Shown piece after piece: positions 1 to 64,000 of a stretch of DNA of 64,000 nt. A program made the position numbers and the translations under genes. Position 1 is the first letter of the stretch, and the number at the start of each line of letters is the position of its first letter. The notes beneath the pieces are model-generated. The model worked only from the letters and a program-made list of their open reading frames with translations. It ran no database searches and was not told the origin of the DNA. The stretch is from assembly GCA_004764695.1 (NCBI GenBank), contig SMSO01000014.1, positions 1,235,648 through 1,299,647 of the forward strand, given 5' to 3'. This DNA is from Schizochytrium sp. TIO01. Lineage: Eukaryota; Protista; Bigyra: Labyrinthulomycetes.

Positions 1-1
1 T

Positions 2-805
2 AACCATGTGCAGGAGAGCCAGCTTTTGCCTCGCCACATCAATATTGTTAATCGCATTCGAGACACTGTATACGACCTTCCCTTTCGTAAAATGTGGATG
101 GCTGAGCGCGAAATGCTCGAAGGAGGAAATCAAACAAAGTACATTGAAGAATGCATCGCTCGGCAAGAGCCATGGACAAAGGTTCTGCGTCTTGCTTGTT
201 TGCAATCTCTAGTTTTGAATGGTTTCTCACAAAGTGCATTAGATAACTTGCGACGGAGCATTGTGCAAACCTATGGATTCGAGCTCTTATTTACGTTGGA
301 GAATCTTGAAAAGCTTGGTATGCTAAAGAAGCGAGGGGCCATGAGTGCTTGGCCTTCGCTTGTCTCAACATTCCGTCTCATTCCTTCTGGCGTTAATGTC
401 GGAGAACCGGATGATGTGGCGTATGTTACCTCTGGCTATGCTCCTCTGAGTGTTCGCCTTGTAGAGCTTGCGATCCACCCCGGATGGGAGAAGTCGAAGG
501 ATATAATGAAGCGCTTGCCTGGCCGTACAATTTATAAAGTTAAACAACCTGGTGTGCGCTTTCCGCCTGATGGTCAAGCAGGGTCGTCCGGCACAGAAGG
601 AATTCGGTCTACTTTTAAGAAGAAGAAAGTTATGCTGGTTTTCTTCACAGGTGGTGTTACATTTGCGGAGATTTCTGCACTCCGTTTTGTATCTCGCCAA
701 GATGATTGCCCATACCATTTAATTATTGCTTCAACAGCATTCATTAATGACAAGTCGTTCTTGCAGTCCCTCGTCCATGACATTGATAACACCATGCAGC
801 GCTAA
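2..805 (+). CDS. VPS33: VPS33 (Sec1/Munc18 family), C-terminal part, 5'-truncated by window edge
   Basis: KVLRLACLQS, IVQTYG, YVTSGYAPLSVRLVE and VFFTGGVTFAEISALRF are VPS33/Sec1 hallmarks; frame is open from window start. Confidence 0.93.
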   Translation, partial: NHVQESQLLPRHINIVNRIRDTVYDLPFRKMWMAEREMLEGGNQTKYIEECIARQEPWTKVLRLACLQSLVLNGFSQSALDNLRRSIVQTYGFELLFTLENLEKLGMLKKRGAMSAWPSLVSTFRLIPSGVNVGEPDDVAYVTSGYAPLSVRLVELAIHPGWEKSKDIMKRLPGRTIYKVKQPGVRFPPDGQAGSSGTEGIRSTFKKKKVMLVFFTGGVTFAEISALRFVSRQDDCPYHLIIASTAFINDKSFLQSLVHDIDNTMQR

Positions 806-1186
806 AAATCTTAAGTTAGATTTCTATTTCTTTAGGTTATTCCCCTTGTCAAACTATTGATGTATCTAAAATTGAGAAAATATATCCACAGCAATGCAGA
901 TATACGCATGAAAGCTAACAGCAAATTATTTAGGAAGATGGAGTAGTTGAGCCGAGTAAAATCCTTGAAAGCCATCGAGTTTCTCTATTCTGTTGACTAC
1001 AATACGTAGGAACATAAAAGTTCGTTCTGATTTAAATACTGTGCCGAGAGTATTATATTATTGTCAGAGTAGCAGAGGCGGTGCGAAGCAAATACGAACT
1101 AAACGAGGCTAAAAACGTACACAATTCCTTTGAAAAGTAAGTTTACTTAAATGGGCTATTTCGTAGTTATAATGTTACTCATCTTT

Positions 1187-2524
1187 TTAAATGGCAGGAT
1201 TTCTATGCATATACGGGAGGTTATACGTTGCATCCTTCTTGGTCAATCGAGTGCCCCCGTCCTCCTGAATAGCCACGATACGAGGTGGGGGTACAGCTGC
1301 GATTTCAGCATCTTCTTCAACTGTAACCTCTTCAATCCTTCGGAGTGTGGATTGGCTTGCATCTCCGCCAAGCCGTTCAGCAATCTTTGCAATTGATCGT
1401 GCAGAGTGAATCTGCTTAAGACTTTTCACAGAAGAAGCTGAAAGAATGGATCGTGCCGAAGCAACGCTAACGACCTCATCAACATCAACCCCATTGAGAT
1501 CTGCACGCGTACTTGAGTTCCATTCCGCAACCTTTTCTTCCGCTGCCTGTCGTCGTGCGCGCCATTCCTCACGTATATCAGCGGCGTTTTTGCGAATAAT
1601 ACCAGAACCTCCTGCTGTGAGAAAATCTCGCAATTCTGTTGTAGTTACACTTGCGAGATCGTCCCTATCATACACGTAAGCATGATTTTCACCTTCGCTA
1701 AGTAGATCAGAGCTCTCAGAAAGTTTAGTTTCATCATTGCGTTTCACACGGTCGACTCGAGATTTTGCCGCTTTGAGTGCTGCTCGAACTTCAAGATCAT
1801 TAATGAAGGTGTCAAAATCAAGCTCCATCGCAAAATTCAAAAGGTCTTCAGCTTCGTAATCCTCAAGCTCCTCGACGGCATCCTTAGTCAGAGCCCATTT
1901 GGGTCTGCTCTTTAAGGTTGTTTTCGATCTGCGAGCAGGAATCTCCGCAGACTTCGACTCATGCTGGCTTTTTTCCTCTTCCACTTCTTGCATTTCAGTC
2001 TCAGAGTGATTGTTACGAGCCAAGTGGCCATCAAATTCGAACTTTTGCTCAAATATGTCTTGGTCCTCAAATTCCGGACCTCTGCTAGTGTCTTCTTGCT
2101 CTTTCGTTTCTGATTGGTTATCAGCTCCACGAGGATTGTAGTCTTCACCACGGCGAGCCTTTACTACGCTTTCACGACGAATGCGCCACTTTTCACGTGC
2201 AGCTGCTCGCCGACGCTCTTTGTCCTCTGCTTCACGTTCAATTTCTTCCTGAATAGATACCTTTTGCTTCTGAAGATCAGCAAGAAAACGTCGGTGCTTT
2301 GAGAGTGCTGTATCCTTTTTGCTGCGCTCTACCACAACATTAGGCGGATGACGAATTGGGTTAAGGCCGATTTTTTCAGAAATTCCACATGAAGATTTGA
2401 ATGGTGGAATCGAATTGGTGCTTGTCTTGTATGCTTTCTTAGCTGCACTAGAGACTCCTCCAAATGGCCGATTGCACAGCATCACACCCTTATAGTTGCC
2501 AATAGAGACGCCATTGTCATCCAT
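1187..2524 (-). CDS. Conserved uncharacterised protist protein
   Basis: Long ORF (first ATG 2524) with conserved-looking blocks SIGNYKGVMLCNRP, PKWALT, LDFDTFINDLEVR and C-terminal NLPYMHRNPAI; function not recognised. Confidence 0.75.
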   Translation of the reverse strand: MDDNGVSIGNYKGVMLCNRPFGGVSSAAKKAYKTSTNSIPPFKSSCGISEKIGLNPIRHPPNVVVERSKKDTALSKHRRFLADLQKQKVSIQEEIEREAEDKERRRAAAREKWRIRRESVVKARRGEDYNPRGADNQSETKEQEDTSRGPEFEDQDIFEQKFEFDGHLARNNHSETEMQEVEEEKSQHESKSAEIPARRSKTTLKSRPKWALTKDAVEELEDYEAEDLLNFAMELDFDTFINDLEVRAALKAAKSRVDRVKRNDETKLSESSDLLSEGENHAYVYDRDDLASVTTTELRDFLTAGGSGIIRKNAADIREEWRARRQAAEEKVAEWNSSTRADLNGVDVDEVVSVASARSILSASSVKSLKQIHSARSIAKIAERLGGDASQSTLRRIEEVTVEEDAEIAAVPPPRIVAIQEDGGTRLTKKDATYNLPYMHRNPAI

Positions 2525-3291
2525 GGTGTTGTGGAGCACACTCTCCAAAAATATCTGCAAAGATGAGACACAAGTCGAACCACGTGCTTAACGAGAGTGT
2601 TGAAGCTTACACCAACCTAACTTTCCCCTGTAGCTTCTCCTAGTTGCAAGGATTGCTTACTTGGCGTGTTCCAGAGTATTTGAATGCCCCTTTCTACAAA
2701 TACAAACCCTTCTTGATATCAAGGTTGGCAGCAACAGCCCTGCGTGCTCTTAGCGAAGTATTGCTTAAATCTCACCTTTGATCCCTTGGCACGAAGCCAC
2801 ACCACCCCACGCTGCGCCAGCAATTGGCCATGCAGTGCCAGCCGGCACGCGCTGTGATGCTAGGCAATTAAACCACGCCTTTTTTTGTCACGCTGAGCTT
2901 TCAAAGGCCACCTGGGGTTCTCACTATTCAATTGTCGGAGAACACATATGTGTTTCTACACTGGTACGCTCACCTCCAGTTTGCTGAGAACGTCACATAC
3001 GTTCCCAGATCCCGCACAAGTACGAGAAGTTGGTGTGTTCTTACTACGTTCCATTCATGGCTTTGGCCGTATTGCATCTTCAATAGTGAGCTCCTTCTCT
3101 TCTTTTACATGTACGTATATGCGCATTGAGATATTTTTTCACTCATGTATTTACGTATCAGCGACTTTTAGTTTTATCCAAAACCCAAGTGTGCGCTGTA
3201 CCGGATCTCTCGAGAACTGGAGCCCATGGAACCCGGATTTCCGAGATTATAGATAAAGAACCAATGAAGAACTTTCGCAGAACTTATCTCT

Positions 3292-3355
3292 CTTAGTAAT
3301 TTAACTACAAAAATTGCAAAACTGCATCTCATAGAAAGGGCTAAGACCCCATCGC
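3292..3355 (-). ncRNA. Diverged inverted copy of the Fanzor omegaRNA 3' region / element end
   Basis: Minus strand GCGATGGGGTCTTAGCCCT...ATGCAGTTTTGCAATTTTTGTAGTTAAATTACTAAG aligns with plus strand 5301-5374 GCGATTGGGCCTTGGCCCT...ATGCAAGTTTTGTAAATTTTATAGGTTAAATTCTAAG. Confidence 0.55.
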
Positions 3356-4019
3356 AGACTAACTTATCTCTGTACTTATAGAACTTTATAACCTAGCGAC
3401 TATTCTTCGTATATATGATGTATTATGATTATAATTATTTCGGTCTTTGCAAAGAAGTGGAAGGCTAGGTAAGAAAATGGCACGGCGAAGGAACCACTAA
3501 GCTCCAAACATTACAAGTGAAGCAAACCTACAATACAAGCCAGCAAAGTTCTTCAACTAGACGTTTGGCGTCTTAGCAAGTACTCTTTGGGTGCCTCTCT
3601 AGAGGCAGTTCCATGTACGCAAGTGACGTCGTTGAGTATATCTATGACTGTACTCCCATTATCTACATCGCAGTGGCCTCCCCCAAACAATAAGAGAATC
3701 TCAAATGCTAGATTGGTGACTTCCAACGCGCCTATCCAGACGCCTCCGCCTCTACGCGTACATTGGTGGCGGGGTCGACTTCAAAAGGCCGGGCTTGCGT
3801 GTCCTAAAACCTGGACACATGTGACAGCGGCGGAGTCTGGCAGGTTGTAGTCATACACCGCAACCTCCTTGAGCATCTTCTTCAAAGAAGAAATGCCAAA
3901 CTCGTAGTACACTGCCGAAGTGCACACGCCGGAGACTCCAACACCTTCACCAAAAAGCTCCTTGGCACCATCATCACCTTTGAGGCATCATATCATAGAA
4001 AACACGCCGCGCAAAATAG

Positions 4020-5263
4020 ATGGCTACGACACAGCGAGAAAAGAAGAGAGCGCGCGTGAAGGCACACAAGATAACCATAAAGAAGTATAATTTAGTTCGG
4101 GCTAAGAAGATTCGTGTTGATTCAATGAAAGATCAGCACACTCGACTTAAAAAAATGTTTGGCTTTACCAGAAGAGCTTACAAATTGGTGTTGCCTTTCG
4201 TTATAATTTGTCCAAAGATAAAGACGAAGTCGTGGCCCTGCTTCAAAATGCATGAACTACGCAGGATCCTAGAACGAAGCAAGTACTGAAAGACGAAGAA
4301 GGCAATCCTAAAATGGTCGGCGATAGCTATGGAGAAAAGAAAGCAGTGCGCCTTCAAGAAAGAACGGACGCTACTAAATGGGTCTTCGAAGTACCACAAG
4401 CTGTGTGAGATTCAGAAATTATGGACTTTTCCAAAACCCTTGATGCTGGTTGAGTCAAAAACAAGCAATTAGCCCTTTAAAAGGGACTTGACATTTGCTC
4501 TTCTTACAAACTTCGTACAAAGCGTGATAAAACCCAGATTTTCGAGGTCGGCTCACGCCACTGGAGTAGTAGGAATAGCAAAACCGCAAATTGCCTAGGT
4601 CACGTTTACTTCTGCATTTTCCATGAAGGAAATGCCACGGTCAGAAGATAAGGCTCCCAATGCGCACCATTGTACCATATCCTTGGACCCAGGAGTACGT
4701 TGATTTCATATCATATACGATGCTGATGGCAGAGCCATTGAGTGGAGCACAAGGGGAAGATAAAAAAACCATATTCTTTCTCAATCGCCGCGCCGACAAA
4801 ATCCAAGGCAAAATGGCTCGAAAGAAAATCGGCAAAACTGCCTTGAGACTTGCATGCCTACGCGCACTCCTCAAAATCAAGAACAAGGCCCCCGAGATTC
4901 ACCGCAAGCTTGCACTTTGGCTTTGTGAAAACTACTGTGTCATCCTTTTGCCTAAATTTGAAACCTCCCTTCCAGATGGTCAACAAGACGAATCAAAGCA
5001 AGACAGTTCGAATGATTTGTCGTTGGGGCCACTTTAGTTTCCGTCAAACGTTCATTCGCAAAGCCAAGTTTTTCCCCTGGTGTGAACTTTATATTTGCCA
5101 AGAGGATTACACTCTAAAAACATGTAATGAATGTGGTACCATCCTCACCAAGCTCGGAACATCCAAGGTTTTCCAATGCCCCAAATGCAAGCACGTAGTC
5201 GATCGGGATATGCACGCCGCCAGAGACATCCATTTGCGCTACCTATCCAAGGACATGATTTAA
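4020..5263 (+). pseudogene. Fanzor2 / IS607 TnpB-like RNA-guided nuclease pseudogene
   Basis: N-terminal RAKKIRV..QHTRLKKMFG..RRAY; WVFEVPQAV*D (TGA 4406); RuvC-I SLDPGVR*F (D 4686, TGA 4701); IHRKLALWLCENYCVILLPKFET; QEDYTLKT then CNEC...CPKC zinc finger; RuvC-III DRDMHAARDI; several stops and frameshifts. Confidence 0.92.
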
Positions 5264-5395
5264 GAATTGTCTTTGAGTCGCGATATAGTTTTTACAACCC
5301 GCGATTGGGCCTTGGCCCTATTTTGTTACCATCGGAAATGCAAGTTTTGTAAATTTTATAGGTTAAATTCTAAGTGTTCATCATGTTTTCACTAC
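5264..5395 (+). ncRNA. Candidate Fanzor omegaRNA (scaffold ending ~5374, then putative guide)
   Basis: Directly 3' of the Fanzor stop; TCGCG/CGCGA pairing potential and GGGC-CTTG-GCCC hairpin; boundary inferred from where homology with the inverted copy ends. Confidence 0.55.
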
Positions 5396-5890
5396 TTGTT
5401 TACTTACTCATAGTCAACAACCTAGAGTCCGAATCAACTAGCGAATCAACCGATTTCAAGATGAATCAATGAGCGAATCAAACTCGATACAAATATGTTC
5501 CACCCAAACGCATAGGTCAGCACAGAGTGGCATCAATCAGTTCATGGTGTGATAAATATCCACTGTTTGTACAGCTCCTCCTCCCCTCGTGTGCCATCGG
5601 ATCGGCCCAGTGGATCACGCATTGGATCAACCATTCTACTATCATGCATCTATGAATGAGATCGATGATACGCGAAATCCAATAACCTATTTGCAATTTC
5701 CCTCTGCAAGTGGAGAAAGCCCCTCCGCAAGTACATCATATCCACAACAAGTGGAGCAAACCTCCGGAGAAGTAGGTTAAAGGGATTTAAAACCAACCAA
5801 ACAACTTCTCAGAGTTTGTAATAAAGTAAAGGGAGAAGAAGAAGACAGAGAAGACAAAGAGAGAGGTAAAATAATTAAAAATCAATTGAG

Positions 5891-5931
5891 TGAATGAATG
5901 AATGAATGAATGAATGAATGAATGAATGAAT
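5891..5931 (+). repeat. (TGAA)10 microsatellite
   Basis: Perfect tetranucleotide run. Confidence 0.95.
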
Positions 5932-6068
5932 AAGTCAATGAATGAATCAATGGGATAAAAAAATTGGCAAAACAGTCAATCACTCAACGAGCGCCCTTCC
6001 GTCTCGGTCGGACGCCTCTCCGCCTGCCGCTGCTCGCGCTGCCTCCGCCGCTGCCGCCTGCCGCCGCA

Positions 6069-8192
6069 ATGAAGAAGTCGAGGCCAGACTTCGCGGGCGA
6101 CGTCTCCCAGGGCACGCGCCAGCCCGGCCGGAGCCGCACGGAGGGTACGGACTCCATCTCGTGGCTGCTGGGCCCTCTGGTCTCTCCGGAGCACTTCATC
6201 GAGAGCGTCTGGCAGAAGGAGGCGCTTCACGTGTCCCGCGTGGACCTCGCTGCCAAGGAGGACGAGGAAGCACAGGCGGTTGAGGACGCACGCGCCGCCG
6301 CCTCCTCCTCCGCCGCAGCCTTTGCCGCGTCCGCCGCAGGAGGCTCGGCGTCCACGGCGACGTCCTCTGGTGCCTTCAGGCGCGGCAGCCGCAAGCGCAA
6401 GGGGAAAAGGGCTGTACAGTCTGCGCAGAGTTTTCAGAACACAAATTCAAAGGCTGGCGCAGAAGACGATGAGGACGGAGAGCACAAGCTCCCGGACGAC
6501 CTTGCGTCAAGATTGTTTAGCGTGGAGGATTTAATTGCACTGGTGAAGACGAATGAGTTTGTGTATGGAAGGGACCTGAATGTTGTGACGTGTGCAGATG
6601 GGAAGACCAAAGAGGTGGTCCACGAGGAAGGAGCGCCAGTGACGGAGAAGTCTATGAGGGCACACCTGAGGTCGTCCACGGTGCAGTTCTTTCAACCACA
6701 GAGGTATGTAAACGCGCTGTGGAAGCATATGGCAAGCTTAGAGGCGGATTTCGACGCTCTATGGGGAGCGAACGTGTACATCACGCCGCCATTGACGCAA
6801 GGACTCGCTCCTCATTACGATGATGTAGATGTCTTTGTGTTGCAGTGTGCTGGGGAGAAACGCTGGTTTGTGCACGATGCAGCAGAACCCTATCAAGTTC
6901 TGGCCATGGAGTACTCTGAGGATCTCCAGCGTCTTGGAAAGAAGCGTATGGAGGTCGTTCTACGCCCAGGTGACCTGCTCTACCTTCCCCGAGGAACGAC
7001 GCACTATGCCAAGGCGGAAGGCAATGAACACTCCGTCCACATCACACTTTCCACGCACCAGAACCTCACATACTACAACTTCCTCGAGTCTGCTTTCTCC
7101 AAGATTCTCGACGCTGCTGCATCTTCAGAAGTTAAATTTCGCCGTGGTCTCCCCGTAGGATATCTCGGGGGCAACGGCACGCTGGGCAAGGCTAACTGCA
7201 TCGGCCCTGGCCGTAAGATGCTCTCAATGTCCTCTGAGCTGCTGCACTGGATTGCAGACGAAATGGCGAACGCAGACCCTAACGAAAGTGGCAGCGTCGC
7301 AGAAGCCTTCCACGAAACGGTGGACGACTTTGCAGCCGACTTCATGATGGGTCGTCTCCCACCATTTGCGCAAACTGCCAGGGAAAATCCGCCTGTGGTT
7401 CTTCGGCTCACGGATAAGGTCCGTGTGTTGGACCCTCGTTATATTCTCGCACGCATCATTGATCCTGAAGACGATCAGGAGGGAAGTGGAGATGAAGAAG
7501 ACGGCGAGGAAGATGAAGAAGACATGGAGATGGGGGGAGACGACGAAGAGCAGACTGAGAGTAAAACTGCATCAACGGAGCCTGCTGTGACGGCAACCAC
7601 GGCCGCGAGCAATGGGGCAGCTGAGGCTTCAGAAACAGCCACGACCGCAGCAGCCAATGGAACCAACGCTCCTCAGCAGCAAACTGAAGGCAACGCAGAA
7701 GTAGGCCCCTCCGCTGGTGGTGAGGATGAGGGCGAGGAAGACGACGCAACACACACGAATGGAAACGGTCACAACACCAGGGATAATGAAGATGATGAGG
7801 AAGCATCAGATGGAGACGAAAACGCAGATGATGAAGAAGAAGATGATGATGAGGAAGGCGAAGATGATGATGAGGAGGACGAAGATGACGAACATGTCTT
7901 ACGTGTGTACTTTTCTCACGCTAACCGTCGCGAGGACCATATGGGCGCGCCAGTGCCTCTCTCAAAGGATCAGTTTCTTGATGTGCCATCAAACTCTGGA
8001 ATGCAGGAACTTTTGGGAAAGTTGTTCGCTGCTTACCCCTCTTCAGTGGCTGTAAAAGATCTCTTGAAAGATCCCGAGACAGCTCTCAAGCTGTCACAGT
8101 CACTTTTGGACCGCGGTGCGGTTGTGGTGCAGAACCGTGCATCTCAGGGATCTTCATCATCCTCATCTACGGCCTCTTCCTCATCCACATAA
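6069..8192 (+). CDS. NO66/RIOX1-MINA family JmjC (cupin_4) oxygenase with long acidic insertion
   Basis: GANVYITPP..QGLAPHYDDVDVFVLQ.AGEKRW and LRPGDLLYLPRGTTH (HxD...H iron ligands); first ATG 6069. Confidence 0.9.
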   Translation: MKKSRPDFAGDVSQGTRQPGRSRTEGTDSISWLLGPLVSPEHFIESVWQKEALHVSRVDLAAKEDEEAQAVEDARAAASSSAAAFAASAAGGSASTATSSGAFRRGSRKRKGKRAVQSAQSFQNTNSKAGAEDDEDGEHKLPDDLASRLFSVEDLIALVKTNEFVYGRDLNVVTCADGKTKEVVHEEGAPVTEKSMRAHLRSSTVQFFQPQRYVNALWKHMASLEADFDALWGANVYITPPLTQGLAPHYDDVDVFVLQCAGEKRWFVHDAAEPYQVLAMEYSEDLQRLGKKRMEVVLRPGDLLYLPRGTTHYAKAEGNEHSVHITLSTHQNLTYYNFLESAFSKILDAAASSEVKFRRGLPVGYLGGNGTLGKANCIGPGRKMLSMSSELLHWIADEMANADPNESGSVAEAFHETVDDFAADFMMGRLPPFAQTARENPPVVLRLTDKVRVLDPRYILARIIDPEDDQEGSGDEEDGEEDEEDMEMGGDDEEQTESKTASTEPAVTATTAASNGAAEASETATTAAANGTNAPQQQTEGNAEVGPSAGGEDEGEEDDATHTNGNGHNTRDNEDDEEASDGDENADDEEEDDDEEGEDDDEEDEDDEHVLRVYFSHANRREDHMGAPVPLSKDQFLDVPSNSGMQELLGKLFAAYPSSVAVKDLLKDPETALKLSQSLLDRGAVVVQNRASQGSSSSSSTASSSST

Positions 8193-8751
8193 ACTCTTGC
8201 ATTCGGTCTGCTTACAAACAACACCCCATATCTTTACGTTATAAGAAGTATGGAATATGTAGTAATTTGCTGGAACCTAACTATTCTTTGCTTCTTTCTA
8301 GAGATTGGAAGTAGCTGCCTAGCCCAGGCGTCATTTCGCATCAATAGGTTCATTGCCGTTCATTTTACTCACTTTGACAACTTGATACAATAAAACAATT
8401 TTTAGAACTGCCTCGTTTAGTCTTCATAAATAGAAATGCCAAGTTGAGAGCTTTGTTTAGCAACTTGAGGAATGGTATTTATATCAAATCCTACCTACTA
8501 AGTTAGTTACTTGAACGAACAATACATACTAAGTAGAGCAAATATCACTAGCGCAGTAGCCGCTGCCACTTTTAGGTTGATGCGTGTCTACATTTGTGAT
8601 TATTTATATTTAGCAACGCTGACAAAATGGCATTCGCTCAAACATCAGACGAATAGCTGCAATATTAAAAAGGATGCAACAGTAGTCCAAGAAACAAGAT
8701 TTAGGAATGATGACAAAGAAGTTCTCCATGGTATATTACTAAAGCTAACAG

Positions 8752-10084
8752 TCACGAAACAGGAGAAGCAGGGTTCAGGGTCCAGTCGCTCATTTGAGAT
8801 TGGAAAACAGTTTGCAGCCTGGATCCTATGTGAAGTAGAAGCTGGGCAAAACCTTCACCAGTGACCGACCCATCTTTAACAACATCAGAGAATGTAATAT
8901 TGAGCCAGCGAAAGTTTTGCGGATAACTCAGTACAACAATTAGCCGACTACGCTGTGCACGATCATCATACCAAGCGACCGCACCTTGTGCAATCACTGA
9001 CGTGATGTGTTGAACTTTGCTGGTTGCAGTACCGTCTTCCGAGCGAGGTGCTGATGCGTTTTGATACGACCTCATGGCCTCATGCGTTGACCGTGTTGAA
9101 GTCATAGCTACAACTGTAGCTTTTGCTTTTCCAACAAAAGGATCAGACGGAGGGTTTTGCCCTGGGAGCCCTGTTTGCATAGTTGATGACGAAAGTTGTT
9201 GTGGATGAAGTTGCTGGGGTTTCTGAGGGCGTCCCGACACTTGCGGTGGAGGCAACACTAGATCCAGTACACTCTGGGGGCCTAAGAGTCGAGCGCGGCA
9301 TTAACTCATCTTTACGCTTAATAATAAAGACAACATCCTCGTCATTTGCTTTGAAAGAGACATCTGTTGGCTTATGATGCGGAGTATTCCAAGTCTTTCG
9401 ATTATACATAACTACAGTATCGTCATCAGGAACATCAACAGTCTCTAATTCAAGCGCCTTAAAGCTTAACAGCCGATCCATCTCTTCGGCACTCTGGTAA
9501 GCTTTCCAGTAGTAGTCGGCAACCTCATCGGCCTTCACGCCAGGAAACGACATGTCTAATCGTAGATTAAGACGTTTGACGTCGTCCATTCCTTGCCCCC
9601 TGCTACCAAAGAAGTTTTCGGTGACACAATGATGCAGTTGAAAATCATCCAAAGGAAAAACGTATGGCGCAGGGAGTTTAAGAGGCTTCCACGATTTAAG
9701 TGACTCTGCAACAAGTGCGTGGACATAGGATTGTGCAGCATCAGCACCTTCCCGGCATAAAACGCGCTGGCCTGCTAATGTGGAGGGTCCGGAGGCAAGT
9801 TTCATGAACGCCTGCATAAACTTTTGATGCATTTGCAACTGTAAACGTAATGCTGAATTCTCTCGAATAATGTCAACTGTTTCACTGGAGATATTATTCT
9901 GCACTTGCATTTCTAGTTGCTTGATCTTCGCCCTGAAGCTTTCGCGCTCATCCTTTAGCTGCTGATTTGTTTGGCGAAGCTGCTCAAGCTCATATTTACG
10001 TTTGAGGCGGCTTGCACGGCTCTGCTCTGCCGTGCGCTGCCGCTTCTTCTGTACCGCATCATCTTCGTCGGCATCCATGCTCAC
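8752..10084 (-). CDS. bZIP transcription factor with C-terminal globular domain (one frameshift near 9143-9300)
   Basis: KKRQRTAEQSRASRLKRK basic region plus leucine heptads; two overlapping ORFs (9143-10084 and 8752-9258) read as one gene. Confidence 0.8.
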
Positions 10085-13000
10085 GAGAGACTCTTTAGAC
10101 CTTGAAAAAAGTTTCTCGACTGTTCAACGACAAAAAAAGGCTCTCTCGCTCGCTCCACGCTGGTGTTAGTGTTGACTTCACAGAACACCAACCCGTGGAA
10201 GGTTTATAGTCCCGTTCTAACACTAGTCGTAGAGTTTTCCTTCAAAAAAAGTATACAAGCAATCGATGCAGAGTTGCGTGAATCAATGAAGTGTACAAAA
10301 TACTAAGGTTGCTGGGAAACCTCTCGACCTTTCAATTACAATGGAATGTAGCCTGGTTCGCGCCTCAAATGAGTGCGAAGCTAAAGCTGGGATTACTTAA
10401 AGAATATGCAACAAGACTTAAGGCTTCGAAGTAGGACCGGAGCTCTTACAATCTATGTCTGACTTGGCAAGTTACACGATGTCCTTTCCAAGGAGGACTC
10501 CACGTGCTTCGCGCTGACGATCACAACCACACTAAGCAGCAGATCTTCCACAGGAGAGTCCAGAAGAACTCTGCGCGGCAGCTCAAAGTTTACAGTTAGA
10601 GTCAGCCAGAGTCCACAGGCGCTGTTGACGCCTTTCTTGCAGGCGTTGGTATCCACAGTGAAGCGTAAGCACGTCTTGTTGGCGTTATGCCGAGAGCTGT
10701 CAGTAGTCCTGAAATCCAGCTCAGTGAGCTGCAAACTACAACAACAAAATCCAAGCAAAAGCGAAGTTTCGAATCCCAGTTTCTACACGATTCTCAACGT
10801 GACATAGAAATTCCTAATGCTCGAGAGAGATCTCGATATTGCGAGAGTACTTGGTCAGAGTTTTGTCACCGGTTGACCAAAGATGAGAATGATGATGCTG
10901 CTGACAACGATTCCTCCTCCTCAGTCAGGAACGAGGAGAGTCGCAAGTGGCTTATAGAGCGGCCGCACAAGTCAATAATATACCTAAAACTCATTTGTGA
11001 ATAGGTACAATAGTGAGATATAAATTTATCCCACTTGTGCAATAGTCTAGTGTGGCAGCGAAGGAAGAAGAGCGTGAGTGCGCAATCATGAGCAAGGCAA
11101 ATAAAGGAGGGAGTACTACATTATCAGGTAATGGAGGTTAGTAATGGGCAGGAAGAAGGAAGGAAGAAAAAGGAAGAAAGAACTTGAAAGCGCTTGCAAG
11201 AGATGAAGAAAACAATCAGGAAATACTACGAGAAGGTGAGGCATTGTCGGCATGAATCATCTATCAAGGCGGATCAATGAAATTCAGGGCCATTTTAGTC
11301 ATCAGCTAGAATAACCCTGAATGTCCTCGTGTCAGCCTAAGACCCTCCCTAGACTTCGCGATTCCAACACATTTAGTAAATGAAAAAGCAAGGACCTGCA
11401 AGTTGATAGAGAGGCTAATCCCGCGTACACAATGATTTAAATCATATGTACATTTCGCACTTTGCTTGTGCTTGATTGTTACGATGGGGAAGTACATGCG
11501 AATGGAAGCACAAATTGATGCTCGTAACAGGGAATCTGAGCGAAACAGGTACAAGAGTTGTGACGACAACATTCTTTGAAGATCCCCAGATATGGTGAAA
11601 ATGAGATCAGCTGTTGAGCTCCTGTGCTAGCAGAGATCTTGCCAGCTTTTAGTGAGCTGCATAACACCACCAAAATACCGCACATGAAGCCATTTATTTA
11701 TTTGCAATATTTTGCTACTAATAGATAGGAGCTAAGTACAAAGGTTGATTTGCGATCATGGACGAAATGAAATCTTCGCTCCATAGTTTTTAGTCTTATA
11801 TTTTTAAAAACTAAGATAGGAAAGAAGCAAATAGTAAAGTATTGCACATCTTTTGTTCTGCGAGTTGAACAATATAAACAAGTAGTCTTTCAAAGAGAGA
11901 AGCTCCTATTAGTTCAAAAGAATTCTATAACACGGGTGTTAGTTTATATTTACTAGAGCCTCTTGCTACGAGCACAAAAGCAACGTTGGAGTTATCTGAC
12001 TGATTCAACTTCTGCGAGCATGCACCTAATTTTCGCAGCTATTGATTCTTAATGTAGCCATTATAAATTCATTTATTAGCAGCTTGCTTGAGACCTTTAA
12101 GGGAAGCATACCGAGGCATGCAACTATAAGGCAAAGAAAGCCTCTGTCCTTCATTTTACCATTTTAACACCCAACGCAGGTGTATACGCTCAACATAGAT
12201 TTTCCCAAAGAATATTTGCAAAAATCAATCTATTTGTGGCATAATAGTCAACAACGATTGTTTACAGGTGTCGCCATGTTTTTGCCTTCTTAGATTTGCG
12301 CAAGTTTCATGATGTTCACGCGGCGAATTGGAATAACGAGTTCCCAATTGAATTTTGTCAACTAAGTAATAGGTGCACTGTAGAATTCACACTCTAAAAA
12401 GATACTCCATGAAGCTGCTTTAGACAGTGCAGATGGTATGAGCACTTCCTGTATATAAGAACCAAAGAAAGAATTTGCGCACTTCACATGGGTGCTCGAC
12501 AAGCCTGCGACCCTGCTCTGGGACTAAATATTAGAAATTCATTTAATAATGAACGCTCGTTTCAATTTGAAGTCTGCCAGTGTATTTCCTTCATCTCCAT
12601 ATTGCTACTACATGTTTACTCTCATGTCTTGACTTGAGTTTTAAATGGGTTAATCGTTAACTAGGAGTGATATGTAATTCTTATAGAGTCCATCAGACTC
12701 TAACATCTCCACTCAAAATTCATTTGCTGCCCTCCCAAATCTCAGAGCTTATTTGAAGCAAGACATTTCCTAGTTGTACCTCTACATCAAGAAAGCTATC
12801 CTTGTGTGATACATAATAGTTGATGAGATGGACTGCCTAGGAAAACACGCATTTTTTTCGTTTAAAAAAATAATATTAAAAAGAAAAGATGATTCAAATA
12901 ATATTAAAATGTTTACAGAAAATATAATAAAACTGTATTCAGCTCGTACTCAAGAACTTCCCTCAATCTTTTGCGATGGTATTGTCACGACGATTGTCAC

Positions 13001-13670
13001 AATGCTATAATAAATTTTGTATTACACAAAGCTCAGGCCTAGGAAGGCAGTGAGTAACTTAAAGTTGAACTTTAAAACTTAGACTTTAAGTTTCAGACCT
13101 CCCTCCTTCCTGTCCTGGACACACCTTCATGTGTTCGTTTCGTTCCGGAACGCATTGCCTACACGTTTCGAGTGAGCCTGTTGGGTACCCCAAAGTTGTA
13201 AGATAGATGTTCTGCCCTCCCAGCTAATGAGCCAGCTGAGATGATTTAATGATGTGATTTAACTTGGAGAGTTGTTGCAAGTCGTTAACTTGTCATCTAG
13301 AAACATATTCAACTTGAGCTTTAAGATCATGCCGTGAGACTTCAGAGTTTATGAGTTCACCGCGCTCCTATTAAAGTTTATGCTGCGACCAGGCTCTGTT
13401 TCTAGCCTAATAGGCAATGATTCTAAATAAGCCCGCTCTTTAAAAACAAAAATTAATTAATTAAAAAAAATGCCTTCATTGCAGGGTCGCAGTGTGAGTG
13501 ATGATTTATCATGAAATCCCCGATGAACTGTGACCCATATTTACATCAGAGCCGTCAATATGGCGCAAGCTTCCCCAAGTAACTTTGCATTCGCATGGAT
13601 GAAGTTTACTCCAATCGTTATGTCCTCTGCTTCTCGGGTACGCATTGCGCGGCACGTGCAGAACATGTTT

Positions 13671-13702
<32 letters not shown>

Positions 13703-14453
13703 TAAGTTCTTCCGAGTCAACTTAAAGAAAGTAAGCGATAAAACATTATAAGGCCTATGTTTCTTTCCTTATTTGTATTACAAAACACTTTCCTCATTTG
13801 GCGCGGGTGTGCTAAGATAAATGATAGGAGGACCATAGGAGGTACATTGGTTGTGCGATTCTGCTCTATAAAAAATGGAGGATTGAGCAAAAGAGCGAGA
13901 GATGATGAGGTCTGCTTGCCATGTGGCTTGGCAGATCATGATGGCTCAATTGGGATTGTTAGCGACTCAGCGAGGGAAGTGCAGAGAGCGTGAGGAACAC
14001 AAAGATCGCTCCATCTTCTCTAACGCGGGTACGATTGTGGCTCGAACTTGGCTCTGCAGTCTCACAACCTGCACACCTTGCTATTGGGCACTCTAACTAA
14101 AGAGCTTCTGATAAGCTCATTCATAGAAACACAAGTGAAGACACTCAATAGAAGCTTGGTCAAGGTCTCTCGGAAAACAAATCCTCAACTAGTGCAGTGA
14201 GGACTTGTGAAAGGACTGCAGGCTCCCAACGAGCTAGTCTTCTGCAAAAGGCTACTAAGCAGAGCGGTTAGTGTTGCGTTTGCTTTTCCTGCTACTTCGC
14301 TACTTTTACGGCACCACAGGGAATCACCAGAAATAACGGGGTGGCGTTCCATACAAAGTTTGGAGAGGAAACTAGTCTCGAAGCGTACAAGTAGCTTGCA
14401 CAAGTTTGCACAAGCATCAAATCGGGTATCTAAGGTGATACACCATCGACGCA

Positions 14454-17400
14454 ATGGATAGCAAAGCAAGTGGAACCAGGGAGCGGAGCTCTAGCAGGAT
14501 GTCTCCACCGTTTGCGCGCAGAATGCAAAGTTGGTCCAAGAAGTCTAGTAGAAGCTCAATTGCAGACACCCAACCCCCTAGAGGCCTTGATGTCATGAAG
14601 AACATTGTTGCCTCAACACGAAACCTGAATGTCGAACAGGTCAACTTGGCTCGGGCCAAAGGCCTTGATGAGGTCGGCGAAGAAGCCCTTCAAGAATGGG
14701 GTACAGCTATGGATGAAGCCAACCACAGGAGGATCGAATCAGGCAAAGTTGCTACTCGAGAATTTGATCAAGTAAATCGCGGTGTCTCCCTTGAATTTAT
14801 TCTGCGACTTGCTGAACATGTAAAATCCACAGAACCTCGTCTCTACAAAAAGCTCAAGACAAAGGACCTTGTTCATGGCTACCAAGCAGAGCTCAATTCG
14901 GACGGAAAATTTATCAATGGCGCTGACCCCCCCCCCTACTCCATCCGCGCTTTGACTCAGCCATGCTTAAGTAACATGGTTGACTTTTTCACGGACCATG
15001 CGGATCATCCTGCGAGTCTAGAGCTAAAGCAAAGGCTTCAGCAATATGACATTCCTGAACTTCGGAAATACACGCAAACTCAGCAAGCCTTGGCCACCCT
15101 GCGAAGTGATCATGTACAAATTCATGCGTCCATTGCAGACGAGGACGAGGATGTCAATGTTGACGAAGTCAGGGAGGAATTTGGCGAAGGAGCAAATGAT
15201 CGTGATGTCGAAGATATCCCATGGTTTGGTCGTGCAGATTACTTTGTCAGCCACGCCTGGATATCAAATTTCAGTGAGTTAGTGGAGGCGCTAAAAAACC
15301 CACGCTCAACAGGATCTGAATCTTTTGCACAACATATCAGAAAGTATTTCTGGATCGATGCATTTGCAGTGAATCAACATTACGACATCCCGGATGTTCG
15401 TGAAAATGCTCGCATTGCCAAGAAACGTAAAGAAGACCTCAACAACTTTGAATATGTCATTGAGAATGTTAATGAAGGTGTAGCTATCTTCATGTCTCCA
15501 TGGTTTGAGCCAACAATCCTCAACCGGTCATGGTGCTGGTACGAGATTGCAGTTGCTCTAAAAAACAGCAAGAAATTGAACATGGCTTTAACCAACAAGG
15601 CAGCGTCGGCTCTGCGAGAGGCTGCTACTGCATTTACTGAAGATGAAAGATTGCGAACGAAACAGCAGGAAAGACATGTCACAAGCTGCTCTACCATGCT
15701 CAGCAATATTGATGTGGAGTCTAGCAGCTGCACCCTGGATGTGGATCATGAATATATTATGCGACAGATTGAAGAAAAGTCAGGTGGTGCGTCACTTGTC
15801 ACTAAGCATGTGAAGCTGAATATTGCTGGACTTTTTATGACTACCGCAGACTCGCTGCTGGAGACACAGGACGCAAAGGGAATTGATCGGCTGTACAAGG
15901 CTTTAATTCAACAGTTTGATTCTGCTCCCCAAGAGCAAGCAGCAATGATGAACAAGCTCGTCCGTACGCTCATGGTCACTGGTCGGCTTGATCAAGCTGA
16001 GATGTTCTGCAAAGAGGCTATCGACATTCAGAATAGGCTCATTCAAAAGGAGCGTAATCCGAACAACCTAAAGAGCATCAAGCTTGATCTCGCGGTTAAT
16101 TTGAATTCATTGGGCCGCCTGTATGGCGAGACACCAAAACTTGACAATCTTGAGCAAGCACTATCAGCTCTTCATCAGGCAGAAGAAATCCGTCGCGAAT
16201 ATAGATCTCCTGATCTTCATGAGGTTTTGTATAATATCGGTCGTGTTCTTGTTTTACACTATGAGCAATGCTATGTCCCATCACTAGATTCAATAGCGAA
16301 ACGTGCTCAAGATTTACAAAAAGCCAAGAGTTTATTAGAGGAGTCTAGAGAGCTTCAAGATGAACTTCAACATGAACTTCAAAAAGTTTCCAAGAACAAG
16401 GTAATGCCTTCTCTAGGAGCGTGCTATGTGTTTCTTGGCAAGGTCACCGACCTACTAGGTAGCATAGAAGATAGCTATACCAATGTTGCAGACTGTGCAG
16501 CTGAATATGATGCAAGCAAAGATGAAGCATATGAATATTTTCAGCTGGGTGAACTTCAACAACAAAAGGATTTGGGCCGCATGACCCTCGGATCTATTTG
16601 ACCCAGCTTGATACAGCCCGACATTTCGTTCGCCCGCACACATGGGTGCCTAAAGCTGCATGGCGGCTTTTAGTAAATGCTCATAATAACTTACAAATCC
16701 AGGCTCATATGAAAGGTGTCAATGCAATCAAGATTCTCGAGTGTGAAGTGGAAATGATGAAGCTCTTACAGGATCTCAACACTTACCGGGAAGAAGACGT
16801 CATAGAAGAGGAGGAGTTCCCCGGAAGCTCAAACTTGATTGATGTGAGCTTAAAATCCATCAACTGGATTTATATGTATCGACCCCATCTGTATGATTCA
16901 AGAGAAGCCCAAGATCTCATCGAGTCAATTTTTGGCTTTGGTATCGAGAGGGCTGGTTCAAAGCAACTTCTGGCGCTTGGGATTTTGGAAAGGATGCCAG
17001 GGGCTACAATTGAATTCTCTAGTGAGTTCTGCCAAAAGGAGAGGGAATATATGTCACAGTTGCGAACACCTTCAAAATCACCGTTTGCTATTCCTGCTCA
17101 ACTCGAGATGGGGATGGAGACGATGCTTTCTGGCCTTCCTCCCGGCATTGCTGATATCATTGTAGCCGATCCTCCCTACAATATTTCAATTGACTCTACA
17201 TGGGATGAGGTGGGTCACCGCAAGTTTATACGAAACATCGAGTCATGGGCAAGTCACCTTGTGCGCGCTCTCTCGCCTGAAGGGATTGGTTTTGCCTTTT
17301 CTGACATGTCTTACGCATCTTATTGGATTCATGCACTCAGAACAGCTCGTGGCGACTCATCACCAGAAGTTATAGTTGAGTCGGCTATATGGTACAAACC

Positions 17401-17980
17401 AGACGCAGCCTGGAGAAAACAGTTTATTGATTCGAATCCTCAACTGAAGAGCTCATCAGCATTCGATGCTCCTCAGATTGTAAGAGAATCTACGGAGGTG
17501 GCGATTATATTTCGGCGGTCCTCGTCTGCTGCAGGGAAGTTTACTGATGTTTTGAGAAAGAAACTTAACAACGATGCAGCGAATGTGTGGAAAATCGGGA
17601 AATGTGTAGAACCTGAACGCTTGCAAAACGAATATTGGCACGCTGCTCAGAAGCCTCTTAGCCTAATGCGTATTTTAGTTGACATCGGTGTTGAGTTTGC
17701 CAAAGATCGACAAGCGAAATCAGCGGATCCTACGATTTCACTTCAAGATGTTAAAAAGCGTGATATTCTTGTCCTTGAGCCCTTTCTCGGTACTGGAAGC
17801 GGTTCCATTGCTTCTATGGAGCTGGGGCTTCCAGCGATTGGGTGCGACTTAGATTACAAAGATGTGGAGGCAACAAGATTTCGAATCGAAAGCATGATCT
17901 CTAAACCTGCCCCCAAATCCTCTTCATTTATCAGTCTTCGGAAAAGTATATCTGGATTTACTCGAACCAAAAAAAGATAA
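14454..17980 (+). CDS. HET/TIR-like domain - TPR - beta-class N6/N4 DNA methyltransferase fusion (1-nt frameshift at ~16571-16580)
   Basis: FVSHAW, FWIDAFAVNQH, RSWCWYEI; TPR helices; DIIVADPPYN (17168), HAAQKPLSLMRILV, VLEPFLGTGS (17777), IGCDLD; adding 1 nt at TTTGGGCCGC gives LGPHDPRIY and a 1175-aa frame. Confidence 0.8.
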
Positions 17981-18266
17981 TTATAAATCAAATTCATGAG
18001 CAACATAGTTAATCGAGGCATTTTCAGTCCAAATCTAGTTTTGTGTATGGCTCGGCCCATCGTATTTTTGTGTCCATGCTTAATGGAACCCTTTAGCTTT
18101 TACCAAGTCAGGGCACAAACGTATGCTCTCTTTCATTGAAGATACAATTTCAAAGCTTGTCTCGACTGAAGCAAAACAAATACACTATTCCAACATAAAA
18201 GGTAAGAAAAAAATAGTCAGATTGGACGCAGTTGCAGTTTATTTTCTTTTTTAAAGAAATATCTAT

Positions 18267-20090
18267 TTAATCGAGCTTGAGTTGTTTGTAAATGTATTTG
18301 GTAAAGGAAAGCGACGCAAAAAATCCTACCGTGCCAAGCATAAGGGATACACCATAAGATAGAATCAACATGTATCCGAAGAAGAAGGTGGTTTGAAGAG
18401 TTCCAGTCATACGGCTCCGTGCAGAGTAGTAATAGAATGAGTAGAGGTAGATGAAGATTCCGGTGGAGCCTCCAAAGAGCAAAGAGCGCCACCACCAACG
18501 GTGATCTTCAGCTGCCAACTGAAAGTATACCAACGTCACTGTAATTGCAGCGGTGACGGTGAGCAACAGGACAAATGCAAGGAAGAGAATACCGTAGAGA
18601 GAGTACACCTTATGCCCCCAAATGCTTGTGAAAATGTAGTGTACCTCAATGTAGATAGCACTGAAAGGGAGAAATCCAGCTACTAGCACTTGAGTAGCCG
18701 CCTTGTACCAAGGCGAAGCAGGGACCTGACGCGGCACCTTGCTTGTTCTACAAGGAGCCTCGAAAGGAGTGGCATTACGCTTACCAACAATAGCACCCAA
18801 AACTGTAAGCGGAAAGGTTGTCAAGAGATGAATGGCAAAGACAGAGACAATAGTCCAGAATGGCAATGCAGCGGTGGAGTCGTAGGAGATCGCCACAGTG
18901 TTGCAGACGCAAAACATAAGGAACAGAGGACCAGGGAAGAGCACGGAGGTCAGAACCGTGTTCCAAACCCAGTTAAAGCCACCCATCTGCTTGTACACAT
19001 AGGCAGAAACATAACCAGAAGTACCAGCAGTGAGAGGGTAAAGGACAGCAATCACCATTGGGAGGTTACCCTTCTTGCCCGGCGAAAAGGCAAAAAGAGC
19101 AAGAACCAGCAGAAGAACAGTTGTGCAAAGAAGGTGAGTTCCTGAACCCAGAATTGCCGCAAACAGAGTCTTGTTCATGGGGAACCGGAAAACATCGGCA
19201 TGGAGGAGCTTCCAGCCAGATTCATCCTCAGCACCAAATTCTTCCTCTTCATCAGCCAGAAGGTAACGCATGTCGTTATGAAGCACGCGAACCATGATCA
19301 TAGCGAGGAAAGTAGTCAGGAGAATGACTAAAACGAAACTGTTGATGATGCTGAGCCAGTGAATCTCCACGGTAGCGGGGAGAAAGTCTGCCTTCTGGTA
19401 GCGCTCTACGCGGTCTTCGTAGCGCACAGTAGACTCCTTCCACATTACAGCATAAGTGAAGTCCACGGTAATTTCTGAATCAACATCAGTAATGTCGAGG
19501 CGGGTTGTGGGCGACGTAGATACCTGTGCTGCAACAATGCGATCTCCATTGTACTCAATGTTAAAGATCAGATGCGTGTAAAGGTAGCGCTTTGCAGAGA
19601 TGCTTTCAAGAGACTTCTCGTCAAAGCTCTCAAGGGAAGGGAAGGAAGGTGCAGAGTCAAGAAGATTAGGTGTGTGAATGAGTCCCACGTAAGCCCACAC
19701 CGGAAGGTTGTCCACAAGCATTTCGAAGTAGTAATCCTCATCAACAGCCTTTTGAAACTTCTGTACGTCCTCAAGGCTCAAAGACTTTTTGCACAAACGT
19801 CCAAAGTGAAGCGGCACCTTGAATTTGATATCATAGTCTGTGAACACCTTGCGGTCGCCCGCAAGAATCTCGCCAAGATTATGCGATTGTTTTTCCATCT
19901 TTTCAGGCGCACAAAATGGCAACGAGTAGTACTCATATGTCTCTGTGGGATTGAAATACGGCCCAATCTTGTTTGCTACAACACGGACGACATCTCCATC
20001 GTTGTACTTCTCGCCTCCAGCGAGAGCAGTTTGTGCAAAGCATGCCAGAACTGCTGCCACGAAGGCCACCTGGGACTTGAAGCCAGTCAT
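18267..20090 (-). CDS. Transmembrane 9 superfamily (EMP70) protein, TM9SF1-like
   Basis: NKIGPYFNPTETYEYYSLPFC, EIHWLSIINS, ESGWKLLHADVFRFP, WWWRS, C-terminal KLD. Confidence 0.96.
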   Translation of the reverse strand: MTGFKSQVAFVAAVLACFAQTALAGGEKYNDGDVVRVVANKIGPYFNPTETYEYYSLPFCAPEKMEKQSHNLGEILAGDRKVFTDYDIKFKVPLHFGRLCKKSLSLEDVQKFQKAVDEDYYFEMLVDNLPVWAYVGLIHTPNLLDSAPSFPSLESFDEKSLESISAKRYLYTHLIFNIEYNGDRIVAAQVSTSPTTRLDITDVDSEITVDFTYAVMWKESTVRYEDRVERYQKADFLPATVEIHWLSIINSFVLVILLTTFLAMIMVRVLHNDMRYLLADEEEEFGAEDESGWKLLHADVFRFPMNKTLFAAILGSGTHLLCTTVLLLVLALFAFSPGKKGNLPMVIAVLYPLTAGTSGYVSAYVYKQMGGFNWVWNTVLTSVLFPGPLFLMFCVCNTVAISYDSTAALPFWTIVSVFAIHLLTTFPLTVLGAIVGKRNATPFEAPCRTSKVPRQVPASPWYKAATQVLVAGFLPFSAIYIEVHYIFTSIWGHKVYSLYGILFLAFVLLLTVTAAITVTLVYFQLAAEDHRWWWRSLLFGGSTGIFIYLYSFYYYSARSRMTGTLQTTFFFGYMLILSYGVSLMLGTVGFFASLSFTKYIYKQLKLD

Positions 20091-22119
20091 GCTTATTATC
20101 GTCCTCGTAGTAGTCCCTGGAAAAACAAGATTCGAGATTACTTTTATGTCTTCAACCCCAATCGAGTTTTCTCGTCAATAACCTCTACTCAGTAGCGATA
20201 TCCTCTTTCGCTAACCAAGCCAAGGCACGTTGAAGATGGCCCTTGTGAATCGCGAGGAGTGAAGTTCTCCACTGTTTCAACGCGAGCCGGTAAGCTACAG
20301 AACAAGAAAATAGAATGAACAGGTGAATGAAAGAGGGAAGGAATGTATGACGGTGCCAGTTCAAACAACCTAACACGTCGAGTCTCAGGGAGCAAGGAAC
20401 CACAGCCCCGAGAGTTCAATCAATTCGATGGGTCTTATAGAGAGGCCAGCACCCACACCACCCGCGCAGAGCTCCGCGCGCGCGATGGATAATGCTTCAC
20501 TTGCCGATTTGATCTGCTTTGCTTTGATTGACAGCTCCTCTTTTTCCTTTATCTCTCTCTCTAAATTATTCAATTTCCTTAGTTAGTTATCCTCAACTTA
20601 CAGTTATTGGGCCTTACTACTATAGGTAGGTCCTAGGTATATCTGGTATTAATAATAGAGAGAAAAATAGATTAAAAGACAGCAATGATAAACCATTTTT
20701 TTCACTATATGCCATATATGATAGTAGCACTAGCATCTTTGAACGTTCTATATCTTCTTTTTAGCATTACAAACCTTCCTCTTCAGAATGTGGTGCTACT
20801 CCACTCTCACGAGTAGTTAGAGGGAGGTAACCAGTTGAAAGATTTTAAACTGGGGTGAAAGCTCAAACTCAAACAACCAATCGCTCTAATTTCAACTGTT
20901 TTTCAATCTTTAATTATTATTTCTTTAACATCAGCAGAAATCCTAAATTATCCACCAATTAGCTGGTAGCATAGCAGTAAGTAGTAGTCAAGGTTCTTCT
21001 GCGTCTCTTTTCTTCTTCTCCAGCTAGACAGAGCCAGGTATACCTGGCGCATTCAATCAAACTTGCACTCACGCCCTATCTACAAGCGAGTGAGTGATTC
21101 TTTATGTGCTCCTCGGTGCCTCGAATCGCAGACATCATTGCCTTTTGGTCCTTATTACGTTGTATACTGTGTGGCGTGCCTTACTCAGTTTGGAGTTTAG
21201 GAGATTGAGATTGAAGGGGTCTTGCTTCTTGCCGAGAATACTTTAATACAAGTTAAAGTTATGTCAAGTCGGGCTAAGGGAGGAGTTGTTGGAAATCATC
21301 AGCGAGAAAACTAATACAGACAAACCCAGTAACCTACCGTCAGGATTGGTAGGAATTCTTGAAAGGAAGGACAAGCAAAGCATAATATATAGGCCACGTA
21401 AATGTAAGCTCCTATCAACTCGCTCAACGATGTGGAAAAGCTCTATGCCCAATACATCATATGCAGCGCTTGGCTTGCGAGAGATGGATATGCAGCACGT
21501 GATGGTCCAGTTCTTGGGGAGATCAGCTATGAATGGCAGCAAAAAGGCGAATACCGTTTAGTTATGATGGGTGGGAATGAGTGTTTCACTTTGATGGTGT
21601 CTTTTGTGGAAAGACAATCTTAACTTTATGACAGAGGGTGTTGAAAAAATGACCAAATGGCCTCAGATGTTTAGGAATTGCGAGAGTTCTGTGAGACTCT
21701 CCCAAACTTTCAGCAACATTGAAAACTAATGTAAAGTTGATGTGGTGGACAAAGTAGAGCAAAGTATAAACGAATATGCCAGGTGCCACATAGAGAGATT
21801 AAGTAAAATCCTGCGGATGTAAGACTAATTCAAGCCTTATTTAGGACGATGGTCCTATGATCTAGAAGGCCTCATTTATTTGAAGCTATCTTTATCAAGT
21901 ACGTGAACTATGTAAAGATCTTCACTTACAGATCAAGATTGTTCAAAAGATTACAGAAAAGGTTGTAAGAACAGCCATTCACTGGGACTTCAGGAACGAC
22001 ATTTTATGTAACGTATTTAGTAACGTATTTTACTTTCGCTATGAAACCGCCATCAGGAAAAGAAAGCATGTTAAAAAAGCAAAACAAAGACGCTGAGATC
22101 GCTTTGTGAAAGTAAAAGC

Positions 22120-23982
22120 ATGCCTGGCGGGTCTTCGTCATCAAGTTCGTCTTCACCATCAGAGGAATGGGAGCTTAATGCTGTCTTCGTACCGGCGCGC
22201 GAATTTAGCGGCGCAAGGGATGGCTTTGTCTTCAAGAAGGGCGCTCAAGGTGTTGGCTACTATGAAGATAAAGCTCTCTCCAGTGCAGATAGTTTAGGTC
22301 GCAAAAGGCCACGACAAGAGGATGATTCCATCATCTCTGGATCTGTGAAGAGGTCGGTGACATCTTCATCGAGCTCTGGGAGTTCAATGCCTCCACCGAT
22401 TTCTAGAAGTCAAGAAGTCAAGGTGGAGCCTGCCCTTTCGGAACCAACCGTGGCAAAAATGTGCTCTCTACTTGAGAAAAAAATGCAAACTAACTTGGAG
22501 GAGCGCAGCAAGTTTGCCGATAACCCAGCTCGGTTCATGGAGTCAGAGATGGAACTTGACGAGGCTATTAGTTCGCTGAAACAAATTGCAAGTGCACCTA
22601 ATTTATACAGTGTCATGGCAAAAAGCGGGATCTCACGTACTTTGGTTGCGCTGCTCGCACACGAGAACGAAGAACTTGCTAAAGATGTCCTGTCACTCTT
22701 CGTCGAGCTACTGGAATCTGAAACGATGATGGAGGAGCCCAAGGATACACGACAGCTACTAGATGCTCTCTTAGATCAAGGCCTTCTCAACGCCATTGTC
22801 AGCAGCCTTTCACGATTTGACTCAAAGTCCGAGACCGGTGCTCTTGGCGTATATCATGTGATGACCATTATTGAAAATCTTGTTGAGTTGCGGTCCAAGC
22901 TTGCAGATAGCTTAGCCATAGAAACCCCCATCATTGATTATCTCCTAGATGTGGTTCAGGTGCTCAGTGACGAGGACCTATGTTTCTCGTGTGCTGAGAT
23001 TCTTAATGTGCTCCTTACAACTTCGATCCAGGCACAAGCTCATTTTCTGGAGCTGCCTCGGACAAAGACAATAGATAAAAACACAAAGTCTTCAGACAAC
23101 GAAACTGCCAGTCTTGATAACATGGAGCGTTTACTCATGGCCATTAACAAGTTTCGCCAGTATGATCCTGAGACCTTGCGAGAGCAGGAATTTATTGCAA
23201 ATGTGTTTAGCGCCCTACGCGGAGTCTTGCTTCCAATCCGACTGCGCAAGACTTTTGCCGAACATGAAGGCTTCATTCTTATGCTAAGAATTATCAAACA
23301 TCGACGGTTCGCTTACACATATGCCCTGCACGCCATTTGTGATGCCCTAGAAGACAACTCGGATAGCTGTGAACAGCTAGTCCAGGCTGATGGCTTGAAG
23401 ACGCTTTTTCCTCTTTTCATGGGCCGCAGCATTGGCATTAAAACTGGTAACCATAGTGGAAAGGGTGAAAAGCGTAAGCCTTTACGCAAGAAGTCTGAAA
23501 TTGAGGAAGAAGTTACGCGACATGTGATCCACATCTTATTCTTGCTGCTTTCAAGTTTACCACCCGAAAGCATTTCCTACCGCCGAATTGTACGCAAGTT
23601 CTCGGAAGATGATTTAGAAAAAACCGATCGTTTATTGGAACTGCATGTTGAGGTAGCACACAGACTTGCAGAAATAGGCGAAGGTGACGGGGAGGAGCTT
23701 CTTATGGCGCGTCTCGATGCCGGTCTTGAGACAGCACAGCATATTGCTGGCATTATTGGCCACATCTGCTCCACTGGGCGTCTTACTTTAATCGAACGTG
23801 TCAAATCTCGTCTTCATGAAAATCGGCTTTCCCTACCAGCCATTAAAAAAATTCTTGACGATTATGCAGAGGATCTCACGGTTTTGCCAACTGATGACAA
23901 TGCAGAGCAGGTCCAAGCTTCCAAGCGTATGCAAAATCATGTGCGTAACCTTTCCAGAAAGGTAGCTGCTTTCTGCAGCTGA
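22120..23982 (+). CDS. CTNNBL1: Beta-catenin-like protein 1 (Prp19 complex)
   Basis: RSKFADNPARFMESEMELDEAI, LLAHEN, GLKTLFPLFMG, KFSEDDLEKTDRLLELH, RLDAGL. Confidence 0.93.
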   Translation: MPGGSSSSSSSSPSEEWELNAVFVPAREFSGARDGFVFKKGAQGVGYYEDKALSSADSLGRKRPRQEDDSIISGSVKRSVTSSSSSGSSMPPPISRSQEVKVEPALSEPTVAKMCSLLEKKMQTNLEERSKFADNPARFMESEMELDEAISSLKQIASAPNLYSVMAKSGISRTLVALLAHENEELAKDVLSLFVELLESETMMEEPKDTRQLLDALLDQGLLNAIVSSLSRFDSKSETGALGVYHVMTIIENLVELRSKLADSLAIETPIIDYLLDVVQVLSDEDLCFSCAEILNVLLTTSIQAQAHFLELPRTKTIDKNTKSSDNETASLDNMERLLMAINKFRQYDPETLREQEFIANVFSALRGVLLPIRLRKTFAEHEGFILMLRIIKHRRFAYTYALHAICDALEDNSDSCEQLVQADGLKTLFPLFMGRSIGIKTGNHSGKGEKRKPLRKKSEIEEEVTRHVIHILFLLLSSLPPESISYRRIVRKFSEDDLEKTDRLLELHVEVAHRLAEIGEGDGEELLMARLDAGLETAQHIAGIIGHICSTGRLTLIERVKSRLHENRLSLPAIKKILDDYAEDLTVLPTDDNAEQVQASKRMQNHVRNLSRKVAAFCS

Positions 23983-24420
23983 TAGTATAAAGTATCTTGA
24001 ATGTGATAGTGTTTTAAGATCTGCTGCCCAATCAGAATTTTGGAACGACTTGTTTTTGAAATGGGATATCTACTGCTTCAAGTTTTCTGCTGTCTATAAA
24101 ATTGGCCACAACTCCTACTCCACTTTATGTTTGACTTGAACTTCACTGAAAAAGGTAGTTTTTATAAATCAGGATTATAGATTACATTGGGCTGCATATG
24201 TACTTGGACTTTTGCTGATTAACCGCTGGAGCATTCCCATTGTGCTTGGGCGCTTGCTCTTGAATTTGTATAAACTAGAGATTGTGTCTTGATTTCAAGC
24301 TTTGTGGTCTTGATTCTCCGCATAATAACAACAAAAACACGATCTTTTTCTAGGCAGACATGATACTACAAAGCTATGCAGCTAAGGAAGGCTGCCGAGT
24401 TCGATGAAGAGAAAAGATGC

Positions 24421-27033
24421 TTAAAGAAAAAGCTCTTGAGCCATTTTATTAAAGCTTTCGAGCAACTTGGATGAGTCTTCATTTGGCAAAGAGAATGCAG
24501 ATATAAAGTGGTTTTCGGGCGCGTGGTAGCGCATGATTATATCCTGAAAAGATGACGTTGCAGAAGGAAGGACAATAAGGTGAGAAATCTCTGATAAATG
24601 ACGAGCATCGAGGACTCGAAAGGTAAGTTGTTCAAGGTCACCAAGTCGTGCGAGCTGGCTCCGACGGATGAACTTTCGTGTTCGCGGAGGAGAAGCGCCC
24701 TTGGCTTGGAGAAAGAAAATTCGATAACTTGTGATGCACATGATACCTGGCATTGAGTCAGACCCCCCGAGATTAATAGGATATAATGACCAATGCTGCA
24801 ATTTCAAAGGACGAAGAATACTCAGTGAAACAATGCCTCCTCGATATAAACCACTCAATTCATGCCTTGCCTGTGCTGCACTAGCAGGTAGATAATTAGA
24901 GAGATCTGATTTAGACTCAGTGAAGGTATCAACAGATTCAAGTGTTTTAGTTTGGGGCTGCAGAAGCTCTTCTTCTACGCTGGAGTGCGCAGTATCAATA
25001 ATGCGAATTTGATCTTGCAAGCTAGACTGTCGAGACTTACGATCGGCGTCTCGAACAGCCTTTTCTCGGGCAAGAGTTTCAGCTGAGAGACCTCCAAAGC
25101 CAAGAGTTAATTTCATCTTGTCTGACCAGGATTTGGCTTTTCTAGGATTTTCTTTGGAATCGTGGGTCCGTGTCTGAGGTGATCGTGCATAAGCTTGCGG
25201 CGATGATTGTGCATTTGGAAGCGGGAGGGTCGTCGGAGAAGATTTCGTAAACCAAGAACCAAGCACAGATGACACATTCTCTCGCGCCGCCATCACTGAG
25301 GATGCCACACGATTGCCAGTTGCGGATCCTGTAAGCTCGTTTAGACTTTCCTGAGCATGCTTCAGCCTGCTCTTTTGCTTTTGTTGTTGTTGTAATTTTT
25401 GTTGTTGTGCCAGGTATGCTCGAGTCTCGTCGTCATAGAAAGCTTCTTCGATCACATTAAGAGGAGTGGATGCGCGTAGAATTTTGGCCTCCTCGCAAAG
25501 CTGGACTGCATCGCTGGCTGGGATACGAGCCACAGCCGAGCGTAGGACGTCAAGAAAGTGCTGCGGAGATGTATCATCGCCTTCCATAAGAGATTGCCTG
25601 CATTTCACAAGCAGGGCAATCATCATATATACAGCGAGTGGGCCTCGGGGATCGCATCCTTCCCACACCCCAGTAAGAAGGGAAGCGTGAGAAGGTCCCT
25701 CATCGCCATTATTTTCCGGGCAAGCATCTACAATTAGGAGGTCCCAGATTGTCAAGAGAGAAGACACAACCACTTCACCAGCAAAAGCACAGCGCCACCA
25801 TCTCCAAGGAATAACAACCTGTGGAGGACCGATAGAGAATACTCTATGAGCGAGTTCTTCATCATGTAAACGCAACACAAGCTCGAGAAGCTTTGCGCGC
25901 TTGGCAAGAATCGAAGGGACAACTGCATCATCATCGGGAAACTGAAGTAAAAGTACCCTCTTGCGACGCAACTCCTGAATGAGCGGCGCGATGTGGAAAG
26001 GTGAAAGTTTCAGTATCGGCGAGGCAAGTACATATACTACATCAGCAATACCTGGGTCGCAGAGAGAGATTTCAACATCAAAGGCACGAACCACAACGCG
26101 GGTATGCATGATGACTTCTACATGGAGGTCATCTGCATGTGCATCACGTAGAATTTCGTCAGGATCGTCAATTCCAAGCCTGCGCTGTTCTTCTACGAGA
26201 CCTGCATGACGGATTATGGTGCTCTCTGTCATTGCTTTGAGGACACTATCTTCATCCTCGCGAGAAGGTTGTTGGTCACGTCCGTGTTGGCGAGGTGAAA
26301 CCCGAACATCATCTCTAGTATGGAGCAGCTTGCACCAGACATCAGCTCGATATTTTGGGTGAACACGACCGAGGCGCTGACACACGGTCATGATTTCTCG
26401 CACATTGCTTGCGTTACCTTCGTTGTTTAGAATACTTTGAAGCCTTGCCAAGAGATCAGACTCCTCTTCAGGATCACATTCATGCTTTGATTCTGACTCT
26501 GATACAAGCTTGACAGCCTCACGATGGTGCTTTGCTTCAGGAGTTTCATCTCCACCATCCACTAGCCAGTCGAGAAAATCTCCACTTTCTGAGCTTGTCC
26601 GTTCTTTAAGGCCTCTCTTTGAGGACTTTGAGGTTTCCACTTTTAGACCATTCATATCAGACTTTAACTGAGATCTTGCCTTCCTTGCTGACGTAGTGCC
26701 GTTTTCGCCATCTTTAGGTCTAGAATTGTCATCAGCAGGGCTCATGCTAAGCCCAAGATCTTCAGCTTCCTGGTCATCAGCAGCATCATCTTCATCTGCT
26801 GCATCGTCAATTTGCTGAGCTTTACGTTGATCTGGCGACTGATTTGCTACGAAACTTTCCTCGTCGCTTTCCTCGTCATCTAAATTCTCATGGTCATCCC
26901 TCAAGAAATCGAGTACAGGGTCATCGTGCGCAATAGTTTCTGCCCGGTCGTCACCATCGCCAGCAAACGCATCCCGCGGCAGACCTACTTCGTCTAGAAG
27001 CTGCAAGAAATCATCATCCTCGTCTGACTCCAT
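24421..27033 (-). CDS. Divergent TBC (Rab-GAP)-like protein with acidic N-terminus
   Basis: YRADVWCKLL, IPWRWWRCAFA, LLTIWDLLI resemble a TBC fold; catalytic motifs are degenerate. Confidence 0.65.
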   Translation of the reverse strand: MESDEDDDFLQLLDEVGLPRDAFAGDGDDRAETIAHDDPVLDFLRDDHENLDDEESDEESFVANQSPDQRKAQQIDDAADEDDAADDQEAEDLGLSMSPADDNSRPKDGENGTTSARKARSQLKSDMNGLKVETSKSSKRGLKERTSSESGDFLDWLVDGGDETPEAKHHREAVKLVSESESKHECDPEEESDLLARLQSILNNEGNASNVREIMTVCQRLGRVHPKYRADVWCKLLHTRDDVRVSPRQHGRDQQPSREDEDSVLKAMTESTIIRHAGLVEEQRRLGIDDPDEILRDAHADDLHVEVIMHTRVVVRAFDVEISLCDPGIADVVYVLASPILKLSPFHIAPLIQELRRKRVLLLQFPDDDAVVPSILAKRAKLLELVLRLHDEELAHRVFSIGPPQVVIPWRWWRCAFAGEVVVSSLLTIWDLLIVDACPENNGDEGPSHASLLTGVWEGCDPRGPLAVYMMIALLVKCRQSLMEGDDTSPQHFLDVLRSAVARIPASDAVQLCEEAKILRASTPLNVIEEAFYDDETRAYLAQQQKLQQQQKQKSRLKHAQESLNELTGSATGNRVASSVMAARENVSSVLGSWFTKSSPTTLPLPNAQSSPQAYARSPQTRTHDSKENPRKAKSWSDKMKLTLGFGGLSAETLAREKAVRDADRKSRQSSLQDQIRIIDTAHSSVEEELLQPQTKTLESVDTFTESKSDLSNYLPASAAQARHELSGLYRGGIVSLSILRPLKLQHWSLYPINLGGSDSMPGIMCITSYRIFFLQAKGASPPRTRKFIRRSQLARLGDLEQLTFRVLDARHLSEISHLIVLPSATSSFQDIIMRYHAPENHFISAFSLPNEDSSKLLESFNKMAQELFL

Positions 27034-28011
27034 CCTGCCTCTGCTGTTTGTGAAGCGATTTCTCTTTCGCTCCGTTGATCTTTGACAAGGAAACGAAACC
27101 TTTTCTCAAATTGATCCCGAATGGGTTTTGCCAATCATCTTATATGATCATAGCTCTGATCTCTCCAACTCATCATTCCTTGATATTGATATCTTTATTA
27201 TGGCTATTAGTAATAACATGAGGAAAAAGGAAAAGAAATCTCGATTTGCCACGTCAAGTGCTCAGTCAAAGAAGCGCACTTACCTCTAAGTAGAACTGGA
27301 TGGATATAACAAATACAGCACAGCTGCGTTTTTCTTAATTTTCTTTGCCTAATTCCTGGCACTATGTTGTCCATGCACATGCAATCCTTGGTCTTGCTTG
27401 CACCAGCTGAAGATAATCCCACTTTGTTTAATTCCACTCCTTTAGAAAAGAGGTACGCCTGCATTCTATTCGAGAGCACCAAAGGTGCATGCATACACTT
27501 GTCATACTTATTGCAGACAACCTTTCGCACCACACGAAACTTTCTATATGAAAAAAGTTCTACAAAACGAGTTGGGCGGACGTCAGTGCCGAGATATTCT
27601 ACCTTCGCGGCAACGATGTTAATTAGTGGATGATCGATCTCCTGAATATACTTCCACCATTCTTATTGCTTGACAGTTCATCGTCACAAATAAACGCATT
27701 CGACGTGCTGCTATACCCAAGCTTGTTTGAGATTAGTACGAAGGCGAAGGATAAGTCTGTGCGCAAAACATGTGTCTCTATAAAGATGGTTGTAACAACA
27801 TGGGCAAACCGAGTTACCTTTGTTTCTTAAGAGTCCGGTGCCTGCCTAGCACCTTTCTAGGTCTTCATAAGAAAAAACAATGTTAACCACCGCCGAAAGG
27901 AAAATGATAAAGATCATAATTGCTATTTACCATATGGATTTGAGAGCAGCAAGCAGGCAAGAAAGCAAAGTCGGTATACCTGCCACGGGGTCGCGACTGT
28001 GACGAAGAGCG

Positions 28012-29358
28012 ATGGCGCGCCAAGCTGCGGTCAACGCCAAACGCAGGATCTCTGAGGCTAATGATGGCAGCGACGCCTCCTCTATCCCCTCTGAAGACAG
28101 CTTCGACGTGCCCTCTGCCAACAAGCGACAGGCGACTGGCAAGAATGGGTCCAACGACGGCGATGAGAGCGGCCTCGGGGCGCAGGGAAAACAAAAGCTA
28201 CGGAAGCTGCGGAAAGATTTGGAGGTAAAGATGGAGAAAGAAGCCGTGAGCCTGGATGAACTTGACCTGAACGAACCCGTCATGGAAGTGCAGGTCATGA
28301 CTGAAGACTCAGTCATGGTACGCATTGAGAAGGTGGTCGTTGAACTGCTCTCAAGTATCCTTTCTGGCAAGGGATTCGCATTTAAAATCCCCAGTCGTGG
28401 AGATAACAATATCAAGTATATCGAGGAGCTTGACCGTATTGTTCTGAAGGCAGACAAGTTTAGCGAGCGTCAATTTGTGAACACCAAGCAAGTACGAGGT
28501 ACCACAATTCTTCTGCGCATGGTGCAGCTTGTGCATAACATTCTCCAACGAGGGATTCACATTACGAAGCGTGACCTCTTCTACACAGATGTCAAATTGT
28601 TTGTAGAGCAGGGTCAAACGGATAAACTCCTCGATGACGTCTCAGTGATGCTCGGGTGCACACGTACAAGTTTGAATGTTGTCGCTTCTGAAAAGGGTGT
28701 GGTTGTAGGCGATCTCAGATTCAAGGAGGCTGAAGATGAGATTGATTGTTCCAGGCTTGGTATTGGTGGCAAAGGCATTCCACCCATGATCGACCGCGTT
28801 ACTGATATTCGCTCTGATGCTGACTTCATCCTTTTGGTAGAAAAAGATGCTGCATTTATGCGCCTTTCGGAGGATAGGTTTTACAAGCGCATGAAGTGCA
28901 TTATCATCACCGCAAGGGGCCAACCTGATGTCGCAACGCGTATGTTTCTTCGTCGCCTGCGTAATGAGCTAAAAATTCCTGTACTAGCCCTCGTCGATAG
29001 TGATCCGTATGGTCTCAAGATTCTTTCTGTGTACATGAGTGGCTCCAAAAACATGGCATACGATGCCAACTCTCTTACATGTCCTGACATTAAATGGCTT
29101 GGAGTACGGCCATCTGATCTTGACCGGTACAAAATTCCTGCAGAGTGTCGTCTCGAACTTACCGATCAAGATAGAAAGACCGGTGAGGCACTCCTCAAAG
29201 AAGATTTCATCAAGAAGAACCCAGAATGGGTCAAGGAACTTAACATCATGCTTAAAATGAAGAAAAAGGCTGAGATCCAGGCTTTGTCTACATTTGGTTT
29301 TCAATTTCTAACAGAAGTCTACCTGCCAGAAAAAATCCGTAAGGGTGATTGGATTTAA
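28012..29358 (+). CDS. TOP6A: DNA topoisomerase VI subunit A (SPO11-3 clade)
   Basis: [16 protein letters not shown] (catalytic Tyr), [30 protein letters not shown], toprim DSDPYG, KAEIQAL. Confidence 0.95.
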
Positions 29359-29520
29359 GATATTCATAGTGTATTAAAAAAACATTTGAAAATGCAATTC
29401 TATCTTGTCATCTCTCCACGACTCTGTATATATGACTACATGAGCTTCAAGAGGGCATGCACTCCTAATAAGCCATGGGTGGAAAATCTACCTTGCATTG
29501 ACCCTACGCTTCAAATTATC

Positions 29521-30792
29521 TCATTTTGGCAGCGAAAGGGCTTCAACTAAGGACTGGCGGTCAGTCAACGGCAGTTCCGTCGCAGAATTAACTCGAAGGT
29601 GTTGCAATCGACCGTTTACAGGTCCAGTGAATGCATCGAATGCCTCCCAAAAGTCCTTCTCATCGGTCATATCGAATCTATATGGACCAACACCACGCAA
29701 GTTGTACGATCGAGCAAGTTCATACTTCAAGCGTAAGCTAGCTGCATTGTCGTAATGATACTGATACACCCGGCCGTTTTCGACAGTGTTAAAATAAGGC
29801 GTCTTCTGATTATGATCCCACTTTATTTCGGTAGAGTGATATTGTTCATAGGCATCCATGATCAGCGGATAGTTCATTTCTTTTCCAGCTGCGTCACTAC
29901 AGTTGATACCACGAAATGGCTTCTCAGGGATTGCACAAAAACGTGCATCTGGTGCTGTACCCTCTTCGCAAGGGTAGCGATAGCCATACCAGGGGACCCC
30001 AAGAATGAGCTTCTCAGCGGGAATACCAAGGTCGAGATACCTCATAAGACCATACTTTGCACCAAAATAGGGCGCATTCGCTGCAGCCATGCATGGTCCA
30101 AAAATCCAGCTTTGAGTATCATAATCCATTACATAGAGTGCATCGCTTGCTTTGGCCAAACCCAAATAGTCGTATCCCCTTAGGTCGATATTATCGGGCG
30201 ACCATGCTACACAAACTGTGATTTGATAGGCTGGATTGGCCGCATGAAAAACAGCTCGCGTAGTTGCGACAAGCTCCGTGTACCATTGGGAGTGGAGAGA
30301 GCCAACTTCTGCAGGATCCTCATGATCAAAACTAATGCCGTCTAAATGGTATGCTTGAATGGTCTTGAGTAAATTTGTTGCCCATGCCACGCGGTGCGAA
30401 TGGTTCCCAGTAATGGGAGGGGCCGCATAGATACCTGGGCTAGCTACTAGCTTAACCCCATGCGAATGAGCTAGGCAAACCTTATGCTTAATAAATTCTG
30501 CCCACGCGATTGTCGTCATTCGAGTCCAGTCCAAGTATTCTGGCTCACGCTCCATCACAAAGCCATATATTTCCGCATCTCGAAGTGGTTGATCTCCCAC
30601 AGGATTGCACAGGTTTTTCTCCTCGCACAAGCATGGCTGCTGTTCTGCTGGTGGCGGCAGTTCAAGATCAGCCTCGTCAAGGCCCAGAACTGCTCGCACC
30701 TCGATTCCGTGTACCCTCTTCATAAACACCAGCACAAGCACCAGTACCGTCGCCAAAGTGATGCGCGCCCTTGGAACCCACATTTTAATCAT
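29521..30792 (-). CDS. CTBS: Di-N-acetylchitobiase (GH18), secreted/lysosomal
   Basis: Signal peptide; DGISFDHE; VAWSPDNIDLRGYDY; VMDYD; LGVPWYGY; PFRGINCSDAAG. Confidence 0.92.
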   Translation of the reverse strand: MIKMWVPRARITLATVLVLVLVFMKRVHGIEVRAVLGLDEADLELPPPAEQQPCLCEEKNLCNPVGDQPLRDAEIYGFVMEREPEYLDWTRMTTIAWAEFIKHKVCLAHSHGVKLVASPGIYAAPPITGNHSHRVAWATNLLKTIQAYHLDGISFDHEDPAEVGSLHSQWYTELVATTRAVFHAANPAYQITVCVAWSPDNIDLRGYDYLGLAKASDALYVMDYDTQSWIFGPCMAAANAPYFGAKYGLMRYLDLGIPAEKLILGVPWYGYRYPCEEGTAPDARFCAIPEKPFRGINCSDAAGKEMNYPLIMDAYEQYHSTEIKWDHNQKTPYFNTVENGRVYQYHYDNAASLRLKYELARSYNLRGVGPYRFDMTDEKDFWEAFDAFTGPVNGRLQHLRVNSATELPLTDRQSLVEALSLPK

Positions 30793-31239
30793 CTTCTCTC
30801 GCTAAGGGAAGTTAGCGCTCTTTCCGTCGGGAGCGATAAATATAGCTTTGGGCTTTGGTTTTGGTCGATCTTATCCAATTCCAAGTACCCGTAAACACTC
30901 GCACAATAAAACAGCTTTCTTTTTATAAATTGTTGTCTTTTTCATCATCATGTTGATCAATGTTTGTCAGTGTTTTATTAATTAGAAATAAAATTTAATA
31001 ATAAAATTTATCATAAAAAATGATTTGAAACATATATATATTCTACTAAGGTATCGAATATACTACTTCGGAATATCTTCGATACTACTAAGGTAAGGGT
31101 TGTAATAAATATCATTTCGCCGTTGGCATTATAAATGGTATAGCACAAGTATCATAGATTTATTCCATTCGAAGCGATCGCGATCGCCAAGAGGCAGAAT
31201 CGTTTCGAGCGAGGTTGTCTTCGCGACAGGTCTTGAGCA

Positions 31240-32725
31240 ATGCGTGGGCGGAAATGGCTCTACTGCACTGCACTTGCGCTGCTGCCGCTAGCTCGCGGAG
31301 GGTGGCTCTTTGGGGGTAACAGCGAGGCGGCGCCGGCCATGACTGACGAAGACGCTGAGAAACTTGCCTCTATGGACCTTGACGGCAGTCTCCACAGCGA
31401 AGATCTCGGCGGGAAGTCCGACATTCGAGGTGTGCCCAACCGTGATGCAGATAGGTATGCAGGCCTTGAGATTTTCCTGTGACCAAGGGACGAGAGATTT
31501 GCCCATGGAAGCCGTGAACGACGAGTACTGCGACTGCCGCGACGGCTCTGACGAACCTGGTACCAGCGCATGCAGTGGCGTCGCGAAGGACTCCGGATTC
31601 TACTGCGCGAACGAAGGGTACCGTAGCATGGTTATTCCAACGTCGCGGGTTAATGACGGCATATGTGACTGTTGTGATGGCTCGGATGAGCCCAGCGGAA
31701 GCTGCAAAGACTCCTGCAAGGAGGATGGGGCTTCGTACCGTGTGGAAATGGAGCGCTTGCAGAAAATCATCGACGCAGGAAAGGCCAAAAAGGCAGAGTA
31801 TGTTGCACAGGCTGCTAATGTGGAGACTACTATCGGAGAGAGCCAACGTCAGGAACTTGAGGCCAAAATTGAGGCTAAACGAGAGGAAGAAGTAGCAGCG
31901 CAGGAACTCGTAGACAAGCTGGAAGCAGCAGAGCAGCAGAGGCAGAAGCTCGCAGACGCAATGCTTCGAACAAAGCGGATCAATTCTCTACACTTAAGTA
32001 TGCTAAGTCGCCAGCAACTAGAGGGTGTCATAGTGGATGCCATTGTTGAAGGGGGCAAGCCTATGGACCTCGTGAATATTGTACAAAAGGTTCTTGATGA
32101 CACATTTGACGGGACAGCAGAAATTGCAGCTGATGGATCCACCTCGACAGTTGAAGTTCCAACAGTTGAATGGGTTTTCTCAGATAAAAATAATGCAAAT
32201 GACAAATATCATGACCCATACGAGGAGCTTGGTGATGATGATGAGGATGTCGACATTGAAGCAGAAGAAGAGATCAAGGATCAGGAGGTCGATCTTGTTG
32301 CTGCTGATGCGCAGGCGCTGAAAGATGCGCGAAGAGATTTGAGAAGTATTGAACGCGAGGTTTCTGCTTTAGAAGATGAGAAGCGTGAACTCGAACGCAA
32401 GGGTGCACGAGATTATGGTACCGAGAAGCAATGGTATGCTCTTCAGGATAAATGTTTCAAGGCCCAGGCAGACAAATACACCTATGAAATTTGCATGTAC
32501 GGACGGGCAAAACAAGACTCTGTCAACCTTGGTGACTGGGATGGATTTGTTGATAATTCTAACCACAAAGTCTTCAAGTTTGCCAATGGTCAGCGCTGTT
32601 GGTCTGGCCCCCACAGATCATTGACTGTTCATGCGAAATGTGGATCTGAGGAGCGCATCCTTAATGTCCGAGAGCCATCCACCTGTGAATACGTCATGAC
32701 CTTTGCCACCCCTGCAGCCTGCTAA
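31240..32725 (+). CDS. PRKCSH: Glucosidase II beta subunit (frameshift at ~31471-31477)
   Basis: Signal peptide and IRGV in first ORF; VNDEYCDCRDGSDEPGTSAC, VNDGICDCCDGSDE and C-terminal MRH domain (GQRCWSGPHRS, EPSTCEY) in second. Confidence 0.93.
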
Positions 32726-33640
32726 GCCCACACGATTTAAATCGAATCAACTATTAGAATACAACACAACACAACGTTTACTTTTCCCCTTTCCTCTCCT
32801 TCTGTTTTGTTTGTAACAAGTTGAGCTAACTTGAACCTTTTTTTCTTTCTTTTTTAATTTAAAAGAAAAAGAAAAAGAAGAAAAACTTGATAAAAGGGTG
32901 ATCCTTGCTATACATACTATATATTGTTTCTACTAGCCCAGGACCTTTGTTTTCGTCGCTACAATATCCGGTCATCTCTAAAACTTACCAATGAACCAGA
33001 GTCATGATGTTTTGTTTCTTTTCTAAATGGTGGTGGGATTGGTATTTCCTTTAGATACGAATATAAATTGGCTTTAAATTTCAGCACCCACTATTTTTAA
33101 TTAGACCAAAAGTCTTTCGTTCAAGGCAATTAGACCTGCAAGGTGGTAAGTGCGTTTCTTGACAGCATGATCCCTTGAGATCTCTGAGTCTTTCAGTCAA
33201 GGGTCTCTTTATCTGTTGACCCTTCCAAATCTATATGCGGCCACCTTCGTAGCCTCTGTCCTTGAGACCTACTGTAAGAATCGAGTCGGCCAAGCCCTGC
33301 TTTTATCTGTGTTACTGTCACTAGCTAGAGGTGATGATTATTTTTAATTAATTAAAATTTAATAATAATAATAATAATAGACTTGGGTAAAAAACTCAAT
33401 TCACACAATCAATTATTCACACACCTCAACATTAAGAAGAATCTCTTTTCTATTGCAGTTTATTTTTAAATTAAAAGACCAATCTGCTGTGAGTGTTATG
33501 ATTTAATTAATGCAGGGCGTGAAATGGACGATTGAGCATTCATTCTACAATTGACCTGCGTGCTCAAGCAAAAGGATAGGTGAAGCTGGCATTGGTGTTA
33601 ATAATTCTAGACACGACGGTCGTCAGCCTCGGGGGCCGGG

Positions 33641-34734
33641 ATGCAGCCTCTGGAGGTAGGCGTTCCCACTGTACACGATAATCGTGGACGCATTGATGGC
33701 CAGCTGTCTGATGATGATAGCTTAAATCGAGACGATGACCTTGACAGCACATCAGGCTTGCTTCACGATATGATGAACGTATGTACTATGGATGGTGAGG
33801 GTAGTCTACGAGCACTCAAACTTGTCTTTGTGGTGTCATCAACATTTGCATTGGCGCAGCTGCTTGGGTCATACTTTGCTAATAGTTTATCAATGTATGG
33901 CGATACCCTAACTATGGGTCTGGACGCCATGACCTACGCGCTCAACATCTATGCAGAGAAACGAAAGATCGCAAGTAGAAATGATGCATCGCTAGAAACT
34001 GCTGAGGCTGAGCTAGAACGACTTGACACCACCGTCGCAGTTGTCAGCCTTCTGACGCTTGTAGGCGTTACAATTTATATAATTGCCGATGCTATTGCGC
34101 GCCTAAAAGCGAAGACAGCGTGAACCCAGTTAGTGCCAAAATTATGCTCGGATTCACTTCAGCAAACCTTGTAATGAACTTTCTCACATGCTCTGCATTC
34201 TTGCGGAGCTCTTCATTTCTCAAAGGGGGGGTTTATACCCCAAAGAAGCATCATGGTGTGGAGAGCCGCGACCTAGATGCTGATATTGATTTCGCAGGGA
34301 GCTTTCTAGGGAGTGAGGCAAGTGCAGCAGACCAGGATGCTGATGACACTAGCCGAGAACCGCTGCGCGGACATGAAGATGGAAGAGAGGACCGATCGGA
34401 TATAGAATCAATGTCTAATGGTGAGGGCTTTCAGGAAAATTTGAATGTCATGTCTGCATTCATCCATTTGCTTGCCGATACAGCACGATCCATAACAGTA
34501 TTTGTAACCTCGATTTATGTACAATCGACCGGGGCAGACCCGGTTCATGCTGACGCTGTGAGCTCTATTATTGTTTGTGTTTTGATTTTGTTTGCAGCTT
34601 TACTTCTTTGCCACGAGACAGCTAAACGTTGTCGCTCTATGCGAATTCGCGAGCGCATTACATCCATTGACAGCGCTGGACACTCATTTGAGCCGATGCG
34701 CTCTCCAGGACCCAGTGAGGTTGCTATGCAGTAG
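33641..34734 (+). CDS. Cation diffusion facilitator (ZnT-like) transporter (frameshift at AAAA 34105-34108)
   Basis: ANSLSMYGDTLTMGLDAMTYALN and NLNVMSAFIHLLADTARS; one extra A gives LKSEDSVNPV and a 364-aa protein. Confidence 0.88.
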
Positions 34735-35239
34735 CCTGACAGGTCTGGCATTTAAAACTTGTGTTTAAACCAGGCTCCTTGCAATCAGGGGTGTTTGGAC
34801 TCAAGTGTCTTCAGTATTCTCATGAATCCACACATCATAGCCATACTAGGTTTGTTAACCTGGTTCTGTTCTTGATTGTTGAACATATTTTTGATGAGTA
34901 GATTATGCTATGCCAGATCGTTGCTGACATAGCTGCTTGCGGTGCTTGTGCCTCTTCATTGCGAATGTAGTATGATAAATTAGCGCACTTTGCGTAACTT
35001 TGGAAGTTGAGAGAGATCGAAATACCAAATAGATGGTATGCTAATATATATTTTCCCCAGGCGTTTTGGTGATGGTGATGAAGAAGGATTACCTCATACA
35101 TGCATGCGTGTATTTGGTTGCTCACCCGTTTCTTCCCTTTATATTTACAAAAAACAATCATTTTTTATTCAAATGGTATATATAATATCTCTGTTTATTA
35201 TGAACATTTTGGCAATCGAAATAGTGCCTATCAGGTTTT

Positions 35240-36015
35240 CTAGCTGAGATGGTCCTGAATGTTGACTTGCCCAAGCATCCAAGCATCAGGAGTGTTATGG
35301 GTACCTATGCGTGTTGCGCGAATTAAGCCTGTATTATCAAGCGCAACCGTGTGGCTTGTGGCCCAGGGTGCGTCATTCAGCCATCGTATAAACGCCTTGA
35401 AGGCAACGCCATGTCCAACAATAGCAATATTGTGGCGGCCTTTCGTAGGGTCAGTAGCTTCGTGAATGGCCTCAAGAATGCGGGTCTCAAGTTCCTGCTT
35501 GGACTCGCCCCCTGGGGCCTTAAAATTACGTGGATCCTTTGCGATTTCCTCGAGTGTCTCACCTGAATAGCATTCCTTGCGTAGTTTATCAGACCACTCC
35601 CCCTGCTCAAGCTCCACAAGACGGTCATCGAGGCGGATTGGAACTTTGTTTCTTGTTCCATACTTTTGACCATAATCTTTGCTGTTTCACGTGCTCTGAC
35701 GGCTACTGAAGCGAAAACAGCATCAAAGGTTACTCCCTGCTCCCGAAGCCAGACTCCTAATTGATGTGCTTGATCCTTGCCAAGTTGCGTAAGCGGTGAT
35801 GAGTTTGAACGACCTCCTACACGCTCCGCTACCGACAGGTTCATTTCGCACTGTCCATGACGCACAAGCCACACCTGAACTTGCTGGTGCGTTGTCTCAG
35901 GTTTGGGTTCAGGCTTGGCTTCGTCTTCATTAGACAGCTTCAATGTCTTCTTCGCCGCAGCAGTTTCGTCTTCGCGGCGTTCTCGCTTCAAACATGACCT
36001 CTCTTCGTGCGCCAT
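35240..36015 (-). CDS. Histidine phosphatase / phosphoglycerate mutase family (frameshift ~35645-35651)
   Basis: LVRHGQ, PLTQLGKDQA, SVAVRARETA, then DDRLVELEQGEW, PGGES, IVGHG in the other frame. Confidence 0.88.
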
Positions 36016-36870
36016 GACGACCAGGAAGAGGTCCTCCAATGCGTGCTTGCTGCTCTGTCTTGCAAGTTTGACTCTAAGGATTGATTGCTTTGGCTGATTT
36101 TCCGTCTCTTGTGCAAAGTGCACATCACCTACATCTAATGTAAACACTACTAGTAGGTACCCCATCTACGATTAGCCTCTTCTTTTCCTTCTCAGGTCTG
36201 CGGGTTCTCGTCAAAGAAACATGGAGATAATAGTCTCAGCAGCTGCACGCTCGTTGTCTAGGGCCAGTCATTGATGCGCCGTGAACATGATCGATTTCAT
36301 GACGACAACAATTCTACTATTGCTGCTGGGTACACCGAAGCACTCAATTGTTTAGTGACGTGTATAATACTTCTGCACTTCGAACAGGGTCAAGCAAGAA
36401 GCTAGTCCTCCCTTGCTTCTTTCTAAGTTGGGTGCCACCTAACTTCTGAGATTGTCATTATAATTGAAAATAAGAACCTGAAAGTTCGGGGCTGGGCTTG
36501 AAAGAGGCCACTGGCATGAGCACTAAAGGATTCTGGCATTGATTGATACACAGCAAAAGTCAGGTCAAGGTGTCAAGCAATTTCGGGTATGTATTTACTT
36601 TTGCGCAACATCATCAGAAAGAGACTAGAGACTAACAGCCCATTAGAGAAGACTAGTAAAATTGCTATCTTTCCTGCCTTTGGTAATTGTTATTAGCAAG
36701 GCATTTCCTCGATCGTTGAAGTAAGTAGGTAAGTAGGTAAGAAGGTAAGTAAGTAGAGTAGGTACTAGAAACAAGGCCTATCATCCGATAGAATTGTTTT
36801 TTTAATGAATAAGATGCCATGACCTGGAACAGGAACAGACGGTATTCTAGGTTAGCAGCAACCACCCGGC

Positions 36871-38856
36871 ATGGCCAACACGGTCACGAAGGAGAAGCTA
36901 CTGCAGCTGATCAAGGACCAACAGGCAGAGCTAATTTCGGTGAGAAAAGCTCGCGACGACCTACAAACTCGCCTTGACGCCGCTCTTACAAACCAAGCGG
37001 GCAACCCAAGCAGCCATGAATTGAACGGCGCCCATGACAACCGCAACAATAACCACGACGACGACGACGACGACGACGTCAACAATGACCTCTTGGGCCT
37101 TGGCGAAGACATTGGGAATGAGACACATGACTCTGATATCGAAGTTGAGGATCTCAAACGCAATTTGAAGAATGCCGAAGAGAAGAACCGGGAGCTGGAA
37201 ATGGAGCTCGAGAGGCTTCAGGCAGAACAGGATGCGTCCCGACAAGCGCTCCTTGAACGCCAGGATTCATCTCAACTCCTCGCAGAAACTCAGGAAGAGC
37301 TTCTGGCCAAAAAGCGAGAAGCTTCCACGGCTGGTGATGAGCGAAACGCACTGCAAAAACAGTGTAACAACTTGCATCAGGAGTTGGCAGAAGTGCAAGA
37401 AGCGAATGCGCATCTCAAGAAAGAACTTGCCACAGTCAAACGCGAGTTTGAGGAGAAAGTTGCCGCCCTTGATGAGGAGCTTCTTACTGTACGTGAAGAT
37501 TTTGCACGTGCTGCAAAAGAGCGAGATAATGCACAACGGCAAAGACATGCAGCGGAGCTGGAACCGATGCAGATGGAACTTCAGGCGACACAACAGAACC
37601 TTAAAAACTCACAAGCAAAGGTTGAGCGTTTGCAGTCTGAGATAGATGAACAAACCAAACAAATCACAGTGCTGAAAGAAGCCTTGGTGAATGCAGAGTC
37701 TAACGCAGAGCTTGCAAACGCTGAAGTTTCGATCGCGGGAGAGGCGGCCTTGCGCGAGGCTGAGGAGAAGCTTCAAGCGGCAAAAACCTCCGCAGAACTC
37801 GCTCAGGCAGAGTTAGAGGAGCTTTTGCATGCCAGGAATTCTGAGCTAGAGAACATTAAAGTCATTGAAAACGAGCACGTAGCAGAGATTGGCCGTCTAA
37901 AAGAAGAATTAGAGAAGAGCCAATCTAGACTAGCAGCAGCCATAGAAAGTAGTGGCGAAACTGAGGTTCTTATCAGCGAGTTACAAGAGGAGCTGAAAGC
38001 AAAGGAACGCGAATTTGAAGACGCTCAGGCTGGGCAGCGAGAGGCCCAGCAACTTCTTGTAGAGGCTCAGTCTGAGCTGCATGAAGTGCGGAACTCTTTA
38101 GAAGAGCTTGAACAAAGCTCTGAATCTCAACTCATGGAGCTTAAGGAAAAGCTTTTGCAAGTAAACCGTGAGCGCGAGGAGAAGGAATTAGAACTTTCTT
38201 CTCTTCGCGAGAACGAACTTGCCCTTCATGCACAGAAACGATCAGCCGAGGCTGAGCTTAGTGCGCTCCGAGACCAGGTGGATACCGCTCAGGATGAGAT
38301 GATTGGCTTAAGAGAAGACCTTAACAAGGCGCGTGACTACTTGGAAGAGACCAAAACGGATCTACATCAGTCTCGCGAGCAATTGCGAAGATCAGGGGGA
38401 GAGCTTCAGCAAGCTCAAGATCAAATAGGTAGTCTTGAGGCTCGCTGTGAGAGTCAAATCCTAAAAGTTCAGGAACTTCGTGCAGAGCTGGAACACGTTT
38501 CTGGGGACATTTGGAGCGACCCTAGTGATCTTGATGACGTTCCTGCCCCTCCTTTCGGCCTTGATGACCCAGTAATTGAGAATGTCTTTGCAAACTGGAC
38601 CCAAGACAGTGCGAAGATAAACATGTTTCGTGGTTGGTGCAAGGGTATCCTGGCGGGCGAAGACGTTGACGAAACCACAATGAGAAAGAAGTTGGAGATT
38701 ATCAATTTGAAGCCGGAAGTGTGCCAAGGATTCACACAACTTATTGTTCCCATTCTTCGAGCAGGCCGTCCGGATCTTGCCATATCAGCACAAACGAAGG
38801 CCCAGGTACTATATAGCTTGCGTTTGAAAGTGAGCTCAAATTCTGAACTCGTGTAG
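36871..38856 (+). CDS. Long coiled-coil protein
   Basis: 661-aa E/L/Q/A-rich heptad ORF with small globular C-terminus. Confidence 0.85.
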   Translation: MANTVTKEKLLQLIKDQQAELISVRKARDDLQTRLDAALTNQAGNPSSHELNGAHDNRNNNHDDDDDDDVNNDLLGLGEDIGNETHDSDIEVEDLKRNLKNAEEKNRELEMELERLQAEQDASRQALLERQDSSQLLAETQEELLAKKREASTAGDERNALQKQCNNLHQELAEVQEANAHLKKELATVKREFEEKVAALDEELLTVREDFARAAKERDNAQRQRHAAELEPMQMELQATQQNLKNSQAKVERLQSEIDEQTKQITVLKEALVNAESNAELANAEVSIAGEAALREAEEKLQAAKTSAELAQAELEELLHARNSELENIKVIENEHVAEIGRLKEELEKSQSRLAAAIESSGETEVLISELQEELKAKEREFEDAQAGQREAQQLLVEAQSELHEVRNSLEELEQSSESQLMELKEKLLQVNREREEKELELSSLRENELALHAQKRSAEAELSALRDQVDTAQDEMIGLREDLNKARDYLEETKTDLHQSREQLRRSGGELQQAQDQIGSLEARCESQILKVQELRAELEHVSGDIWSDPSDLDDVPAPPFGLDDPVIENVFANWTQDSAKINMFRGWCKGILAGEDVDETTMRKKLEIINLKPEVCQGFTQLIVPILRAGRPDLAISAQTKAQVLYSLRLKVSSNSELV

Positions 38857-39179
38857 ACGAAATGGAGACACATTAATTTTATGCTTTGTACCCCCCCCCC
38901 CGCCCAAGTTTCTTGTTGTTTGATAGTTTATGCCTATGCACCTCTGGCTAACAATGTTCATATAAAGCAGGCAACTAAACAAGAGTTCTATTCCCTGTAG
39001 TTGATCTTATAATTTCCCCTTGATTGTTAAATCCAGCAAAGGTCATACCTGCATAAATTGAACGCTTTCAGTCTTATATCTGGAAATGTATGTGATAGAA
39101 ATTATCCTCAAAACAGAATTTTTCTTGGAGTTAGTTTACAGTATGTAATACAAAGAAATGTGAATTTCGCTTGATCATT

Positions 39180-39647
39180 CTACTTGGTCACATTTAAGCC
39201 CTCGAGCCTGATCTGAGCCTCCAAGTAGCTCGTGAAGTCTCCATGGTTTCTTCGAAAAGACAATTCTGAATTAAGAATCTCGGGGTGAATGTCTTTGCTG
39301 ATAGCTTGGAAAGTTCTTTTTGTTGTTGATGCAGCTGGCTCCGGCTCTTCGGGGTGCTGGAACACAAAGTTCTTGAGACGAGATTTATTTTTTGCATTGC
39401 CACCTCCGTATCGCTTTGCATTTTTATACGGGTCATCAGAGAGTCGAAGTTTAACACGGTCAAGTTCATTTCGTGCTTGATGCATCTGTTGTGTCACTCT
39501 TACTTTGCGTTTCTCGCTAGCCTCTTCAAGTTTCTCGTGGACTTTATCGAGCTTTTCAAGAAGCTTCTCACGTTTTGTCAACGCAGCTTTGCGCCGTGCT
39601 TCCAACCTTGCCTCTTCGCTCAAACCTGTTAGAACATACTGACTCAT
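39180..39647 (-). CDS. Hypothetical basic coiled-coil protein
   Basis: 155-aa ATG-initiated ORF with protein-like composition. Confidence 0.65.
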   Translation of the reverse strand: MSQYVLTGLSEEARLEARRKAALTKREKLLEKLDKVHEKLEEASEKRKVRVTQQMHQARNELDRVKLRLSDDPYKNAKRYGGGNAKNKSRLKNFVFQHPEEPEPAASTTKRTFQAISKDIHPEILNSELSFRRNHGDFTSYLEAQIRLEGLNVTK

Positions 39648-41460
39648 GATAGTGGGCCGGGGGAAGTTAAGATGACAAAAGAAAAGTAGATAATACTCTC
39701 TTTTATAAAATGTGTATTGATGTTAGGCTTGAACGTCCGCGTAAATGGAGGCCGCGATCTTGGCACAGTTTCTTTGATAGCAAACTATACCTTGATGCGT
39801 GGCTCTCGGTGTGCGTTTGGTGTAAAACAATTCGTCGAACAAGCAAAATCCCTTTACCTCTACGAGTCTGGCTCTGAAGACTATTGCTAGCTCTAGAACC
39901 AGCTTTTTCCTAGGGAGGTAGTCGTCTCTTCTGATTCACCCTGGGTAGATATGTTTTCCCTAGCCTTGCGTTTTCTTTGACCAAAGCTTTTCCAAATGCC
40001 ATATATCAAAAGAGGGCAGAGCACCTGCCGATGACTGCCATCAGTCGTAGCTTAGTGCCTCAATCACGCTTAATCTGACACTGCGTTCTCAAAACCCCAG
40101 AGTTCTATGCGCCACTACAACGCAACTTCAAGTACACACATCACACTCACACCGTAACGGACTCCTATCACACTATAATAGTGTCCCTCTCTGTTGGACT
40201 ATCTTCTGTTGGGCTTTTGGGTCTGCGCACCTGTTGGTGCCAGCATCATCGCAAGCGGTGGAGGAGACTCTGCTCAGCGCTGGCAGATGTTCCCGTGCCA
40301 CCCACTGCTTATCCTCACCTCGCTTCCGCCAGGCCCTTGCTTGCTGAGTGGCCGCTCCCTGATCTCTCTGGAGCTGGGCCCTCTTCCATATTAGTTCCGC
40401 CACGATTCCACTTTTTTCTCTTATAACTATTTTGTTTTTAATTAAACATTGTACTTTTAAACTTTAAAAGTAAAAAAGAAAGAAATTTGTGTGTCTCTCA
40501 GGAAACTATCTATTCAACCTCAAAGCTGGGCACCTCTCGATCAAAGCTGCCTGGCTCCGGACCAGCCAGCCGGCAGGTGCAAGGAACGCCCGCTGGCTCT
40601 CGTAACTTCCTCGCCGAGCCAGGCTGGAAGCCGCCAAGAACTTAGTCAGCGGAGCAAGCCGACTCACGAACCGTGTTTCGTGTTTGCTCGCTGCTGTCTC
40701 CTTTGTGGCGAACCCTCGATTCCCAAATAACTAACTTTACATATTCACGCACATCATGTGAACAAAGCTGGTAGGCGGTAGTAGGTAACGCCTACCTACC
40801 CTCGCTAGAAACTGAACAAAGCGATTAGTAAGCGAGCAATTCGTCGCTCCGGTTCAATGCAGACAAGCCCAAGCCCAAAGGCCAACGAGAAGAGCTCCAA
40901 GGTCGGTCCTCGAGCTCCGGGGCCTTCCCAGGTCAAAGCGAACTCGTCCATCATTTTTAATTGGAACCCCAACCGTGTGTCTTGAGCCGCTCTCAACCAC
41001 GCGACCTACCTATCCGGTCCTTTACTTGAGCAGACGAGCAGAACCTCGGCCAAGGCGTGCCCACAAACGATGCCGGTCATGATCACGGTGGAGGTACCAA
41101 TCCTCAAGTTGATCACGGCGCCAAAGTGCTGAGTGCTGAGCACCCCGCCTTCGAAGGCGCACCTCCACCAAGAGCAGCAGATACCGAGCCTCGCCGTGCA
41201 TCATGCGGGAAGGAAGTAAGGCAGGCAGGAGAGGAGGAAGCTCCCTCCCATCTCCTCTCGCCCGTCAGACTTCCTCTTCGATGTCCTTTCCTCGCGTCCT
41301 CCTCTCCCGCAGCCTTCCCATCCTCGACACCCCCGCTCTTCCCTCGACCATCATCCACGCGCCCTGAGGCGCCCACGAGCCCAGAGCTTGCAAGGACCTC
41401 ATCGCGGACTTCTCCTTCTCCTTCTTCTCCATCTCTGTCTGCGCTGTCCCCTGCTGTTCT

Positions 41461-41516
41461 TTTCGTTCCTCCCGCTGCGTTCCGTTCTTTTCGTTCCTCC
41501 CGCTGCGTTCCGTTCT
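41461..41516 (+). repeat. 28-bp tandem duplication
   Basis: TTTCGTTCCTCCCGCTGCGTTCCGTTCT x2. Confidence 0.9.
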
Positions 41517-41647
41517 CTCTGTCTGGCTGCCGCTATTTCGAGTATAGTGCCTCGCACCTTCAATCGCTCCGCGTAGTTCCCGCGCCTAGCCCCGCGCATA
41601 GGGGTAACCTTAGGAGTGCCTCATTCAAAGATGGATCAGCGAAAGAA

Positions 41648-41677
41648 TTCGTTCGTTCGTTCGTTCGTTCGTTCGTT
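41648..41677 (+). repeat. (TTCG)n microsatellite
   Basis: About 7 perfect units; further (CTGC)n and (CTGG)n runs at ~41895 and ~41976. Confidence 0.9.
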
Positions 41678-42465
41678 CTACTCTCAGCTTCGGATCGATG
41701 TCTCTGCCTGCGCTGCGTGGGCGGCAGACCGTTTGCGGGCTGCGGCAAGGGGCTGCGGCGGATACGCGCGTGCGAGCGAGAGGAGGACTCACCGGCGGCG
41801 GTCGGTCGGTCGGTCTGTCTGCGCAGAGGCTTCTTTTCTGTTCTGCGGTGAACTTGGATCATTCGAGGGGCTTCAGCGAAGAACCGCTGACTGACTGCCT
41901 GCCTGCCTGCCTGCGAAGCACCGCCACAGCTTTCTCAGAAGACTGCGCTTGCCTCCTTGCTCGACTCCCAGCTTGCTGGCTGGCTGGCTGGCTGGCCTGC
42001 GCGCCGTGCCCCTCGCCCGGTCCCTGCGAGCGTGGGCTCGGCTTGGCTCTTGTTTGGGCTCGAATTCAAATCGATTGATTCGAATTCGAATTCAAATTCG
42101 ACCCGGAATCAACTTTTTGTTTTATTCACCTTTACCATACATAGAGAAGGAGTAAGAAAACTTGGATTCGAAGAGGAATTTGGAGAGCCACCTTTAATTT
42201 TTTTTTCTTTTTTTCTTTTCTTTAAATTAATTCTAGGTGGAATCAAGCCTCATTTGGGGAGACGAGATAGTTAGCAAGCAGAAACTGAATACATACATAC
42301 ATACATACGTACAAAGGGCTCTTGGGCACAAAGCTAGCTAGTGCCGACCCTGTGGAGGCACGGAGCAGGCAGAACCTTCTCAACAGGTGGGAGAGGAGAG
42401 CTCGTGGGATCTTGGGGCTGTTTTCGCGTTGGCATCGAGTGCTGAGGAAAGGCTTGGGAAGCACC

Positions 42466-43074
42466 ATGCTTAAGAATGAGGGATATGGACAAAATGGCCG
42501 CAGGGACGATGAGACCGTGTCGGTGACGGCAGTGCCACTGGAGCCGAGTGTGAACTGGTCCGATGTGCCCATGGCTACACCCGTGGAGGATCAAATGGTT
42601 CGTGATGCTGCCCCACTGTCGCCACCGCCACCTCCAAGGCCGCCACAAGCGCCTGCGCACTCCAATTCGGGACCTGCGCACTCCAATTCAGGACCTTCGC
42701 ACTCCAATTCAAGGCCTGCACACGCAAACTCGAATCCACAACAAACCAGAAACACGAATGGAAACCATGCAGGAGGCAGCAATCAACGTGGCAACCACCG
42801 CCCTCCCCAACCACAGCCTCAGAGAGGCGGGCAGCGCCGTGGGGCACCACCCAAACAGCGTGGAGGCCAGTTCACGGCGTCAGCAGACCCAAGGCTGGCA
42901 TCAAGAGGTATTCCTGCCGGAGGTCGCTACTCAAGTGAATCGTACTGTGGCCCGGTCTCAATTCTCCTGGGTATCTGGTTGTGTGTATGGCCCTGCCAGC
43001 TGTGTTGCTGCTGCTACTGTGACAAACGAGAGGTCTACAAGGCTCCGGATGGCAGACGCATTGTGCTTAAGTAG
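42466..43074 (+). CDS. Pro/Gln-rich protein with Cys-rich membrane tail (CYSTM-like)
   Basis: First ATG 42466; PAHSNSG 21-nt repeats ~42652-42735; YCGPVSILLGIWLCVWPCQLCCCCYCD. Confidence 0.75.
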   Translation: MLKNEGYGQNGRRDDETVSVTAVPLEPSVNWSDVPMATPVEDQMVRDAAPLSPPPPPRPPQAPAHSNSGPAHSNSGPSHSNSRPAHANSNPQQTRNTNGNHAGGSNQRGNHRPPQPQPQRGGQRRGAPPKQRGGQFTASADPRLASRGIPAGGRYSSESYCGPVSILLGIWLCVWPCQLCCCCYCDKREVYKAPDGRRIVLK

Positions 43075-44549
43075 GAAATGAACTTGCATACCCATCATGG
43101 GCTGACAAAATTCTACGAAATGCTCGCTGCAGTCTATCCTTGGCCATTCAGATTCGTCCAAGGCACTGCACATTGCTACGGGACCACTATGGGACCACAG
43201 CAATTGGTCACGCCAGACGACTATTTAAATGCGCATCTGAGGACTGCATTCTTTAATTTTTCTTTCTCCGTGAGACAGAAGCATCCATGCACGAGGTTGG
43301 CATGTGCTTTAATTGACCTTTTGCTTGAACAAGGCGAAGGAACACCGTGTGTCTGCCTGAAGCTTGAACATTGACGAAATAACCAGACTTAAAGCAACTC
43401 CCTGCCATTCTGCGTGCACAGGAGCCTGCACTCAGAATAGCTCCGTGTGCAACCCCTGTGCGCCATGTTAGGAAGAGATCTTTGTACACAAGCAGCGGTG
43501 ATTGTACACCTCAACTATCAGCGATCAGCGCTGCCACACCCTTTTAGAAACAGAAAATTAGAAAACGAAGAATTACAGAACCCATTTCGGAATTCGCTTT
43601 GCTTACAATATGCTCATGGTCCTACGAAATTGATCCAAAGCAGTTCAAAGCTGTTGAGATTTGTAGTTTATAGTCATTTTGTTGATGTGCACCTGAGCAT
43701 TAACTTGGAAACATGCAGATTTTAACATGAAGCTTCAGCTCCTGAATGCAATCAATATTATATACCTCTTAAAGTACACACGTACGTTAAATTTTAAGAT
43801 CAAGCTACTCTAATTTGAAGGCTGATCCCACTGATTCAGCATTGTAGAAGCAACTGATAGATAATGCACTCCAAGTTTAGGCTTGTTTCACTGTATAGTT
43901 CACATATGAATCTACTTTCGTCCTCAATAGGACTTTGCGTTGCTATACATATGCGTGTGGCTATTCTTACATCCTACAACATGTGCTACTCTTGCAGTCG
44001 TTTGCTACCAAGTGCTCAAGCAAGAGCAAGATTGGATGATATTAATCATATCCGATTAGTATTGCTACTTCTTGCAAAATGTGGGGATATCTATTCTTCC
44101 CCATCATTATTCAAATATAGTTGCATTCCTATTCTAGACAGAACCTTTCACATAAATCTCAACAATTCAAAAAATAATGATAACATCAACAAATATATGT
44201 CCAGTCCAAGTTATTTTAATTTTTTATTATTGCAAGTACTTTCTTTATCTGTGATTCCTCGTAACATGATCTCGAACCATAGAAATCACAATATCTTAGG
44301 TGAGAACAGTGTCAGGCTATTTATTGGATTTTCCAGGACAGAGCTTATACATGTACTAATGGGTCTACAACATGAGGGTAAATGCAGTATCAAATGTACG
44401 AAACTTCAAAACCTTTAAAACCTTTGAAACATATGGAAATGATGTGTAACCTTTATATATATATATAAGATAGAATCTGTTCAAACCAGGAATAAGAAAA
44501 GGGGATTCACAAAGCTTACAGCTTGGAAAGGCAATCGTGTCAGGCCAAT

Positions 44550-45869
44550 CTAAAGCTTTGCTTCGTTGATACCATCTGGGACGGCAGTTGCAACAGTGAC
44601 ACCGCTAAAACGGCCAGTAGGATCAAAACGCTCCTTCAACTCATCGTACTTGTCAAAAAGGTACTGCAGAGAATCATCCATCACAAAGAGCTTTCCGACA
44701 TGGGGGCGGAGAGGCCCGTACTTCTTGTAGATTGGCTGAATAATATCGCGCAATGCAACAACAACTCGGTCCTGACGGTAGTGCCAAGTCATGTGGATGC
44801 CAACAAAGCGCTGGCTGCTCGGGCCTTGAATGACACTGAGGGGTAGTTGATCACCAGTCATGACACGCAGCTCAGTGACCACGCAAAGGTATCCGAAGTC
44901 CTTAGAGCGAGCAGACAAGTCACGGAGCGCCGCTGCAGTCTTCTCAACCGGGAGGAAAAACTCTGTCTGGAGCTCCATTCCAACGCCAGAAGAAGGGACG
45001 CCAGAGGGAATAAAGTGGTATTGGCAACGATTCACTGAAGAAAGCCCAACTGCAATGCAGTTGCGGCCGTCGAGCTCGGGGACCGGGTGAACTGATTCAC
45101 CTTCCTTGAGCTCCTCGGAATCAGGGAAGAGATCCCTGACATTTGCCGGAGCTTTCCCAGAGCTGTGCCCAACCCAAGCAGAGTTGAACTCTCCACCATA
45201 GCGAGTCCAGCGGCAAAACAGGCTGACGTAATCACCACTCTGGAAAACCTGCTCAAGATTGTCAATGATGCCGTCCCAGTCAGGTCGAAGAAATATTTGC
45301 TTGTAAACCTGGTGAATCGGGTAAGTCTTCATGGTCATTCCAGTTACTACACCAGCGGAACCCCAACTCTGGACTACCCAACCGAGCTCTTCGCTCTCAG
45401 TGGTAATTTCATCTAGGGTGCCATCACTGCGTACAAACTCCACTGCGACCACTTCGTTACCCATCGTGGGTTTGTTCCAGCCAGATCCGTGCGTGCCTGT
45501 CATCACACTGCCAACAACTGTGATATGCGGAAGACTGGGGGCATTCATAATGGAAACACCCTCCTCCTCGCATGCTTCGAGGAGCTTCGTGTATGTCACG
45601 CCGGCACCAAAGCGGACAAGACCTTCGTCCTTTAAAAACTCAATCTTGCCGAACGACTCATTCCGAAGACGAATATGGGTCCCCGTTGTGTTCGCAATCG
45701 GTGAAAAGCAGTGGCCGGTTCCAATGACCCGCACGCTGCCTTTGGCATTCTTGATAAGTTCCGCAAGCTGCTTGGCATCGGTTGGCTCGAGCACCTCCGA
45801 CCGAGACCATTTCACATTACCAGCCCAGTTGGACGTCGCCACATAATCTACGGGCACACGAGTCGTCAT
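44550..45869 (-). CDS. FAD-linked alditol/xylitol oxidase-like protein (VAO/ALO family)
   Basis: NWAGN, GTGHCFS (covalent-FAD His), NAPSLPHITVVGSVMTGTHGSG, ELQTEFF, HMTW, RPHVGK, FDPTGRF. Confidence 0.9.
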   Translation of the reverse strand: MTTRVPVDYVATSNWAGNVKWSRSEVLEPTDAKQLAELIKNAKGSVRVIGTGHCFSPIANTTGTHIRLRNESFGKIEFLKDEGLVRFGAGVTYTKLLEACEEEGVSIMNAPSLPHITVVGSVMTGTHGSGWNKPTMGNEVVAVEFVRSDGTLDEITTESEELGWVVQSWGSAGVVTGMTMKTYPIHQVYKQIFLRPDWDGIIDNLEQVFQSGDYVSLFCRWTRYGGEFNSAWVGHSSGKAPANVRDLFPDSEELKEGESVHPVPELDGRNCIAVGLSSVNRCQYHFIPSGVPSSGVGMELQTEFFLPVEKTAAALRDLSARSKDFGYLCVVTELRVMTGDQLPLSVIQGPSSQRFVGIHMTWHYRQDRVVVALRDIIQPIYKKYGPLRPHVGKLFVMDDSLQYLFDKYDELKERFDPTGRFSGVTVATAVPDGINEAKL

Positions 45870-48800
45870 GCTGCCAGCTGTACTTGCTTTCTCTTTTTCA
45901 CTGCTTTGGTCTTTTCCTCTTGCTGCTGTTGCTATCGCTATATGAGTTCAGGTTATGCTTCGTGTTAGTGCTCTTTCAACTAAATTCCCACTCTTCAAGA
46001 TGTCCTCCATGAAAAGAACTCCCACTCCAACCAGTTTTGCCTTCTTTGTATAGAGGGTTTAGTCATCCCCAGAACTAGCTTCCCTGCAGAACACTTAATG
46101 TTCATTGTCACTGTCATACTCGCATGCCTTAGCCTCTCTCATTGGTCGTGGCCCTTCGACAACTTTCTCAGCAGAGTGTCGAGCGAGATTGTCGCTCCTC
46201 ATTCTAGGTAGCTAGCTGCCTAAGCTGGACTAACTTTTCAATAAAAGCAAAGTGGGATAACACCTACGTCCTCCCAGCACAGTGTTGAGGCACCCTCTGT
46301 TGCCGACCCTCCCTAAGTGTTCAAAGTCTCAATCTTTCCAGGTCTCCTGTGCTGCGCAATGTTTTCCAGAGCTCCCGTGCCTCCGTTCTTGCTTCTTTCT
46401 TCTTTTTATTTAAAGAAGAGATTTATGCATCTTTAAAAAAAAAAAAATGTGCAAAAGTTGATCATCATTTGCATTATTTGGTACCAAAACCTCCACCAAA
46501 GTAGCCAGAAGACCTGAAGACCCCTCTCGTCTAGGTACCTCTAATCCTCCAAGCCGAGTGCGCAAACATGCTAGAGGTTGGCAACACCGCGAATGAACTT
46601 GTGTCGTCATGTCACGACGGTCCACCAAGTCCTTCCTGGCTGCAAGCGCGGTTTGCTGCTGCGCACCGACCTGAATGAACCAAGGGATGGATAGCTTGTA
46701 CAAGAAGAGAGAAGCTTCACGTTCTTCTGGGAGTGTATCGAGGAAATCAGGAACCAAAGCAAAGTGCGAGAGCTTGCAGTTTGGAGGCGCATCCGTGAGA
46801 ATGGCGCTTCCTGGAGTCACAAAGAAGCAGTTTTCGGACGGTCTATCTGTGGTCTGTGGCACACATGGAGATGCCGAAGATCTTCAACCTGGGCGCAGGG
46901 CAACTGGCGCAGGACGCGGTGAGGCGCTTCATTCAAGTTTGGGGCGCACGTAGTTTCGACGACGACTGTCTTCGACACTTACCTACCTATCTATTGGTCG
47001 ATTTCGTTGATGGCGATCGATGGCTTTCGAGGCGTTCGGGTTTTGGGTGCTATGTGATGCAGCTGCCGAGGTTTTATGCAGCGTGGCCTTCAGAGGATGC
47101 TCTCGCTGAGCTGAAGAGAATATCGAAACTGAGAACCCCGAGTCTCGGTCGGTTTAGAAATCGCATTCGCACAAAACTGGGGCTGTCTAGCTAGCCAGTT
47201 GAAAAGGGAAAGCGAGAATAGATGGTTTCTGTGCCCAAGTACTCATGCGAAGAGAACTTGAACACTGTAAGAGCTAAAATGTTCTTCGTGCACTCTAGCT
47301 AGAGACAGATAGATAGGCAGACAGACGTGTATATTTATTTACATATAAACAGGCTTCTTTCTGCCTAAGAGGTATGTACTCGTAAGTTGAAGTTTCAAAA
47401 AGCGACTGTCGGAAGAAGAAGAAGAATACCGTGATAAATGCATGAACTTTTGATGGGCAACCGGGCAAACTTGAAATTTGGATGTTTTGCGAGCTAAAAA
47501 GGGGATCGTTGGAAATCGAAAAGGCGAAGTCGGTCTAAATGAAGAATTGCCGAAGATGGCGCACTCAGAAGGATTGTGCGGATTCGTTTATTGGCGTCCA
47601 TCCGATCTTGTTCGGGCCATACAAGCGAGTTTTTAGAAGCTTTGAATCGCATTGCAGTTTGGAGAAAAAAGAATGCAACAAAACCTTTTTCTTTTTCTTT
47701 CTTTTTCTTTTTTAAAATTAAATTTAAAAAGTAGTTCTAAAATATCCTTTTCTACTTTCTTCCAAGTTTCTTTTATTAAAATATTTATAAACTAAAAAAG
47801 GTATATCAATAAATAGATAACTTGAAGTAGATTAAAAGGATGTTTGCATTTAAGATATCCTGAGAGATTGCCATTCAGGCGAGCAAACGCAGATGAATGG
47901 AAAAGGAATTCGCGGTCAAATGATCTATATTTACGGCTTCCTTGGACACCATTGTTTTTGTGCTCCTGTGTCTGCTTGTTGGAACGGGCTCTTATCAATT
48001 TCAGTAGGTACCTCAGTACAACCCCGGCTAGTCTTCAATAATCAAAGGTTTCCGATTGCAACCTCCAAAAAGAAACAGAACGTATGCCACTACCTTAGAT
48101 TTTTAGCGACTCTTTTATTCAAACTTGATTGTAATTACTCAGACATGATCTTCCCGGGCTGGTGCTCTGCCGCGTGAGTATAATGATGTTCCCAGTGGAC
48201 AGGACACTGATGTTGCTTGAGCTGATTGTGCTTGGAGAATTGCTCTTTCCCGGCGATCAAGAGCGGCGCCGTTTCTATTTTGCAAGCTCTAGAGGTCCCA
48301 CCCAACCTTATTATAACCTCTTCTCTTTGCTCTTCAAAGTACAGGTCCTACTTTTTCTTTTCTCTTCGCCCCGCTTGGGTTGGTAATTTATCGGCCATTG
48401 GAACTGAGCACATTCAATCTTTCCTCCAGACCAGTTTCCTTGCAAAGTAGAGCCTGATACCTCAGACTAGCAGCATCTATCGAAGACAAGCGTCTTACCC
48501 ACGGCTGAAAACAGCTTGCAACTGACGCTGAAAGGGCGTCGTGAGAGTGTATTCAAACGCCATTTCGTTTAAGCGAGCTTGGAGAGCGCAGATCAAGTCC
48601 AAGAACCCCTCATGAGCCGAGGGTTTGACTCTGCGAAAGAAAACCGGTCAATATGCTAGAATGTCAGGTTGGGATGGTTCAATCCACTGGTAAGGAATAC
48701 CGACCAAGAACGTCAAAAGCGGACACAGCATGTCGTCTGGCAGCTTCATTCGCTCTGTAAGACTATCGCGAGAAAAACACTGCGGACAACGCTGAGCGAT

Positions 48801-50479
48801 AAGTGGTGGTCTCGATTGGAGAAGTCTCACGGGGATCGTGAAATTTTCGGAGTATAGTGTCGAATCTTTGCTGATGGAGAAGCAAAACCCAGTAGCCTTC
48901 TCGATAGCTTGGGCTGAGTGACTGGAGAGATCTTCGTAAAAGGCCTAAATGTGGTGTTCGTCCAAAACTGATATTATAGCACACAGTTTCTTGAATGGTG
49001 AATGCCCTACTAAGGACGTACGCTCTGAGTGATGTGTGCTTTGGGTTCACTTGAGCTCAGGTTTACCCGAGTAAAAAGATTGACACGATCAGATTTTACT
49101 TAGTGAGAGTGGCCGTGCGAGTATTGGCTCGTGATCTCGCAAATTGGAAGAGAGTCATGGCTCATTTTTTATTCAAACGCCCTTCGCGTTCACCTCAACG
49201 ACGGTGCGCACAGCTATCGCAGCTCCTTTTTGCTTGAGAAATCTTACCCCGGAACATGAACTCATTGATTTCTGGCTGGAAAAACTAGCTTGTTTTAAGT
49301 AGCCAGAAGTGCGCCAGGTACCAGTATTGAGTAATTGTTTTAGCGTGAGTTTTTTTGCTCAACCTAAAGTTGGGGGACTTTAACTCAGTGCCTCTGACTA
49401 GTGAAAGTGTAAAAGTACGTGACATGCGTGAATAGTACTGGAGAGACTAAACATATATACTTTGTTTCCAATCAAGAGAGTGAGGCCCTGAAATGAAATA
49501 TGTCTCATGCGTTTAGATTGTACCTAAGATCTCACGTGTGAATGATTCAGATGTTAGTACGACACTAGCATGCTGGATGGCCTTGTCGACTGTCCAGAGT
49601 TATTGGCAGGAAGAAGACGAGGCTCAATTTTCCATGCCAAATCTGTTTCAGGATACGGTTTCAAGTTCTGCCTTTTTTCCACACAACACTCGAAGGAAAC
49701 CCCCCTCTCAAAGAGTATTTAAGACTTTTATTCGAGACTTCAGAGCTTACTTGAAAATAAATTGCATCTGTATAGAACTTAAACCCCGATTGGTGGATAA
49801 GAAGATAAGTAAAGTGCTACTAATGGTATCCAAAATTAAAAAGGACGACAGCAACGCTATCGTTTGCAGTTACTATTCTAGTGAACATAATCTTCAATAC
49901 TTAGGACAAACTTTCCACAGAACAACCCGACGAGTTTTTATTCTTCGAACCAACACGCAGGTTCAAAATTCGATCATGTGCATATATCACAGATATGTCA
50001 ACATGGCAAGTTCGTTACTCACTATTTTGATACCTTTATATTATGCCACAGCGAGCAAGGAGTTCCGGATATCTCTGGTCGGCGAATAGACGGTACGATT
50101 AGACTCGGATTTACCGATCCTAGTCTAATAACGGGAGGTGTTTACATGTTTTTGATATACTAAGTGTTTCCTGTGATATGCTGTTCAGCTTGAATTGAAC
50201 AGCCAACTTTTCGTTTAGGCCCACTGTAATATAATTAACTGGGTTTGTGCACAGTACTTATTCTTTTCTCAACCAACATAGCTAGCTTAATCAGCGTGAA
50301 TAGATTAAAATGTGTAGCGAATCTTCAAACATAGAAGTACCTTTTCATCTGCCCTACTCCGACAAAAACCTATCAGTGTTTTTTCTTAAGCTTTTTACTC
50401 TCATTAATATATAGTTTTATGTATTTATTTTATTTTTTATTTAAAAAAAATAAATAAAAAATAAAAAAATTAAAGTGAC

Positions 50480-50550
50480 TTCTCCTACGCGGAATCGAAC
50501 CACGGTTGTCAGAGTCAGAGTCTGACATGCTACCATTACATCACAGGAGA
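50480..50550 (-). tRNA. tRNA-Gln(CTG) copy 1
   Basis: 71-nt cloverleaf; anticodon arm TCAGA-CTCTGAC-TCTGA; T loop TTCGATT; downstream T tract. Confidence 0.95.
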
Positions 50551-50652
50551 AGGATTATCTTATTACCTAATCTTGTCCCAGCGTTAGGCTTGGACTGTTT
50601 TATTCTCACGACCATTGAAAATCAGAACAAAAAATTATGCCAAAAAGAACGT

Positions 50653-50723
50653 TTCTCCTACGCGGAATCGAACCACGGTTGTCAGAGTCAGAGTCTGACA
50701 TGCTACCATTACATCACAGGAGA
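50653..50723 (-). tRNA. tRNA-Gln(CTG) copy 2
   Basis: Identical to copy 1. Confidence 0.95.
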
Positions 50724-50828
50724 AGAAGGAGGAAAGCTCATCACCTGAGCTTTTCCGGGAATCTCATCTGGATTATTTTATTATTACAGCCATTGGAAAC
50801 TGGGAAAAAATCACATCAAAAAGGAAAT

Positions 50829-50899
50829 TTCTCCTACGCGGAATCGAACCACGGTTGTCAGAGTCAGAGTCTGACATGCTGCCATTACATCACAGGAGA
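50829..50899 (-). tRNA. tRNA-Gln(CTG) copy 3
   Basis: Same, with D-loop T>C variant. Confidence 0.95.
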
Positions 50900-51002
50900 A
50901 CATGTTTTCATGTAAGCATCGTGAGACATAGACACATATAAAGATGGAAGTTGAAACTTACGTTTTAAAAAAATTGTATGAAAGGCAAAAATAATGTATT
51001 TG

Positions 51003-51073
51003 TTCTCCTACGCGGAATCGAACCACGGTTGTCAGAGTCAGAGTCTGACATGCTGCCATTACATCACAGGAGA
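51003..51073 (-). tRNA. tRNA-Gln(CTG) copy 4
   Basis: Same, with D-loop T>C variant. Confidence 0.95.
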
Positions 51074-51180
51074 GGATATTTCCTTGTACATGGCGAAGAG
51101 CATGGATCAATATAAATCTCAAATCCAAAGTTTATGCGAAAAAATTACCCTGAACGAAATGTAAAAAGTATGGTGGTTAG

Positions 51181-51251
51181 TTCTCCTACGCGGAATCGAA
51201 CCACGGTTGTCAGAGTCAGAGTCTGACATGCTGCCATTACATCACAGGAGA
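51181..51251 (-). tRNA. tRNA-Gln(CTG) copy 5
   Basis: Same, with D-loop T>C variant. Confidence 0.95.
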
Positions 51252-51351
51252 ACGACATTTTTAAGATATCATAGAGTTTTCGCTGGAATTCATATATCAT
51301 GTATATTTTGTCTGTACCAACTGTAAAAAGTCAAAAAGATGCTGCTCATTG

Positions 51352-51422
51352 TTCTCCTACGCGGAATCGAACCACGGTTGTCAGAGTCAGAGTCTGACAT
51401 GCTACCATTACATCACAGGAGA
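51352..51422 (-). tRNA. tRNA-Gln(CTG) copy 6
   Basis: Identical to copy 1. Confidence 0.95.
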
Positions 51423-51719
51423 ACGACATTTGGAAGTTGGGAAAAAGAAGACTAATGATATAAATAAATAAACGTTGATTGAACTTTGTAATTATCTGAA
51501 ATTGAGGACTTGAAAATCTGAGGTACGCGCATGATCATAGTGGGTAGATATGTTGATGATTTATTCACGATAGAACAAGTTAGACAAAGTCACTACGCCT
51601 TTAAGACTACAGAATACAATACAAAAGCTCCTTAGTAAACATAAGAAAGATAGATGGTTACAGCGCTCGCAGGGTAAGTGAATCATTGGCAGAGTATATA
51701 ACACAGTAGTTGAGTTGGC

Positions 51720-53030
51720 CTATAAACCAACTAAGGTCTGAAAAGTATGAGCCCATTTGACTTTACTTGCTTCGTTGCCAGTTGAGCTACTTCCAGAACT
51801 CGAAGCGGTGTGACGTGCTTGAGACCGACTGTCCGCAAGGGACTTTGGTTTTCGAAAGGGCTCTAGGAACGATGGCATAGATTGAATTTGTGCCGGAGGG
51901 GCTTCCAGGTCTTGGAGCTGCTTGTTTATTTCCGTGAATTCCTCAGCAAGCCGAGAGACTTCTTCGGTGTGTTTGTCAAGCTCTTCGATGACAGCTTCGA
52001 TTTGCTCGTCCCTTTGAATGTTTGACTGCTTTAGATATTGAATTCGGCGACTCAAATCAGGGAAGTCGTTCGCACCAACCGCAACTGCTGAAGGAACAGT
52101 TAGTTGGGGTACCTCCTCCATAATTCGATTGCAACATTCATTCAAGTATCGCAAGAGACGTTCTTTTTCCTTGCTACGCATGCGCTCAACACGAGGTAAA
52201 CTAAGTAGCAATGGACATACTCCTCTCAAGGTTGATTCTACAAAATCCTCCACAAGAGGGGGAATAGGTTTCCATCCAGATTTCGGGATTATGAGCTGTG
52301 CCTGTCCCTTACTATGTGTGCGTTTACCTGTACCTTCTAAGTCGTCATCAGCTGATCTTGCAAGACGTTTCTTTGGCCTTCCGCTGCTCCGTTGCGAAGT
52401 GCTCATCGTCAAGGTTGTCGAATCAACATGAATCCGTTTACGCGTCGTCGAAGACTGCGCTTTTGCGGCTGGGTTTCGTGGCAATTGCTGATCATCATCA
52501 TTTTCCGTAGTTCCCTTCCTCAACTCTTCTTGCATCTTTTTCAGTTTCCGCAGTTTTGCCTGTCGAGCTCGCTTCTTCTTAGCCTTCGCTGCCCGTCGTT
52601 CAAGTTTATCACGCTCCTTTTCAGCAAGAATTCTTTCACGAGCTGCAAGTAACTCATTATCTAGATCTTCGTCATTGACATCATCGTCGCTCGACCCTCC
52701 CTGGTCATCATCATCATCATCGTCGTCGTCGTCATCGTCCTCGTCGTCATCATCATCGTCATCGCCGTCGCCGCCAGCAACATAACTCTCTTGATCACTA
52801 GAATTTTCTTCGTCTTCATCAGATTCTGCGCCAGAGCTTGCAGCGGAATCATCATCCCCATCCCCATCCTCATCATCATCATCATCTTCTTCGTCGTCGT
52901 CGTCCTCATCCAGGTCGTCCTCACCGTCGTGGTTACCACGACCCCTCATGCGCTCCTCATCCAGCAGCTCTTCGCCGCCACGCTCTCCACTGGCTTCGGA
53001 CTCGCTGTCCTCTGGTGAGGAGGCATCCAT
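51720..53030 (-). CDS. CENP-Q-like kinetochore protein with poly-acidic N-terminus
   Basis: First ATG 53030; WKPIP...KEKERLLRYLNECCNRIMEEVPQLTVP...EELDK followed by coiled coil resembles the CENP-Q pattern. Confidence 0.6.
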   Translation of the reverse strand: MDASSPEDSESEASGERGGEELLDEERMRGRGNHDGEDDLDEDDDDEEDDDDDEDGDGDDDSAASSGAESDEDEENSSDQESYVAGGDGDDDDDDDEDDDDDDDDDDDDQGGSSDDDVNDEDLDNELLAARERILAEKERDKLERRAAKAKKKRARQAKLRKLKKMQEELRKGTTENDDDQQLPRNPAAKAQSSTTRKRIHVDSTTLTMSTSQRSSGRPKKRLARSADDDLEGTGKRTHSKGQAQLIIPKSGWKPIPPLVEDFVESTLRGVCPLLLSLPRVERMRSKEKERLLRYLNECCNRIMEEVPQLTVPSAVAVGANDFPDLSRRIQYLKQSNIQRDEQIEAVIEELDKHTEEVSRLAEEFTEINKQLQDLEAPPAQIQSMPSFLEPFRKPKSLADSRSQARHTASSSGSSSTGNEASKVKWAHTFQTLVGL

Positions 53031-54942
53031 TGTGCCCTGTGCTCGGTTGTTTGTTCTAGCAACAAACGCGCGGTGGGGCGCCCTTTGCAGAGTCACAGAT
53101 CTGAAGAATAGACCAAACTCGGTGGGCTCTTATCTTTGCCGGAAAATGGAGATGATCATATTATTGAGCAACCTAACGGGAAGCGGTCTATTTTCGAGAA
53201 CTTTTTATTTTTTTCTAAAACTAAAAATGGGCTATTTGTGAGAAATGGACTGCACAACGCAAGGTCCGTTACGGAGAACGTGGGAGGTGCAATATAAATT
53301 TAGGCTGTTTAAGAAGGTTACATTAAGTTTGATTCTTTGGTGTTGGAGCTGGATGTACTCTAGACGGAGGAATCTCTGTGCTGGGGAAATCATTTCTTTG
53401 CGCATTTACGAGTCCTCACGGTTTTGTTAAAGGTTACGTATTTGACTGACCGTATTTAGCCTATTTCTTCTTCTTACCCGCCATTTGCAACCGTCTTATT
53501 TTGTTTTAGAATGCCTATTTTAATTCTTATGACTCTAACTGAATCGATTAAATCCTTAGAGGCCGCAACCAATGAAGACGACTCGCACATTTATCGACGT
53601 GGTTACCTCGAAACTCAAGTCCAGGGAACTTCCTGAAGATCATTTCTCTTTAGCGGCCATTTCTCATCAGTCCAATCTGCTCTACTTCACAAAATCCGAA
53701 GCAAGAAAAATAATGGAGGTAGGCTGTTTATGTCCTAGTCCAGTTATGTGCGCAATCACTGCATCGTGGTTTTCCCCATTTTGTCCAGTACTCGTCAACA
53801 GTCAGAAAATCCATAAAAGTGCGACAACCTTCATCTAAGCAGAGCCAGCACTCAAGTTAAGCTCCGGTGCCGCTTCCACATTGGTTGAAAGGAATGAAAT
53901 GAGAGTTGTACGTGATGATCTCGTGCGTACGGTGCATAAGCTATTGTCAGCATCGGAGTAACATTCTGAAGAAGTATAGCTTACTCACTAAGCATGATCC
54001 TTCATGGAGGGTTCTTCTTTAGCTTTGCTAAATGGATTCAGTGAATTAAGCTGTCAACGCTAATATTAAGCATCAACAGCATCATTTTTTCCGCTGACAT
54101 CACGAGCTGCTTGTAGGTGTTAGCACTCCACTAATAGACTAAGAATAGTAAAATGTTACGATATTATTTATTTTTTTGTTCTCTCTATATCAGGCATTAC
54201 CCACTACTTCGCTTCCTTCTTGTCAGCTTCTAAGAGTAGTGACATACTGTTAATCTAGCAAGGCCACCGCCGCGCCATAGCACGAGATTTAGTTGTTTCC
54301 ACTTACGCAGGATAGGCTTTGTTAGCTAAGCAAATACACGTAAAGCATAACCAATAATAGGTTCAACATCCGTGTTTGGTACTTGGACTCAGCGGAGTCA
54401 GCGCAAAATAGAACTAGTTTGCTTTGTGCGCGAGCGTCCGCAAGAACGGAATTCAGGACACGACTGCAATAGATACGTGAGGAAGAATAACTCAGCTGCA
54501 ACGGGGAAAGGATTGTAGTATTTCTCACGCGTGGCGCATAAACAAGGCTGTATTGGAGAAACGTCATAGATTGTTAGTCTATCTGCACGCGGACCAGCTC
54601 TATAGGGCAATTCGTCTGCAGAGCTCCATTTCGTTGCACTTCTGGATATCTAGATAGGCAGTTGCCTCGCAAAAAGAGCAGGGCGGCAACATTGAAGATT
54701 GTAGGATTGACCGAACAAGCTTCGCAGAATCAAAGGCACAGTTATATTGACTTTGGAGAGCTACAGCGATCAAAATCAAGCTGATAGTTAATGCTCGAGC
54801 GCACATCAGGGAAGTCTTCGGGGCTTCAAACTATCTAGTCTTTTGAATATATCTTGAAGGTTCACTTTTCAGCTTTTCGAACGCCTATTGAAGCCTGCAA
54901 GAGTGGTTGTCAACAATCATCTTTGGGGGAAATCATAGCGCA

Positions 54943-56454
54943 ATGGTCAATGGAACGAATTATACACAACTCACAGCAGACGAATGCTTACGGATTGCAG
55001 TTGTGAACTCCTCACAAGGAGATATCCTCGATGGCTTATGGTATGTTGGAGTTATATTGAGTATCTTTAGTTCCATTGCAAGTAATCTTGGTGTGAATAT
55101 ACAAAAATATAGCATGCTAAAAGAGTTTCAGAAAATGGAAAATGACTGCAATTATCGCGAAAAACCCTACATATTACAAAAAATTTGGCTTTTCGGTCTT
55201 CTTTTGGTTATCGGAGGATCTATTGGGGACTTTGCTGCACTAGGATTTGCAGCACAAACCTTGGCTACACCTGTAGGAGGTTTTACCATGGTTGCTAATG
55301 TGTTCTTTGCACATTTTTTTCTCAAAGAAGCACTCACTAGAAGAGATTTGATAGCCACAGTTTTTGTTCTGATTGGTGTAGTTGCAGTTGCTTGTAGTGC
55401 AGACAAACGTGAAAAAAGTTACACTCTAGAGTGCCTACTTACTCTGTACGAGCGAACAGAATTTATTGTCTATATTATTGGAACCTTCTTCCTCGTTGCT
55501 TTATTATATGCTGCTACAAGATACCTTGAAAAATTGCGAGCAAACGATATTGATGGCGAAAAGTATAAAAAATGGCGAAAATTCCATCCAATTTGCCCAG
55601 CAGCACTCTCTGGATTTATTGGAGCACAATCCGTGCTTTTTGCAAAATGCTCAGCAGAGCTTATTAAAAAAACTTTTCAGGGAGACAATCAATTTGCAAA
55701 TTGGCAAACATACATTATCATTCTTTGCATGTTTTTTACAATCTTCAACCAGCTTCATTGGTTAGCAAATGGACTGCGATTGTTTGATGCTGTTCTCATT
55801 ATTCCGGTGTTTCAGTGTTTTTTCATTACTGGTGGTGTTATTGGGGGTGGTGTCTTCTTTGATGAACTGCAAGGTTTGAAGGCGTCAATGAAGGTTCTGT
55901 TTTTCTTAGGAGTCTTGATTACAATCGCGGGGGTTGTGCTCTTGTCTCAGCGAGACCAGAACTCTTCGAAAAAATGCGAGGCTAAAGTATCTCCTGAGTC
56001 AGTGTTCGCTGGAAATATTAATCTTCCTGAATCTCCAAAGTTATGTTCCTCGCAGGGTGGCAGCGATGCAGAAAACCACAATTCTCATAACACTGATATT
56101 GTAGCGATAGCTTCTGCACATGCTCACGCTGTAAACCATACTGCAGATGATCGTGTATTGACACCTCTGCCAATGTCACTTCAGCACCCTGGATTTGCGG
56201 TATCAGATGTCTATTCTGCATTACGAGCTAGTTCCTCTACAGGGCACGAACGGCACGAACGAAGAGATAGTAAAAATGCAATGATACCTGATCACCTCCC
56301 TGTAAATCGTCAAAATACAGATCCCACGTCCGGTGGAACTGATACGCTCTCAGCAACTGACGCAGCAAGTCAGAAACACGAGAGTCATGAAAGCCGTCGC
56401 AAGAGTTTTCCAAACGATGAACAGCCAGGTCCTCCAGAGCACCCGCAATCTTAA
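54943..56454 (+). CDS. NIPA-like magnesium transporter (DMT superfamily)
   Basis: LGVNIQKYS, WLFGL, GDFAALGFAAQTLATPVG, SVLFAK, GLRLFDAVLIIPVFQ; multiple TM helices. Confidence 0.92.
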   Translation: MVNGTNYTQLTADECLRIAVVNSSQGDILDGLWYVGVILSIFSSIASNLGVNIQKYSMLKEFQKMENDCNYREKPYILQKIWLFGLLLVIGGSIGDFAALGFAAQTLATPVGGFTMVANVFFAHFFLKEALTRRDLIATVFVLIGVVAVACSADKREKSYTLECLLTLYERTEFIVYIIGTFFLVALLYAATRYLEKLRANDIDGEKYKKWRKFHPICPAALSGFIGAQSVLFAKCSAELIKKTFQGDNQFANWQTYIIILCMFFTIFNQLHWLANGLRLFDAVLIIPVFQCFFITGGVIGGGVFFDELQGLKASMKVLFFLGVLITIAGVVLLSQRDQNSSKKCEAKVSPESVFAGNINLPESPKLCSSQGGSDAENHNSHNTDIVAIASAHAHAVNHTADDRVLTPLPMSLQHPGFAVSDVYSALRASSSTGHERHERRDSKNAMIPDHLPVNRQNTDPTSGGTDTLSATDAASQKHESHESRRKSFPNDEQPGPPEHPQS

Positions 56455-56963
56455 ATATACTAGCAATATTATCAACTCACTGATGTCATAATAGTCATTA
56501 TGTCAATCACTGAGGTGTGCCTTGCGGCTCTACAAGCGAGGCGTTGTGTTTTGATTATCGAGTTCTTGTGTATACTAGTATCTTGACTCGTGACTAAACT
56601 AGCATATATATTTTCTGTGTATATTCCAAACATCGTTTTAGAATATTGTAAACCAAAGATTTAAAGCTCTTTTATTTAGCCTATAATTTAATCGAATCTT
56701 GACATAATTATATCTTTAAAAATATGGTAGCCATTAATACCGACAGTTTGCTTTCTAATTTATTTTTACAAATACTCTGACTTTACTTGTTGATTGAGGA
56801 AAGGCCTTTATTTGGTACTATCGATTGTATGTTGGTATTCGGTTGACCCGGAGGTTGGCAACAAGATACATAACATCTAAAAAACAATCAATTATTCTTC
56901 GATTTCACAGAGTATTTTCATTCAGGTGGTAATGTATAGTTATGTAAATGTAAATCTATGTTC

Positions 56964-59891
56964 TTAGAAGAGGCCTCCAAACCATTTATTGTTCTTCTCT
57001 TCACGCTCACGAAGACGACGTGCCATATCAGAGAAATTTCCAGCATTGTTGGAAAGGGCAGTTGATGCCTCACCCAGACGACTCAAGCGTTCGCCTCGTT
57101 CAAGCAAAGCATCACGGGTTTGACCTAAGGTAGTTTGAATTCCACGGGCACGATCGTTTGGATTGCTGGATCGTCTCTGTGCAACTGGTGCCATGCGATC
57201 TGCGGGCAGCTGACGTTGGGAGGAAGATGTCAAAGATTTAGGCGCTGCAGATGTTGAACTTCCGGGCAGAGCTTTAGCATGATTTACAGATGTTGACTTG
57301 GTGCTAGTAGATTCTAACGTGCGCAGATCCTGGACTAGCACAGTGTAAGATCGGCACAGGAAATTGAAGCAAGCATCACATACGCGCACTGGGCCCATGG
57401 TCTGATTATCTGTTGATCGCATTGTCGCATTCTTTGTTGTGCAATGCACACAAAAGCTCCGGGCGCAGCGTCGACAATGCTGACGCTTATCCAACATGCC
57501 GAAGGCGAACTCGCAAGCGCTGCAGGTGGAGCTATCAATGAAGTCGTTTGAGCTGACGGCAAAGGGAACACGGTGGGCTTGCTTGGGAGCAATATTAGCC
57601 ATACCTGACGGTTCAGAGCGGCTAGACCAATATGCTAAAGCCTCCGATGCGTCAAGATCAACTTCATGTAACGCAAGGGCAACATCATCCAAATCAAGCC
57701 TGGCACCGTACGAGACAAGCATATGAACACAATCACGGCAATCGTTAATATTGGCATTCGCGTGAGGGTTCATCAATGTTTTGCACAATAACCTTAAACC
57801 TGTGCACCGATGCTCGTCAGATTGTCGGACATTTGGGTTAGCGCCTTGCATCAAAAGCTTGCCCAGGATACCCAAATTCGGCTCTGTACTACCACAAATC
57901 ATAAGCAGAGCAGTCAAACCAATTCGTGAGGAGATTGTTTCTGTTTTAGCACCAATTTTTAGGAGCGAAGCCACGAGTCCTCCTTGATTTCTGCGCACAG
58001 CTATCATTAGAGCAGTCTGTCCATTCACATCTTCAACCTCGGTCTCTGGACCAAACCCTCCGACTTCTTCAATAAAAGCTGCAGCTTCGCTGGGATCGAG
58101 TGCAGGCTCGCTACATGCCACCATGAGAGGTGTGCGCGACTGCAAATCCTGGGCATCGACATCAACGTGACCGTTATCATCATCGTTAAGAAGCATTGAC
58201 GCGGTCATCACACGATGTCCAAGAGCCGCATAATGTAAGGGTGTCATTAAATCGTTGTCAACATCACTTGGCAAGGCTCCCGCACGTAAAAGTTGCGCCG
58301 CAGTAAGAGTTTGGCCGCCCAGACAAGCCAAATGTAGAGGCGACATACCATTATCATCAGCAATTGAGGCACGTTCTGGCCACTTGGCTAATATGCGACC
58401 AACTTCGTAGCTATGTCCCTCCAGCGCTGCGGACCACATTGTCCCACGACGAATTGTGTGCTCCCAGCCTCGTGCTGCAGCACGGATGGGGCGTTCAGAC
58501 TTGATGGCATCTTTAACAGACATGACTATCTGTTCGATCCACAGAAGTTTGTGAGATTCATCGCCTGCATCGAGAACAATCCTGTCTTTCGTTGCTTTGC
58601 ACATGACTTCGAGCATGGATACCATGACGAAATCAGGGGAAGATGAGTGTTTCGTAGGAACGGACTGTTGGGAGCGCCTACTAAACTTCCGTTCAATTCC
58701 TTCATCTTCATCAACATCCTTGCCATCTAAAAAGCTACCAAGACGGGCGTGATCTTGTCCACTTGTTGAACCTGCAGCGGCAGAGTGAGCAGTTTCACTG
58801 TCTTGATGGCGAGAAAGCCTAGCTTCACTTCCGCTGTCCATATGGCCCGAGCTTTTGCTATCCTCCTCATTTGCTGCTTCGTCTACGTCTTCATCGTCGT
58901 CTTCGTCGCTTCTATATGCATCCTGAAGAATCTCATCCTCAAAGACAAAATGCCCTGAGCCCATATCCCTTACAGATACGTCTAGAAGTTCAAAGCTTGC
59001 TATAGCTACAAGACGCCCAGTTGCGTTGCGCATTCGAGTAAGAACAAGGTAGTCATCAAAGATAAATGCTTGGAGCATTAGAGCAGGATCATCTTTAATT
59101 TTACCTGAGGAGATGGCTTCAACGAAGTCACGTACAGACTTCGCCTGTGTGAGGAGTGACTCTGGTGTACCCTCTCCTTCTGAATTCGATTTTGCAAGCG
59201 CTTTCGTCACCGAAATGCCTTTGCGTTTGAAATAGTCCCTGGTAGAGGATAAGAAGCCCTTTTTTTGCACTTTGCCAGACCCCTCGGATTGGGCATGTTT
59301 CGGTTTCTCGGCCGATGATGAAGACCTTCGTCGGTTTCTCGAGTCCGCAGATGAAGAAGATGTGTGAGTGGGAGAGGGTTCTTGTTGCGATGTGTGAACA
59401 CCCTTGTGCACCACAGCTCCGCGAACAAATCCGCCTTGAAAACAGAGCCTCCTTGCTGTGTTCTCTGGCAGAACCACCTGCTCAGTCTCGAAATCCATCA
59501 TTTCCAGTACTGATTTTGCCAATTCACGCTGTTGCTCCTTCGCAAATTCCTCCTGACGGATTTCTGACTCTGCCGCTTCATTTTCCATATCCAGAAATTT
59601 AGCAAAATCAGGCATTCCGTCATCGTCATGCTCGCCGTACTCGTTATCCATCGAAGATTTTGACATTCCACCTCCACCAGATGCCACAGAGTAATGAGAC
59701 GCTGCAGCTGAAGAGTGAATCGACCTGGCATCATCTCCGCTGGACGCAGCACGGCCTAAAATCTTCGCATCTTTTGCTCCTTCGTTATTGCCTCTGCTAG
59801 CATCAGCGTTGTGACAGCTGCCAGAGTTGCTGTTATCAGGTCCACTTTGCCCAGGCCGAGGGGGCAGTGGCGGCTCAAGGCCTTCCTCCAT
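56964..59891 (-). CDS. PH-like / ankyrin / FYVE / C-terminal R-SNARE-like coiled-coil protein
   Basis: GMSPLHLAC, MTPLHYAA, RTPLMVAC ankyrins; CSAC..KRQHCRRCARSFCVHC..RVCDAC FYVE; QTRDALLERGERLSRLGEASTALSNNAGNF. Confidence 0.88.
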   Translation of the reverse strand: MEEGLEPPLPPRPGQSGPDNSNSGSCHNADASRGNNEGAKDAKILGRAASSGDDARSIHSSAAASHYSVASGGGGMSKSSMDNEYGEHDDDGMPDFAKFLDMENEAAESEIRQEEFAKEQQRELAKSVLEMMDFETEQVVLPENTARRLCFQGGFVRGAVVHKGVHTSQQEPSPTHTSSSSADSRNRRRSSSSAEKPKHAQSEGSGKVQKKGFLSSTRDYFKRKGISVTKALAKSNSEGEGTPESLLTQAKSVRDFVEAISSGKIKDDPALMLQAFIFDDYLVLTRMRNATGRLVAIASFELLDVSVRDMGSGHFVFEDEILQDAYRSDEDDDEDVDEAANEEDSKSSGHMDSGSEARLSRHQDSETAHSAAAGSTSGQDHARLGSFLDGKDVDEDEGIERKFSRRSQQSVPTKHSSSPDFVMVSMLEVMCKATKDRIVLDAGDESHKLLWIEQIVMSVKDAIKSERPIRAAARGWEHTIRRGTMWSAALEGHSYEVGRILAKWPERASIADDNGMSPLHLACLGGQTLTAAQLLRAGALPSDVDNDLMTPLHYAALGHRVMTASMLLNDDDNGHVDVDAQDLQSRTPLMVACSEPALDPSEAAAFIEEVGGFGPETEVEDVNGQTALMIAVRRNQGGLVASLLKIGAKTETISSRIGLTALLMICGSTEPNLGILGKLLMQGANPNVRQSDEHRCTGLRLLCKTLMNPHANANINDCRDCVHMLVSYGARLDLDDVALALHEVDLDASEALAYWSSRSEPSGMANIAPKQAHRVPFAVSSNDFIDSSTCSACEFAFGMLDKRQHCRRCARSFCVHCTTKNATMRSTDNQTMGPVRVCDACFNFLCRSYTVLVQDLRTLESTSTKSTSVNHAKALPGSSTSAAPKSLTSSSQRQLPADRMAPVAQRRSSNPNDRARGIQTTLGQTRDALLERGERLSRLGEASTALSNNAGNFSDMARRLREREEKNNKWFGGLF

Positions 59892-61523
59892 CGCCGATAT
59901 GAGTTAAATATCCTTACCCAAAGAACCTTCAGAGCTGTCACAAGATCAATCGACCGGTCTCCAGCGTTCGACCCGCCCGTTCGATGGATTGAGGAGTTTG
60001 CGAATTGTGGTTTGGTGTTTGCTCGGTCAGGTTGGATTGATTTTAAAGATGAAATTATAAAAAAAATAAAAAATAAAAAAAAAAATCTTCTTCTTTGGCG
60101 AAAAGAGTTTCACTTCTACAGATTAGGTTATATATCGCTTTCACGTGTGCAAAAAGAGGCGATTCTGTAACTCACGAATCAAACTCGACAATCATGGGGC
60201 TGTTTGCACCTGTTCACTGCGCATTGGAACTTCAGAAACCTCGTGGGACTCATCTTTGCCTGACTGATGTTTGCCTGGAGCTGTCTGGATTACATACCAG
60301 AGCGCTGTACCGTGGATGAGAGAAAATCTGACCAAGTCAAACTCAGGTGTATCGGTGTATGTAAGTAAATATGTACCGCATTTCTTGACATGTCACAAAG
60401 TACTCTTGCAACTTATGGATCACCGATTGGATATGATGAATCGCGAAGAAACATGATCCTCGAGCTGAGTGCAGTTTTACATTTGTTTACGCTGCTGGGC
60501 CAAGGCATAGTTTTGAAAGATGCGACGTGTCGTCCTCTGATTGTCTAAAATGCACGATGTTGGAAATTATTGATGATTTCTACATTAGGTACCAATACGC
60601 TTTGATGGAGTTAAGGATGGTTTGCTTCGTGAAGTCTCAACCGCGTTTTCCACGCCAATTCATTCCTTATGATTCACTCAGCGTGTACCCGAGCCTCTCG
60701 ATTTCCGAATTTCGTGTGTGCAGAGTGCTCCTTCGCCAGCCCCTTTCTTGATAGGAACAATTTTATACTTATTTACAGCTGCATACCTAATTGCCAAACT
60801 TCATAAATAACTATGTGGTCGGCCTATACCTTTTCGACATCGTTTGTCTAGGAGACCCGCAGAGCTTCCTCGCGTCCGCTCCACTCCCCTATCACCGCCA
60901 TCGACTTTAAGCGAGCAGCTTTCTTTGTCTTGTCAATCCCTGAACATTGATTTGCAATGTCCCATTCTTCAATTCTGCCCTACGACCTGCCTAGGGACCT
61001 ACCTACCTTCCTACCTACTAGTCCTAGGTTTATGAGTAAAATGTGGCTATCGCTCTAGTTAGGCGAAACAGATAGCCTTAATTTAGCGTACTAATCACCA
61101 TAGTTGGTGATGTGAATGATATGCAAACACGAAGAAACACTCAGCAGAAACAGAAACAGACACAGACGCTCTCGCACGCTCGCTCTGCGGCTCGGGGTCC
61201 CGCAGCTGAGACTAGCGCAGAAGGTTTTCACTACTTTGATAGTGCGCTGGTGCCCAGGGATAGCTGGGTAGCAGCTTGACTGCGGAGAAGGCTGAACAGA
61301 CGCTCTCGATCTTGAACTTGGGCAAGAAAAGAGCTCCGAAGAACGGGGGAAAGCCTTGCCAAGGCAAAGGTGCCTGCGTCTTGTTCAAGCGCGCAGCGCT
61401 TTGGATATTCGCGAGATTTTCGGTTAAGTACGTGACTGCCTTTTTTTTAAAGATATTACCATCGTTCGGCATTTGCTTAGCCAAGCTAGTTTGAGCATAT
61501 TGTAGGGCAGGTGTCACGAGAAG

Positions 61524-62648
61524 ATGGACGATTTTGGAGGTCGCGAAGACGGCGATCCCTTCGGTCTGCCACCTGACGATAGCGAGGGTATAATTTTTCA
61601 GGACGATGATGGTGACATAATATTAGATGACGACGCTGATCCGTATCCTGAAAATGACATGAACGGATACAACGATCCAAGCGACCCTAATATGCATAAC
61701 CATCACGGCCCTCAGATGATGTCATCAGAGGGAATGAACCACGATAGCTTTCCGCAGGCGATGGATGATGGTCAAATGTATAACCAGCAGGTCTACAATA
61801 GGGATGAAGGTAATATTGATCAAAATTACCAAGGGCAGGATCAGCAGGAACAAATGCCTCAAGAGAGTTACCAGCAGCACCAACCTCAGCAAGGCCAGCA
61901 GGACCCCATGCAAGATCATCAACAGTCCATGCAAGATCATCATCAGCAACAACAACAGCCTATGCAACAGCCACAACCTATGCAGCCTATGCAGCCTGTG
62001 CATCATCATCAGCAGCAACAACAACAGCCATATATTCAGCAACAGTCTATGCAACCACCTACGCAACAACAGTCTATTCAGCCTTCTATGGACCAGAAGC
62101 AACAACCAAAACCACCTCAACAAGAAAGCCATGTTATTGATATGTCGATTGACAATGAGAGTGCTCAACAACAACAGTTTCAGACCAAGCAACAACAAGT
62201 GGCAGAGCAAGAACAAACACTTCGCAAGGAGCGTGTCCAGCGGTACACGGCAAAGCTTTCTGCGCAACAGGTGAAGGCTCCATCTCAATCTGACCCCAAT
62301 GAGCAAAGTCTCAAAGCAAAGAGTCAGGACTTGATTCGTATCTATAACGAGCTCGAAGAAAAGGTTCGCGCTCTGATGGTAACCTCATTAAACTCAAAGG
62401 GTGCACATGGCCCCTCCGGTCCTTTGGAAGAGGCAGAGGGTGCTTGCTTTACAAAGCTCTCCGAGCTTAACGCAATTTGTGATCAACTTCGACGTATTGC
62501 ACAACGGAAGCTTGATGTTCTTGCTGTAGAGAAGGTTCTTGTTCGTCGTGACGAGCAGGAACAACAGGAAGACCCTCAAGATGTAGTCAAGGGTAAAGCC
62601 GAGGCCTTGTGTATATCTCGCTCAGGGTTTCAGAAGGTTGTTTATTAA
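61524..62648 (+). CDS. Gln-rich protein with helical C-terminus (weak Mediator Med29-like resemblance)
   Basis: 374-aa ORF; acidic N-terminus, poly-Q centre, TKLSELNAICDQL. Confidence 0.7.
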   Translation: MDDFGGREDGDPFGLPPDDSEGIIFQDDDGDIILDDDADPYPENDMNGYNDPSDPNMHNHHGPQMMSSEGMNHDSFPQAMDDGQMYNQQVYNRDEGNIDQNYQGQDQQEQMPQESYQQHQPQQGQQDPMQDHQQSMQDHHQQQQQPMQQPQPMQPMQPVHHHQQQQQQPYIQQQSMQPPTQQQSIQPSMDQKQQPKPPQQESHVIDMSIDNESAQQQQFQTKQQQVAEQEQTLRKERVQRYTAKLSAQQVKAPSQSDPNEQSLKAKSQDLIRIYNELEEKVRALMVTSLNSKGAHGPSGPLEEAEGACFTKLSELNAICDQLRRIAQRKLDVLAVEKVLVRRDEQEQQEDPQDVVKGKAEALCISRSGFQKVVY

Positions 62649-63006
62649 AACCTAATGTACTTATTTTGAGGCATACCTCGTTTTCGGATTGCCGCATTAA
62701 GAAAGATCCTTGCAGGACCACTTCGAACAGTGAAAGTAAGGCAATTCTCCTCAAAAGAGAATGGTGGTGGACTAAGTGATTGTCAGGGTTTTAAAGAGAC
62801 ACATTTTATTTTTTCTTTGTACACGGGTTAGGCTGTATTGAAGACTGAGAAGAAGATACGATGTCGCCGTCATTTCTCAGGAAGAATATATACGTAAAGC
62901 ATCCTTCGTCTCACAATCGATAGAAGAATAAAAATAAAAAATACTCAAGTAATAGGTACCGACCCACAATACAATAAGAAACAAGAAGGAAATAAAACTT
63001 ATGTGA

Positions 63007-64000
63007 TTATGGTGAGCTCAGGTTTAGTTGTTCAAATTTAGGCGTCGTGTCGTCGAAGGACTCGCCGTTTTCCCGTTCTGGCTGTTCATCCTCATAGTCA
63101 GAATGGTTGTTGCCGTTAGGCTTTGTGGAGGATGCCTTTTTAGCAAAGTTGTTCACAATTTCCTCGAATGCCTGACACGAGATTTTGCCAAAGGCTTCAA
63201 AAATAAGGTGGAAAGTTCGGATTGGTTGTAAGTCGTCTGTTCTACCGCGAATTTCGTAGGCGATCTGATAGTTCTCTAACTCTCGATCCATGAGGAGGCT
63301 ACCAATAAGTGCTCCTTCATCGATGTCCCCCTTGCGTTCCTGTCGAAGGACAAAACCTGCGTTTCTATCAAGGATGAGTCCGATGCGGTCGCTTTTATTA
63401 CTAGTGCTTTCTGTGCCATCATTGGCGTAGACACTAAAGTTGTCTTGAATCTGAATCTCTAAAATAACACCAGTATTGTTTGCCTCGCGCTGCAACCAGA
63501 GCGAGCCAGATCCAAGACATACCAGGTCTTTCTGTCGATTTGCTTTCCTTGAAACAGACGCCACACGCCACTCGTATATCTCACCAGTAGCAATACGTGC
63601 TCGCTTGGTCTCCTCAGTTTCGAACCTCCTGCAGAACTCTTGACCAATTTGGACTGCCTCTGGAGAAGCGTTGATCGCGTGAGATGGTCTCCACGTGCCG
63701 TGGACCAAATTCACACTTGTCAGCGCTAGGTTTAGCAGATTCACACATGTCTTAAGATCCTCAACAATCTCTGCAAGGTCGCTCTCGATAAGCATTTCAC
63801 TCTGGCTACCATCATCCTCATTCTTGTCACAACCGTCATCATTTCCACATGCGCCATTTCTGCCCGAATTTGCATTTTTGCGGTTCCCATCTGAACACTC
63901 CCCGTCCACGCTTTCAAGCGAATCATCAAGACTGGCCTCAAGTTTTGTCGTGAGCTCCTCAAACCTCTGTAGCACACGGCGCGTGAACCAGACCGGCGAG
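63007..64000 (-). CDS. Hypothetical protein, possibly RanGTP-binding (Yrb30-like); probably 5'-truncated by window edge
   Basis: ORF of at least 322 aa; IVEDLKTCVNLLNLALTS..ASP weakly recalls the Yrb30 family. Confidence 0.6.
   Translation of the reverse strand, partial: SPVWFTRRVLQRFEELTTKLEASLDDSLESVDGECSDGNRKNANSGRNGACGNDDGCDKNEDDGSQSEMLIESDLAEIVEDLKTCVNLLNLALTSVNLVHGTWRPSHAINASPEAVQIGQEFCRRFETEETKRARIATGEIYEWRVASVSRKANRQKDLVCLGSGSLWLQREANNTGVILEIQIQDNFSVYANDGTESTSNKSDRIGLILDRNAGFVLRQERKGDIDEGALIGSLLMDRELENYQIAYEIRGRTDDLQPIRTFHLIFEAFGKISCQAFEEIVNNFAKKASSTKPNGNNHSDYEDEQPERENGESFDDTTPKFEQLNLSSP

Follow-up and report, generated by a model that had tools for sequence, protein, structure and literature searches.

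A single Schizochytrium gene joins a predicted, divergent TIR-like domain and TPR-like repeats to a prokaryote-type beta-class amino-methyltransferase

Positions 14454-17980 of the window, i.e. the whole stretch of 64,000 nucleotides of Schizochytrium sp. TIO01 DNA that was analysed (contig SMSO01000014.1, positions 1,235,648 to 1,299,647), form a single intronless gene coding for a 1175-amino-acid protein. Alignments and structure predictions give this protein the following order: an N-terminal region without assigned domain, then a TIR-superfamily domain of very divergent sequence, a TPR-like array and, at the end, a complete SAM-dependent amino-methyltransferase of the beta class. No description of a TIR-like domain combined with TPR and a DNA methylase was found in the literature, in agreement with the initial annotation of this DNA, which knew of none. 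The reading to which we give slightly better than even chances is that of one intact fusion gene whose product would be a one-chain, TPR-controlled module with two enzymatic ends, a role in conflict being favoured. The features, in window coordinates, are the following:

14454..17980, + strand: reading frame of the fusion protein, starting at the first ATG of the transcript-like contig and comprising, with the missing base counted, 1175 codons and a stop
14223..18012, + strand: gene-sized X5 contig of 3796 nt, probably an unspliced transcript, spanning both open reading frames at a depth of 17.8, free of joints and with a single gap, the extra base
14454..15215, + strand: N-terminal region (aa 1-254) in which no domain is recognised, with 32% identity to its Hondaea counterpart
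15216..15653, + strand: putative divergent TIR-like domain (aa 255-400) with the blocks FVSHAW, WIDAFAVNQ and RSWCWYE, from alignment, AlphaFold and fold searches
15543..15545, + strand: codon of Glu364, which does not vary among 31 sequences, lies in the helix after strand 3 and may correspond to the catalytic glutamate of TIR domains
15711..17098, + strand: TPR-like helical repeats (about aa 420-882), with Pfam TPR_12 at 15936-16040 and an LG.DHP-type signature spanning the frameshift site
16564..16567, + strand: A-run short by one base in the window assembly, the extra base being present in four of four runs and protein P0001 reading through
17153..17866, + strand: beta-class N6/N4 amino-methyltransferase (PF01555), with DPPY at 17168-17179, HAAQKP at 17639-17656 and PFLGTGS at 17780-17800
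17931..17931, + strand: second window-private difference, in the C-terminal tail: T in the window, A in four of four runs (Ile to Asn)

In the window assembly, the gene appears as two open reading frames on the + strand that overlap by 4 nt, as first annotated: ORF1 at 14454-16601 (715 aa) and ORF2 at 16598-17980 (460 aa). Contigs from four independent public studies (four runs) all have an additional base in the A-run and show a single frame of 1175 codons; the stop at 16601, whose confirmation by reads would have counted against the fusion according to the initial annotation, is thereby absent from all four data sets, in favour of one gene. The base missing from the A-run of the window accounts for both the apparent stop (16599-16601) and the overlap. 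More precisely, X1, X5 and X8 have an additional A behind 16563, and X15 has a G behind 16564, which gives the synonymous codon CAG. Frame 2 upstream of ORF2 reads GFGPHDPRIYLTQLDTARH and the TPR signature continues across the junction, where GFGPHDPRIYLTQLDTA corresponds to the LG.DHP type. The true junction is ...ELQQQKGFGPHDPRIY... (QQQKGFGPHDP), matching P0001, a Logan protein of 1128 aa with the same fusion of TPR_12 and PF01555. The frameshift proposed at the outset is thus right in that one added base gives 1175 aa, but its site is slightly different and the junction reads QQQKGFGPHDP instead of LGPHDP.

A homopolymer error is the most likely cause of the missing base, a mutation private to the sequenced stock being less likely; either would cut one real gene in two in the window assembly. 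That the frameshift is real in the sequenced strain, leaving a young pseudogene or a TIR-like/TPR protein with, at best, a separate methylase lacking an ATG start, appears improbable. Such a reading can refer to the window itself, which reads A4 followed by the stop, and to the fact that, among the runs examined, none identical to the window was identified. However, over 3.8 kb only two positions distinguish run X5 from the window, one of them a homopolymer length, and at both the four runs agree against the window; besides, ORF2 has no ATG start and begins within a TPR repeat, and neither half shows other damage. Programmed frameshifting or transcriptional slippage at the A-run was rejected, given that the extra base is carried by the X1 (13.5 kb) and X8 (15 kb) contigs, which look like DNA by their length, their several genes and their uniform depth, and that X15 has CAG at this place and not a longer A-run.

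Transcription probably yields a single message from the gene, since the gene-sized X5 contig has a depth of its own between adjoining X5 contigs with depths of 2.1 and 109.9, the RNA nature of X5 being a guess. This contig covers both halves without introns and contains no upstream ATG. In terms of selection, 11 of the 13 changes that distinguish the coding sequence of strain X15 from that of the window are silent and 2 are replacements (binomial p of 3e-6 for a neutral silent share of 0.22, and of 3e-4 for a share of 0.35). This between-strain comparison places the fusion gene under purifying selection, whose absence had been named beforehand as an argument against a functional fusion. Its evolution is that of a conserved single-copy gene.

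The N-terminal domain had been labelled HET/TIR-like from three motif blocks, all of which are present (FVSHAW at 15243-15260, WIDAFAVNQ at 15351-15377, RSWCWYE at 15525-15545). The label holds for these blocks and for a TIR-type predicted fold, but not at the level of Pfam, as the HET, TIR and TIR_2 models (PF06985, PF01582, PF13676) found no match in ORF1 at E up to 1. The HET model found no locus in the whole genome either, in a search whose control genomes were prokaryotes and offered no positive control, and a profile of the domain matched no PDB chain sequence at E up to 10. In the ESM Atlas, the domain retrieved only two eukaryotic clusters, without names and below 0.8, and the preceding region (aa 1-254) retrieved nothing. 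An earlier AlphaFold run with 17 paralogs reached a pLDDT of 63 and led to uninformative fold searches; with a 31-row alignment, the pLDDT rose to 84.8. The top 50 Foldseek matches of the latter model are nearly all TIR domains or deoxyribosyltransferases. In the same line, a VIA search of 48,161 representative chains placed ThsB, SpbK, SARM1 and TIR-1 on top (Z about 7), the best 27 being almost all TIR or nucleoside deoxyribosyltransferase (Z 5.4-7.0), and AbTir reached a Z of 8.1 against the model; fold Z-scores of 7-8 are moderate, in a range that the search tool rates as middling. Aligned by hhalign with the TIR_2 domains of the same genome, the untrimmed alignment was out of register (probability 3%), while trimming brought it into register, the match staying weak (probability 9%, P 0.004), with Glu364 facing the invariant TIR_2 glutamate. 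A TIR-type flavodoxin-like fold with an invariant glutamate is supported by these models. Across the 31 aligned members, W300, D302, R358, W360, C361 and E364 are invariant, and this conserved Glu, Trp-x-Asp and Arg-x-Trp-Cys set suggests an active site and not a bare scaffold.

The domain belongs to a family with at least 32 loci in the genome, including tandem clusters on C30 and C24. None of these loci coincides with the 43 loci of ordinary TIR_2 domains. Outside this genome, protein searches with ORF1, its N-domain region and the N-domain profile found very few relatives, the counts being limited by the length window and the word index of the searches; relatives occur in a dinoflagellate record and in metagenomes. 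The N-domain followed by TPR is common to the family of the genome, and the fusion gene is its only member with a methylase; in one relative, an Exo_endo_phos domain follows the TPR repeats instead. Two proteins combining MORN with a methylase, P0005 and P0090, were rejected as carriers of the domain: FVSHRW and WLDFFSIDQ can be seen by eye, but the profile gives E 0.07, a resemblance of motif only. As for the TPR helices announced after the N-terminal domain, their presence is borne out by the signature at the junction and by TPR_12 on ORF1 residues 495-529, whose 31.4 bits lie barely above the cut-off of 30.1, the TPR of paralogs scoring up to 288 bits. By Pfam, neither ORF and none of nine paralogs contains an NTPase family, and no NACHT or NB-ARC separates the N-domain from the repeats.

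The C-terminal domain is supported, at the sequence level, as a complete prokaryote-type beta-class amino-methyltransferase, as had been claimed. PF01555 (N6_N4_Mtase) matches ORF2 residues 186-423 with 58.7 bits (cut-off 26.7, E 1e-15) over positions 2-216 of a 221-position model, and the three expected motifs were all recovered. The order is permuted, motif IV DPPY preceding the SAM-binding motif I PFLGTGS, in alignment with bacterial DPPY and DPFxGSGTT, and it is this order that assigns the enzyme to the beta class. The closest solved structures by sequence are M.MboIIA, CcrM and M.RsrI (E 2.5e-5 at best). In the 64-Mb genome, a six-frame search with the PF01555 model found the fusion locus (59.8 bits), and neither the model nor searches with the ORF2 protein found a second PF01555 gene; at least one MT-A70 gene lies elsewhere. 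The target of the enzyme is most likely N6 of adenine in DNA, by analogy with known enzymes, as motif IV is DPPY rather than SPPY. Nevertheless, this place reads DAPY in the Hondaea ortholog and DSPY in two relatives, so catalysis may be relaxed or altered in the methylase clade.

The same architecture, sought in other protists, was found in the thraustochytrid Hondaea fermentalgiana, where GBG29630.1 is colinear with the fusion protein over 1100 aa with 41% identity overall. By segment, identity is highest in the methylase (58.5%), followed by the TIR-like domain (51%) and the TPR region (42%). By this alignment, the fusion gene is conserved over its whole length in another thraustochytrid genus. 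A quick IQ-TREE analysis places the methylase within a small eukaryote-only clade, which has its own signature WYKPDAAWR and is very rare and patchy among eukaryotes; P0007 (Picozoa) falls outside it and was set aside. Viral and metagenome contigs scanned with the clade alignment gave one distant match each. As to the supposed horizontal acquisition, the transfer is, by sequence criteria, not recent, since the GC content of the gene matches its surroundings, the nearest prokaryote-like methylases are found only at E 1e-7 or weaker, and the clade is restricted to eukaryotes; no donor can be named.

These data also bear on whether the methylase half might have been wrongly joined to a protist gene, either as contaminating bacterial or phage DNA or after a very recent transfer. 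In control searches, PF01555 is found overwhelmingly in prokaryotes and viruses, which would fit such an origin. Yet the gene and its eukaryotic neighbours lie together on contigs of 13-15 kb obtained in independent studies and the same fusion exists in Hondaea, and both observations refute a misjoin; with the GC content and the remoteness of the prokaryote-like matches also against it, its probability is negligible.

With the beta-class N6-adenine enzymes M.MboIIA, M.RsrI and CcrM, the methylase shares PF01555, the DPPY-first and FxGxG-last order and H..QKP; in contrast to them, it lies behind 880 residues of TIR-like/TPR sequence, has no partner endonuclease and belongs to the eukaryote-only WYKPDAAWR clade, the similarity being confined to the motif regions. 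Among eukaryotic counterparts, the N4CMT of bdelloid rotifers has an SPPY-type motif and a chromodomain. This enzyme writes 4mC (PMC8885841), and Iyer et al. described a group-1 clade 2 fused to PPR, in which motif IV has Ser, and a clade 3 found in Naegleria only (PMC4738411). As in these cases, a prokaryotic amino-methyltransferase appears to have been kept as a conserved nuclear gene with eukaryotic fusion partners, but the TIR-like/TPR module and the DPPY motif IV distinguish the fusion protein from them.

On the N-terminal side, the predicted four-stranded alpha/beta fold is shared with TIR NADases and adaptors (SARM1, plant TNL TIRs, ThsB, AbTir, SPARTA TIR-APAZ), as are, in colinear order, F-x-S-H in strand 1 and W-x-D in strand 2; next in this order, the helix that follows strand 3 holds the invariant Glu, a candidate equivalent of the TIR glutamate. 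Peculiar to the family are its R-x-W-C-x-x-E block and the long stretch inserted behind strand 2, and profile-profile support for the relationship is weak. The HET consensus resembles the three-block pattern of the N-domain and, like HET, this domain fronts repeat-containing proteins of an expanded family; unlike in HET proteins, the Pfam HET model matches nothing here and neither NACHT nor NB-ARC precedes the repeats. Dyrka et al. 2014 (PMC4986451) proposed that fungal HET (PF06985) is itself remotely related to TIR and has homologs in stramenopiles. The fusion protein likewise differs from NLR/STAND receptors by the absence of their central NACHT/NB-ARC NTPase.

In the favoured reading, the TPR array would bind a partner or ligand and would control or target the two enzymatic ends of the chain. 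The methylase would modify adenine N6 in DNA at sites other than those of the MT-A70 system of the genome, and the TIR-like domain would self-associate, or would cleave NAD or a related nucleotide via Glu364. The protein may then act in conflict with viruses or mobile DNA, the methylase being an effector rather than bait; this role is favoured on account of an N-domain family that is expanded, tandemly clustered and endowed with swappable enzyme domains. The immune-receptor reading first put forward is a plausible hypothesis. A more specific version, in which a TPR sensor would activate both TIR-type NAD cleavage and an adenine methylase marking viral or mobile DNA, such as that of mirusviruses, is rather unlikely as it stands.

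The main competitor of a role in conflict is a housekeeping or regulatory methyltransferase that would set a DNA or RNA mark for gene regulation, with the TPR and TIR-like parts as inherited interaction scaffolds. The gene is single-copy among ordinary housekeeping genes (JmjC, TM9SF, CTNNBL1, RabGAP), and its 1:1 ortholog in another genus and strong purifying selection, with low dN/dS, are unlike the usual fast-evolving immune receptors. Many TIR domains are adaptors only, and chromatin or RNA roles were proposed for several other eukaryotic methylases of bacterial origin (Iyer et al., PMC4738411). Nevertheless, the Glu, Trp-x-Asp and Arg-x-Trp-Cys residues invariant in 31 members, the tandem expansion of a family with relatives bearing other enzyme domains, and the rarity and patchiness of the methylase clade speak against it, and we regard it as unlikely, though the most serious of the alternatives. 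The initial annotation had also envisaged an integrated decoy, the methylase serving as bait for a virus factor to bind or modify and the TPR and TIR-like parts reporting the event, with methyl transfer irrelevant. Plant NLRs often carry decoys after their repeat array, the very place of the methylase here, and motif IV varies among the ortholog and relatives. Against this stand the lack of any free-standing PF01555 protein in the genome to imitate, the fact that the methylase is the most conserved segment, and its SAM-binding and catalytic motifs, all intact in this species; a decoy is therefore disfavoured and has little chance of being correct.

Bacterial-type amino-methyltransferases are rarely kept by eukaryotes, and the few studied cases, such as the bdelloid N4CMT, defined new epigenetic systems. 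Here, the sole PF01555 enzyme of a genome recurs in a second genus and forms one chain with a TIR-type domain and TPR of a large unannotated protist family. Should the more specific version, with NAD cleavage and a methylase marking viral or mobile DNA, be true, a methylation-based immune effector would be wired to a TIR module, for which no counterpart has been described in any kingdom. In Aurantiochytrium limacinum, MT-A70-type 6mA (PMC12695648) and persistent mirusviruses (PMC12606086) were reported, and the question at stake is that of a second, bacterial-type DNA mark and of its bearing on virus control. With regard to annotation, the Hondaea protein GBG29630.1 is deposited only under the name "Methyltransferase".

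The studied gene encodes a single conserved protein in which a repeat array separates two enzyme-like ends. In the window assembly, it appears as two frames, whose positions and overlap of 4 nt agree with the initial annotation:

14454-16601, + strand: ORF1, N-terminal half (TIR-like domain and TPR), 715 aa, ATG start
16598-17980, + strand: ORF2, C-terminal half (methylase), 460 aa, listed start TTG

In Pfam, PF01555 (N6_N4_Mtase) matches ORF2 residues 186-423 (E 1e-15, 58.7 bits for a cut-off of 26.7), in concordance with the CcrM-like and type II methylase models of NCBIfam and PADLOC, and TPR_12 scores slightly above its cut-off on ORF1 residues 495-529. The six motifs quoted initially, FVSHAW, WIDAFAVNQ, RSWCWYE, DPPY, HAAQKP, and PFLGTGS, were all found in the translation at their expected positions. 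Besides, alignment with bacterial homologs places DPPY, H..QKP, and FxGxG in conserved columns and in the beta-class order, thereby upholding the proposal of a complete beta-class methylase; its nearest solved structures by sequence are M.MboIIA, CcrM, and M.RsrI.

The proposal that one added base joins the two frames was also supported. The ORF2 frame is open upstream of the ORF2 start, where it reads GFGPHDPRIYLTQLDTARH, a TPR_10/12-type signature. An intact protein of 1128 aa from the Logan assemblies (P0001), found by word-index search, is 100% identical to ORF1 across the covered part, combines TPR_12 with PF01555, and continues through the junction as ...ELQQQKGFGPHDPRIY... In addition, positions 13600-18400 were compared with the contigs of four public sequencing runs from four studies (X1, X5, X8, and X15). 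Instead of confirming the stop at 16601, all four carry one additional base at the A-run 16564-16567, which is a fifth A in X1, X5, and X8, the more divergent X15 reading CAG AAA there, a synonymous variant. Therefore, the window assembly has this stop through an artefact or a private mutation, and the corrected gene reads as 1175 codons in a single open frame, matching the full length of 1175 aa initially predicted. A real frameshift lesion in the assembled stock is considered very improbable. Slippage or programmed frameshifting is unneeded, since the extra base is present in DNA-like contigs (13-15 kb, several genes, uniform depth). X5 differs from the window at two places only in 3.8 kb, the A-run and 17931. 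The latter is a second window-private difference, near the end of the frameshift gene, with T in the window and A in the four runs (Ile to Asn, C-terminal tail).

The fusion protein is probably expressed. In X5, one contig of 3796 nt covers the gene (14223-18012) at a depth of 17.8, flanked by one contig of 205 nt at depth 2.1 and by that of the TM9SF gene at depth 109.9. Such gene-sized contigs of unequal depth resemble a transcriptome, and X5 is presumed to be an RNA run; if so, both gene halves lie on a single unspliced message, whose putative leader of 231 nt has no upstream ATG. As regards selection, the coding-sequence differences between X15 and the window, with the window-private 17931 not counted, comprise 11 silent changes, spread over both gene halves, and 2 replacements. 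Against a neutral silent share of 0.22, this silent excess has a binomial p of 3e-6; allowing a generous 0.35 raises it to 3e-4. Strain variation is much denser in the intergenic stretch 13815-13991, upstream of the gene, than in the coding sequence, with five or six clustered substitutions common to X1 and X8, and partly to X15.

Relatives were searched with ORF1 and ORF2 separately, and with the naturally intact P0001. With ORF2 as query, HMMER was run over all 1.84 billion representatives and returned only six proteins at E < 1e-10, ordinary prokaryote-type methylases beginning at about E 1e-7. The top relative is P0002 (GBG29630.1, "Methyltransferase"), the ortholog from the thraustochytrid Hondaea fermentalgiana, which aligns colinearly with P0001 along 1100 residues, junction repeat included, at 41% identity.

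Identity to the Hondaea ortholog by segment
Methylase segment: 58.5%
TIR-like domain: 51%
TPR region: 42%
Remaining segments: 32-37%

Motif IV is DAPY in the Hondaea ortholog and DSPY in two shorter relatives. In a quick maximum-likelihood tree, the window protein falls with those of Hondaea and the green alga Cymbomonas, and with single proteins from Logan and ENA (SH-aLRT 97). In the green-alga member of this clade (P0089, Cymbomonas tetramitiformis KAK3250002.1, 655 aa), PF01555 matches two stretches and there is a weak D12-class signal, so that this protein may be a tandem methylase. In the same clade, P0005 and P0090 (819-830 aa; ENA contigs of 320-355 kb) are fused to MORN repeats and have the motifs FVSHRW and WLDFFSIDQ at the N-terminus, with an N-domain profile match that is not significant. 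No close relatives of the methylase emerged when viral and metagenome contigs were scanned.

Within the 64-Mb genome, a PF01555 search and an ORF2 protein search each match this locus only. The GC content of the gene is unremarkable compared to its surroundings (about 45% for the window), and its neighbours are ordinary eukaryotic genes, as follows:

Neighbouring long, intronless ORFs
5964-8192: JmjC
18267-20090: TM9SF/EMP70
22120-23982: CTNNBL1
24421-27033: weak RabGAP-TBC match

From the single locus, the eukaryotic neighbours, and the unremarkable GC, it follows that the methylase is an old, domesticated acquisition, and both contamination and a recent transfer were rejected. The initially proposed horizontal acquisition stands as an old event; the tree gave no resolved prokaryotic sister of the methylase clade. 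A 313-aa ORF at 9143-10084 matched no Pfam family. The Hondaea ortholog, together with a window GC close to the 45.0% reported for the Aurantiochytrium limacinum genome (PMC12606086), suggests that the window comes from a thraustochytrid near that species, in which AMT1-type 6mA near transcription starts was reported (PMC12695648). At least one MT-A70 gene is present in the window's genome.

At the other end of the protein, ORF1 residues ~255-400 (N-domain) are common to many long intronless ORFs, most of them with TPR repeats downstream. The N-domain profile has 32 matches in the window's genome, with tandem groups at 7.02-7.53 Mb of contig C30 and 1.314-1.329 Mb of contig C24. These tandem paralogs are open frames of 885-1666 aa, several having about 450 residues without assigned domain ahead of the TIR-like domain. 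Further relatives of the family are found among metagenome proteins and in a Durusdinium record that bears the name "kinesin light chain". In P0083 (JGI metagenome, 1086 aa), the same N-domain and TPR repeats are followed by a C-terminal Exo_endo_phos (nuclease/phosphatase), so the end domain of the family is exchangeable. Among 31 aligned sequences, W300, D302, R358, W360, C361, and E364 are invariant.

The initial HET/TIR-like label was borne out in part, by a TIR-type predicted fold, but not by Pfam HET, which matched neither the fusion protein nor any locus in the genome. The 43 TIR_2 loci of the genome are a different family from the N-domain, and a PDB sequence search with the N-domain profile found nothing. 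Using hhalign against these TIR_2, nothing was in register untrimmed; after trimming, the alignment was in register but weak (P 0.004, probability 9%), pairing FVSHAW with DVFLSHAWG, W-x-D with W-x-D, and WC..E with C..EF. Whereas these profile comparisons are poor, structure prediction favours the TIR class. The AlphaFold model from the 31-row alignment (pLDDT 84.8) has a beta-alpha fold with four strands, and Foldseek matches it (best E 0.02, probability 0.97) to hardly anything but TIR domains and nucleoside deoxyribosyltransferases. In the VIA all-against-all comparison with 48,161 representatives, ThsB, SpbK, SARM1, TIR-1, RPP1, and others come on top at Z ~7, AbTir giving Z 8.1; these values are moderate, the weight lying in a list almost entirely of one superfamily. 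On this basis, we place the N-domain in the TIR/deoxyribosyltransferase fold class as a divergent member, with Glu364 as candidate catalytic residue; the assignment is to this fold class, and not to the TIR or HET family itself. The hybrid label agrees with Dyrka et al. (PMC4986451), who proposed HET as a remote TIR relative with stramenopile homologs.

Iyer et al. (PMC4738411) catalogued the adenine-methylase clades of eukaryotes together with their fusion partners (PPR, FHA, chromatin domains, and others), and no TIR-like or TPR module is among these. Full-text literature on eukaryotic N6_N4_Mtase, protist HET/TIR/TPR, and thraustochytrid TIR yielded no description of the architecture either, and the Hondaea protein is deposited under a generic name only. 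The parts are of known kinds and, in the literature searched, we found no description of their combination, in line with the novelty initially suggested.

In terms of working, the TPR array would bind a partner and thereby gate or target both ends, while the TIR-like end would oligomerise or cleave NAD-type substrates via Glu364. The methylase would act on DNA adenine, by analogy with DPPY enzymes, and judging from its sequence it would be active, since here none of its motifs is broken, no other segment is as well conserved, and a bait would have no paralog in the genome to mimic. These same observations weigh against the integrated decoy of the initial annotation, in which the methylase would serve as bait, and make it highly unlikely. 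The expansion of the family, its tandem clusters, and its exchangeable enzyme domains suggest a role in biological conflict, whereas the 1:1 orthology and low dN/dS of this gene suggest a stable, possibly regulatory role. A conflict effector, taken alone, is a plausible reading though less likely than not, and a housekeeping function, against which the family features speak, is rather unlikely. The balance tips modestly towards the combined statement that one gene encodes a regulated, active methylase module.

Finally, the 43 canonical TIR_2 (PF13676) loci (e.g., C30:12329-12637, C32:39531-39857, C7:37534-37842, and C8:69345-69653), many in ORFs of ~850-870 aa and several at most 70 kb from contig ends, appear to make up another large family of TIR genes, distinct from the TIR-like/TPR family and possibly subtelomeric.
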